From Lingula anatina (taxonomy: Eukaryota; Animalia; Brachiopoda), in the NCBI GenBank assembly GCA_051362555.1, contig CM120644.1:7386954-7450953 (forward strand): a stretch of DNA of 64,000 bases. The letters run 5' to 3'. The translations under genes and the position numbers were made by a program. Positions 1-64,000 of this stretch are shown here, piece by piece. A model generated the notes under the pieces. That model was not told the DNA's origin, did no database searches, and saw nothing but the letters and a program-made list of their open reading frames with translations. Each line of letters starts with the position of its first letter. Positions within the stretch are counted from its first letter, which is position 1.

Positions 1-671
1 TCCTGATGATCCTTTGGGCTGTGGGAAATAAACTATGGGGGCAGCTGTTTGAATTAGTTTTATATAATATTATAGAGAATTTATGACTTTTAAGAAGATT
101 AATAATTTAAATAAAGAAATGGGGTTATTGTTGGTAAACACATATATGTGTGTTATGACTGATATTAACTGTGAAAATGTTTTCAAGGTCAAATATGGAT
201 TTAGGGGGATTGCCCCACCCCCACTTCTCCGTTGAATTTTCTTATAATATTTAATGCCACCCCCACCCCCACCCCAGGATCCCCATATAAAACTGCAGGA
301 ATGCTTTTGGCTTTTAAATTTTCCAGATTTCATTTGTACACAAAGAGCTTTAACTCTGTAACAATGAAAATCATGAGAAGATTACATTTACATAATATCT
401 AGACAAACCACAGACGTCAGCTGAAGCATGTCAGTGGGAACGGTTGGTTTCACTTTTAACATTTACAGGAATGTGAAAAATTACATCAAGATGAATATGA
501 ATAATATTAGATAATAAGGAAATTATGAATGAGCAAAATTGCATTTGAATCCCAGTAGCCAAACAATAAAAAAATGAATACCCCTGTGATATCCATGCTG
601 AACACTTAATATAATAATAATAATAATAATAATAATATGGTACTGGTAACAGTATAGTTTTTCCATTGTAG

Positions 672-774
672 AAAAGATGCTGGTACTGAGTGTCTATGGG
701 GAAGGTTTGGATAATGGTGCGACATTATTGATGAAGCTGTCTTGATGGATGGACGAATTGACTTCCAGGAGCAG
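672..774 (+). other. Candidate non-coding 5' UTR exon of the Epac gene
   Basis: ttccattgtAG acceptor and CAG|GTAATA donor; stops in all three frames; exon 1a has its own acceptor (tttcAG ending 2886), implying an upstream exon. Confidence 0.35.
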
Positions 775-1735
775 GTAATATAATAACATTTTATTGCACC
801 TAGATACACATATACCTATCACTGTCATATGCAGTCATCTAAAAGAACCCCTATGCTGATGTTCACTATTATATTAATTAATTTGATATTTTGATTTTAC
901 TTGTGCTATAGCTGAATGGTGTTCATATTGTGTATTTTTTTTTAATGTGGATGTTTCATTGATTTGGTTTAAAATCATTTTTTAGTATTAACCCATTTTG
1001 ATGTCCCTACTGTAATGTTCACGTAAATTTTTCTGTGTTAGTTCAGTTCTGCATTAAGTTTGTTTTATTCATTTGTTAAGTATTAATTTGACATTCGTTT
1101 CTTGTTTCTGCCACGTCAACTTACAGAGTAAACTCGGGTTCTTAATAAAGTACAGTGAGAGCTGTTACAAGTCCACAACATCATGTTTTATTACTATGTT
1201 CAATATAGCATAAAAATTAATAAATTGGCTGCTTTTTCATTCATTTTAATGTATCAGTATACAAGTGACATTTCTTCAAGTATATTCTGTGAAAATAATT
1301 TATGAAAACACGGTATTTGATCTTTCACATACAATCAGGTGCTTATACATGCTGGTCAGGGTGCCTTCTCTTCCCATGAACACACCTAAGTTGTACACCC
1401 TAATTTTCTGGGTAAGCATCTGGAAAAACAAATCCTCATATCTGATATATTGTACAACTGAGTAACATACAGTTTAAAACATCTGCTTCTAGCATCCTGT
1501 CCAAACGTTACAAGTGCGTAATTATATATATTTATACATATATACCATAGTAATAATTGGGATGATTATAAAGCACATTACATCCTGGAAAATGGCTCGT
1601 AGAACCAAGATAATATGATGTGTTGATTGCCATAATTGTCTGATTTCCAGTTCCATGTTGACATGGGGGAACTATATAAACTGCAATATGAAAAAAAGCC
1701 TAGGAAAACCATCATTTCAGGTGATGATTTTGTCT

Positions 1736-1736
<1 letters not shown>

Positions 1737-1780
<44 letters not shown>

Positions 1781-1900
1781 GGGTATAGGAGTGTGTACAT
1801 GTATGTGTAAATGAGTGTATGTGTGTGTAAATGAGTGTGTGTGTATGTAAGTGAGTGAGTGTGTACATGTATGTGTAAATGAGTGTATGTGTGTGTAAAT

Positions 1901-1941
<41 letters not shown>

Positions 1942-2018
1942 AGTGAGCGTAAATGAGAGTGTGTGTGTGTGTAAATGCATGTGTGTGTATACATGTGTGT
2001 GTGCGCATGCGTGTGTGC
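1737..2018. repeat. (TG)n microsatellite with degenerate TG-rich minisatellite
   Basis: Direct inspection; source of the HT-repeat ORFs. Confidence 0.95.
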
Positions 2019-2978
2019 ATGAGGTAACTTTATAACTTGTAAGTGGATAGCGGAAGCCACTTCAGAATAGCAGGCATTGTATATGACAGATTTTGTCAGG
2101 GAATATGTCATTGTCATTGTGATAGCTAAGAACATCTTTGGGAGCGTTGTGTTACAGCTTTAATCAGACATATAGTAGTACAGAACATTTTTGTTGTGGT
2201 TCTTGTTTGGTTTGAAGGATGCCTAAAAATTGTATTTAAGTTGGGCATACAGAACTGCATGTGCAAGAATCTTGTTACAGCTTTGCTTAATTATATACTG
2301 GTACAAATGCATATAGGTGTATTATTTTGTTATTGGTTATTAAATTTGTTTATTTATTTTTAATATAGGCATTGAGTTTTTTTAAAAATTCATTTTTTTA
2401 AATTAAATCTGGGGCTTTTCACAAAAGAACATAAAAAGTCTCAGGGCTATATTATACGCTTAGACTGTTTAAGACAGTTAGCTAACTTACTCTAGCCATG
2501 TATACGTAAATTTCTAAATTGAGGGAGTTGTTTTTTTTTTTCGTGAAAAGTGGTCGGACCCTTTTACTTCAAGACCTAAAAGTGCTGTACATGTGCTTCA
2601 CTGCAAGCTAGTGTAAAACCTAGGATTATATTTTGATTCAGAATGGACCTTTTTTCATTTATGGACTTGGTTTTAAAAATGAGAGGTCAAAAAAATCTCA
2701 TTAAGCAGTATGTTCGATTCTTTGTGAACGATACTTAGCTTGTTTATAGTCCTAGTAGGCTTAGGATTTTTGGCTGAAAACCAACTTAATTTAAACTTGT
2801 GTAATGAGCCCTAGTTGGTTGTAATTGACAATGTGTTAATGTGAGTTGTTACATAAAGTTGTAATTAGTAGACCTGTCAATTTCAGCAAGAGGAAAGAGA
2901 CTAGGGATGTCTTATTAACACACACATCAAAGTTGTGAGAGGATTGTCCAAAACGGTTCCAGCTGCAGAGGAAGCATC

Positions 2979-3013
2979 ATGGTCTTAGACTGGATAGCTG
3001 CTCTGGATAAGAG
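2979..3013 (+). CDS. RAPGEF4: Epac2/RAPGEF4 alternative first coding exon 1a (MVLDWIAALDK-R)
   Basis: atcATGG Kozak; in-frame TAA upstream at 2916; matches the Epac2 N-terminal WIACLDKR motif; AG|GTGAGA phase-2 donor fits exon 2. Confidence 0.9.
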
Positions 3014-4568
3014 GTGAGAAATATGCGTAGTTTCAAGTCTGGCAGGTGACATTTTATTTATTTATTTATTTTTTTTTTTCATAATTATATTATTTCATGA
3101 TGCTTACCATTGTTCATTTAGGTGGATTGTTATTATTTTTTCCTACATGTACATGCTTTTTTTTGTTTTTAAATATTTATGTTTTAAACAGAGGTGAATG
3201 TTCAGCTGGTGTGTATGTGTGTGTAATTTATATCCATTTCAGTACTTCCATTTGTATCAACTTGTTTTATCTATGTGTTCAATATTTTGACTTTAATCCC
3301 TAGGCTACTGAAAGTGTCAGATTCTGTGATTTGTCATATTAAATTGAAAATATAATTAATACTCTTATTTAACGCAAATGCAGAAGAGGGGACAGTTGGC
3401 CAAAGAATAATCTGTCAGTAGTAAAAAAAAAAAGAGTATTGATTACATGTTTGTGTATTTCACTGTAACATATGCATCCACTTGTGTGGATGAAAATGAC
3501 AATATGAATACAATTTTTTGTGAATATGTTATTAAACAATCACAATGAGTAAGGATATTTACTTATTTACTATTAAAAAAAAAAAGTTTCTATTACTACT
3601 ATTACTCAATTGCCGATGAGTGCAGCACTGTCTTGTAGATCCCTCCTAGCAAAAGCGGAGGAGAGAAACTGAGCTAGTGAAATAAGGGTTTCTTTTTCTT
3701 GACATTTCATAATTAACATATACGTATATTAACATATACTAACCTATTGAATATATTGAGTATTGATTATATCAAGTGTTATAACAGAACACCTTGATTA
3801 TAAACAAACATAACTTTTAGAACCTTGTTTGGCCAGCTACATGTAAGTGAGTTTCAGCAGCTCCTATTGGGGGCGCCACCAGTTGGTGTGTACAATGTCC
3901 AAGTTCAAAATGTACATTTGTACATGCTTTGAATTTGAACTGATGCAAATTACACTTGTACATATAACCCAGCTAGGCATCTAGCCAGCAATTTTAAAGC
4001 TGGGGGATCTTTTTTTACTGAAAGAAATGAACCTTTTTTTCTGTGAAACCTAAGCTTTTATTTCAGTTGGTAGATCAAGAGAACTTATAGGGTGGATTTT
4101 GATTCAGATTGGACATTTTCTCACCAAAAAAAGCGGTTATTTCTAAACCACCACTAAACCCCCTGCCCATATATATATATAGTTGCCTGCATCCAGTCTG
4201 TCTATTGACCCCATGTACTGTGTGTGTATTAAACTCTTCATGTCACAATAATATCCCCAGACAATGATTAGTATAAATTAATAGACCCAGAGGCATGTAT
4301 CCAAAATGCGCTCTTTCCATGTCACGTAAGGTCATGTTTGCTGACAACTTATAATTGGACTTATATATTATCTTATCTGTAGGGAAGATGTATCCCAGGG
4401 GGTCATCTAATTACTTTTTTTGTTTTTTGTTTGTTTGTTTTTTTTTTCTAATTCATGCACATACACGTGAATTAAGATTACATGCTTACATATAATGAAA
4501 GGTATAATGAGCATAATTAATAAGTAGCATACATACCGGGTACACTGTATTCTTGATTACACTTACAT

Positions 4569-4760
4569 GTATTCATTTAACAGCAACTAATAATGCAAAA
4601 TGAAACAGAGAGTAAAAAATTGTTTAAAAAAGTAAAAGATAATTGTAAATAAAAAAAAGATTGTGTGCGTGTATTCATTTAACATCAACTATTATTGCAC
4701 AATGAAACAGAGAGTAAAAAATTAGGAAAAAAAGATTACTGTAAATAAAAAAAGATTGCG
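4569..4760. repeat. Two-copy ~100-bp tandem duplication
   Basis: gtattcatttaaca...aatgaaacagagagtaaaaaatt occurs twice. Confidence 0.8.
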
Positions 4761-6330
4761 ATCATAAGCTTAAATGTAATCTATGTGATAATAATCAACA
4801 AATATCTTATGCATATAAAAACTAATTACTTTGAAGCATGTTTCATGAAAAAATTCAATGTGGGACCAAAATGGTAAAAGAGCATGATTGTATGCTGGTA
4901 TGAACTTAATACATGACATCTACAAATATTTTTTATTTGTCAATAGCATACTTGCATGCACATTAACCAAGCAAATTTCTCATAAATGTCAGCAGTCTTG
5001 CCTCGTAAAAACTCACAGGCAAAGACTGCCCTTAAAACCTTTTCAAGACTCTTCCGGTTTGCTTATCCCTAGAGCTGTAACTCGTGGGGGATATGGGATG
5101 AGTTTAAATCAACAGGCATATTGGCCGTCTTTCAGCTAATAGTGATTGGCAGCCCCTGGCTGATTCTGTTGAAAAGATTTTTAATTAAAGAACCCATCCA
5201 ATCAAATTCCTGGCGACAGGCTCTGTTCAGTGTGTGTCACATGGTAATTATAATTAAGATTCGCCCATCGTGGCACAATCTATTACAATCTTTACCTGGA
5301 CACAGAACATTACCTTTGTGATTAATTAGAATTCAATAGAGTCCTGAGGATGCCTGGATGAGTGTACTGTACTGGAGGAACCTTGTGTGAGGGCAACAAG
5401 TTTCCTTGATAGTAAACACATTTATTTGCCAGGAGATACAGCACTGAACATTCACAATGGTCAGTCAGATTGAATTTTTTTTTTTTTTTTTTTTTTTTTT
5501 GTAGGGGAGGGGGCAAGAGGAAGAAAGCACACATTTTTTAAAATGGCGAAAATAAAATTTCCAACTTCTGGTTGGTTATGGGAATGGGGGCTACAGGTTT
5601 ATATGTAAAAGCTGATCAAATTCTACCATATTTTTCATTTAATAAATAAAATTGTCTGGCTTTAACTTGTTCAAATATTTTTCATGAAGCTGTCTACCTT
5701 CTCCTTTAAGTCTTGAAGCTCCTCGTATAATATAATTATATATGGAATGTTGGAATTTTTTTAAAATTTAAATGATGGCATACAAAAATACTGTATCTGT
5801 GAAATTCATAGTTTTTGCCATTGGAAAAGTTCATGGACATAGTTTGTGTAGCAACAGCAGCATGCACAGCCAATCCTTTAAATCATTTTTCCAATTCTTT
5901 TGCTGATGATTGGCATATAATCTGTTATTTAGCACCTTTGGTATGAAACGAAACACAGTATCACTGCATCATGGCAACTGAAGCTCTGCATCCGGTTTTG
6001 CTTAATTAATCCCTTTCATGAAACAATTTCACTAATTTTATCTTCATATTTTCTTAATTGTTATATATGTAGATGTCTTGATCTTGTTTTCTAGAACAAC
6101 TGTAAGTTTTGATGAGTTTCGTGACATACCAGTAGATATGCCTTATTAGTTAACTCTTATAGCATTTAGTTACTGAAACCAATTCACACTTTTTTTTTGT
6201 AAAATTAAGGCCAAATTCAGTATAAAGTAGTAATTCATCCATCATTGTTTGATTGAGTCCCATTGCTATAATGGTTTGTTCAGGCAGCAAGTGTTGAGGA
6301 GAATATCATGGTTACCTGAGACCTAGTTGT

Positions 6331-6347
<17 letters not shown>

Positions 6348-6408
<61 letters not shown>
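6348..6408. repeat. (TA)n microsatellite; similar tracts at ~10120-10172, 12110-12165, 38957-39010, 58388-58434
   Basis: Direct inspection. Confidence 0.95.
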
Positions 6409-6411
<3 letters not shown>

Positions 6412-6454
6412 TATATAAAGTTTTAAGGCTTAGCCACAACAGCTAAAATTAGGT

Positions 6455-6640
6455 AGAACATTTGGTGTATTTTTATTTTTACAGTTCTAATTAATGTTGT
6501 TCTGTAATGAATGTAACAGTTCGAGAACTGTTTTTTGGGAAGTCCTTCAGAATGTACTAGAACATATTAAGAACATTTTTCATTAAAAGAGAAAAACATT
6601 ATGTTCTAGGACAGATTGAGTACCAAATTTTCACACGGGG
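6455..6640. mobile_element. Truncated copy of the CCC-terminated MITE at 52076-52364
   Basis: ~165 bp nearly identical to ~52128-52323; ends aaattttcacacGGGG. Confidence 0.75.
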
Positions 6641-8476
6641 TCTGAGATTTATCCAAAGTTGAGATTAAATAATTGTTGTTGACGTACTTAGCAATTTTCT
6701 TTGGCACAATTTAGAGTTTTAAATTTTACAGTTCGTGTCCAACACCTAAATTGCTGCCATATGTCTTTCATTTTACATATGGTTCATTTTCATTTAGTAG
6801 AAAGCACTGACTTTGATACAATCTATAGCTTTGGCATGTTGTCACAAGCAGAGCATTGTCACACCTAATACACTATTAGAACAATTATGGCAGTTTGTTG
6901 AGACCAGTTTAAATGCATTAGGTTGTGATGGTAGGTTTTTTGGAATTTCCTCTCAAAGTGCCAAAGCAGACATCATAAGCATCTCTTGTCAATTGTTTAA
7001 CCTGAACTTACATGAATAAAGAAGCATTAATTGCTAATGACTATTTGTTTTTATCTAAAAAAATGCAACAACCAACGCAATGCTGTGTTGGTCCATGTCA
7101 CAAACAGCAGTAACGTAATCCACACATCCCCACAAACACATTTGTACGCAATGCAAATAAGTGATTGGGAGTTGAAGCTCATTAGTACGTACCAGAATAG
7201 ATTTTTTAGTATGCAGGCAGGCAGCCGGCCTTTTATTTCACACAGCTTAATTGACTCACTTGTGATGTATGCATACAATGAGCAGGTGCATTGTCTAATG
7301 GTATGGACATTTTTGAAAGTCACCAGATTTTCAGCGTATAGTCCTGCCGAGGTTAAATGTATACTAGAACGCTGTTCTTTAACGCTGTCTGTTTTAAAGG
7401 CTTCTGGCTATTATAGGTGCATGGAGAGATTTGGAAAGTTATCATGATCTGTTTTCATTTGTGGCTTGTCTGGATTAGGATTTGTTGTCGTGATGGTAAA
7501 CAGTGTAATATACAGAGTTTTACCATTGGCTGCTAGGATTATCATCTTGCAAGTGTACCAGGTACAAGTATTGATGAATTTGTAGTGCAAACTGCATAGT
7601 TGAAGAGCACACGAGATGAAAAAAAAAAGTTTAATGATATCAAGTCTTCCTATGTACACTTGCAGCAGAGACACTGTTGGAAACTTTGGATTGTGAAACA
7701 GTGAAGATTCATCATATTCTGATATTTGATTCAAAGTGTGCAAGTATTCGTTACAGATTTTAAAGGCAGTGTTGAAAAGAGAAGGACCATTCAGGAATAC
7801 GTAGTGGTTCTATAACTGCGATGTTTTCATTATGAGGGAATTGGGACTTTAACCAGTCCATATCCAAGTGTTTTGCTTGATTTTTTTATTTTTTCAATTT
7901 TATTTTAAGATTTACTTCAGGAGTAGCACATTCATTGTAAATGAGGAGTGAAAGGAGTTAAAAGTCTGTGGGACATAAAAAACACCCATTTCAATCTAAC
8001 CTGATAAAATATATATGTCATGAGTACCAGCATCTGCAGACTAGTGTGCATACAATGTAAAATGCACAGTGTATAATATTTATAAATACTGGTGGAATAA
8101 CAAACATAGCTTGAGCAGGACTAGATACTTGTTTTTTTCACATTCTGTTTATTTAAGCTGTGTATTTGAGACAAGACAAGAGAGATCTAGGAGGAAAATA
8201 TTACTTGACTTTACAATAGATCCAGCCTATTGGGATTTTAGCTTCGTCTGTGCTGGGTATTTACGTTATTTAGTACATGGATATACATGTACCCAATGTG
8301 GCAGTAATCCCTATTACAAATACCATGTATGGGACACTATTTACAAGGAAGTGAACTTGAGAACCAATGCCTTAATTTTGCTGAAGGTTTTTTTCTGCAT
8401 TAATGTGACAGCCAGTCTATAATTACATTTTCAACTTGGCTGTTTTGGCACCCTCCCTCTGCCTGGAGTATTGGAC

Positions 8477-8556
8477 ATGGGCTCCAAGCATACTGGTTTT
8501 CACACTGGTGTAAGAGCCACTGGGCGCCCCAAGTGGACCGACTGCTTGGACAAAAG
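8477..8556 (+). CDS. RAPGEF4: Epac2/RAPGEF4 alternative first coding exon 1b (MGSKHTGFHTGVRATGRPKWTDCLDK-R)
   Basis: gacATGG Kozak; in-frame stop upstream at 8420; WTDCLDKR matches Epac2 WIACLDKR; AG|GTAAAG phase-2 donor. Confidence 0.85.
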
Positions 8557-8825
8557 GTAAAGTCTGAGAAATGTGGGCTTAGGAAATGGGGATGTTAAGG
8601 AAATTAAAGGGGGGATGGAGTAAATTAAAGGAACTTTTTTGTGCTTTGTCACTCCTCTCTACCTACTGCATATGCCCTTATTTTGCTATAATCTGATAAG
8701 GTTTGATAAGTGAACAATTAGGTTCAAAACTAAATATTTAACTAAGTATTTAAGGATCTTTAATTTGGCCAAAGGAGACAGGTGGAAGAAGATTTTTTTT
8801 CCCTTGACCTCTACAAACCCATGTA

Positions 8826-8929
8826 TCTTTACATATACATGCATGCACACACTACCAGTATACTATTACCTACTCCATGCACACACACACCTCTACTCCC
8901 CGTACACACTCCTACACCACCTCCTGCAC

Positions 8930-8961
<32 letters not shown>

Positions 8962-9025
8962 CTATACCCTCCCACACACACACCTATACCCCCCGACACA
9001 CACACACACACACACATACACACAC
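8826..9025. repeat. CA-rich low-complexity/(CA)n tract
   Basis: Direct inspection. Confidence 0.9.
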
Positions 9026-10113
9026 GTACTGCGTTAATCCAGAATGCATGCACACCAAAACAAAGTTTACTTTCTGTGAGGTCATCAGACAACCCAATCA
9101 ATTCACCAGGCCTTAGGCCAAGTGTCTCTGTAAATATCTCACCACTTGGTACAGGGAAACTCCACATTTAATTTCCTTAATAAAGAAAATTGTATGCATT
9201 GGAGCCAGATTTACAAAAACCTTTGACTTTTTCCGCGTTACAAGGCTTGTGGGCTTAATCTTTTTTCTGTGATCCACGCGTCAAGAATTGATTAACAATG
9301 CCTTAATGTCAGCATTCATAAATGCAAGATGACTAAGAAAGCAGCCCCCTAGCTCCACCCACCTTTTAGTAGCTAACTCCTTCTTAATTAAAAAGCCAAA
9401 ATCATATTGACTTCTGTTTAGATATTTTGTAAATAGATTTTCTGGCAAGTAAAGCTAATAAACCAGTAATGATGGCCTTATCTGATGAATATATAAGTAA
9501 GGTGTACATGCAGCTTGGCTCACTTTTAGCATTTAATTCTCTTCAGAGATCAATGTAACCTTGTTTGCTTTATGAATTTTGAATAATGTATCTATTTTCA
9601 CCTGGCCATAGATTTAGAATAGAAGGGCGCTTGGTTTAACATACTATAGTAAGTAAGGGATTCATGTTGTTGTAGCTCTATTGACGACCTTGTGAAAGAA
9701 AAACAGAAATATTGACTGGACAGCAACTTACAGTTAAAAAAAAAAGGTTGAGAACAACGAAGTCTCTGCAACAGACTGCCATTTGTTGTAGTTCACTGTG
9801 CCAGTTAAGAAGTAAGAAATAGTAGAACTGATAGAATTTTCTTATTATTTAAGAAAGCTTGAGAATTACATGCAGTCTGATTGGCACTTACAATTTATAT
9901 TTCTTTTCTTTTTTTTTTTGTTTGTGCCTCACTCTCTCACTTGGCCACTTTGATAATAGTAACTGTAAAGTTATTTACCCCTCCCCCTTTTCTCCACATT
10001 GTTCATCCACCTACTTCCTCCCAGCCACCCTCCCCCCCCCCCCAAATAAAAAAAAGAAACAAGACATCAATTAATAAAATGACTCTCTATTTGATATTGG
10101 TGGTGGTAGATTA

Positions 10114-10178
<65 letters not shown>

Positions 10179-12105
10179 AGCCCTTTTCCTCTTAGCCACT
10201 CTAACTACGTAAGAGTTGTGTTACCCAGCAAACCAAATCCCATAAAATCATGAGTCCTCATGAAACGCCAATTCACTTCTAGATAAGCCGAGCCTAGATC
10301 ATTATTTACTCATAGCGAGCTGTTATCACGCTGACAGGGCTAAATGCTGTTTACGATAGTGGAATAATGTTGATGTTGCTAGCATAAGGTTTTAAATTGT
10401 TTGAACACGAGCGTGTGCTGGCATACGTCTCCGCTGAGGTCACTTCAATAAAATGCGCGAGCATGCAAATGGTGTTTGTTTATGCATTTTGTTACTAATG
10501 CATATAAGAAACCACCCCCATGCTTTGACAGATGAAGTATACATAAAAGGAAATTAAAGGTTACATGGATTCTATAGTTGTTATTCAAAAACAATAAATA
10601 TGATGTTTATTGACCTTTTATATCTATTAATAATGACCTGAGGGCTATTGGGAAATGACAAGGCTACTTATAGAGGTTATTTGTGTCAGGTTAAGTGAAG
10701 ATAAGTATTATGTTAGCAATTACATAATAATATTATTTTGTTTTAGTCTAGTCAGTATATCTGCTATATTTGCCATGCACACGGTCTTAATCTTCTCAAT
10801 TACATGTAACATTCAAACCAAAAGAATGTTCTTGTAAAGGGATGAAAATATCAAATAATTTTTTCCCTTGTCACACTGCAGCTCCTTCGAAAGTTGCATT
10901 AGATGTCATAAACTCATTTAGTATGAGCTGAAATAAATGAACAGTTATATGGTGAAAGGAATAATTACACAGGTATATAATAGCATGCATGCCTATTATG
11001 ATAGTGGTTCACTGAATTGAATATATTTTCACTTATTTCTGTAGCTTAATTGTATGTCTTCAGCAACAGATGCCTTTTTAGTGGTACCCGTACAGTTTAC
11101 TATTGGGTTATTATTTTTCAAATATTAAGTCATTCTGATGTGAAATCTTTGATACAGTACATCAGTTATCTAATATTCTATCATTCACACATGCAAAAGA
11201 GCACATGCTTAATTAATTAAGGCATGAAAAGCATATCATGCATGCAATTACGAAATTGCCATAATATCATATTAATATATGGCCCAAAAAATTGTCATTT
11301 ATAATTTGTCTTTCAGCTAAATTGCACGAAATCTGTAACCTGCTTCCTGTTAGATTTATATCTTACTTGGAAATCCCTCATCTCTCTTCTTTATTAACTG
11401 AGTGTGATAATTTGATATTGGTGGTGGTAGATTTCCAAAGATACGTAGTTTTTTTTTTGAGGCACAGGTGTATACATGCTCTTCGTAAATTTGCAATTAT
11501 ACTTTGAAAACATTTATCTAGTATTCTTGGTGACTGTAATTTGATATTGGTTGTGGCAGATATCTGAAGTCGTTCCCTAAAGATCTCAGTATGTACACCA
11601 TTTTCCAGGACTTATTGCATTTCTGTGTACCTTATAAAACATGCCTGAGTCTTTGAAGTCTTTAGCTGGCAAATTATTGCCATGAAATACCCCATGAAAA
11701 TGATTTTGCTCAGATTTTCAATAGAAAAGTATCAGAACATTTGATTTTTTAACAGGAGAAAAATGCTCTTTTGCCTTAAGATTTTTTTGTGGCCCTTGTC
11801 ACAGTGATTTTTTAAAGATTTTATTTGATTGCATTCAGCGAGAGTCCCTGTGGAATTAGTGCGCTGTAGCTGGGTGGATAAATACATTGTGAATGGACCC
11901 TTATACATTTTATTTAGTGTAAGAGTGAAAACCTGTGAGACTATTGATTCAGTGATTTCATTGCTGGTTGCCTCGATCAAGCTTCATGACAGACATTAAA
12001 TGAAGTGCACTTGAAGAAATGGCTTTATTTAGCCTGAACGTTGTGAATTGTGAAGAAACTGAATAGATCATGTGCACTTTAAGAATCTTTAAGTGCCAGT
12101 GACAC

Positions 12106-12170
<65 letters not shown>

Positions 12171-14202
12171 GTAATTCATTTGAATCAGGCCTGTGGGGAG
12201 GGGTGGGGGAGGGGGGCTAGAAAGAACTGCCCTCTTAGCTCTAAATCATAATTCCGTCTACCATTATCAATATAGGTTCCATGCCTGATTTTCTCACATT
12301 GTGTCCACAAATTTAAGGTCACCGTGGTAAAAAGGATTTTTTTCAGAATAAGCCCCCCCCCCCTTTGAAATTTCTGGTTAGCTGATGGCACGCTTCCAGT
12401 AGATGCAGACAGCATCAGCAAAAAAAAAAAAAAAAAAGAAAATGACATTGTTTTCAACATCCTATGTTATGTGATGCAGATCAATCAGATCTAAGAAAAC
12501 AGATTGATTTAAAAGTGCATTAGAGCTTATACTGAAGCTGGGTGTCCAGGAGATTAGTCTTTATTGCCTCTGTCTTCATACCTTATATATATAGCTACTG
12601 GTGCACAGTTACACAGTGTTAGGTTTAATGAAAAGGCACCTGGATTTGTGGGTTGATGAAAATAATGTTTCAGCACCTGAGATCGATGTACTGTACTGGT
12701 ATGGTAGTGACTCACACTTTCAAATAGGCAAAATTGTGAATTTTGGGCTGAATTATACAGGTACTTATTTCTATAGGTCTTAAATTCAAAGTTGAAGAGC
12801 CGGCCATCTTTTAGTTCTCTTTTATACTGTAAAAACACCACAACTGCTATATAGATATATTATTATAGTGATTTGAAAATCATGTTTTAGATGATTGATT
12901 ATTTTTCCCCCTTGAAAAGATGAGAGATGCCAATTAATCTCTGGAAATACAAAATCTGGAGTTTCTAAAATTTTGCTCAGTGGGAGAGAGGGGGAGTTTG
13001 GTTATTGCCGTTGTGCTCGGGGGGGGGGGGGGGGGGGGGGGGGACCAATCTCTCATCTCAACACCCCTCCCCCACCCCACAAACAATTAGAAGAGGATTA
13101 TGAAGCTGATGGTGGTGCAAATTTCCAAAGTGGCTTTTATCAGGGAGATTTGGCTACTCATACTGGAGACCGAGAGATTTGTTCTGTATCAGGGAGACTC
13201 CCGGATTATCTCGGAGAGTTGATCAGTATGAAAGATCGAGTTATTACCGTATGCTAACTGGGCTGCCGCTTCACAGCAAATAACGACAGAATCCCAGACA
13301 CAAAATGAGATAAAATAGACATATAGTATCAGCTATTGCACTTAATAGACACCATTAAGTGAATGCTTCTTCATTCTCTTTGATAATTCATCACTCTGAA
13401 CACAGACAACTTACGGAATTGAGAGATTGGTGATAGATTACTGAATCTGCATGTTGAATGTTGCAAAGAAAGATGTGAGGAAAAACTATCATAAGGTTGT
13501 CACAGACTAAATTGATAGCAGATAGATCATACAGCCTGTACTTGAAACCCAGCATATAATCTTTATTGCTACCCACTCCAGGCATGTTGATATGTGCGTG
13601 CTTGTCCTGCACTGAGGGTACTTAGATACAAATAGAGATAGGTGGCTGTGTGATTTTTTTTTTTTTTTGAAATTTAAATATTTACTAGTATATGAACAGC
13701 ACAATTTTACATGGGGTATTTTGATTCCCTGGAACTTGATCATGTATATGACAGATGCAAGCTAGGTAAACTGTTACTGTGCTGGTCAGTGGTTAATCAT
13801 AAACAAATATCTAAAAAAAATATCGCAGCATGCTACTCTGTTCCTGTTAGAGAACATATACAAATAACATATCAGTTCATCTGCAAAACAGTTTAACATA
13901 TACCAGTAAGACAAAGTAGAAAGGAATGACACAAAATGGCAATCTTGAAGGATATATCGTAAGTCTAGACTTATATACACAGACAGTTAGCAATTTTGGA
14001 AGATATTATAACACAAATGGATAACACTGAAGGATATAAATAGTTTTACATAACATACTGTAGTACAGATCACATTGCAGGATAGAAGACAGACATCATA
14101 CTGAAGGGCAGCACACCATGTAGCACAGAGGGATAACATGTATGTATGTTGATATAACACAACAGGATAATAGTAAGGGATAACAGATAAGGTATATGGC
14201 AA

Positions 14203-14275
14203 TTAAGGATAACTGATGGATAACACTAAGGATAACTGATGTATAACACTAAGGATAACTGATGGATAACACGGA
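14203..14275. repeat. ~23-bp minisatellite (taaggataactgatggataacac x3)
   Basis: Direct inspection; degenerate copies extend upstream to ~14020. Confidence 0.8.
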
Positions 14276-15304
14276 TAGGTGACCACTCATGACCACGCAT
14301 TAAGGACGATATTGACACACACGAGTACGTGTGAGGTGGATAACTGCTGGGTGCATGTAGACTGTCTGATGATGTCACTGAATCTCATTCAGGTTTGGTT
14401 TAATTGCCTATACTGTCATTGTGAGGTTTTATAAAAGGATGATAATTTTATTGTAAAAATTAAAAAGAATTACTTGTACATTAAGTGCCACTAGAAGGTT
14501 TTTTTAATAACCCTTATAGGAGCGAATTTATTGATCTGAGATAATAAGGAGTTTGTTTGCAACAACATATGCGACATGACAAGACTTACTGAGGGAATTG
14601 CTCCCTGCAGGATTGTGGAAGTGAATTAGACCTACAAAGGGGAAAACTAAACAAATTATTATCCCACTCAAGGTGCGTGACTTGTTTATGAATGGTATCA
14701 GTTGTCTAACTGTACGTGTGACTTGATGCAATACTCCCTTGTTCAATTAAGACTGTTATGAAAATATCACCGTTCATTGTCTGAGCACTGGCATTTCAGA
14801 CAGTATTGTAGATATACATATATTATCATTTACGTAACCAGTTTTGTATGTATGTACTTTTGTTTAAGGAAGCACTGTTGTTAAATACATATCAGTGACG
14901 ATAAGCCAATTGAAAGTAAACTGAACTTTTAACAAAACATAATAGAATAATTGAAAACTGATGCCACTGAACCTGAAGAATTATTGTCTTTGCAAAGACA
15001 AAACTGTCTGAACTCGAACAAAGCGATGACTTGCTGTACAGTGTACATGTGCTAAATGTACTTGTGACAATTAAGAAACATTGTTTAAGATGTGACGCCA
15101 TTCAGTCAGTCAAGTGTGGTCGCACTGCACCAAGACGTATTAAATATTTACCAGGAAAGAAAACAGGATATGGTTTTTAGGATCTTGTTTCCTGCCTACG
15201 TGTCTTCATTGTATAAACCTCACCTATCCGTCATTGATGAGAAATTTTTAAGTTTCGCAGGAAACAGGAAACAAGCAAGACTACCCTGAAAAGATAACAA
15301 TTTA

Positions 15305-15454
15305 CTGGCCCGTAACCAGAGTGGGTGTTGTATGAACCGGCCTTTTTAATTGTCAGGATAAGAACCCCACCGGGTAAAATTTGATCTATGTAAAAGATCC
15401 ACTTTTTCAGAAACACCCCCCCCCCCCCTTTTGAAATTGCTGGCTACAGGCCTG
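15305..15454. mobile_element. Diverged copy of the ~170-bp CAGGCCCGTAGCCAG-TIR MITE
   Basis: Ends gaaattgctggctacaggcctg; shares the tccactttttcagaaa core. Confidence 0.8.
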
Positions 15455-16826
15455 GTTCAGTACAATGTCCTTATTAGCAGTAGCTGACACGTACTGCAGA
15501 TTTGTATTTATAGTTGACAACTGATGCTATATATGAACCCAAAGAACTGTTGCTTTAATTAAGATAAAAATGCCTGAACCCAAACAAAACATATACAGGT
15601 GTTGATGATAATTCTGTTAGATGAAAACGTATCGACAGATACTATATAAAACAAGCTAGCACAATATATGCCATTGATTTGAAAGTACATGTAAGCTAAA
15701 TGAATGTAACACGAAGCATTCTAAATGTAGAATTAAGATACCTGTATTTATCCATACGGAATGACAGATCACTGCTGTCACTGAATTAAATTGTTGTCAT
15801 TTTAAGGCTAATCATGAAGTAAAGCAGCAATTAACTGATGTCACCTCCCAATGGTTTGTATGTCATAGGCAACAACTGGGAATTGAATGTGTTATTGTAA
15901 GTGTAGACAGTGCTAATTCATATCTCGTAGAATAACAGTGGATGAATATCAATGAACTCAGCAGTTGCTGTACAGAATATATATCTTGCTCTTCTGTATG
16001 TGGTTCAGCCTGTTGTGCTGGACTTAAAGGGAAACACTTGGGTTTCACAGAGCTGAAGTAAATATTCAAGGAACTTGTAGGCAGTTTTTTTCAATATCTT
16101 GTGAAGAACACAATAATGTGTCAATGTGTAATGGTTGAAGAGTGGTAACACTCAAGTCTAGCTCTTCAAGTACATGTCTAACAGAGAAGTAAAGTTAATG
16201 AACTTGAGCAGTTGCCTCGTTATCTAGTCATTAGTGTAATGCACAGTGTCAATGATACTCCCTAATAAAATTATTGTAAGGTCAGTTTTGTTGAAAACAG
16301 GATGAAGCTACTCTTATATTAACAGTTAGAGAACTGAAGTCGATGAACTGACACAGTTGTCTTTATTAAGTGTAACAGAGCCAGTGACCCTTGAATATGA
16401 GATTGAATATAAATATGTGTTGCAACCATAGAGATTAACACTTTTGGACACTTGACCAGGGTGGACGCTGCTTGGACACACTTATCTGTTGTCCAGCTTT
16501 CTTTCCAAAGTATATGGTGTTTTTATCACCACTGTGCTTTATTCTCTGCCATAAACTGCTGTCAGCTCAGTGAATGGTCTGATGGGATCATAACAAGTTT
16601 AAAGCAATCGCCATCACTTGGACAAAATCAGTTGGAGCTCTCACCGTTATTAATTTCGTTTTAAGAACTGCAGATTAATTGCACAACTGTGCTCATTGAG
16701 TTGTGTGAAAACAATACTGAGTGTCCAGCTACGAAACAATTGCGGAGTTGATGACCATTAGATAAAAATCATCAAATGAATACTAGTTGCTTAAACAGAC
16801 TCTGAGGATAAAGCTGACTCCTGACT

Positions 16827-16867
16827 ATGCTGTTTGATGCCAGGGATATTGCAGTGTTAACTCTAAG
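16827..16867 (+). CDS. Candidate third alternative first exon 1c (MLFDARDIAVLTL-R)
   Basis: actATG; open to AG|GTAATG phase-2 donor; lacks the W..LDK motif, so weaker. Confidence 0.4.
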
Positions 16868-16924
16868 GTAATGAGACAAAGGATCAGTGTGAAAGTTTTC
16901 AAAGTTTGTGGGAAATGTGTAAGA

Positions 16925-17530
16925 GGTGACACTGTGTTGGATGTGACATTTTGTGTGAAGATTTGGTGGGAAATATGGAGCTTTTATTTATTTTTATTAT
17001 TATTATTATTTTTTTTTTTTTGTTATGTAGTATATTTGATGTGACATACTTTTGGGTGGGGCCGTGTTAGATGTGACACTGTGTTGGATGTGACATTGTT
17101 GAATGTGATACTGTGTTAGATGTGACACTGTGTTGGGTGTGACATTGTTGAATGTGATAATGTGTTAGATGTGACACTGTGTTGGATGTGACATTGTTGA
17201 ATGTGATACTGTATTAGATGTGACACTGTGTTGGATGTGACATTGTTGATTGTTGTACTGTGTTAGATGTGATACTGTGTTGGATGTGACATTGTTGAAT
17301 GTTGTACTGTGTTAGATGTGACACTGTGTTGGATGTGACATTGTTGAATGTGATACTGTATTATATGTGACACTGTGTTGGATGTGACATTGTTGATTGT
17401 TGTACTGTGTTAGATGTGATACTGTGTTGGATGTGACATTGTTGAATGTTGTACTGTGTTGGATGTGACATTGTTGAATGTTGTACTGTGTTAGATGTGA
17501 CACTGTGTTGGATGTGACATTGTTGAGTCT
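16925..17530 (-). repeat. Minisatellite, ~49-bp higher-order unit built from 17/15/17-bp subunits (gtgttagatgtgacact)
   Basis: About ten higher-order units between 17060 and 17525; reverse complement of the dispersed 17-nt cacacctaacacattgt repeat. Confidence 0.92.
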
Positions 17531-18076
17531 AACTGCAGTTGGATCGATCTATGTAGAATGATAGTTTTATTGGGAATTAACCCTATATATATATGGATAA
17601 TTCTCCAGCTACAAAGTTAATTAAGCCAAATAGACCTTAGCTGATAATCAAAGTTTATATTTCTTTGAAGTTAGATAATCAGGAATAGAGGCATAAGCTT
17701 TCGGAAATTGATTTTGCCAATTAGGTGGTATTCCATTTAATGTGATTAACCCACTGTATTGATTATGTTCAGTATATATTTAGCTTTTTTTTCTTTTGTA
17801 AGATTAGAATATATATTTTCAAGTTATTATATTTTAATATAGTGTATGCTGACAACAAGAACCACTTTATACAGCTGATTTATAATGTGAATAATGCCAG
17901 TTGTTGTTAGACTTCTTCAGATTAGAAAGAATTTTAGGCATGTTTATTACTAGTGCATCAAAATAAACTTGAACATTTACTAAAGCAGCTCAGGTTTCAT
18001 ATAGCAACATACACTCATCTCTATGTAAATGCATGTTTGTCTGTATAGGTGAACATGCATGTTTGCATATGCATGT

Positions 18077-18080
<4 letters not shown>

Positions 18081-18120
<40 letters not shown>

Positions 18121-18140
18121 GTGTGTGTGTGTGTGTGTGA
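18081..18140. repeat. Compound (CT)n(GT)n microsatellite; another at ~57680-57775
   Basis: Direct inspection. Confidence 0.95.
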
Positions 18141-19169
18141 GTGCTTGGCTGTTTGGGTGAACATGTGTTTGCATGCAGACTATGTGTGCATACAGTGTGT
18201 GTGTATGTGTGTGTGCATATATGCACAAAATTGCTGGTACATGTTCACACCAGATCTAACTTAGACTTAGCAAGTAATGCCTATGTACTTCCTTTTACAG
18301 TCTTAGTCTTGATATCAATGCAGCATATGTAGAGCGAATTGCCAGTAAAATAGGAATTAGGAAATTGCTTATTTATAAATTAAATTTAATATTCCTTCCT
18401 GTAAGACTGAGTTTTGAACAATATGAAACGAGTAATTTCTACATGCCTATGGGAGTCAGTCATAGCTGGGATGGAAAAATGCCAGCATATTTATATATCA
18501 GAGGTTGTATGAAATATTTAGTCTTTAATAATGCATTATTAATTGCAAGTAATAGTGTTTATCATGAAATTTTCAAGTATTTTTTCTCAGTGCTTTCTGT
18601 ACAATTAAATTAGAAAAACCCAAGCAATTTTGCCATCCCTGTCCTCTTTTTTGTACATAGCAAAATTGTTTTACATTTATGGAGCGTAGCAATTTTTTAT
18701 CACTGTGCTCCCCCAGCTTAATTATGGTAGATTCCAGGACCCACCACACAGTTTTATATTCGTGTCAAAAAAAAAAAAAAATGTCTGTGGGTAGAAACAG
18801 CACACATCATCACTGTGCCTTGATTCTCTTTCAACAAGAACATTTAAGCAAAGAATATGTCATAAGAAATAATTTTAATTACACCCAAAACACCAGAGGC
18901 ATTTGGTGACAGGGTACTATATAGATACAATATGCTGGTAGATATAAATACTGCTTTTTATATAATAATAAAGTAAAGCCCAGTAAGAGATAAAGGTGCC
19001 TGGGAAAGGGGGCATTATGGGTAATAAAGCCGCAAGTACTCTAAATAAAGCTAGGGTTACGTAACAGCGAAGATAGATGAGACTTTATTATCACATAGAA
19101 CACATCTGCACACAATCCCTGGATCTCACCTAACACAATGTATGATGGCTCTTGTTGCTATGGTTGCAG

Positions 19170-19312
19170 GCCATGTGATCGCTCAGGCCAGGACCTGGAT
19201 GCTATCTACTCCAGGCTCAAGGATGTGAGGGCTTTTGAAAAATTCCACCCCATGTTGCTACAACAGATCTGTTACTATGGTTACTATGAAGATCTAGATC
19301 CTGGGATTATAT
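19170..19312 (+). CDS. RAPGEF4: Epac2 exon 2 ([48 protein letters not shown]), CNB-A start
   Basis: Strong similarity to Epac2 [22 protein letters not shown]/GT sites, phase 2/1. Confidence 0.96.
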
Positions 19313-20707
19313 GTGAGTACATATACTGATTGTTATGAGGGTTATATATATATATATATGCATTAAACATTGCATATGTATGTAATTTATTGATTTATTT
19401 TTTCAAGTTAGTTATTTGTTTTTTTTTTAATCATAATAATATTGTTTTTATTTTCCAAAACATGAAGTTTCCAATTGGTTTGACAAGTTTTTTTTTTTTT
19501 GCTTGCTGCATGCTTTGCTTCAATAAGTAATGGTGACATATGCTTTTATAGCATTTGGGAATTTGTTTCAGAATTTGTCTAACCTTTGGGTGTCAGATAA
19601 AAATAAATAAGCATAGAGGAGAAAATGAAATAACAAATGCCAATACAAAGCATTTGTCTACCATTGTTGCAGCAGTGGAGTTATTGTTTGGGTTTATGCC
19701 TAATAAGAAAAAATTACAGTAGACTTCTTAGATAAACAAAACGCACATTTTCCCTGACCCTGTAAGTTTAGATTTTACATTCATCGATCAAGAAGTAAGC
19801 AACAAGAGTCTTGTATTTCTAAATAGCTTTATTCCCACTGCCTAAGTGCTTAATCTACCTACCACCAGTCCAATTTTTATCCAGCTCTACCTTACATGTC
19901 TTATTAAAATATTACCTATAAATTTAACATATTGTCTAGTCTCATGACACAAGCGTCATGAGAGGTGCATGTCATGTTTGGGGGGCGAGGGATACGCTAA
20001 GGGGCGCCACCACATCCCTTACAACCCATTTAGCATATTATCTTTATTGAAGCAATTTTGGAAATACTATTAACTGTGGGGAGCAATGACAGCAAAAATC
20101 AGGGAAACCACAAAGGAGGAATGTGTTTGAGAAACTGAAATTTTTTTTTCGATGTATGCAAGCATGCATCCATTACCTAGGAAGCCATTTGGAGCATATT
20201 TTTAAAAAGAACGTAACTTTTGTGCAAAGAGACCAAGATAACTGAAACTTTGGGAAATGATCATACACATAATGAAATTTAAGACCAGCAAATTTCTTGA
20301 AATTTGATGGACCTTTGCAGGATTTACAAAATTTTTATGTTTTCTTTATTTTTGGACACCCTGTATATTACCACCTTTAAAAAGTACCTGCATTGACAAA
20401 GCTCTTATGAATAATTAACCAGTGAAGAAAAATATAGGGGTTCATATTGGGAGTTCTGCAATGAAGTAAAGCTTTTCATATGACGGTTTTAAGCTTATTT
20501 GATGAATTAAGGTAGGTCTACAGACTATTGTGTATGTGAACATATCTTGATGTAGTTTCATGTGGTATTATCTTTTATTTTAATATTTTTGGAATGAGTC
20601 ATTGCATGAAAAAAGTGACTTTCTTTGTCACTTCATTGATGCCCCCATTTTGGTGATATTTGGACAATTTTGACTTGTCTCACTATTTATTTATGTATTT
20701 ATTTATT

Positions 20708-20743
<36 letters not shown>

Positions 20744-20925
20744 TGCACTGTGGTATTTACTGTAGTATCTTCCAATATGAAAAGAAATCACCAGCAAATA
20801 AAAAGTGATATAAAACAGTTCTACAAATATTACGAGAAGCATACTGATGTGATTTTTTTTTGTGGAATGAACCTGATGATTTTGGTAATATTATATTAAT
20901 ATTTTCTAAAATTCTCCTTATCCAG

Positions 20926-21014
20926 TGTTCAGGCAGGGGGATATTGGCACAAACTGGTATGCTGTCTTAACAGGAAGTTTGGAAGTCAGAATCTCAGAGA
21001 CAGGAAATCAGAAG
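20926..21014 (+). CDS. RAPGEF4: Epac2 exon 3 ([30 protein letters not shown])
   Basis: Near identity to Epac2 CNB-A; tccAG / GTTTGT, phase 1/0. Confidence 0.96.
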
Positions 21015-21520
21015 GTTTGTGACATAGCAACATGTAAAATATTAAGCATAGTTCTCAAATAATGAACTCTGACTTGCTTGAATGGATGTGTAATATAAAA
21101 AAAATATGTACAAATTTAGACTGATTGCATCATGTACATTTATGCATGTAATAGAGAGAAGTTACTTAATTGATCAATTTATTATTATCATCATCATCAT
21201 TATTATTATTATTATTATTATTATTTTGCTCCTTTTATCATGCAAGTAGTTAAATATATGCTTTCATAATGTCTTTGATGAAAATTAATATATCATCAGT
21301 AATTGTGTTAGATGTGAAAATCTAGAATGTGCTGGGATGTGATCCTGTGACTTGACATTGTGCTGTGTGCAATATGAGAGAGAAAAGGATGGGAGCATTA
21401 TTGACCAGTAGTTTATGCCCTTTTTACATCAAGTGGCGTTGTATTCTGCATTACACTAGTATGACTAACCCTAACATGTTATTACTACATTTTCTCCTAA
21501 CTACCAATCAAAATTAATTG

Positions 21521-21680
21521 GGGCAAAGAACCTGCCTTTTTGCTGGGAAAAGTTCCACTCTGGGTAAATTTTTTGTCTAGGTTTCATGGTAAAATTTTAT
21601 TAAGGTTTCATGGTGAAAGGTTCACTTTTTCGGAAAAAGACCCCCCCCCCCCCCTTTTGAAATTTCTGGCTATGGGCCTG
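21521..21680. mobile_element. Left-truncated copy of the CAGGCCCGTAGCCAG-TIR MITE
   Basis: Ends ctggctatgggcctg; internal ~20-bp duplication. Confidence 0.8.
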
Positions 21681-21965
21681 CTGTATTATGCAATAGCCAA
21701 GCTATTGTGTTGTCTCAGACTGGTTAGATACAGAAAACTGCACTGTTTGCTCAACATGAAATGAGAATAAGATGTCACATGTTAGTTGAGATGCTACTTA
21801 GTTATGAATGTTATGGTGCAAGATTGTTAACTATTTGAGCTATTGCTGACTGCATTAGCTGAAATATATTAATGGTGTTTAAAGGAAATTGATACATGCT
21901 TTCTAATAAATGGCATTGTGTTAATTATGGTGTGGTGTTAGTTGTGATTTGGCATAGTTCTGTTA

Positions 21966-22140
21966 GGCCTCATTCAGAATAGGGGACTAACTAGTTCGAG
22001 GGTCAAATATGGCGACCCACTACAAGACTTGCCATCTAATCCACTAATAAACATTGTATATATATCCGATGGGGAAGTATTGAAGTGGGTCGGCCATATT
22101 TGGCCCTCGGTCTACTTAGGGCCCTATTCTGAATGAGGCC
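21966..22140. mobile_element. ~175-bp MITE with TIR GGCCTCATTCAGAATAGGG (PIF/Harbinger-like)
   Basis: Inverted termini and internal inverted segments; second copy at 32816-32996; TA/TWA-like flanks. Confidence 0.85.
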
Positions 22141-22219
22141 ATAGATGTATTGTGTATTCTGTTTGAAAAGATTTGACAGTATACTAAAACAGAGTTGACA
22201 GTGTTTTGACACGTTCCAG

Positions 22220-22366
22220 GATGAAGTCACATTATGCACCTTAATGGCTGGGACAGCCTTTGGCGAGTCCATTTTGAACAACACCCCCCGCCATGCCACT
22301 GTGGTAACGGCAGAGTTATGTGAACTGTTACGAGTTGAACAGAAGGATTTTAAGGTGTTGTGGGAG
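22220..22366 (+). CDS. RAPGEF4: Epac2 exon 4 (DEVTLCTLMAGTAFGESILNNTPRHATVV...KDFKVLWE), CNB-A phosphate-binding cassette
   Basis: Matches GTAFGESILDNTPRHAT; ttccAG / GTAAGA, phase 0/0. Confidence 0.97.
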
Positions 22367-23987
22367 GTAAGAGAAGAAGTATGCTGTAAAATAATATGCC
22401 ATTCATTTAAAGAGGGACTTCTTGTATTGGGAAAGAATAGGCTAACTGATAGCTCTATTGTGTACAAAAAAAGTATCACAAATGCTACACAGAAATATGT
22501 TTTAAATTATTTTAAAATTATGTTTCTGAAACATTGATATTTTTCCCCATTGAGGAGATTGAGTCATTGCTGCAGATTTTGTTAAATAATCCAGGATGGG
22601 ATACCTTTGACAAAAAATGAATATGAACATAGAGACAGACTACTGGCTCATTGCAATTTACACACCTTGATGAAGAAAAGTGTTTGCTATACCAGTAAGT
22701 TGACCTTCAAAACAGAATAATACTTTTATGCCACACCTTTATAATGCACTTCTAACATATAAGGGTGAATGGACTCCTTTGAACGTAACTCGAGTTAGCC
22801 CCTGTATTTTTTTATATTGATTTTTCATCACCTTTTAAGTCCTCAATTTTTTCCAGTTTACTATGATCGCGCTACCAAAGTGAACATTCCATGTGCTTCA
22901 GAATAATCATTGTGCTTCCTATTGACTTAGTTTTCTCCACTTTCACTGAATGTGATTGATGAGGAGAGGAGGAGGATAACACTGCTGAAACATGCCTCTT
23001 TTCCAATCATGCTAAGACAGCTTAACTTAACAGATCTGTATATATATATATGCTGTACTTGAAGTCTGGTTAAAAAGATGCTTGATGTAAAAAGGCATTT
23101 ATTTACAACAGCACCCCCCCCCCACCCACCCACCAATCCATCCACACCATTGTGTAGCTATGTAAAAAGAACCAATCATAATGGGGCTGTAAAGAAAAGT
23201 GTATTTCGTGATGTAAAAAGAGCCTGATAGTATATCAACCCAAACTGATCCACCATCATAGTTTTGATCCGTCATACATATTTTACAATATTTCAACCTC
23301 TCTGTAGTATGTATATAGTGCACTAAGTGACTTGCACAGGAAGGCCAATACTGAACAATACCAGGCAGTCTTGCAGGCAATGAAAGGATAAACGGTTTGG
23401 TTTGAAGATGCTTCCTCCGGGAAATTGAGCTGTCATGGTCTGAAAGAGTGCTCAAGCTTAGCTGATGCATGATGAAAAATGATGTATTATATTACTAAGG
23501 TTTCATCTTTTTAGACAGCTGTTGTCACGTAGTAAAAAGATCCTGAGCTCCAGGATTTTATCGAAGATGGATTTCAAATTAAACTTTTCTTCTGTCGTCA
23601 TTGCACAATCTACTCCTTAGATATCCAATGCAGTTTTACTTATTTTTCACACAGCTGGCTTTAATCAAGAGGGGGTATATTTTTCTTTTAAAAAAGGGTA
23701 AATTTTATATCTAAGCACTCAATCTGAGTAAATTGACCAATGCCCCTTCCGTTTAAGAGTGTGCAAATATGATAGTCATCATAAATAGGTAAAATAGAAA
23801 AAGTCATGTGATTCATTCATAAATTGTTATCAAGTAATCGCGCGAGTAAATTATAGGCTAATTTCTCACATTATTAAATTCTCTAATTTTCACTCTCTGA
23901 ACCCCACCCTGGGGGGGATAAATCACTGGATAAGCCTGAACAAAACTGAGATTTGTCAACTATCAAAACAATTTGATACTTACATTG

Positions 23988-24155
23988 CAGGCCCGTAGTC
24001 AGGGGGGGTTCGGGGGGTTCGAAAGAACTGCCCCTTTTGCTGGGAAAAGGTCCACTCTGGGTAAAGTTTGATCTAGGTACAAGAAGTTTTTATGGGAAAA
24101 GGTCCACTTTTTCAGAAAAAGAACCCCCCTTTTGAAATTGCTGGCTACGGGCCTG
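23988..24155. mobile_element. Intact 168-bp MITE, 15-bp TIR, 5-bp TSD CATTG
   Basis: cattg|CAGGCCCGTAGTCAG...CTGGCTACGGGCCTG|cattg. Confidence 0.92.
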
Positions 24156-25188
24156 CATTGTAAAGGGCAACTACATGAGATTTACCCAACAAGTGTTTAT
24201 TAAAGGTGTTTAAATGTTTTCAAGTTGTATGTAAGGTTTTATAAGAAGCTGTGGATGGCAAAAATAAGCATTTGGGGCATTTTCAAAACCATGGTGGATT
24301 GACAGCTATATGTGCATGTATAGGTATCTGTCAATTGCTGCATCCTTTGTCAGTCAGAATCTGAGCTAAAAAAAAAGGAAGGCTGCCCATAGTTAAATCA
24401 AGGTAGGCTAATGTTGGGAGAGAGTCTCTGTATGTGCAGCCTCACAGTTCACCTGCCAGGGACAGAGAACAATTGAATTTATGGATATAGGCCAGGGGTA
24501 CATGTAGAGAACCATGAGGGAAATAGACCTGATAAAGTCCAAAAAAAAAAAAATAAAAATAAAATAAGGGCATCAGATTTGATTGAAGGGCAGTAAGATA
24601 AAAAGATGATGAGGTTTAGATCTGGGATTTTCCTCCTTCAGATCAAAGAAAGCAGGGCTCTATCTTTTGATCTATTGACCAATTTTGATGAAGATCTCGA
24701 ATGAGGTAAGACTTCGAGCTAGGTTTTGCTGTCTGCATGAGTGCTTAAAAGGGAAAAAAACATATTCAGTTTGGTATTGATTCACTTTGGAAAGACAGTT
24801 GAAGGAGAAATATTATGTCAAAGCATGCATATATATTTTGATTCATCAAGTTGTCACAGTGGTTTTAATCAGAAAAAAAAAATTAAATTGGGCATACTGG
24901 ACACTTTGCCTGTGCTGATAGTCACATGAAAGCAGTGATAATTATCAGTTTTCTGAGGAAGTCTTTAGGGTACCGACAAATTGCACCACAGCTCAATCCA
25001 TCTGTATGTACAGTGTGACTTGATTCAATTTCCAGGATTTCTAAGAATTTTAAATGTTGTAATCTCTTTTGAATATCCTAGAGATAGATGGCCAATTTTG
25101 ATTTTATTTACAATATATATCAGACAGGAGTTGGTTTTGGAATGCTTTCTTTAAAAAGTTTGATAATGTTAATTTTTTATCTTTTCAG

Positions 25189-25249
25189 AGAAATCAGCAA
25201 CTCATGGAAGGAGCTTTCAATCCGGCCATCTCCACACTGCCCCAGCTTG
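25189..25249 (+). CDS. RAPGEF4: Epac2 exon 5 (RNQQLMEGAFNPAISTLPQL)
   Basis: cttttcAG / GTAAGG, phase 0/1; resembles KYRQYMAGLLAP. Confidence 0.85.
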
Positions 25250-25577
25250 GTAAGGATGTGTGTTGTGTTAAAATACTGTCTCAACTAACACAATGTCACA
25301 CTTCTCTGTAATCACTTTCACACACTCTGAAACTATCATTTTCTTATAGCTTGTTAAGGTGTTAGAGCACAAAAAGTCTTCTATTTATCAGTCTTTTTTT
25401 TTTCGTTTTATTTATATATTTACTTAATTATGTCACCATACCTTACCTAGTATCTTCTTTTTGTCTTTTCATAGGAAATAATGTAATGCTTCAGCCTGTC
25501 CCTGACCACTTCTGGTTCTGCACTCCAGCTAAGGCTTATAAAATGATCTGCATCTTTCAAAAAAATATATATTTTAG

Positions 25578-25669
25578 ATACAACTTACCGCAGAGTGGCT
25601 GACCCTCGTAGACGAAGTGTGAAAGAAGGGGAGAATACTTTGACCAATACAGCTACTCCCATTACTTCT
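25578..25669 (+). CDS. RAPGEF4: Epac2 exon 6, linker (DTTYRRVADPRRRSVKEGENTLTNTATPITS)
   Basis: ttttAG / GTGAGT, phase 1/0; ends like Epac2 PANTITK and joins the DEP exon in frame. Confidence 0.82.
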
Positions 25670-27995
25670 GTGAGTTGATTTTTTTTTCTTTTTACTATCA
25701 TTATTTGATCCACTGTCAAGAATTGTGATAAAACATTACAAATATTTGTGAAAGAGCATGTTTCCTGCAGGGCTATCATGTTTTAGCATGGTTAAAAATT
25801 GAGATAGTTTTATTGATAATCCATATAGCCAGGTATGTGATGCATATTGTATTTCAATAACATATTCGTATGCAGGGAAACGTGAAAGGAATATGAGTGT
25901 GTATGTGCATGATAACTATTAAATATCCTCTCTCTCTGTACTTGTTATTTAGATGTTATTTAGAAAGATTGATGGAGTTGAATAAGACATGAATACTATC
26001 ATTAAATTGTTGCAATATCAAAGTTGAAAGATAATTTTATGATGATTGATTATGAAGAAAAAACCCGGACACTGCAGACACAGTGCATGCGCTTAACTGG
26101 CACATTGATATACGACAGAAAGAAAAAGCTTATCATTTATTACATCTCTCAATGTCTCCTGCATAACTAGTTTATTTCTGTAGACCCATGGATGGAGATA
26201 ATACAACTTGATGGGGTTGGTCTCACGATGTCACCACTACCGGAAAATTAGTTCTTTAAATGGGTATGTGTGAGGATCACACAGCATATTGTGTTCACTT
26301 TTGTTTTGGCCACATTATAGATAATTATTATATTAGTTTAATAGTGTTCATGCTGGACTAGCTACCACGTGCACAGAACTTTAGACTGTGCCATGTTGTA
26401 TTTGCATGAAGCAGATCCAGTCTTATTTGAAAGTGGTACTGAGAAATACTGGAATAATTGCCACATTTGAAATTGCTAAGAAAATGCCGTAAAGGTGAAT
26501 GAAGAAGATATAAGCACTAAGTCAGAGGAAAGATCAACCGTGACAGACAGTCTTCAAGAAAAATGATTGTCTTTTGCACACAAATGTGAAATGGATTTTT
26601 TTTTCTTTCACATCAAAGTGAAAGGGATCTGGAGTCACATTGCTGAATGTGTTTTGAGGAGAAAATGATTTTCTTGCACAAAATTACGAGGGATCTAGAA
26701 TCATGCTGCTGATATATCAGTGAGACATTCTTCTAGAAAGTTAGACATTTTGCCTTCAGGAAAGTCTGATTATATTGAAAAGCTAGAAATCTGAGCTGAC
26801 ATTCTTAGGGGAGTTTTCTATTATTTCAGAGATAGACAGGAGTAATGTGGTGTCAAAGCAGCAGCTATTATCTTCAAGAAAAATGATACTTTTGAGGCAG
26901 ATTTAGATTTAATATAATATTTTAGATACACAAGCTACTAAATAGAAAGTATTGAATGATCTTGTTGAAAATGGTGTTAAGAAATTCAGGTTTATTACTA
27001 TTATGAAGAAGGTCTTTATTCAAACTAGATAGGTTCTAATCTGGTTAAAAGTTGGTTCTCATATCGTTTACAGTTGGTTCTGATTCAGTTTAGAGTTGGT
27101 TCTGATAATGTTAAGAGTCCAGGTTTGATAGGCTTATTGGGTTTTGATAGAATTTATGTGGGTTCACAGTTGATTGCAAACAGTCAAGGTTGATTGCTTG
27201 ATCTAAGAGACCCAGTGGCAAACAATCTGAATAATATTTTTTAATGTGATTTTCACCTCTGATTGAGTGTGTACTCTTGAAGGTGACATACATTGCTGGT
27301 CAAGAGGACAAGCAATATCAAAGTCAAACCTTTCATAACCATGCAGGGAATCTATTTCACAGAGAATGCTTAAAGTAACGTACAGCACATAGCTTAATTT
27401 CTTATTATGGCCTTGTTTGCTAAATTTCCATTTGGCAAATGGCACTGGAACAACTATTGCTGATTCAGAACTAATAGGATGGCTTTTTTTGTGAAATAAA
27501 CCCTTGTTTATGAAATTATTGGAAGGGTTCAACTAGGTCTTAATGATGTACCCCTGCAGCAGTAGAGGGGATTTGAACCCTGGATGCTGGTGATTAGCGG
27601 TCTAAAGCTGCATGATTTCATGCATCAGTAAAATGCACAATTTTGTAGAATAGATCTTTAGATCAATATCATCTTATGCATGAGAATTTGTATATCCCCG
27701 GCCATAGGCCTGTCACTTTCACAGACTAGATTATTCTTAAATTCCCTGTTTATTTATGATTCAGTGCTTTGGCGTGATTTGTATTTGGTTGTTCGTTTGA
27801 TTGTGTTAAAACTTCAGGTTTAAATGCCACCATTGTGAAGATTTGACAGCCTATAGCTCTTCTGAGGTCTTGCAAGACAATTTGCTACTTTCAAGCTGAT
27901 AAGTAAACTAAATGAGGATTTGAACTTTACATTTTGCTGTTTGTCTTCCTGAGTGGAATACATGTATTTCATGCACATGACTATCCCTTACGAAA

Positions 27996-28395
27996 ATTTC
28001 CTATAGGATTTCCTATAGGAAATCCTATAGGATCCTATAAGATTTCCTATAGGATTTCCTATAGGATCCTATAGGAATTCCTATAGGATCCTATAGGAAA
28101 TTGTCCCTTTTTCCTATAGGATTTCCTATAGGATCCTATAGGATTTCCTATAGGATCCTATAGGATTTCCTATAGGATCCTATAGGATTTCCTATAGGAT
28201 CCTATAGGATTTCCTATAGGATCCTATAGGAAATCCTATAGGAAATCTTATAGGATCCTATAGGAAATCTTATAGGATCCTATAGGAAATCCTATAGGAA
28301 ATCTTATAGGATCCTATAGGAAATCCTATAGGAAATCCTATAGGATCCTATAGGAAATCTTATAGGATCCTATAGGAAATCTTATAGGAACCTAT
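27996..28395. repeat. Left subterminal array of the palindrome TCCTATAGGA (right array ~31820-31935)
   Basis: About 30 or more copies at 10-13-bp spacing; spacer polarity switches near 28220. Confidence 0.97.
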
Positions 28396-28539
28396 AAAAA
28401 TTTTTATTAACTGCTTTGAATATTTTTACAGCTTTTTATATATTGTTGGAACTTTGGCAAAATTGGTTATAGGCACTGGTCCCTCAAAACAAAAGAGAGT
28501 ATCATGTTTACATTCTTTATTCAATATATAAAAAAAAAT

Positions 28540-28902
28540 TTAATGTACATATTCCACAGTATGGTATGCAACCAGCTTACTAGAGAATTGTTTCATAGAT
28601 TTTTGCAAATTTAACGATGCTGCTCCTGCGTTTGAATTATAAGTTCTATAAGTTATCACAAGGATCAAATATGTCTTGTCAAGCTGTGGCGTCACTGTCT
28701 TTTTCTTGTGCGCGTTCGAACTCCTGCCAGAATGAGTGGCTAAAACCTCCCTTGGCCAGATTGTGTACATTGTCAGCATACTGCTTTAGTCACTTCATAA
28801 TTGAAGAATTTCAGACAAAAGTCTTTTGCACATTGTTCAACTTTACTGTGATAGTCTTCTTAAACTCCGTCTAAGTTGTGTTGAACCATTTGCAGACGCT
28901 TT
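28540..28902 (-). pseudogene. Decayed terminal exon encoding a BEN-domain-like peptide inside the transposon
   Basis: IWPREVLATHS-GRSSNAHKKKTVTPQLD resembles BEN consensus (recalled BEND6 YMATHSLTGAKSSTSRDKAVKPAMN); minus-strand tctttctttcAG acceptor at 28903-4, TAA at 28540, AATAAA at 28516-21; stops in the 5' part. Confidence 0.65.
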
Positions 28903-29226
28903 CTGAAAGAAAGACATTGTGAATTTCAATTAATTGTACATGTCTACAAAAATGCAAAATGATGAAGGAAAAATTTTCTAATGAGATCAATAATAATCAT
29001 TGCACCAATTTTATTTTGAGCAATTCATAGCCTTTATTGGTTAACTGTTTTTTTTTCAAAGACAAGGTATTAAAGCTCGATAATTTGTAAAAAAAATTTT
29101 TTGAGAACTTGAACATATTTCATAGAACCAAGCCCACAGGAACAATCAGAAACGAATTTTAAAATGCAGAAATCAGCAGTGGAGAAAACTCTACTCTGGT
29201 TAAATATGCAATTGGGCCATTATAAA

Positions 29227-29560
29227 GCTGTCAGGGCAAAAAAAGTCTCAAAAATTCATGGAAAACTAATTTCCGAGGGTAAACAGTAATTCCCTATATT
29301 CTGACCAGTCTTTGCTTGACTTAAATCATCATTCCAAACCACAAAAAAAAGCAACCCCTAAGTTAAAATTTATAGCTTCCGTGTCAGATTTTCACAATGC
29401 ACATTTCATTTCCAATATGTATAGGTAAGCAAAAAATATTTTTAAACAAACTATGGTGTTTACCTCACATTTAGGGTTGAAAAGAAATTAAAGGAAAAGA
29501 AAACTTGGCAAATAAACGATCCTGAAGAACATGTGAGGTAATGAAATTTGCCCTGACAGC
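29227..29560. mobile_element. Nested ~334-bp element with perfect 14-bp TIR GCTGTCAGGGCAAA
   Basis: 29227-29240 is the reverse complement of 29547-29560; TSD unclear. Confidence 0.6.
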
Positions 29561-29686
29561 CTCTCTAACATGTAAATTGTATTTTATTTATTAGCATAGG
29601 TCTTTCTCAGTTATATATCATGATGGTTCCTTAGAGGCAGTTGTGGATAACATTAATAGATAATTTTTAATAAATCACAAACCAAA

Positions 29687-29804
29687 AGTTGAATGAAATG
29701 TAATTTTTTTTAGATTCAACTCTATTTATAGAAATATTTTGATGCCAGTTGAATGAAATGTAATTTTTTTTAGATTCAACTCTATTTATAGAAATATTTT
29801 GATG
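29687..29804. repeat. 60-bp-period tandem duplication
   Basis: Two near-identical copies. Confidence 0.92.
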
Positions 29805-30301
29805 AGCAATTGATCACAGTTTTATAAGAAATAAAGAGAATAAACAGTATTTCTTTGTTGGCTAAAAGGGAAGCTATACTTTATAAATTATAACTTGTTT
29901 AATGTAATATAGATATGATGTTTACAAGGTACACTACAAATTAGATCAATTATCTCATTTTCAATTTGATTAGATGCCCAAATGATCCAATTAATGCATT
30001 ACTGTAATACATACCTTCCTCAATCTGAATTTTCTACACTCTGTACCCATCCACTATGCTCCTGAATTTAAACTGGCTTGATAGCTGTATACTCATTTGC
30101 TGCTTGTCTCATATAAACAAAGACTTAGACAGGATACCACACATCTGATAACACCTAATAGGCGGTTACTGTTACTAGTGTAACAATAGCTACAGGAGTA
30201 GTGACCTAATAATAGGTGCCAGGCTAACAAAAGAAATTCACAGTTGTTGAATCTATGGTTATGGTTGGTGGAGTAGGGCATTCTCTAGCTAACATCAGTT
30301 G

Positions 30302-30468
30302 CAGGCCCGTAGCCAGCAATTTCAAAAGGGGGGTTCTTTTTCTGAAAAAGTGGACCTTTTCCCATAAAAACTTCATGTACCTAGATCAAATTTTACCCAG
30401 AGTGGACCTTTTTCCAGCAAAAGGGGCGGTTCTTTCGAACCCCCCAAACCCCCCTGGCTACGGGCCTG
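30302..30468. mobile_element. Intact MITE copy nested in the large transposon, 5-bp TSD AGTTG
   Basis: agttg|CAGGCCCGTAGCCAG...CTGGCTACGGGCCTG|agttg. Confidence 0.93.
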
Positions 30469-30719
30469 AGTTGACTGTTAAATCTTACAAGTGATTGAGC
30501 ATAAAATTTATCTTTATAATCATTAATTTGTCCTTGTTCCCCATCCTTTATGAGGGACAGTACTATACCCTTAATGTTCACTTACTTTTACATTATACAG
30601 TATTTTATATATTAGGCAGGATTGCACTTTCACTTTTTAAAACAGCCAAGGTCAAGTACAGTCTGATTAGATCAGGTTGACTTTCAATAAATATGAAATA
30701 TGAAGTGAATATGATCACA

Positions 30720-31510
30720 CAAAAAGTAAAAATACATTATATACTGATATTTAGACCAGTTTCATTATTTTTCATTCAACCTGGCCTTATAAAAATTCAC
30801 AATTAATATGGATTAACATAGGATTTCCTATATATAGGTTCCTATAGAAATTCCTATAAGATTTCCTAAAGCATCCTATAGTAAATTTTTATGGTCTGAA
30901 CATAAATTAAAAATCAAAATCATATACTGATAATTAAACCAGATTCATTATTTTTCATTCAACCTGGCCTTACAAAAATTCCCTATATGAATTGGCATAG
31001 GATTTCCTATAGGAATTCCTATAAGATTTCCTGTAGGATCCAATAGGAATTTTTGTAATGGTCCGAAAATAAATTAAAAATCAAAATCATATACTGATAT
31101 TTAAACCAGATTCATTATTTTTCATTCAACCTGGCCTTATAAAAATTCCCTATATGAATTATATTAGCATAGGATTTCCTATAGGTTCCTATAGAAATTC
31201 CTATAAGCTTTCCTATAGGATCCTATAGAATCCTATAGAATTTTTTTTAATGGTCTGAACATAAATTAAAAACCAAAATCATAAACTGATATTTAAACCA
31301 GATTCATTATTTCGGCCTTATAAAAATTCCCTATATGAATCAGCCTTGGATTTCTTATAGGTTCCTATTGAAATTCCTATAAGATTTCCTATAGGAAATC
31401 CTATAGGATCCTATAGGAAATCTTATAGGATCCTATAGGAAATCCTATAAGATCCTATAGGAAATCCTATAGGATCCTATAGGAATTTTTGTAATGGTCT
31501 GAACATAAAT
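30720..31510. repeat. ~180-bp tandem repeat x4, each unit carrying TCCTATAGGA motifs
   Basis: actgatatttaaaccagattcattattt...ggccttataaaaattc recurs near 30740, 30920, 31090, 31280. Confidence 0.88.
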
Positions 31511-32815
31511 AAAAAAAAAATCAGCTTCAGTGATTTGGTACAAAAACATTCCTAATGATAAAATATTTCTCCATAAAAGATTACTTTAAAATGATCAATT
31601 TTTTTCAAAAATTCTTTAAAAAAAAAATTACAGAATTTCTATAGAATCCTATAGAAGACTATAAGATTGTGCATTATAAACAATAAAAAGCATTTTTGCT
31701 TTAATAGTGATATATAATTGACAATTCAACTGATAAAATGGACCTATATCAAATATCTATTGTTTAGAATGATATATGTTTATAAAATATGCATTTTTCT
31801 CAAGATTTTAACTTACAACAATTTCCTATAGGATCCTATAGGAAATCCTATAGGAAATGTGCCCTATAGGATCCTATAAGATTTCCTATAGGATTCTATA
31901 GGATCCTATAGGAATCCTATAGGATCCTATAGGAAATTTTCGTAAGGGATCTTACAGCTTAATATGAAATTGGTTCTATTTTTTTGTTATTTTTGTAACA
32001 ATTGCATGTATATGTCAATCACAAAACAGGCTTCATATTACACTAAAGTTCACCCCTTTAGCCTTTGATAAGACAAGGATGGAGGGTAAGAATAACACCT
32101 AAAAGTTGATGAATGTTTCAAAAATATATTTGTGATGAATGATGAGGTTTAAGACCCGAGGTTGATGGCAATATATCAGTATAATTGCAGTGATTTTGAA
32201 CATTGATTTTAGCTGGAACTTCAGGGTGATCAATCATGCTTTTCATTGAACATATATATAAATATAATACATTTTTACTTTTAATAATAAGATCAATATT
32301 TTGCAATATAGGTTAAAATGGGGAATTAATTAAAAACCCTATAATATATTCTATTAATGTTGCCTAAAGGTTTTCAAGAGTCATCATCTATTGCCTGTTA
32401 GAATCAGACCTTGCATTAGCCTGTGTCTGAGTATATTGGAGAGAATGGAGCCAAAGAAAGGACAGTTCATGCAGTGAGATACATGTATGGCCATTTTCTA
32501 GGGAATTTTCATTGAAATTGTCCTGACATATTCTTATAGGACAGCTTTTATGGTCAGATGATGTTTTTCAAGAGAATGTTTTCTATAAAAATTGTACACA
32601 GATAGTTTTATTTGGATAGCTTTTGTGGCCAGATAAACTGCATGACATATTCAGCACTTCATTGTAAGAAAAATGCAATGACATGATGAATGAGAAGGTA
32701 AAAGTTATTTAATGTCAATTTTTGAGATACCAATACCTCACTTTTTTCTGTATAATTATGTTAAACTTCCAAAATATACAGTTTTCAGTACTTTATAGCA
32801 CAAAACCAACTATAA

Positions 32816-32996
32816 GGCCTCATTTAGAATAGGGGATTAACTAGTCCAAGTGTCAAGTATGGCTGACCCACTTGAATACTTCACCACAGGATATCTGCAT
32901 GTTCAGTGTCTATTAGCGGATTAGTAGACAAGCTTTGTATAGTGGGTCGCCATATTTGACCCTCAGACTAGTTAGTCCCCTATTCTGAATGGGGCC
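32816..32996. mobile_element. Second copy of the GGCCTCATTCAGAATAGGG MITE, opposite orientation
   Basis: TIRs and internal similarity to 21966-22140. Confidence 0.85.
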
Positions 32997-34102
32997 TTAC
33001 AATGTGGATGCTTTGAATCGACATTTAAAAGTTTTACTGACAAACAACATTTTTGGAGAAACTTTAAACTTTAATGTTGTTTTATTTTATAAATAATTAT
33101 CATGATAGTTTTCAGTGACATGTTGGCATCCAGGGTAAAGAGATGGGATAAAGTGAACGATGTTAGATGTCTAAATTATAGAAGCCTTTCCCCTGATAAA
33201 ATATGTGAGATATTACTAATGATGTTTGCTATTGGCTTTGACATGCATGAGCCAGTAAGCTGAATTTTAAATAAACCAGCTAGTACAGAAGGTTTTTTAC
33301 AGAATTTTGACATAAAAATACCATTCATAAATTTTGAGTACTTACTGACTATAATTCTGTTGCTTCCCAAACCCAGGTACCAACTTGATGTATACTTTGT
33401 GACTGATTTGCACTTTATTCTCTTAGTTAAAATCAAGGAGGTTGAACAAAACTTGAGACAGGAGCCCCCTCACCCCCCCCCATCCCCACCCCCACATAGC
33501 TAGCTCTACCCACGTAACAGACCTGGGTCAATAGAGAGGGTGATGTGTAATCTTCTTTTGTTGGAACTCCTTGTTAAAATTGAGTGAAAAATGATGGGCA
33601 TTAATTACAATTGCAATTCTCATTAAAATGTAATGTTTAGCAAAGTGTAGTAATAATGCCAATATCTGTAATGGATACCGTGTACTATTAGACATTTGGT
33701 GATGGAATTTTTCAAAGAAAAGATTACTCAACACAATTAATGTCATTCCATGGTACTCATTCTCCTTAATTAAGGGTGCAGAAGAATAATTTTGTTAGTG
33801 AAAGTGAGATAGATGTACATAGTGGTTAGTTCTATAGGTGTGTGTCAGAGGATGAAGAACGGAAGAAGAAATGAGTCTTATTCCCAAATGAATGCTCCAG
33901 TTTTCACCAATGAAGAAAATGGAATTTTCAATGAGAATGCTGCTGTATATATACCCTGGTGTTTCTTCTCCTAAATGTGTGAATGTGGTGATGCATGCGC
34001 ATGCATGTACTGCTAAGAAGCAAAGTGCATTTACATTACACTTGAGACAGCCTATCTTAGGGACCATTTCCAGACCCTATCGTACTAACTCTGGATCGAG
34101 CA

Positions 34103-34264
34103 ATCTCTGAGGGGATTCTTGCTAAACTGCAATCAACTTAAGCGTCTTAGATGTCTGTCACGCCTATTGAAGCTGCTAGGGGGTAATTTAGCAGCTTCAG
34201 TAGATGTGCCAGACATCTAAGCCACTTAAGCTGAAAACAATTTAGTGAGAAACCCCTCAGAGAT
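34103..34264. mobile_element. Imperfect ~160-bp palindrome, probably the core of a hairpin MITE
   Basis: atctctgagggg...gaagctgcta [loop] tagcagcttc...cccctcagagat. Confidence 0.75.
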
Positions 34265-36304
34265 GGATCAATCCTGTTAGATCAATCTAGGCATAGGAAC
34301 CCAGCCTCAGTACCTTGAAGGTGTCTCAGCAGACTGTCTGGTTGTATAGTTAAATCATCCTACTGGAGATGAAACTAGATCAACCCAAATCTAGATAGAT
34401 ACATGTAGTTTATTGTAATCAAATATACCACCACGTCTGTGGTTAAATATATTATAGAAAAAAAATTACAAATACAACAGGGGCCAAACTATGAGAATAG
34501 AACTAGCTCCCTCTATTGTTTGAATTTGTTTAATTGTACTTTCAGTGCTGATCAGGATATTATATGTACTGCATACATGTAGCAGTGCTCAGATTAACCA
34601 TCAAAATTGGACTTAAAATGCCCCCTAGTTTTCTATAGATGTCGATGTTGCAGGATTGCCTGGTTGAGTAGAGAAAATGATTTGTGATTAAGAAAGAGAT
34701 CAGATTTCTAGGAGATAAATATTAGATATTTTGTTCATTGTATTAGAGGCTTTAGTTCAAGATATTACAGATTTCAAGTTTTTCTTTTTTTTTTAATTTA
34801 TTAATTAATTTTTTATTTATTAAAGAAAAGTTTTTTTTTCCTTAAAATATCAGTAATTTGGTAAAAATGCTATATTTCTTCATTGGTAAATTGAAATTGA
34901 GCTCAGAAATGATATGGTCTGTCTATAACTTGATTACAACTGGTTCCAAAGAGAAATTAGAAACTGACGTTGTTTTTCAAATCTTTGCAGCTTAAGTCAT
35001 ATTTAGACTTTGTGATGCCTTTGGGAGATGAGAAAGTGGAGGAAAATCTTATCTTGGAATAGCGTTTTGGGGGAATTGTGTTCCTGGTCTTAGATAAAGG
35101 CAGCTCAGAAATCATGTAGATTGTGTGGTCTGACGTAAATAGTCTTCCAGTTTGTGCCAGTTTATAGCGTATTGGCCCTTAGGGACATCTGGTGTCAGTT
35201 ACACAAAACAAATTTAGCCCCCAAAATAGTCCAAACTTATAGATCAAAATTCTCATGTACTTTTACCAAGATAAATTAGTACAATATCCAGTTAAATGAA
35301 GTTTATATGCCCATTTTATTATAAGATATGGTACAGGTATATGTTCCAGACCATTACATAATTTATTTAATTGGATTAAAAATAACATCATTTAGCTTAA
35401 ATACATTTAGGATAAGACTAAAATTTTAGTCTACCTCAGTTTAAGCTAAATTCAGTTATTTTTAATCCAATTACATAATGTAAGTAAAGACTTAATTTTA
35501 GACTAATTTTTTGGCTTGAACTAAGTTGACTTTTTTGTGATACCAGCCCGGACGATCTGGATCAGTAGAATCAATGTTCAGTAACTGATTCTGAACTAAT
35601 TTACAAAATCTAACTGGCTCAGGTACAGTTGTGCTGGAGTTTGGTGTGGAGGCAATGCCAATGCATGCTGCTGTTAGAAGTTTGGTTATAAAAAGGAAAT
35701 TTACATATTACAGATATTAGAGAGATCTGTCTCATGCAGTTCTGCATGGCCTTAGTAAGGAAAACAATGGACATGCTACATTGTAGTAGCTTATTACAAA
35801 GACTTATGGACCTTAGCTTGTACAATTTCCTACATTATAATGATTATCCAGGGTATTAATTCTTTTTTTTTCTTTTTTTTTTTTTTTTACATTCAGTCTA
35901 CATGTTCTTTGGTTTATAAGCGATACATGAATGTTTCAACAGATACAGGTGTTTTATTGACCAGCAAAGATAGCATGCAGAAAATCTTGACATTCAAGTG
36001 GAGTTCTGACCCCCAGTATCTGTATAGTGTACATACATGTGTGATATTATAGTAAATGCATATATTTACATTGCTGTTTATATCTATTTGTGAATCAATC
36101 ATGGTGCTATATGCACTGTTCACAGAGCAAGTGCTCAATTAATGTGGGAAAATAAAGATAACAGAAGGAGATTGGTTTTTCAAATAAAAAGTACATTAAA
36201 AGATACAACATTACTTTATGTCCAGCTTGCATTTGAAGACAAAGGTGAGCTAAACTGATACAGGTGTTATACCTGTGCAAGCACCCTGAGTTTCAGTGGT
36301 CTCT

Positions 36305-36515
36305 GAGGGCATATTCAGAACAAGTTGATCTGTGGACCAACATATCCACGGATCAAATATGGCACAACCCACTAGAAATTAAGCATGCAGAGATTTAAAT
36401 GCTCTGCCCCTTGGGATGGTGTGTGCATGGGCAGTAAGAATCCATTGTCAAGTATGCGCCATATTTGATACATGGACTAGTTAGTTCACGGATAAACTTT
36501 GTTGTGAATGCTCTC
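36305..36515. mobile_element. Diverged palindromic MITE related to the 21966/32816 family
   Basis: Inverted ends attcagaacaa / ttgttgtgaat; internal tcaaatatggc / gccatatttga. Confidence 0.65.
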
Positions 36516-37950
36516 TGAGAGACTTGATCCCTAAATCCATCATCAAGCCTCTCTTATTTCCAGTTTGTGACCTTCAGAAATCAGGGTGAAAAATGGTCAA
36601 CAGGCAATGAATTTTTAAATAAGTAATACCATTCAATTTGATTAAATTGCTGGACTGAACTATACTGCCTGAAGTTTTGAAATAAAGAGGCATCACCTTC
36701 ATCAGACTATTTATTGTTTTTTCAACTAACAAAGCATCGTGTTTATGTGATACAACCCAATCACAGGACTTAGCCTACTTAATTGTTGTATTCACATCTA
36801 TAGGGAAAACCAAGGATACAGATCGAGTGCACAATTTTGAGTTGAGAATTAGGTTATCTCTGCTGTGAACATGACCACAGTTCATTCAGTGATAGTTAAT
36901 CGGATCTTCTCTAATCCAGACACAAGCATTGATAATTAATCTATTCAGCAAGTGCTTTTTTTCTTAGAGCTATTACTTAGAGTCAGGGAATATGATATAT
37001 ATTGGGGAAGATTAAATGTGAGATTGAAATACAGTCAGTGCATAGAGTTAGCACATCATTTACAATTTGCAGGAGCACATGAATATTCTTCATCAGTGCT
37101 GTCTGTTTTATGAGAGCATTATCCTTACATAGTGTGTGGAGTCTTTTCCTAGGGACTTTTATATCTGTACATCATATAGCAAAGAAAAACAGACGACTTG
37201 TTCGTGCTGCTAACAGTTCAACTCATAGGAAGGTTTTTTGTGAAATCCAGAGGTACAGTTTTTTACAAATATTGATTACATAAGTATATCAATTGACTAC
37301 TGTGAAGCAGTATTTCTGTATCTGGCAGTATCATCTGAAGTATTTTCACTCAATATTATTCTTGAAAACATCCATAGTTATCTAACTCCAAGCTCCTTGT
37401 GGAAGTGTGATCTCCGTTCTACTTAGGTGGGGTGATTGGAACTTAATTATTCCATCCTGCAGAGCTCACCGCTTCCCATCTTCATCAAATTCAAATCACA
37501 TTACCAGCTAGAAATCGGGGAGGAAAAAACTACAGACTTCAGTAGGCGTCGTTAAGAATTGCCTTGAATATCGTTAGTTGATGCTTCCAATTAAGTCGTA
37601 ATTATGTGGAGGAGAGATCAGGTGACTGTGGTTAATTGAAAGAATCGTACTGTTTCCTGTGTAGGCAAGGGCTTACTAGGTACGTGGGTTAAGTTACAAT
37701 GGCTTTATCTATAGTGGGTTGAATGGGAAGACATTGGGGGAGGGAGGATTGTATCGGGTACATATGTCTTAAACGGTAACAGGATTAATTTGGTTAAGTT
37801 TAAGTAGGAGTTGATGGGATGACACTGAGAATCATGTAGGCAGCACTTAAGATGTTATTTTTTAAACAATCGTTCATTTATGGCCCACTTTAATTGTCAG
37901 TATGTATTGGATTTGTGGGATAGCACCAATAAGATGATATCAAGATGTTT

Positions 37951-37997
<47 letters not shown>

Positions 37998-38885
37998 TCA
38001 TTACTTTTTTGTTAATTCAAATTTATATCATCGCATCAAGTTGTCTGATTTTGATTTTTTCACCATTCAGTTTAGAACATTTCCTCATATTATAAGTCTG
38101 TAGCAGTTAGCTGTGGGTGACACAACTGAGGGATTAGATGTACAGCTAGACCACCTGCCATATAATGGGTGGGACTAAATTAACCGTATCCTATATAGGT
38201 TTTTCCGATCTAATTGGATTTTCCTTGTAAAAAAAGACTAATTTTCTCCTCCTCACAAATCACAGCTTGACCAGTCCCTCTTCTTGGATTCAATGATTTA
38301 CACCATGTTTTTTCAGTCAAATTGAAATATATGTAGTTCTAATTGGTTCCTATGATTTTCTGACCACCAAGGTCTTCCATTGTACATTGCAGAAAGATAA
38401 TTTGTTTTTACTTTTAAGGGTTGAATATGGGGAAAGATGACATTAAGTAGCTTTGCAGGATAATTATAGCTGAAAAAAAAAGAGTTAAGGATAGCTTCCA
38501 AACAGGGATAGCTAGTATATATCTCTCAGTTGCCCTCCACTTGACTGCAGACCACGCGCCTTCAGAAGAGCCCTAATTAGAACTTACGCATCCATCGTTT
38601 GGAGTTAAAAAATGGATAAGCAGAGTGATTGAGGAGAAAGTAGGTGGACATGAAGGAAGTGGGAAGATGTCTCTTCCTTTTTAAACTCTGGTGCTTTACG
38701 ATATATCTGGCATTCAGCAGGTTTTTGCATGTCGAGAGAGGTTAAGGAAGACTGGGAGGAAAGCCTTAGCAATCTGGTAGTGGAAAACCAGAGGCTTTAG
38801 CTTGGTCTGACTACTGGTCATTTCTTTTGGTAACTAAAGCACAGTTAGAGACACCAAGGCCACATCTGAGTCTGTGTTTTCACAG

Positions 38886-38936
38886 ATTTTGGGTAATTTG
38901 TTACTGGCTTGGATGCAGATGCTGATAGAAAGCAGG
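38886..38936 (+). CDS. Candidate 51-nt phase-0 cassette or alternative start exon (ILGNLLLAWMQMLIESR)
   Basis: gttttcacAG acceptor, AGG|GTGAGT donor, open in the frame needed for the DEP exon; no homology support. Confidence 0.35.
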
Positions 38937-38953
38937 GTGAGTTCTAAATATGT

Positions 38954-39012
<59 letters not shown>

Positions 39013-40000
39013 TGTCTTAAATGTGGTCAACCTAATAGTATTGATACACTTGGAATAATGTTTTCCCATTGTAGTACAAATTGTAATCATACCCACACCT
39101 TGCTGAGATGTCCCACATTGAAATAAGATTGTTGACTTAACTTCCATGGTACATGTAATAGGCCCATGATGTGGGGCATTCAGATGTGCACATCATACTA
39201 TAGCTGGGCCATTCCAGCTCTGTGGGGGGATTGTCAATAAAATGCAATAAGTGGCATATCAGCTTAATCAGCACAAGATAGTTAATTACCCCCTATAGCT
39301 GTTCAAGGAGGCGTGTCAGCTAATGGCTAAGATACCTTCACAAGCCTCTATCTGCCTTGTGCATTAATCTGCACATTATAGCAGCATCCCGAGAATTTTT
39401 CTTTGGCTGTTTAAATCTCATAGCCTCTTACATAGAATCTACTATCTTGATCTTTGTGTATGTCAAACAGGCTTGCTTAAAGCCACAACCGCTTAAGCAT
39501 GATCTGGTGTGAACACATCTTGATATGTTCAACCACCTGTGAAATCAAAGTGCATCAGAAGGGAACACTGATTTTGAATATATAGACAAGACTGGGTCAT
39601 GGGACCCCCCTCATACAACAGGGACTTAATGTTATTGTCAGTATATTGTATTCTCTGCCACATGGGACTTTTGATGGATGACCAATTTAGCCTCATTCAT
39701 TTATATCACTTCGTAAAGTGTGACACTGGATGGTTGGATGGATGGCTTTCTAGGTTGGATTTGTCACATCAGGAGAAACTTTGACTTGGAATTGATGAGA
39801 CTGATTGATGTCAAAGTCCACTGCGCGATTTAGTGTTAATTCTGTGGAGCAATGGTACTTAACCTCTGCCTATCAGAGCCTCTATTTCTGATCAGTTGAA
39901 GGGCAAATGATATGGGTTTATGCCGATAAATAGCATTAGGTTTCTAGTAAACCAAAGAACTCAGGGTGCAGAATGAGGATCCAAATGTCATTTGGCTGTC

Positions 40001-40008
40001 TGACGTCA
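40001..40008. promoter_or_regulatory. Full CRE palindrome TGACGTCA
   Basis: Exact motif match only; function untested. Confidence 0.25.
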
Positions 40009-40372
40009 GGCAGTCTATTTTTGGTAAAAAAATTAGACTGCTTTGTTGAAAACAACATTCCTTTTATTGGATTAATTTGTGACTTCTTGCACAATACAGA
40101 GTGGAGGTAGATATCATATTATTATATTATGATAGATATGCATATGTTGGATGGGTGGATCTTGGTTTTTATTCAAGCATCGTTATGGTACTGGAACTAT
40201 TTTCATTTGCTTGATAATTCAGTGAAATTATGAGTGGTTATGATATGCAATTATTTTAATGGTGCCTCTTCTGTCGGAGGACGCTGATGGACATTTTATT
40301 ATTTTAGCTGCCCATTTGCTAATTGGTAACTGTATACTCCTTTGCTTATAGTTATTGTCTTTTTTTTTCTTT

Positions 40373-40437
<65 letters not shown>

Positions 40438-43122
40438 GGATATTGGAGTGGAAAAGATCTGAAAATGCATATTTAGTAAATCAAATATTATGATGCTAAA
40501 TATCATTTTAGAAATTTATTTATCAGGTAACAGTTTTAATAACATTACACATCTGAGTGTACATGCATGGTTGCACTTGAAGTGCCATTTAGGAACGATT
40601 ATTTTCCTCAATATATTTTGTCATTTCTCATATTTGAAAAGAGCTTGGTGGCCACAGTGTGTGATGATAGACTATCTCAGCAGAGTATAAAAACTATCAA
40701 TATAAATTGTAGCTGGTCCACTTTATAATGTCTGCGCCAGCCCAGTTAATCAGTTTAATAGTATTAATACAATGGTCTAATGCATCTTCCCTTGACTTAT
40801 TAGAAATAGACAGCTATAGTGGCACTGTACATCTGACCATAGGCTGCACTGAAAGGGCTAAAACATATTGATATGATGATATACAGGATATATGGCTGAA
40901 GTGAGGTAGATGTCTCTTCTGAGATCTAAGATGAACGCTGATAATCTAGGGTGTATGATTCACTCATTTAAACTGACACCCTTCTGTCCTGGTTAACAGT
41001 TTGTCCAGTGTAGTTAAAAAATCATTATTATCCATTTTACACCATATTTGGATGTAGTGTGCTTGGCCACACTAGGTAGACCCTGAACATTGGCCCCTGA
41101 TATGGATATCTGAAAATGAGCACACGGTTTTCATGGTACTGTGGATATCTATTGGAAAACAATAGCTGGCCACTTCACTGGGTTTAATGATGGCTGTTAC
41201 TTTTATCTTGGTTAAAAGGTTTTCCCAGTTGCAGTGCCAGATCGTCTCATCCATTACTGTTGGACATTAGCTACAGTGAGTGCAGCATGTAAAAGGTACG
41301 TTTTAAATTGAGTATAGGACATTGTAGGGGTGAAAATACAATCATATAATGAAAATGAAATTTGTTTGACATTTTGAGTGGGAATCATGGAAATTCTTTA
41401 TAAAGGATCACAGGGACTGCAGCAAGTACATGTAACTTGGCTATTTTTTTTCTTTTTAGCTCTTGCCATTTGTATCACTAGTATTTCTGAATGTTAAGTT
41501 ACAAAGGAAAGTGTATAAATATAAGAGAAATACAGGTATGAAATTATTACATCTTTATTGTGCACTGAAATAAATGGTTGGGAATAGCTACTTTTCAGTA
41601 AAGTGACTTTGCTAAAATGAAAAGAAGGCAATAATTTTTTTGTTTTCCGTTCTCTTCTTTTAAGAAATCAAAATTGTAATAATGGTTCAACATGCTATTT
41701 TGTCCCTCAAAAATTAAAAAAAAAAAGAATCAGCAAAATTTGAATATCATTCTTGATCTTTGTAAAGTCTCCTTCATGTCCTCTGTCTAGGTCAATACAG
41801 ACTAGTCCCTGGGTGGCTTTATATCCCAACTCCCCAGGGCCCTCTAGTGATAATGCACATGATGAGACCCTGGGGAATTTCTCAGAAATTGAATGTGATT
41901 TCATCTCTGCCAGGAACCGCAGGAAATCATTAGCCAAATTTGTTATTTTGTTTTCTGGACAAAGAATTGATGTAACAGTGATAGAATTGTCAGCACAAAA
42001 GGCACCCAAGATCAATTTTGGTTTTTCTATTCTGCATATCCATTTGATGATCCAAAGGCTAATGGTAATGACTCAATCTTTTCAATGGGGAAAAAAGTGA
42101 TTTTTGTAGATGCTGTCATAAATTCCTGAAATTAGAACATTCCCATTGAGTGCTAGCAACAAAATTTGCATAAAAAAACAGGCTAGCTTATTGTTCCATT
42201 CTAATTAATTCATGCACAGTAATTTGGGTGTTACAACTTCATAAGGTTGATCAGCCATGCTGAATGTGGACAGTAAGGGCAAAAGTCAACATAGGCCAAG
42301 ACCTAATTATCAGAGTGAATAATTGGATGAAGGATTGTTTAGTAGTCTTTGGGATTTTGTATTTGGAATAGGATCGGGAAAACGCTGATTATTGGTATCA
42401 AACTATTTGTTTCATGAATGATCAATTTTCAAAACTTACCAGGATATTTCTTTATGTACTTTAAGTTCCAGACCTGATGTCTTGAAAGTATATATCTTCT
42501 GAACTGGTAAATGATTTCCAATATCAAGAAATAACATAAAATAGGTGACAGGTGGATTTTTACATTCTGTGGAAAGCATAGCAATTCTGAGGCTGGGCAA
42601 TGGAATCTGGATTAACTTTCAGTGGAAGTGTATCATACGACTTCAAAGAATGCTGAATGTATCAACATTTCTTTGCCTGATGAATTGATAATTACAATAG
42701 TTTTGCATAGAAATGCAAAAAGAATCTCTCTCTCTTCATATACAGATGTACGTGGAGATCCCTAAATTGATATGTTGATGCCACTTTCAAGACACTTCGT
42801 GGACTTTTGGTTAACAAGTGCATTCTTTAATTTGGGAACAGTATAGCTTGTTTAAGATTTGCTGTTCATTGTTGTCCGGCCTATAGTAATATTGTGAGAC
42901 TCTCATCCTACAGATTGGTCATTTCAATGCAGTTTACAGTTAGCTCTATGAACTAATACTGAGTACTTAATTACTCTTACGGGATACACAAGATACTCTT
43001 AAACTGTCATGGATTCTGTCCTTAATCATATTGGAAATCACATGATTTTTAACATTAAACATTGAAGAACTTTCAACCACTTACCAATGGAAAAATGTGC
43101 TGGAACAATATATGTTTAATTC

Positions 43123-43221
43123 ATGGATGTTCGCATTCACATTCAACTGGGCCGCTCTGATCAGAATCTTAAAATGGAGATTCCCAGCATTCACGTCCAG
43201 AAACCAGAAGAAGACACAAAG
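43123..43221 (+). CDS. Candidate internal first exon (MDVRIHIQLGRSDQNLKMEIPSIHVQKPEEDTK) giving a CNB-A-less, Epac2B-like isoform
   Basis: 33 open codons from ATG to a consensus AAG|GTAAGA donor; phase 0 matches the DEP exon at 48420. Confidence 0.6.
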
Positions 43222-43876
43222 GTAAGAGATCCAGCTAGATGTTATGCATGTTATGGTGATGTTTTTATTTCATCCCAACACATTCATAATGCATTAAAGA
43301 AATAATTTTTATATCTGTATCAATATTACATGAAACATGCAGTTTGTTTACAATTAATTGTCAAGGTTGAGTCTAAAACATTAATTTTCCTTTTAAACTT
43401 AATTGACATTAGTCATCCTATTTATTTTTGAATGAACAAGACATAGAACATTGATAGCGGTTCAGCACATTATGTTACAGGTACATAATGTTCAGTCAGT
43501 GTGCGTATTATGCATGTCAAATAATTGCCACTAAACCTAACAAAATACCACCATAGTGGTTCAAACAGGATAACTTATAAAGGAATAACATAGGGTTTCA
43601 TTTTAATATTTTCTTTGCTTTACGATGTGGAGGGAAAAAATTAAGTCCAATTTATAACCCAAAAGGTTAAGAAGGTGTGGTTTTAAGGTCTTTTTACTGC
43701 TGCCCAAGAGATTTATTTCAGTACATTTTTTGGCATGTGGATTTTATTTGTGTTTTTTAGAAACTGGTACTAATAATTTATTTGTTACATGTCATTTACC
43801 CCCTCTTCTTATGTATCTTTAAACTTAACCTTGCCACACCTAACACCTTAACACATCAAACGATTTGCCACACTTA

Positions 43877-44133
43877 GGCTTCGTTCACCTGCAATGTCTA
43901 TTTTCTAAATTCTATTTTCTATTTGCGGTATGTCTTATGATCACGGTGTGTGGCCTGAATATCCCGCGGCGTAATTACTGGCAGCGCGAGCCAGTTACTA
44001 TAAGTTACTATAAGTAACTGGCTCGCGCTGCCAGTAATTACTCGGCGGGATATTCAGGGCACAGACCGTGATCATAAGATAGCGCAAATAGAAAATAGAA
44101 ATTAGAAAATAGACATTGCATGTGAACGAAGCC
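43877..44133. mobile_element. 257-bp near-perfect palindromic MITE with TTA TSD (PIF/Harbinger, Tourist-like)
   Basis: tta|GGCTTCGTTCAC...GTGAACGAAGCC|tta; arms ~120 bp; inserted in a 17-nt repeat tract. Confidence 0.92.
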
Positions 44134-47100
44134 TTAGCACCATATCACACCTAACACATTGTCATACCTAACACATTGTCACACCTAACACACTGCCGTA
44201 CCTTGAACTTTGACACACCATTGCTTTTGGACACCTAATACTTTGTCATACCTAGCTACTTGTCACAAAAATGCTGTATCAAATTGCTGAATCTAGCACA
44301 GGTATTCCATATCAGTTTGAAAATGCCTCAGAAGCATACATTTATATCTAAATAGCCTACAAATTTTGCTGTTTATATTTCTCAATTCAGACTTTAAAAA
44401 TGATAAAACTCCTCAAATTAAAGTACATGAAGTTGATATTTTTTAGTTCTGAAATATCAGGAGACTATGGCTGTTTAAGTTACTCATGATTTGTTTAAAA
44501 CAGATTTGATTAGAAATGGCACAAAGCATGGAATCCAAGTGCTGCGGGACACTGGTTGATCAAAATTCCAGAGTAGCAGAAAATTGCTTTTATCTCACAA
44601 GGAAAATTGGATTTTTTGTGAAAATCTCATACCTTTAATGAAGTATTTCCTTTAGTATTTATCTAGTAGTATGTGTGATGAAAAGTGCTCTTTTAGCATT
44701 CAAAATTTCCAGGTGTGCTACACTTGTGTGAGACAAAAAGAGTATGTATAATCATAGTTGATTTTACACAGTGTTGGTATTGTATTTTTCCTCTAGTCCC
44801 CATAAATTACTGGTCAATTACTTTGGTTTCAATGTAGTATTCATCTTTACAAATTACTACTTCTCAGAATGCCTGGGAGCTAGAAAGTGAGATGAAACCC
44901 AAGGGCTGTTTGTTGACTTGTGCTACATGTAGACAAATGGGAATAGACAACGAAAAGGGGGAATGGTATAAAAAGACTGAGAGATAACATGTAAGTGAAG
45001 GCTGTATTTGATGAAAATTAAAACTGAGTGCAAAAGAACTTAATTCATCCCTTTCAATGACCTAAAACCCCTACCAGAATCCAGTTTGATAAAAAAAAGG
45101 AAAGCGTTTTCACTTGGCCTAAGGATCCAAGTGCCCATGGCCAATCCCAAAAAATGTCTAATTACTGATTTATTTTGCTGAAAACTATATGAACACACCC
45201 CATACCCCAGGGTCTTCTTGACTGATCATTGTACATTTTCTACTGGGAGTTTCCTGTATTAAATTTTGGAGTCCAATATAGATTTTTATTAGATTTAAAA
45301 GCTAGCATTCTTAAATACGTAGCAGGTGATTACTACATGGTTCCAAAGTTGTATGTCAGTCTAACTTTATAATAAATATGAAAATGGATATAGAAATGCA
45401 GTATGACTTAATTCAATTCCCAGTGGTAGAAAGGATTGTATCAAGATTTTTTTTTTTTACATTAGTTTAATAATTACACTGATATTTATGATATTGGCTT
45501 GCAAATATTACGGTGATTGTTAAAAATGCAGTAACATGCAGTATTGTGATTGATGGATCTATTCAGTCAACTCATCTGGACCTGATAAATTTTTGCCTTT
45601 TAAATCTTTTTTGAGAGCAATCTATTCAGCAAACAAAAATATAACTGAAAATATAATTAATTAAATAATCTTAAATTTAAGCAAAAGGATAATTCAAGGA
45701 ATTGCTGCACCCATCAAATATTTGGTTTCAGTACTGCATGTGATGACTACTAAGTACCTTTCTGATAGGTACAAAAAGGTTTGTTTTAGTCACAAGTTAG
45801 TACTTTTTTGGATCAGTGAGATTATTGGAAAATTACACAGTTTATATGTTAATATGAAATGAGTGCAATCAGCATGTGTCTTCAGATAAAAGGCAGGTCG
45901 ACATCCCCACTAGAATACTAGCCATAAAAATCAGATCTTTTCAATCAATACAAAGATCCCAGGAAAAGGTCAGGACGGTTTACTGCGGCATTTACTCGTA
46001 GGTGTCTACATAAACGTTGATGTGTGATTGATTAAATAGCTTATACCACTAACTCCCCCTGTGCATGTCTTGTAAAGAAGCATTCAGGGGAATATTTCCA
46101 GCTGTGTTCTTCACATTAGGGACAGAAAGGACAAGTTAGGGGCACATGTACATGTTCTTAGTTGTCTACTGTGGCCCAGGAGTGAGGATAGATGTGGGAA
46201 GAGGCTTGGGGGGGAGGGGGGGGAGAACAGACTTTTATTTTCTGCCTGTAGGGAGTTTCCACTTCAGCTGAGGCCCTTTTCACTTTAAATGGCATACTTA
46301 GCAATACGTTCTCCATCATTACACTTTTTGTAGTCCAAACATAAAATTATGTTACGGGAGGGGGGGATTAACTCTTTTTCAAACGTAAATTTGATCACTT
46401 CCGACTGTTTGGGTGGAAGATAATTGGCTGTGATGAGAGCAGGTGCTCTGTGTAGGAGACTATCCTATGTAATAATAGTATAATAGCCAGGCTATTAAGA
46501 TGTTGATATCTCAAAGTGAGCAAGTATGGACTATATGGCTAAAGTTTAATGGCTCATTGATGAAATAGCCTTAATCAGATGATGAAAAGAGAGAGGGATA
46601 TGCTTTCTTCAGTGTAACCACACATAAAAGGCCAGAAAAATCTTATTCCAGCCAACTCAACAGTGTAGTCTGTTTTTAATTCTATCATAATGTGTAAAAG
46701 TCAGTCTTTAGAACAATTAACTATGTATTAAATATGTGTTCTTTGAATGCCTTGGTTTGATCAGTCTTGAAAATATTTTTACTTTTTTTTTTACATTATT
46801 CGGTATTCTGAGGACTCCTTAGATGTTATACATATAGAGTCTAGGCATTCTTGCCTGCAGGCAGTTTTGTTGTTCCTATCACTCATGAGTTTGATTTTTT
46901 TTCTTTTTCGTAGTTGCTGAAATCACTTCCCATATTGGAGTGAAGTTGATATTTTCCTAAGCTGGAATCTGTTTTGATGTTATCTGAAAAAATATGAAAG
47001 TGTAGGTCACGAGAGGAAGTATTTAGTAGCTATAATTATAAGATTTGAAGGTAGAAATGATTGGAATGAGCATTTTTTTTTCTTTCTTTTCCTTTTTTAA

Positions 47101-48419
47101 ATAGATACTTAATTTATCTCATTCCTGATCATACATCCCAGTTTATGCTTCAAAACAGGACTTAGACTAGTCTGCCCACTTCAGTCAGATCAAGCCAAAT
47201 TCACTGTCTTTGAACATGATGTACAACCAGCCATTCCTCGGTAAACTAGCCCCATTATTGAAATGTAATTACTATAATGGGGATATGTGTGTCACTCTTG
47301 GTTTTTCTTGGAATTGATTATTTGCAGAAAGTGCTCTTTTAACTGATGCAGTGGGACCTGTAATCTAATGTTATTTCCCCAGGCGGAGTTTATTCAGTTA
47401 TCTTTGGGAGTCGGAGAATTTTTCTTATTTACACGTAATTCTTTTTTGAGAGATACTGTACCTAGAGATGTGTATAACAAGGTTATTACTGATGTCAATC
47501 TTGAAGAGAGAAAATTTTGGAATGAGTGAGTTTTTTTTTTTTTTATCTAAGAGAGGGAAGAAAAATTAGAATGCAAATATTTTTAAATAACATATGAGAC
47601 TCTGGGATTGCTTTAAATTTGAATGTATTTACTTTAAAATTTCCCGTTACATAGCCATCTTATGATGAAAGTTGCCATGTCTTAAAACGTGAAGCGTATG
47701 TAGAATATTCTTAGTGTTTGAGAAATTCAGATATAAAGGGCCAGAAATATCAGAAATATGACTTCCTAAAGTTGTGCTTGTAGCAAATATTTAAAAATAA
47801 GCAAATCTTTTAAAATAATATTTTTAATATTGCTCGACAGACTATGAGAGGAACATCTCTGTAAAAAGTGAAGCATGTAAATTAATGTAATTATTACTTT
47901 TATTCATGACACATCCAGTTAGATCTGCTGCAGCCGAGGATGGAGATTGTAATCTCTAGATCTCACTTATTATTGATTCTTGTTTATCATGCATGTTTGA
48001 GGACAGAGGTTCAGCGGAGATCAGCAAACTAGGAAGATAAATGAAGTCTGTGCCTTGAAGTGGCAGTAAATTATCAATCAAATAGAGAGGGAGATAAGTC
48101 TTAGTTCTTATCAGTCAGGGCCATCTTGAGTTATTAGAGTGCAGTTTAGGAGACTTGGACTATTAAACATATCAATCATAATCCATGTAAATAATAACAT
48201 TATTGGTCATGGTATATTGGTGGGCATTTAACAAAATAAATATTACATTATAGCTATTTTTGTGCAATTTTGATATGATGCATGTTTTTCAAAAAGAAAA
48301 TACAAGTTAAACGCAGCCACAATAAAAATGCCCCAAGTACATGTAGACAAGTCTTACTTTTACAGCCACAGTAATAATAGTGATAAAAAAGTCTCACACT
48401 GATGCAATCTCTATTACAG

Positions 48420-48648
48420 ACGCCCTCATCACGGCTCCTCAAGGCAGGCTACGTGCTGCGAACCATCATCCAGACGCGTTCACCTTCCATGATACGTGAT
48501 CGCAAGCATCATCTACGCACATACCGCAGGTGCATGGTCGGGAGTGAAATGACAGACTGGATGCTACAGGTTAGCCCCTCAGTCCACTCCAAGATACAAG
48601 CTATTGGGATGTGGCAGGCACTGTTAGAGGAGGGAGTATTGGTTCACG
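48420..48648 (+). CDS. RAPGEF4: Epac2 exon 7, DEP domain (TPSSRLLKAGYVLRT...MIRDRKHHLRTYRRCMVGSEMTDW...WQALLEEGVLVH)
   Basis: Strong Epac2 similarity; ttacAG / GTAAGC, phase 0/1. Confidence 0.97.
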
Positions 48649-48903
48649 GTAAGCTTTATAATGTAAATTTAGATGTAATTCCTTGCAGAATGTTACAACT
48701 ATTACTGTGTCACACCTAGAACATTGTCAAATGTAACATGTTGTGCCAATGCACCTGTGTTACATAAGGCATGTTATCCATTTCTTCAAAGGGGCTTTGG
48801 TGTAACTTATCATGTTGATATGATGTATTTTGTTCACTTTAGCAGGCCTGTCATATTTGCACAGTTAAATACTACACAACGATATAATATTGAACTCAAC
48901 AAT

Positions 48904-49018
48904 CTGTCCCACTTAATTCACATTGCCCGACCTAGCACACTGTCACAACTAACACACTGTCCCACCTAACACATTCTCACACCTACCACACTGTCACAAC
49001 TAACACACTGTCACAACA
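48904..49018 (+). repeat. 17-nt repeat tract (cacactgtcacaactaa-like), ~7 units
   Basis: Direct inspection. Confidence 0.85.
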
Positions 49019-49813
49019 AGCTGGATGTATATGTGTCTATGTGTGAGAAAAAAAGCTCTGTATTTGGATATGACAGTGTCAACTGGTGCATTATTGATAA
49101 GATTTTCTAGACTGATAGCATCATGAGATGTTTATTATTTTAGGTCAGAATGATTCCAATAGATGTCACCACTTACCTAACACTGTCTCCACAAAGTGCC
49201 CTTGTTTTATCTCACAAAGAATTATATCTCATTGTACTAGTACTTGATAGTATAGACTATATTTGGTACTAACAACATCCATACAAATAAATACACTGGC
49301 CCATGAACATTTATACACATAGCTTATCTATTTGATAGAGTATTATCTTCATGTTCAACCCTAATCTGAAGACTACACATCTATACATACGTACTGGGCA
49401 TGTGGTTGGTCATTATTACAATATTATCTTTATACTCTCTACCCTAGTTTGAAAATGTATAATTATTATATATAGAGAGGCATGAATGTGCATAGATGGG
49501 CAACCAAGAGTATATATGCAGGCTTATGTGGGAGTGCGCACACACACGCGCACACACACACACACACACACACACATGGACATCTACACATCTCTGTGAC
49601 CTCTCTCTCCCGCCCTATCATGTGCCCACTAATAGCTAACTTATTGCATGCCTCCTCATAACCCTACACATCTACTTATGGTAAGTGCTGGGTAGGTTTG
49701 AACAAGTCTGGTAAATCGCACTGACAATGAGGGCAAGATGATTGGACACCTTTTGACCCAAAGAAAAAAAAAACGAACAACAGATTGTATAACAAAAGAG
49801 ACTGATTGTAATT

Positions 49814-49852
<39 letters not shown>

Positions 49853-51583
49853 TTTGCACAAAATGTGTATTATGTCATTGTTTTCCAATGCACAATAACA
49901 AAAACATTCATTAAGTCTTACCTTGAAGTTTTCTTTGTTTTCTTTTACTTACATTTCCAAACATTTACAAAGTGAGATTGGAATAGTGCTTCAACTTCAA
50001 GGCATCATTGTGTTAATGTGTAACTTGAAATTTTATATACTTAATATTACACAAAAAATTGGTCTGAAACAAACAAATAAGTAAATGAGGCATTTGACAT
50101 TTTAGAATGATTACCGTAGACTTGATGGAGGAGTCAAATGTACAGATGAAGATAACCTAAATGTATTGTTGAGGTTAGATTGTGATCTTTGTAACTCTGA
50201 TATACAGGGCTGTTCTTAATCAACTAAACATCTGTTCATCCATCATATCCATTGCATTTAACTATCATATATTTGTTGTTGTTGTTGTTGTTTGAAGTTT
50301 TAATGTTGTTGTTGTTGTTAGATATGTTTGTTTAACAATGGACTACATATCTGAACAATCATCATTTTGAATACTATGAAAAACATTAAGTGTAGAATTT
50401 TATGTGATGTACAATTAGCGTGTTTTAATTCAAATTTTTAAAAATGAAGGGGAAAAAGGCACCCACCCCCTCTAGATTAACCTATTGATGGCATGTGCAG
50501 ATGCTTAATAAGCTCATTCATACAAGTGTCAATTATTAATCCTACATCTATCCCCTGTATAGTATCCTTAAAGTTGATATTTAACATGGCCTTAATTGAT
50601 ATAATAGATAAAGCATACGCCGCAATCCTCTCATGCATGCAGGACACGAAAACACCGTAACAGCTAACATGTGCTAGTAATTTATGGACCACTGAGTACA
50701 TGTATTATTTAGAGGTGTGCTGTTACATGTTATGGCAGTAGTTAATGAGAAGTGTGCGAGCAGAGCCTCATCCATTGTTGATAATGGAAGTAAGTACTGT
50801 ACTGAACGCGACTGATGACAGCTTGAAAGATGGTACTAGTATTTATATAATAATATGTTATTTTCTGATTTAGATATTATCATACTTTAAATTGTACTCA
50901 TGATTATACTAGATTGCGTGCAGGCACACACAAACACAATCACTCATGCATGCATAGATGTAAACATAAACATATGCATACAAACATCTGCACATGCATG
51001 TTCATTCGTGCACATATGCACATATTACTATGGGTGGAACATATCTCATTGAAATTTTGCATGGCTGAGACCATGCAACTGTTGATGTATCAACAAATTG
51101 GATGTATTTATTATTTAAAAGATGATGAGAAACTTCTATGTGTCTTGTGGATTAAAAATTACTAAGCAGAACTGGTTCAGATGATACGTCAGCGAAGGTA
51201 TGTATTATTCATATGTTTTTATATGCATCTGAGTTTTATGTAACTGAAATGATTTTTCTTCTTGAGTCTCTATTCACACTGACATTTGGTACATCAGAAA
51301 AGTGTCATTTAGCTCAGTTAAAGCCACTTTTGCTTCATTTATGAGCTATTAACTCAGTGGTAGAGAAGTGTGTTGGATGTTTTTATACAACTGATACTGT
51401 AAATGAGGCATTAAGGTAAGAACTCAGAAAATTTTATTTTGTAAAAATGGGAGAATATGATCTGATTTAAATTTCTGAGTTGACCTCAGAGGACAGCATG
51501 TCAGCCTGGACAGCTAGTGTTCATTATGTCACACCCTGAAATAACAAGATCTTAGGACACTGACCTGTGTGTGTGTGTTTATG

Positions 51584-51643
<60 letters not shown>

Positions 51644-52075
51644 ACGTTAACGCTGGCCCAACTGCCAAAGCCAGGAGAAATTGGAACGGGCCAGGTTTTT
51701 TTTTTCAGGCATAACATGTACTATAATTTGTTTCATTAATATTAAGGCTAAATGTTGAAGTCTTTTTTTATTAACCTTTTGAAAACCACATTAATTTTTG
51801 TTCTTATTTGGAAAAGAAATTAAGCCCGTTTAATCTCAATATGTTAATTTAAGTATATTTTATTGAAAATTGTACTTGGGCCAGAGAATTTAAGTCAGGG
51901 CCAGTAGTTTCTCAGACCCTGTGGCCGGAATGGGCTGTAAGTTGAAAAGACTTTGGCCCAGCCTGTGCATGCATGTGTATTTCTCAAATATATGCATGGT
52001 ACTATAGTTACAAGTAAAATGAAGAAGAATAGTCCCTACCTTAGTGTCCACCTATCCTCCTCCCCAACAACCCCA

Positions 52076-52139
52076 CCCCTGCAAACATTTGTCTCATTTA
52101 AGTTAATTTATGGTCCTCAATCCCTTCTAGAACATTTGG

Positions 52140-52191
<52 letters not shown>

Positions 52192-52364
52192 GTTCTAATG
52201 TTGTTTAGTAATGAATGTAACAGTTTGAGAACTGTTTTTGGGAAGTCCTTCAGAATGTACTAGAACAGATTAAGAACATTTTTCATTAAAAGAGAAAAAC
52301 ATTATGTTCTAGGACAGATTGAGACTTGTAAGTGAGCATTAAATGAGACAAATTTTCATAGGGG
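52076..52364. mobile_element. 289-bp CCC-terminated MITE with 2-bp TSD CA (CMC/EnSpm-like)
   Basis: ca|CCCCTGCAAACATTTGTCTCATTTAA...TTAAATGAGACAAATTTTCATAGGGG|ca; partial copy at 6455-6640. Confidence 0.8.
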
Positions 52365-53003
52365 CAGGCCTCCCCTCCGCCACCCCACCCCTCCACCCTC
52401 TAATGGCTCAATCCACAGGAAGAAGATTGATCAAAGAAAAAGTTATTACTGATATATACCATTTCAGTGAGCTTTAGAGGGATAGCAACTCTTTGTATGA
52501 GATTCATATTTCATAATGAATACATTGTAAACAACTCCTAGAATTATAATAAATTCTGTTTTACCACCAAAACTTTCCTAAGAGATGATCGCAAAAATTT
52601 CCCTGTTAAGTTTTAAGAAAAAAATCAGGGATTAATTTTGAATATTGAAATGGATTGGGGAGTATGGGAAGTTGTCATTTACCTAGGAAAATCCTTTTTT
52701 TTTCCTAAAAATAAAAAGTTGTTATCCCATTGATATGTCAATATCCCAATGGCTTTGCATGTTTTACTAGTGTGTGTGGGAAGACTGAGTGGGACAGTTA
52801 ATTATTCTAGGAACTTAGATACAACAATTCCATGCTGTGCCCACTCTAAATTTTTTTGTGTGTGTTAGCTCCGAGGTTTTCTAATTGATTAGCTGCTCAC
52901 TGAGCTTACTATATAGGAGGAAAGAAGGCTGTTAGGAAATTGGATTACATGTGTAAGGATGGTCTTATTGGTGTGCTACACTACATTAATACTAAGACAC
53001 CGT

Positions 53004-53291
53004 GGGCCCATTCAGATAGACACATCATACTATAGTTGGGTCGGTCCAAGTTGGGATTCTCACTAAGAGCAATCAGTGGAATCAGTGGAATTGGCTTGTC
53101 TGCCATGTACATCTCCTCAAGCAGCTAGGGGGTGATTAAGCAGAGCTTACAAAAAAGTTAATTACCCCCTACCTGCTCAAAGAGGCTGTCCTTTAGATAA
53201 ACTCATTATACTTAGCAAGAGACCCCACCTCCCCCTTCCTCCCAGAGTTGGACCAACCCAACTAATATGATGTGTATATCTGAACGCTCCC
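53004..53291. mobile_element. ~290-bp MITE with long imperfect TIR (gggcccattcagatagacacatcatactatagttggg); partial copy ~39174-39345
   Basis: Inverted ends; shared internal ttaattaccccctA core. Confidence 0.7.
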
Positions 53292-53847
53292 TAAATCTGC
53301 CCATTTTTCTCAATAGCAATTTCACCAAATAATTGACACATCAAATTGTGCTTATTGAGATGCTTGACTTCATTTTTAAGATTTATGTGGTTTGTTAAGA
53401 GGACAAACCACAGAAAGTGAAACAGAAATATTATATTATATTATAAATGTTGAGGGCAAAATGTTCTCAAAACATAGATTTGGGGCCCATTTTCAATGAA
53501 ACTATGATTCTGCACAGGAACTCTTGCTGAATGCAATCAGAAGTTTAAGTTTCTTCTTTTTAAATTTTTTATTAATAATTTTTTGTCTGATTTGTTACAG
53601 TAAGTTAAGGCCAGTGAAGGGCATAAGTAATAAGCCCAGCTGGAAAAACTACAAAATATGACTGTTTATGTATCCCCCTATGGGTAATTGGGATCCAGAT
53701 TTAAACAGTCAAGCTTTAGACAACCACTGGATAGATGCCAAGTGTAATTATCATTAATATATACCCAGTACATAAAGGTTAATTGGCATTTGTATATGTA
53801 TACATGTTCTTTCTTTCTCCTTTCTCTCTCCTTTGTAAACTGAACAG

Positions 53848-53930
53848 TTTATGAAAGATCAAGCCAGATTTAGATGATCTTGTGGGATTTATGCCAGGGA
53901 CAGCACTTCTGAAAATACTTTGTAAGAAAA
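53848..53930 (+). other. Candidate 83-nt exon: alternative start (ATG 53891, MPGTALLKILCKK) or poison cassette
   Basis: Long polypyrimidine tract plus aacAG; AA|GTAAGG phase-1 donor matches exon 8. Confidence 0.4.
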
Positions 53931-54359
53931 GTAAGGAAAGTTTTTCTTTTTTTCTTTCTTTCTTTCTTTCTTTATTATTATTATTTTTTTTGATTGAAGG
54001 CGTCAAACTGCCACCATGGAGGACCTGTGATGAACATAATGCTTCAGTCATCCCACACACACTTCTTCCTAATATTGTTAAGTGAATGGGAAGAACAAAT
54101 AATGTCACACAAATAAAGTTTTTATAATTGATGTATTTTTCTTTTCCAATTTTGCTGGGAAATTTTGTACATGCCTAAATGCATTTTCTATAAGAGTTTT
54201 TTTTTTTTATCTGAGGTATTATTTGTAGTCAATTAAGTGATTCCACATCAATCAACATTTTTTATTATTTTTGGATATTTCATATCAACATGTTTTCAAG
54301 ACTCTTCATGTTTGTGACTCTGTGGTTATGTGGGCTGAATGGTGCATTAGTGTCAGGTG

Positions 54360-55068
54360 TGAAAGACCGAGACAAATCAGAAAGAGATAGTCAAGGTGTT
54401 TATTATTTCAAACATTTTTTTTCCTGTAGAGCTGTTGATAAAAGTACAAGTAAATGAGAACTATCATATATGTTAATATAATGTGTGGTTGTGAATAAGC
54501 TAGTTTGTGCTCAGAAGATGTTTGAAGAAACAGAGGCGTAAATGACCAAGACAAATCAGAAAGAGACAGTCAACTTGAAGGTGTTTATTATTTTGAACAT
54601 TTTTTTTCTTGTGGTGCTGTTGATTATGGTACTTGTAAATGAGAACTACCGTGTATGTTAATATTATACGTGGTTATGTATGAGCTAATTTGTTGACAGA
54701 TGATCTGTGGAGAAACACAGGTGTGATTAATGACCAAGACAAATCAGAAAGAGATAGTCAAGGTGTTTATTATTTCGAATATTTTTTTCCTGAAGTGCTA
54801 TTGCTTATAGTACTATTAAACAAAAACTCTGTGAATATTATGTGTGGTTGTGTATAAGCTAATTTGTTGGCAAATGATGTGTTGAGAAACACAGGTGTGA
54901 ATGACCAAGACAAATCAGAAAGAGATACGTAGTCCAGGTGTTTATTATTTTGAACATTTTTTTCCTGTAGTGCTATTGGTTATAGTACCAGTAAATGAAA
55001 ACTATATGAATATTATGCCTGGTTTTGTATAAGCTAATTTGTTGACAGATGATCTGTGGAGAAACAGA
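54360..55068. repeat. ~180-bp tandem repeat x4
   Basis: gaccaagacaaatcagaaagagatagtcaaggtgtttattattt near 54365, 54544, 54733, 54903. Confidence 0.92.
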
Positions 55069-57697
55069 TAAGATCAAAATAACTATAATTAAGGTCCTCA
55101 TCAAGGTAATAAATTGCTTTTTTTTTTAAATCTATGGCACCGTTTCTGGTTAAAGAGAGTTCTATGTGCGTGTAGTGTGCTTGTGTAGGCTGGTTGTGAT
55201 GGCAAAGGACAGCGAGGACAACTCACAATGCATGCACTGTGTGGTAACGAAATAGATTCTAATTTGATTTCTGGTTTTCTATTTAAGGCGTTGACTAGTG
55301 AGGTAGTGATTGCGTATTTTACCTTAGCTGGGTATATTGATCTGGAGTTATCAGCGATGGAGACTGTGGTGCATTATGAAGGTAGCAACAGTTTTCATAG
55401 ATATACATGTATATTTATAAATTAAAATGAGCTGAATGATGTATATGTAGTTCTTTTAATTGCTAAATAGTTCATATTTGAAAGTGATTATATATTTTAG
55501 TTGTAGATTTTGCGGTGTAATTAGCTATATTGCATCCCGGCAGTGCTCTGGTTTTCTTGCTTTAGTGGTTCCCAATAATGGTTGAAACTACCGGTACTGT
55601 TTGTGATTGAGTTAATCATTGACAGATATGAAATGTTCCATTAAGATAGAAACTGTTTCTGCCTTTAAACAATCTAGATGATTGTTTTTTCTTGTAGTCC
55701 CCAAATAAGTGGTTATGCACTAAATGAATTTGATAAGAAGGTTTACTCAAAAGTTTTAATAGGATTAATAGGATAGGGCATATGTTGCAGCCAACATTCA
55801 AGCAATTTCGTGCCTAATGTGTAATTATCTGATTTACCCTTTGGAATTATTTAAATTGTAAAATCTCTTGGAGTATGATTAATGTTGCCATATTTCCTTC
55901 TTTCAATTTGAAAATGAATGAGTGTCAATGGTATATAAATGAGATACAGTGATCACTATCCACTTAGTATTTTCACTGAACATTTTTTTCTCTTTTACAT
56001 GTAATTACAGAAACTTAGGTGTATATTCAGCGTTATTTTGCTCCTGGGGATAGTGTGAGTGGAGCATAGACAAGATACCGTAGAATTGAGTCCCATTTTT
56101 TATTGATCCTCAGAATTTCATGCCTACACATTGCACATTTGTGCCTGTTACATTATTTATTTTATACCATCAATTTTCTTTATTTTTTATTTGTTAACCT
56201 GTTATCAGTAAAAGGCAAGACAACTGAATGATCTCTACAACTGGAATTATGTAACACTGGGGAATACTGCATTCTCGTTCACCTTGTTTTATAATCGTTA
56301 CCAACAGTTTTAAATTGAGTCCCCATGGAATCCTGAAATAACAGTACTTGGAGCCACACAGAGGCCTGTAGCTAGCAAGTTCAAAGTGGAGATTCTTTTT
56401 TATTTTCCTTTGGAAAATTGTACCTTTTCCATGAGGCTCTTAATTGTTTCTCATATCTAACTTGAGAAATGGCGTAGAATTGAGAACAAATTTTGACTCA
56501 GTGGGGACCTTTTGTGGTCAAAAAAGTGGTTCCTACTCATTCCCCAGAATCTGCATGCCTACTGGTGCATGTATGTATGAGCCTGTTGTAAGTAAGTGTT
56601 ATATGGGAAGAACTCTCAGACATCAATCGCTGAAAGACACGCATTTCCAAAGAAGCATAAAACAAGAATAAAAGCATTATGGATCCCCACGCTAGCTGTC
56701 TGTTATTCAAACTGTAGAGATCAACTGCTTAAGTTGTTGCTGACAATAGATTAGCAGTTTTAAAACATAGGGGGATCAATAATAAAAGAAAAAGAAGATT
56801 GAATAGACTGTTCCATTAAGCCCCCCCCCCTCCCCCTTTCATGATTTCCTGGATCAAGCATTGAAACTGTATTCCTTGAGTTTATCAATTGATCCAGGCA
56901 TCTTAAGAATAGCTATTATGAAGGCAACCTTCAACGTGAAGGATTGAGTCAATATAATAGCAACTCTTCTCCGCGATAAGCACTCGCTACAAGGTCCCGT
57001 AATCTTCTCATTTATTTCATTGTTAAAAGTGTGATAAAGAACAAGTCTGCTTAGATTCTTAATATTTCATTTGTTTAAATGGATGGCATGTGGGACAGAT
57101 AAAGGGTAAGAAGTTCTTGAACGTTTTTGTAAGTCTAAGACATCTAGCTGATATATGTCATAGAATGATATATCATTGTTGAAGTTAGACGTGGGTTGTG
57201 TCAGTAAAGCCAGAATTAGATTTGGAACAAATTGTGTTAGTTAGTTGCTGAATTTAATCAAAATTGTATTTAATCATTATGTCCAAAATCTATGCTTTGT
57301 TGATAATTTATAAAAGAGAATGATGTCATTATAAATGGAGGGTTTTATTCTACGTACACATATATTTTAATCATGGTGAAAGGTTAACATACACACATTG
57401 TCAAATAAAAACAATAGAAAACACTTGCAAATGAAAATCATTGAAGAAACAGACAATTGTGCACATGCACATAAATAAAACATATGACACATCAAGTAGC
57501 AGTATAGTGTAGCTGTACCATTGCAGGCGATTTCAGTGAGGTAACAACATGTGGGTGATGCTGGTGGAATATGGCTGTGATATGTTGATGATAAACTACT
57601 GACTCAGTACAATGACACCGATTGTGTAGTTGATCAGAATTCTGTTCAGTTTTGTTGTAGTAAAATGGCTTGAATCCTCATCTCTCTCTCTCTCTCT

Positions 57698-57777
<80 letters not shown>

Positions 57778-58384
57778 ATTGAGATTTTTTCTATGATTTT
57801 CAGATTCAGTTCATAACAGTTGGTTAATTGGCAAAATTTCCGACTTTGTTTTTGATATTCATAAATTGGCAAAAATATTGTGTGGGAGCTGAATGCAGTC
57901 TAAACAGCAATTGTGTAATGTAATTGAAATCCAGCATTAATTTCCAAGGTACCAGTATACCAGTATAGCAAGTTGTTTATTTTGTGATATCCAAGATATG
58001 TATTAATATATAGTTCATATATAGCTTTATTGTGTCTTTGATATACCAGTAAGGGAAATTTCATGCTTGATGACTGTGAAGTTACATTTGACCAGACAGA
58101 TGACCATATGTTGTTCACTGTGGAGTATATTGTAGCAGAGTTTAACCTGCAGTGAAATCCAACCAGAAGTTGGCAATATATTCTCTTGCAGTGCAATTTA
58201 TCCATGTGAGGGGTTACAATCTATGTAAGCCGAGAAACTTCCATCTATCATTTCAAGCACCATGATGTTTTTCAGAATATTTCAGAGTTATAGGATTTAA
58301 TGCATATCCAGGATTCATTGACAACAATGTGGTGAGGAGACATTGGTATATAGTAAACTAATACATATAGTATGGCTAAAAGCA

Positions 58385-58438
<54 letters not shown>

Positions 58439-59625
58439 TTTATTATATAGTTCATTCTTAACTGCTGTAAGATGGTAATCTGTGAATGTGTCATTTTGTC
58501 ATTCATAAGTCATTTTGGGGGTAAAGGACATCTTGTGCAGTGTACAGATTGCATGTGGCAGGTCCATATTATATTATTTTTTGTTAAATTGTTCTTTTAA
58601 AGAAGGACCTTGGGCCATTTATAGCATGCCATTTACTACGAGGGCATTCCATGTATCAACATATTTCATGTATGTGAAGTCTGTTGACATCTAATCTCAA
58701 ACCAGCAAATCTTGAATAAAATATCTCTGTGGCATGCATCAGAGACATAAGCAAGTTTTTTGATAGCTGAAGAGCAAGTGAGTGAAAATTGTGTGTATAA
58801 TCTGAAGTTCATGTAAACAGATATACATAGATATTTTGATGGTTAATTTATTTTACAAATTGGTGTATATTTTATACTTTTAAAGTTTTATGATAACTGA
58901 AATGCAGTGAAGTAAGTGAAAATGCATCTAATACACGTGGAGTTTACATGCAGGTAGATATGATATCTACTGTGATGTGTGTTGAATGATAACTAATTTG
59001 TTCAAAACAATGGTGTCCTGTTTCAGATGTGTTAATTGCTAAGAAATTTATCTTAAGAAAAAGGATTTTTTTTCTCCTGAGGATTATTTTTCCTGAATAT
59101 GCATCGGAAGATGAACTGTTACATTCAGATTTTACAAAACATATAAAATAAAAGTTTAAAAATTCCAAAGCTTTTACAGTACCTAGGCCATTAGAGTATT
59201 GCTTGCCTACATCAATTTTTTATGATTTTCATATTAATTTATTTCCTGCCCACTGAACAATCAAAACAACAACCATCATGCTGTAAATTATTATTTGTTT
59301 ACCAAAGTATACTTCTTCATCTGAAAAAATGAATCTTCAGGAATATGTGGGTGTGACACAATATGTAGGCGGTGTGTCAATAACAATAAAAGTATGTTTT
59401 TGTATGTGATATGTGAGTACATGTGAAGTGTTTGGTTAATTTACTGGTGTAGAATTAAGTGTGTGGGTAGCTAGACAGTACATATATAAGAGTGAAAGTG
59501 TTTCTCAGCTGTAGGGAAATGGGGGAAAGGTACCAGTGAAATATTATTTGAATCATATTGTCTTATCTTATGATTGTACTACAGTATAAGCATGAAGCTT
59601 CAAACATTTTTTTTTTTCATTTTAG

Positions 59626-59809
59626 TATGCAGAGAACACCCATTCAAGGATGCAGACTTGTTCTACCGTTTCCATGACGATGACCAAGGGGTTGGCACAG
59701 TACCCACTTCAGGCATGAAGAAAGAGTGTGAGGAACTCCTGCCTGAAGTAGTCAACAATTTGGTACAGATTGGACCTGACGCTTTGATGAGGATGATTTT
59801 AAGAAAACT
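59626..59809 (+). CDS. RAPGEF4: Epac2 exon 8 (VCREHPFKDADLFYRFHDDD...GPDALMRMILRK)
   Basis: Matches LFYRFLDDE...GPDAHMRMILRK; phase 1/2. Confidence 0.96.
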
Positions 59810-60283
59810 GTGAGTTGTTCATTGTGTGTTTGGAGTGGCTTTGAACTTTTCATAATTTTTATCTATTCATGTGTGATTCGGATTGTCTCTGATGATGGTT
59901 TGGATGCATTGTCACACTTAACACGCTGTCACACCTGACAAAATGTTTGTCAAGATGCATTATCGAAATTGTCCCAGTCATCACACTGTCATGATGGGTA
60001 CAATGTCACACTAATTACAGAGTAAATACATTGCACATAGCCGTATTGCCCAGCTTTAGATAAGTGAAGAACATGCTTAAGAACTGCTGATATGTAATAG
60101 TGTCTTATATCTGACATCACCACACCAGAGGCAATATCTGTCGAGTCTAAATTTAATTATATCACAATTTATTTATCACAAATATGTATTAGCATGCTTT
60201 CGTGTGCACGTGCATACACACTTCATGCACACTTTCAGGATTATGACAGATTTATAAGCAATACATTAATATCCTTGTTTCAG

Positions 60284-60429
60284 ACCTGAAGACAGAAGTC
60301 CTGAAGACTTGGAGATTATCTACGAGGAACTGCTGCACATCAAGGCCCTGTCTCACCTGTCTACTATGGTAAAGAGAGAACTGGCCAGTGTCCTCATGTT
60401 TGAGGCGCATGAGAGAGCTGGAACTGTTT
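60284..60429 (+). CDS. RAPGEF4: Epac2 exon 9 ([48 protein letters not shown])
   Basis: Near identity to Epac2 CNB-B; phase 2/1. Confidence 0.97.
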
Positions 60430-60830
60430 GTAAGTATATTGTCTCAACTAACACATTTCAATTAATATTACATTGTCTCACCCACCTAACTGCCATACCT
60501 AAAATAGTTCACCCAAATCACTGTAATCATATTTAGTACACATTTGTCCACTGTATTGAAAGGAGAACTGACCATGTGCACTATAGAGCTGGAACTGTCT
60601 GTAAGAATACTGCTATATCTGACACATTGTCTTAACACAATATCACATGCTGGCACACCTAACACACTGTCACATCTCCAGCCCTTTTATAACACAATTA
60701 TAGCTTTGATTGAGCAAAGTTAGTAATTGAGCACATTTGTTCCACTTTGTCAAAATAATTATTATGCTTACTGTAAGGTGATAGTTATAAGAATGTATTT
60801 TAATGTGACATTACTTATATTTTGTTCCAG

Positions 60831-60907
60831 TATTTAACCAAGGAGATGAAGGAACATCCTGGTACATTATACTCAAGGGGTCTGTCAATGTTGTTATATA
60901 TGGAAAG
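60831..60907 (+). CDS. RAPGEF4: Epac2 exon 10 ([26 protein letters not shown])
   Basis: Near identity; phase 1/0. Confidence 0.97.
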
Positions 60908-61209
60908 GTAAAATTTTCAAGAAGAAAAATTCCTAGTAACTTGCACACATTCACACATAGATATGACCCTTTGATGCACTTGATCAATAATGAACCTTAT
61001 AAGTGTTCTTTATGTAAACTTCATTTCTTCAAAAGGAACTTAAACTGTTTTCTTTTTTTATTATTTTTTTCTTTTTTTTTTAATTTAAAATTTAAACATC
61101 TTTCTTCGGTTTTCACACAAAATTCTCAAAAACATTGTAATACCCCTTTCTCAATATGAAACGTGATAGTTAAAATGACTCTGACTTATTGTTTACTGAT
61201 TACTCCTAG

Positions 61210-61277
61210 GGCGTGGTATGTACACTTCATGAAGGAGATGATTTTGGAAAGCTGGCCTTGGTCAATGATGCCCCCAG
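61210..61277 (+). CDS. RAPGEF4: Epac2 exon 11 (GVVCTLHEGDDFGKLALVNDAPR), CNB-B phosphate-binding cassette
   Basis: Matches recalled Epac2 sequence; phase 0/2. Confidence 0.97.
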
Positions 61278-61604
61278 GTAGGTAGATTGCCACAAGACCA
61301 CACATTAATAAGTTCTTACTGGCTGTTAATGGCCACTTAAACATCTGGTCCCTTGATAACGACTGTTCCACTCCATCTCCGCCAATCTCAATATCTATGC
61401 TTTTTTTTTCGTTTTTTTTCCTACGTAGATTTTTATACCAATATACCAGAGTCATGATTGCTTTTTGCTTAGTTATTCTATTGCAACCGGTTGTAAGTGT
61501 TGCACTGTTTGTAATATGTTACCCATAATGTGGAGATTATTGTGTAAATGATTAAATAAAAGACTAGAAGATTAACAGTTGCCTTCTTGTTCCTTTCTAT
61601 TTAG

Positions 61605-61683
61605 AGCTGCCACTATTGTGCTGCGAGAAGATGACTGTCACTTTCTACGTGTTGACAAAGAGGATTTCAACAGGATACTCAGG
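61605..61683 (+). CDS. RAPGEF4: Epac2 exon 12 ([26 protein letters not shown])
   Basis: Near identity; phase 2/0. Confidence 0.97.
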
Positions 61684-61689
61684 GTGAGT

Positions 61690-61833
61690 CTGTCACACCT
61701 AGCACAATGTCACACCTAACACATTGTCACATCTAGCTCACTGAAACAATGTCCATCTAACATAATCAAACCAACGCACTGTCACAACTAACACAATGTT
61801 ACTTCTAGCACACTGTCTCAACCAACATATTGT
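61690..61833 (+). repeat. 17-nt repeat tract (tgtcacacctaacacat), ~8 degenerate units right after the exon 12 donor
   Basis: Direct inspection. Confidence 0.85.
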
Positions 61834-61975
61834 CTTGTTACTTAGCTGCACTCCAAAAAGTGCAGTACACTGCATTACAATCAATGACGTTTCAATAGAA
61901 CAATTTTAACCAAGGCAGATTGCCAGATTCATCTCATCATGTTTTGAATTTCAAATTATAAATTTTATTATCTAG

Positions 61976-62091
61976 GATGTGGAAGCTAATACAGTGAGGT
62001 TAAAAGAGCATGGGCAGGATGTTTTGGTATTGGAGAAGATTCCAACCAAACAGCCAGGGCAGCAGACTACCTCAGGGCAAACTCATTACAA
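61976..62091 (+). CDS. RAPGEF4: Epac2 exon 13 ([39 protein letters not shown])
   Basis: Contains the VLVLE motif; phase 0/2. Confidence 0.97.
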
Positions 62092-62173
62092 GTAAGTACC
62101 TAATACTTGTACTAATACTGCAATACCTTATGCTGTGATAGGATATTCTGAAGACACTAATGATCTTCTGATG

Positions 62174-62330
62174 CAGGCCCATAGACAGGGGGGTTCGAAA
62201 GAACCCACTTTTTGGCCGGAAAAGGTCCTCTTTGGATAAAATTTTATATAGGTTCATGAATGTATCATGATTAAAGGTCCACTTTTTCAGAAAAAGAACC
62301 CCCCTTTTGAAATTGCTGGCAAAGGGCCTG
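62174..62330. mobile_element. Copy of the CAGGCCC-TIR MITE; more diverged copies near 3975-4170, 12330-12390, 56361-56565
   Basis: caggcccatagacag...ctggcaaagggcctg. Confidence 0.85.
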
Positions 62331-62432
62331 CACTGATAATAAATGATCTTGCACAATGTGAAATACACAATTACAAGCTGATTAATATAGTGACAGTTTA
62401 TGTGCATCAGGATTCACTCTTGTTTATTTCAG

Positions 62433-62515
62433 ATACTCTGTGATGGCAGGAACACCCGAAAAGATGTTGGAATACCTTCTAGAGACCATAGAAAGCAAAC
62501 ATGAAAATGTTTCAG
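62433..62515 (+). CDS. RAPGEF4: Epac2 exon 14, REM start (YSVMAGTPEKMLEYLLETIESKHENVS)
   Basis: Matches YTVMSGTPEKILEHFLETI; phase 2/1. Confidence 0.96.
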
Positions 62516-62839
62516 GTAAATTGGATGTGTAATTTATCACACTGCCACATCTCTTTTACCATATTGTAACTTATATCTGTGATGGTGACTTTTTTTTAGA
62601 AAATCTGCTTTAATGATGTAAGAGATACTGATTGAGGTAATGTGAATGAGAAATAAAGAAAATGGATTTTTTATCAGTGTAAATTTCCTTTTCTAATATA
62701 AAGATCACACAAAAGCAAACATATTTAGGTAGTATAGAACCCTTGAGTTTAAAAAATTATATTGATAACTTATTTAAACTGTTCTGTTACTGATATGTTG
62801 GTCTGTACATTTGACAGCTTTGCTGGCTTGTTTTTTCAG

Positions 62840-62918
62840 ATACATTTCTGGAGGATTTCCTGCTGACCCATATCATCTTTATGCCCAGCAATCATCTGTG
62901 TCCTGCCTTGCTTATGCA
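62840..62918 (+). CDS. RAPGEF4: Epac2 exon 15 (DTFLEDFLLTHIIFMPSNHLCPALLM-H)
   Basis: Matches [22 protein letters not shown]; ends at a U12 AT donor. Confidence 0.93.
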
Positions 62919-63354
62919 ATATCCTTGCCATGGATCACATTGTGATGCCACAACCAACACAATCACACCTAACACATTTACCACAAACAATCACATTCTG
63001 TCACAATCAATACAGTCACACCTGACACATTCAACACAAACTTCACATTCTAATGTCACAATAGACACAGTCACAACTAATACAGTCACCACTCCCATAG
63101 CTATAGTGCTCTTTTTAAGTATGGTAAATGTGGTACTAACAATGTAATTTTATCCTGTTGCAACTCACACAACTTTTCTTTCTTACACATTTCATTTAGA
63201 CAATGCAAAAATGGTTCGTTGGTATATTTTTTCCAATGCAATGAGCTGAGTTTCAATCAACACATTCACAGTGCGCAAGTATAATAGCATTAGCTTACCA
63301 ACATGCCTTTCCTGGTTATGCCTTGAGTCAATATATTTTTCTTAACTGGCCCAC
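62919..63354 (+). other. U12-type (minor spliceosome) AT-AC intron, 436 nt
   Basis: 5' end ATATCCTTG; branch site TTTTCTTAAC at 63337-46; 3' end CCCAC; splicing restores CA|C TAT = His-Tyr. Confidence 0.92.
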
Positions 63355-63600
63355 CTATAATGCTGAAGGAGCCAATGGCAACTCAGAACAGGAATCACCT
63401 GACCTGATGCTAGCCAATAAGAAAAGAGTTGTCAAGTTTGTGCAGGAATGGCAAAACGTGGCTGGAAGTGTATTCTTTGAAGATGCGACAGTCACTGCTT
63501 TCCTGGAAGAGATGAGAGTGGCAGTGAACGAAGACTCTGGATTCTTTGATTCTCTGAAAGAAGAGGCTAATACTATAAAGCAAATACAACATAGACAGCA
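63355..63600 (+). CDS. RAPGEF4: Epac2 exon 16, REM (YNAEGANGNSEQESPDLMLANKKRVVKFVQEW...AFLEEMRVAVNED...)
   Basis: Matches ALNNKRRVIRLVLQW...MAFLEEFYVSVSDD; CA|GTAAGT donor, phase 2. Confidence 0.93.
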
Positions 63601-63933
63601 GTAAGTACCATTTTTTGGAAGGGAGCAGTTGGATTAAACAGTTCAGAAAGTAGTAACAAAATTGTTTGTACATTGTATGATAAGAAAATTTATATTACTA
63701 ACAAAATGTAAAACAAAAAACATATAACAAAAATCCCAATTGACAGTGTTGATCCTTATCTTCTGTTGTCTTTTGTAGGCATCTATCACAAATAATTATA
63801 TGTACATTTTTATTTTATTCCTTAGCCTGTAGAACTAAGAGAGACATTGCATCTGTTATTTCTCTTATCATGATAATATATATATATAATTTGTGTATAA
63901 TATTGAAACAATACTATTTGTCCACCATTTCAG

Positions 63934-64000
63934 AGGACATCTGAACAGTCTCCACCCCAAGAGAGTCAGCCTTCCCGACTCTTGTTCTTCAGACCCACAA
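63934..64000 (+). CDS. RAPGEF4: Probable exon 17, partial (GHLNSLHPKRVSLPDSCSSDPQ...)
   Basis: ccatttcAG acceptor, open in phase 2; truncated by the window edge; an AG 2 nt downstream also gives an open frame. Confidence 0.6.

What the first reader, a model, noticed from the sequence alone, without database searches (positions are those of the whole stretch)
28516..28904. BEN-domain relic carried by a transposon whose ends are arrays of a BEN-like palindrome
Seen: inside the TIR element, the minus strand has an acceptor, a decayed exon reading IWPREVLATHS-GRSSNAHKKKTVTPQLD, a stop and AATAAA. A second exon-like piece lies at 30015-30061 (AG..GTATGT, EHSGWVQSVENSD). Known: BEN domains are DNA-binding modules, Drosophila Insensitive binds the palindrome TCCAATTGGA, and plant CACTA elements use a second protein (TnpA) to bind subterminal repeats. 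Inference: this family may encode a BEN protein as a TnpA-like end-binding factor for TCCTATAGGA, which differs from the Insensitive site only in the central bases. It could thereby spread BEN gene copies and clustered BEN sites. The BEN call is by eye.
Basis: partly seen in the sequence, partly recalled or inferred. Interest (0 to 1): 0.8.

Follow-up and report, generated by a model that had tools for sequence, protein, structure and literature searches.

The report
Transposon carrying a decayed BEN gene
A multi-copy cut-and-paste jumping element in an animal intron carries a broken DNA-binding (BEN) gene that is still spliced in RNA from sister copies, and the gene likely descends from a helper protein that would bind the palindrome arrays carpeting the element's ends.

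Summary
Window 27985-31948 is a 3,964-bp element with perfect 25-bp CCC terminal repeats, an AT target duplication and 75 TCCTATAGGA-like palindromes at its ends, inside an Epac-like intron. The minus-strand segment hits Pfam BEN as its only family (E 2.4e-4, 21.7 bits, just under the 23.2 cut-off). Genomic depth is similar over the BEN segment and the element ends, and far above the flanks, so the segment is family-wide, not a one-off capture. RNA from 4 of 4 runs (2 studies) joins the 30015 donor to the 28902 acceptor across a GT..AG intron. No intact ORF, transposase or close homologue was found, and binding is untested. Termini match animal CACTA/EnSpm (TRC) elements. Best reading: a non-autonomous deletion derivative of a two-gene EnSpm-like element whose BEN protein is a TnpA-like end binder (about 0.6). 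Rival: an amplified captured host gene (0.25). I did not find the pairing in print, but this scan has noted it in other animals.

The parts
27985..31948 (.). Whole non-autonomous DNA transposon, 3,964 bp, CCC...GGG termini
   Evidence: summed contig depth steps up from 71-73 in the flanks to 3,500-35,000 in the 26 non-MITE bins inside
27983..27984 (.). Left copy of the 2-bp target duplication (AT)
   Evidence: empty-allele arithmetic table 8 (inferred)
31949..31950 (.). Right copy of the 2-bp target duplication (AT)
27985..28009 (+). Left terminal inverted repeat, 25 bp perfect, ending in the first palindrome
31924..31948 (-). Right terminal inverted repeat, 25 bp perfect
27999..28396 (.). Left array of TCCTATAGGA palindromes: 34 sites with up to 2 mismatches, 28 perfect, mostly 10 or 12 bp apart
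30703..31934 (.). Right subterminal region: four 167-192-bp units with palindrome clusters plus a terminal array; 41 sites with up to 2 mismatches, 16 perfect
28516..28902 (-). Last exon of the decayed BEN gene, from the acceptor used in RNA to AATAAA
28648..28764 (-). Stretch matching Pfam BEN (PF10523) positions 9-47 of 76
   Evidence: E 2.4e-4, 21.7 bits
28814..28900 (-). Second frame with one stop that looks by eye like the last two helices of another BEN domain; not supported by any profile search
   Evidence: translation; no hit; no significant internal duplication
28516..28521 (-). AATAAA polyadenylation signal; minus-strand RNA depth in stranded runs falls to zero here
28903..30014 (-). 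Intron, 1,112 nt, GT..AG
30015..30144 (-). Upstream exon: donor shown by reads, acceptor at 30145/30144 inferred from one loose end
30302..30468 (.). Unrelated nested 167-bp MITE (CAGGCCCGTAG ends, 5-bp duplication AGTTG)
   Evidence: depth 265,000-475,000

Best explanation
This is a multi-copy, transposase-less DNA transposon with animal CACTA/EnSpm-type ends that carries the last exons of a decayed BEN-domain gene, likely the remnant of a helper gene whose protein would bind the palindrome arrays at both ends. Shown: the ends, the arrays, the BEN match, family-wide presence of the segment, and spliced minus-strand RNA from other copies. Inferred: the parent element was longer and carried further 5' exons of the BEN gene and a DDE transposase, both lost from this copy by internal deletion. 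Inferred by analogy to maize TnpA: BEN dimers load on the 10-12-bp-spaced palindromes, help the transposase pair and cut the ends, and may also control the element's transcription. This copy would move only with both proteins supplied in trans.
For: CCC termini, 25-bp TIR and 2-bp duplication match animal TRC/CACTA elements (PMC1636069 passages). Asymmetric subterminal arrays are the TnpA targets in plant CACTA elements (PMC2613891 passages). BEN is the only Pfam family on the predicted frame. Depth over the BEN exon (8,800-18,600) is like that at the two ends (10,300 and 9,100) and over 100 times the flanks (71-73) in DNA run X6 (summed depth, not a copy count). Splice 30015 to 28902 in 4 of 4 RNA runs; in the two stranded runs all 16 joint reads have one orientation. 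An upstream loose end in 11 reads has no match in the window, so longer versions exist. The palindrome keeps 8 of 10 bases of the Insensitive site, including, on my mapping of the crystal numbering, all three major-groove contacts (C4, G10', G11') and A7' (PMC8887127, PMC4281564 passages); a random palindrome matches that half-site this well about 1.6-1.8% of the time.
Against: No transposase remnant in any frame of 28400-30291 or 30470-31821 and no autonomous partner could be searched for, as no genome is held. No intact BEN frame in this copy or evident from reads (40 of 196 differences shown). The BEN score is under Pfam's cut-off, and a tandem repeat in the same call gave a spurious hit of similar E-value (DUF7454, 1.4e-4). 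No homologue (one unrelated hit). The palindrome breaks the Insensitive consensus TCYAATHRGAA at a fixed A on both strands and changes the T9 contact; several other BEN sites are known, which raises the chance of a resemblance. Five related-looking ends in metagenome contigs had no BEN or transposase next to them.
Confidence: 0.6

Rival explanations
1. Pack-CACTA-like capture: an early non-autonomous copy picked up two or more exons of an ordinary host BEN gene and was then amplified; the arrays are bound by the transposase or another protein, and the likeness to the Insensitive site is chance.
For: Only decayed frames seen; no transposase in the element; gene capture by CACTA elements is established in plants (recalled); family-wide depth does not separate early capture from descent.
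Against: Palindrome resemblance to a solved BEN site (p about 0.02 for that one site); diverged copies with an extra 5' exon are transcribed and spliced. Earlier scan notes of intact EnSpm+BEN elements point the same way but are unchecked leads.
Confidence: 0.25
2. The BEN gene is a native accessory gene of the family, but it acts on chromatin or transcription elsewhere (anti-silencing, insulation or protein binding) and does not read the terminal palindrome.
For: BEN domains bind very different sites and some bind no DNA (PMC8887127 passages); plant TnpA proteins also regulate transcription and methylation.
Against: Both ends are carpeted with a dyad-symmetric site of the size and outer bases that a BEN dimer reads.
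Confidence: 0.11
3. The BEN similarity is spurious and the transcript is non-coding read-through with cryptic splice sites.
For: Score below cut-off, half-domain match, no homologue, low-confidence model unlike a helical bundle (mean pLDDT 56.7).
Against: The family and position were named before the scan and BEN came out as the sole hit among 24,736 models; the match lies in the exon with the highest RNA depth.
Confidence: 0.04

Closest known systems
Animal CACTA/EnSpm 'TRC' elements: SmTRC1 of Schistosoma mansoni and Tribolium/Aedes relatives (PMC1636069, passages read)
   Same: CCC termini, TIR of a few tens of bases, 2-bp target duplication, internal repeats, spliced transcripts
   Different: Those encode a Transposase_21-type protein; the passages I read describe no separate BEN gene (I did not search that paper for the word). 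This copy has no transposase and carries large palindrome arrays.
Maize En/Spm with TnpD transposase and TnpA subterminal-repeat binder (PMC2613891, passages read)
   Same: Asymmetric arrays of a short motif in both subterminal regions; second multi-exon product proposed to bind them; deletion derivatives moved in trans
   Different: Plant elements have CACTA ends and 3-bp duplications; TnpA is not described as a BEN protein in the passages seen; binding here is untested.
Drosophila BEN-solo factors Insensitive and Bsg25A (PMC4281564, PMC8887127, passages read)
   Same: BEN domain; 10-bp palindrome with the same outer TCC/GGA bases
   Different: Host transcription factors; site TCCAATTGGA differs at 2 positions; here the gene is decayed and sits in a transposon.

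Membership tests
Animal CACTA/EnSpm (CMC) | Terminal inverted repeats beginning CCC (or CAC) | tested here: met
   25-bp perfect TIR starting CCCTTACG
Animal CACTA/EnSpm (CMC) | 2-bp target-site duplication | tested here: met
   AT on both sides; a contig leaving the window exactly at 31949 fits an empty allele with the expected 30-base overlap only for a 2-bp duplication (letters not seen, one site only)
Animal CACTA/EnSpm (CMC) | Subterminal arrays of a short motif at both ends | tested here: met
   34 left and 41 right sites
Animal CACTA/EnSpm (CMC) | CMC-type DDE transposase in the element or in an autonomous partner with the same ends | tested here: inconclusive
   None in this copy, as expected for a non-autonomous element; partner not searchable
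BEN domain (PF10523) | Profile match at the gathering score | tested here: inconclusive
   E 2.4e-4, 21.7 of 23.2 bits, positions 9-47 of 76
BEN domain (PF10523) | Five-helix fold with middle loop | tested here: inconclusive
   Single-sequence model of the decayed frame is low confidence
TnpA-like helper | Encoded by the element family, not by one copy | tested here: met
   depth; transcripts of diverged copies
TnpA-like helper | Intact reading frame in an active copy | tested here: inconclusive
   Not in this copy; reads incomplete (40 of 196 differences and 12 of 21 indels shown)
TnpA-like helper | Binds the subterminal motif and is needed for transposition | not testable with these tools
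   needs EMSA/SELEX and an excision assay

The most novel reading that the evidence does not exclude
Animal EnSpm elements use a BEN protein as their end-binding helper, TCCTATAGGA is this family's BEN site, and its likeness to the Insensitive palindrome reflects common descent: host BEN-solo transcription factors and their clustered palindromic sites were recruited from such transposons.
Probability: 0.25. Interest if true: 0.75.

Novelty: new variant of a known kind. Interest (0 to 1): 0.5.

Why it matters
If right, it names the animal counterpart of plant TnpA and gives a ready-made test pair: a BEN domain and a candidate site only two bases from a site whose BEN complex is solved. It would also offer a route by which BEN genes and dense clusters of BEN sites spread through animal genomes. 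This copy is itself decayed, and the scan has noted intact two-gene examples elsewhere, so its own addition is the palindrome and the evidence that derivative copies keep and still splice the gene.

Tried and rejected
No genome held, so no search for longer copies. Homologue searches: none for the BEN frame at 44-140 residues or 141-2000, none for the read-through at 192-2000; the full HMMER scan gave one hit, an unrelated secreted-type protein matched on a repeat, rejected. ESM Atlas: no usable hit twice. PDB sequence search: only ribosomal L28e and CFTR at E 0.09 or worse, rejected; none for the second frame. AlphaFold on the single decayed sequence: pLDDT 56.7, not used for a fold search. 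Viral contigs: no relative. Double-palindrome scans of prokaryote genomes and viral contigs gave 3 + 3 isolated matches with no arrays, taken as chance. A terminal-pattern scan of metagenomes gave 32 loci; none matched the inner element or the BEN frame; 5 of the 32 scanned in six frames had no BEN or transposase; no second TIR was found in the 20 examined. The idea of two tandem BEN domains rests on eye only: no profile hit, internal duplication not significant (34 of 300 shuffles reach the DNA score; best protein pair p about 0.07), and a three-row alignment was uninformative. No RNA holder listed by the index; RNA evidence comes from laid raw reads instead.

Full report
Setting. The window is animal DNA, about 34% GC. 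Plus-strand exons at 22.2 kb (cNMP-binding, E 4e-8) and 48.5 kb (DEP, E 2e-12), with further cNMP-like and GEF-like exons by eye near 60.8 and 63.3 kb, indicate an Epac/RAPGEF4-like gene; the finding lies between these exons, so in an intron (inferred). An earlier scan note calls the genome a brachiopod (unchecked). No assembly was available.

The element. 27985-31948 has perfect 25-bp inverted ends starting CCC and is flanked by AT on both sides. TCCTATAGGA occurs 68 times in the window with up to one mismatch, against 1.9 expected; 67 are in the element. With up to two mismatches there are 34 sites on the left and 41 on the right, and 62 of 75 spacings are 10 or 12 bp. In DNA run X6 the summed contig depth is 71-73 in the two flank bins and 3,500-35,000 in the 26 element bins outside a nested MITE. 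The tool warns that this sum is no copy number, but one contig alone has depth 1,748 at 28767, about 25 times the flank, so the family has dozens of copies or more. The BEN bins (8,800-18,600) are as deep as the end bins (10,300 and 9,100): the segment is a regular part of the family. One 500-base contig of depth 40 aligns from 32100 to exactly 31949 and has 52 further bases; read as an empty allele these overlap the neighbouring contig by the expected 30 bases only if the duplication is 2 bp. I did not see those letters, so presence/absence polymorphism, and hence recent movement, is inferred.

The BEN gene. The frame 28785-28543 hits PF10523 alone among 24,736 models (E 2.4e-4, 21.7 bits, cut-off 23.2, profile 9-47 of 76). 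A tandem repeat in the same call produced a spurious hit of similar E-value, so the number alone is not decisive; its weight comes from BEN having been named beforehand at this place. RNA reads from four runs in two studies pile up on 28570-28890 and 29920-30230 and join 30015 to 28902 across a 1,112-nt GT..AG intron: 13 reads in X12, 3 in X13, 28 in X18 and 9 in X19, counting rows listed at 28895-28902 whose intervening letters are the diverged first bases of the exon. In stranded runs X12 and X13 all 16 joint reads have the first mate on +, as do most reads on both exons, and that depth ends near the AATAAA at 28521-28516. The reads differ from the window (in X18/X19 mostly 87-95% alike), so they come from other copies or individuals; transcription of this copy is not shown.

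No joint at 30062 was listed and depth continues beyond it. Eleven X19 reads leave the window at 30147, at a TATCAG acceptor-like site, with sequence absent from the window; I read this as a further 5' exon present in longer copies. No frame is open across the splice in this copy. Working by hand from the 40 of 196 differences shown, the X18/X19 transcripts lack some of the window's stops (at 28873, 28845 and 28788) but have a 4-base insertion near 28677 in about half of the reads, so an intact protein is neither shown nor excluded. The frame just after the acceptor (28900-28814) resembles by eye the last helices of a BEN domain, which would make the protein a tandem BEN; no profile or duplication test supported this.

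No transposase. All six frames of 28400-30291 (in pieces on the minus strand) and of 30470-31821, read with X at stops, gave no transposase family. The BEN gene points its 5' end to the right, where only about 230 bp and the right arrays remain beyond the MITE, which fits an internal deletion that removed the 5' exons and any transposase gene (inferred).

Mechanism. Animal CACTA-like TRC elements have CCC ends and 2-bp duplications (PMC1636069, passages). In plant CACTA elements TnpA binds subterminal repeats, is needed with TnpD for transposition, works in trans and varies with the motif between families (PMC2613891, passages). Insensitive binds TCCAATTGGA as a dimer, with base contacts at C4, G10' and G11' in the major groove and A7' and T9 in the minor groove (PMC8887127, passages; 13-mer and consensus TCYAATHRGAA in PMC4281564, passages). 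On my mapping of that numbering the element's site keeps C4, A7, G10 and G11 and swaps A6 to T and T9 to A. A random palindrome matches this half-site at 4 of 5 or better with probability 0.016-0.018, more if other BEN sites are allowed. The A6 change breaks the fly consensus, so a changed specificity has to be assumed. The helper model is therefore coherent and suggestive, not demonstrated (0.6); early capture of a host gene is the main rival (0.25).

What is in print. Full-text searches for BEN domain with transposon+transposase (9 papers), EnSpm (0), DNA transposon (6, 4 listed), CACTA (2) and transposable element (29, 27 listed) showed no title or abstract start describing a BEN gene in a CMC element; I saw listings for these, and passages of PMC5704228, PMC11601247, PMC10789644, PMC6004678 and bioRxiv 10.64898/2026.08.24.746577, none making the link. 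The founding BEN paper (PMC2477736), the Insensitive structure paper (PMC3613608) and a 2023 Current Biology BEN survey (DOI recalled) were not held, Repbase cannot be searched here, and I read no supplements; any of these could mention it. Within this scan, 22 earlier findings in at least 14 genomes hold the words BEN, domain and transposon, and the eight shown include intact EnSpm+BEN elements; one more proposes CCAAT-like end arrays as BEN sites. These are unchecked leads; they lower the marginal novelty of this instance.

Verdict. A real feature, a new variant of a known kind, interest 0.5.

Noticed in passing
window 30302-30468, 23988-24155, 62188-62330, 21525-21680, 15392-15454, 3982-4037: A 167-bp MITE family with CAGGCCCGTAG ends and 5-bp duplications at the two full copies (AGTTG, CATTG); six copies or fragments in the window, very high genomic depth and abundant in polyA RNA.
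   Followed up: partly
window 28819-28852: Reads in X12 and X13 (11 and 14) show a 34-bp tandem duplication here, a frameshifting variant in another transcribed copy.
   Followed up: no
window 28040-31881 and others: DNA contigs join the left array to the right array at several points (28040/31881, 28120/31212, 28397/31819), each at single-copy depth: short internally deleted derivatives exist.
   Followed up: no
window 28897 and 30015: Loose ends in X12 (5 and 4 reads) suggest that each exon also splices to other partners; the one tested is absent from the window.
   Followed up: partly
window 27032-27118 and about 27210: A 22-bp repeat with GGTTCT cores upstream of a CTGGG-like end candidate; possibly the decayed end of another subterminal-array element.
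   Followed up: no
L001, L003, L005, L009, L018, L023 and duplicates: Animal-like contigs in metagenomes carry CCCT..AAAAA.TCCTATAGGA followed by degenerate copies of the motif; no second end, BEN or transposase found, and several share the same left flank, so the true terminus is uncertain.
   Followed up: partly
window 22199-63604: Epac/RAPGEF4-like host gene exons on the plus strand (cNMP, DEP, second cNMP, GEF region).
   Followed up: partly
window 29687-29804: Perfect 60-bp tandem duplication inside the intron of the BEN gene.
   Followed up: no
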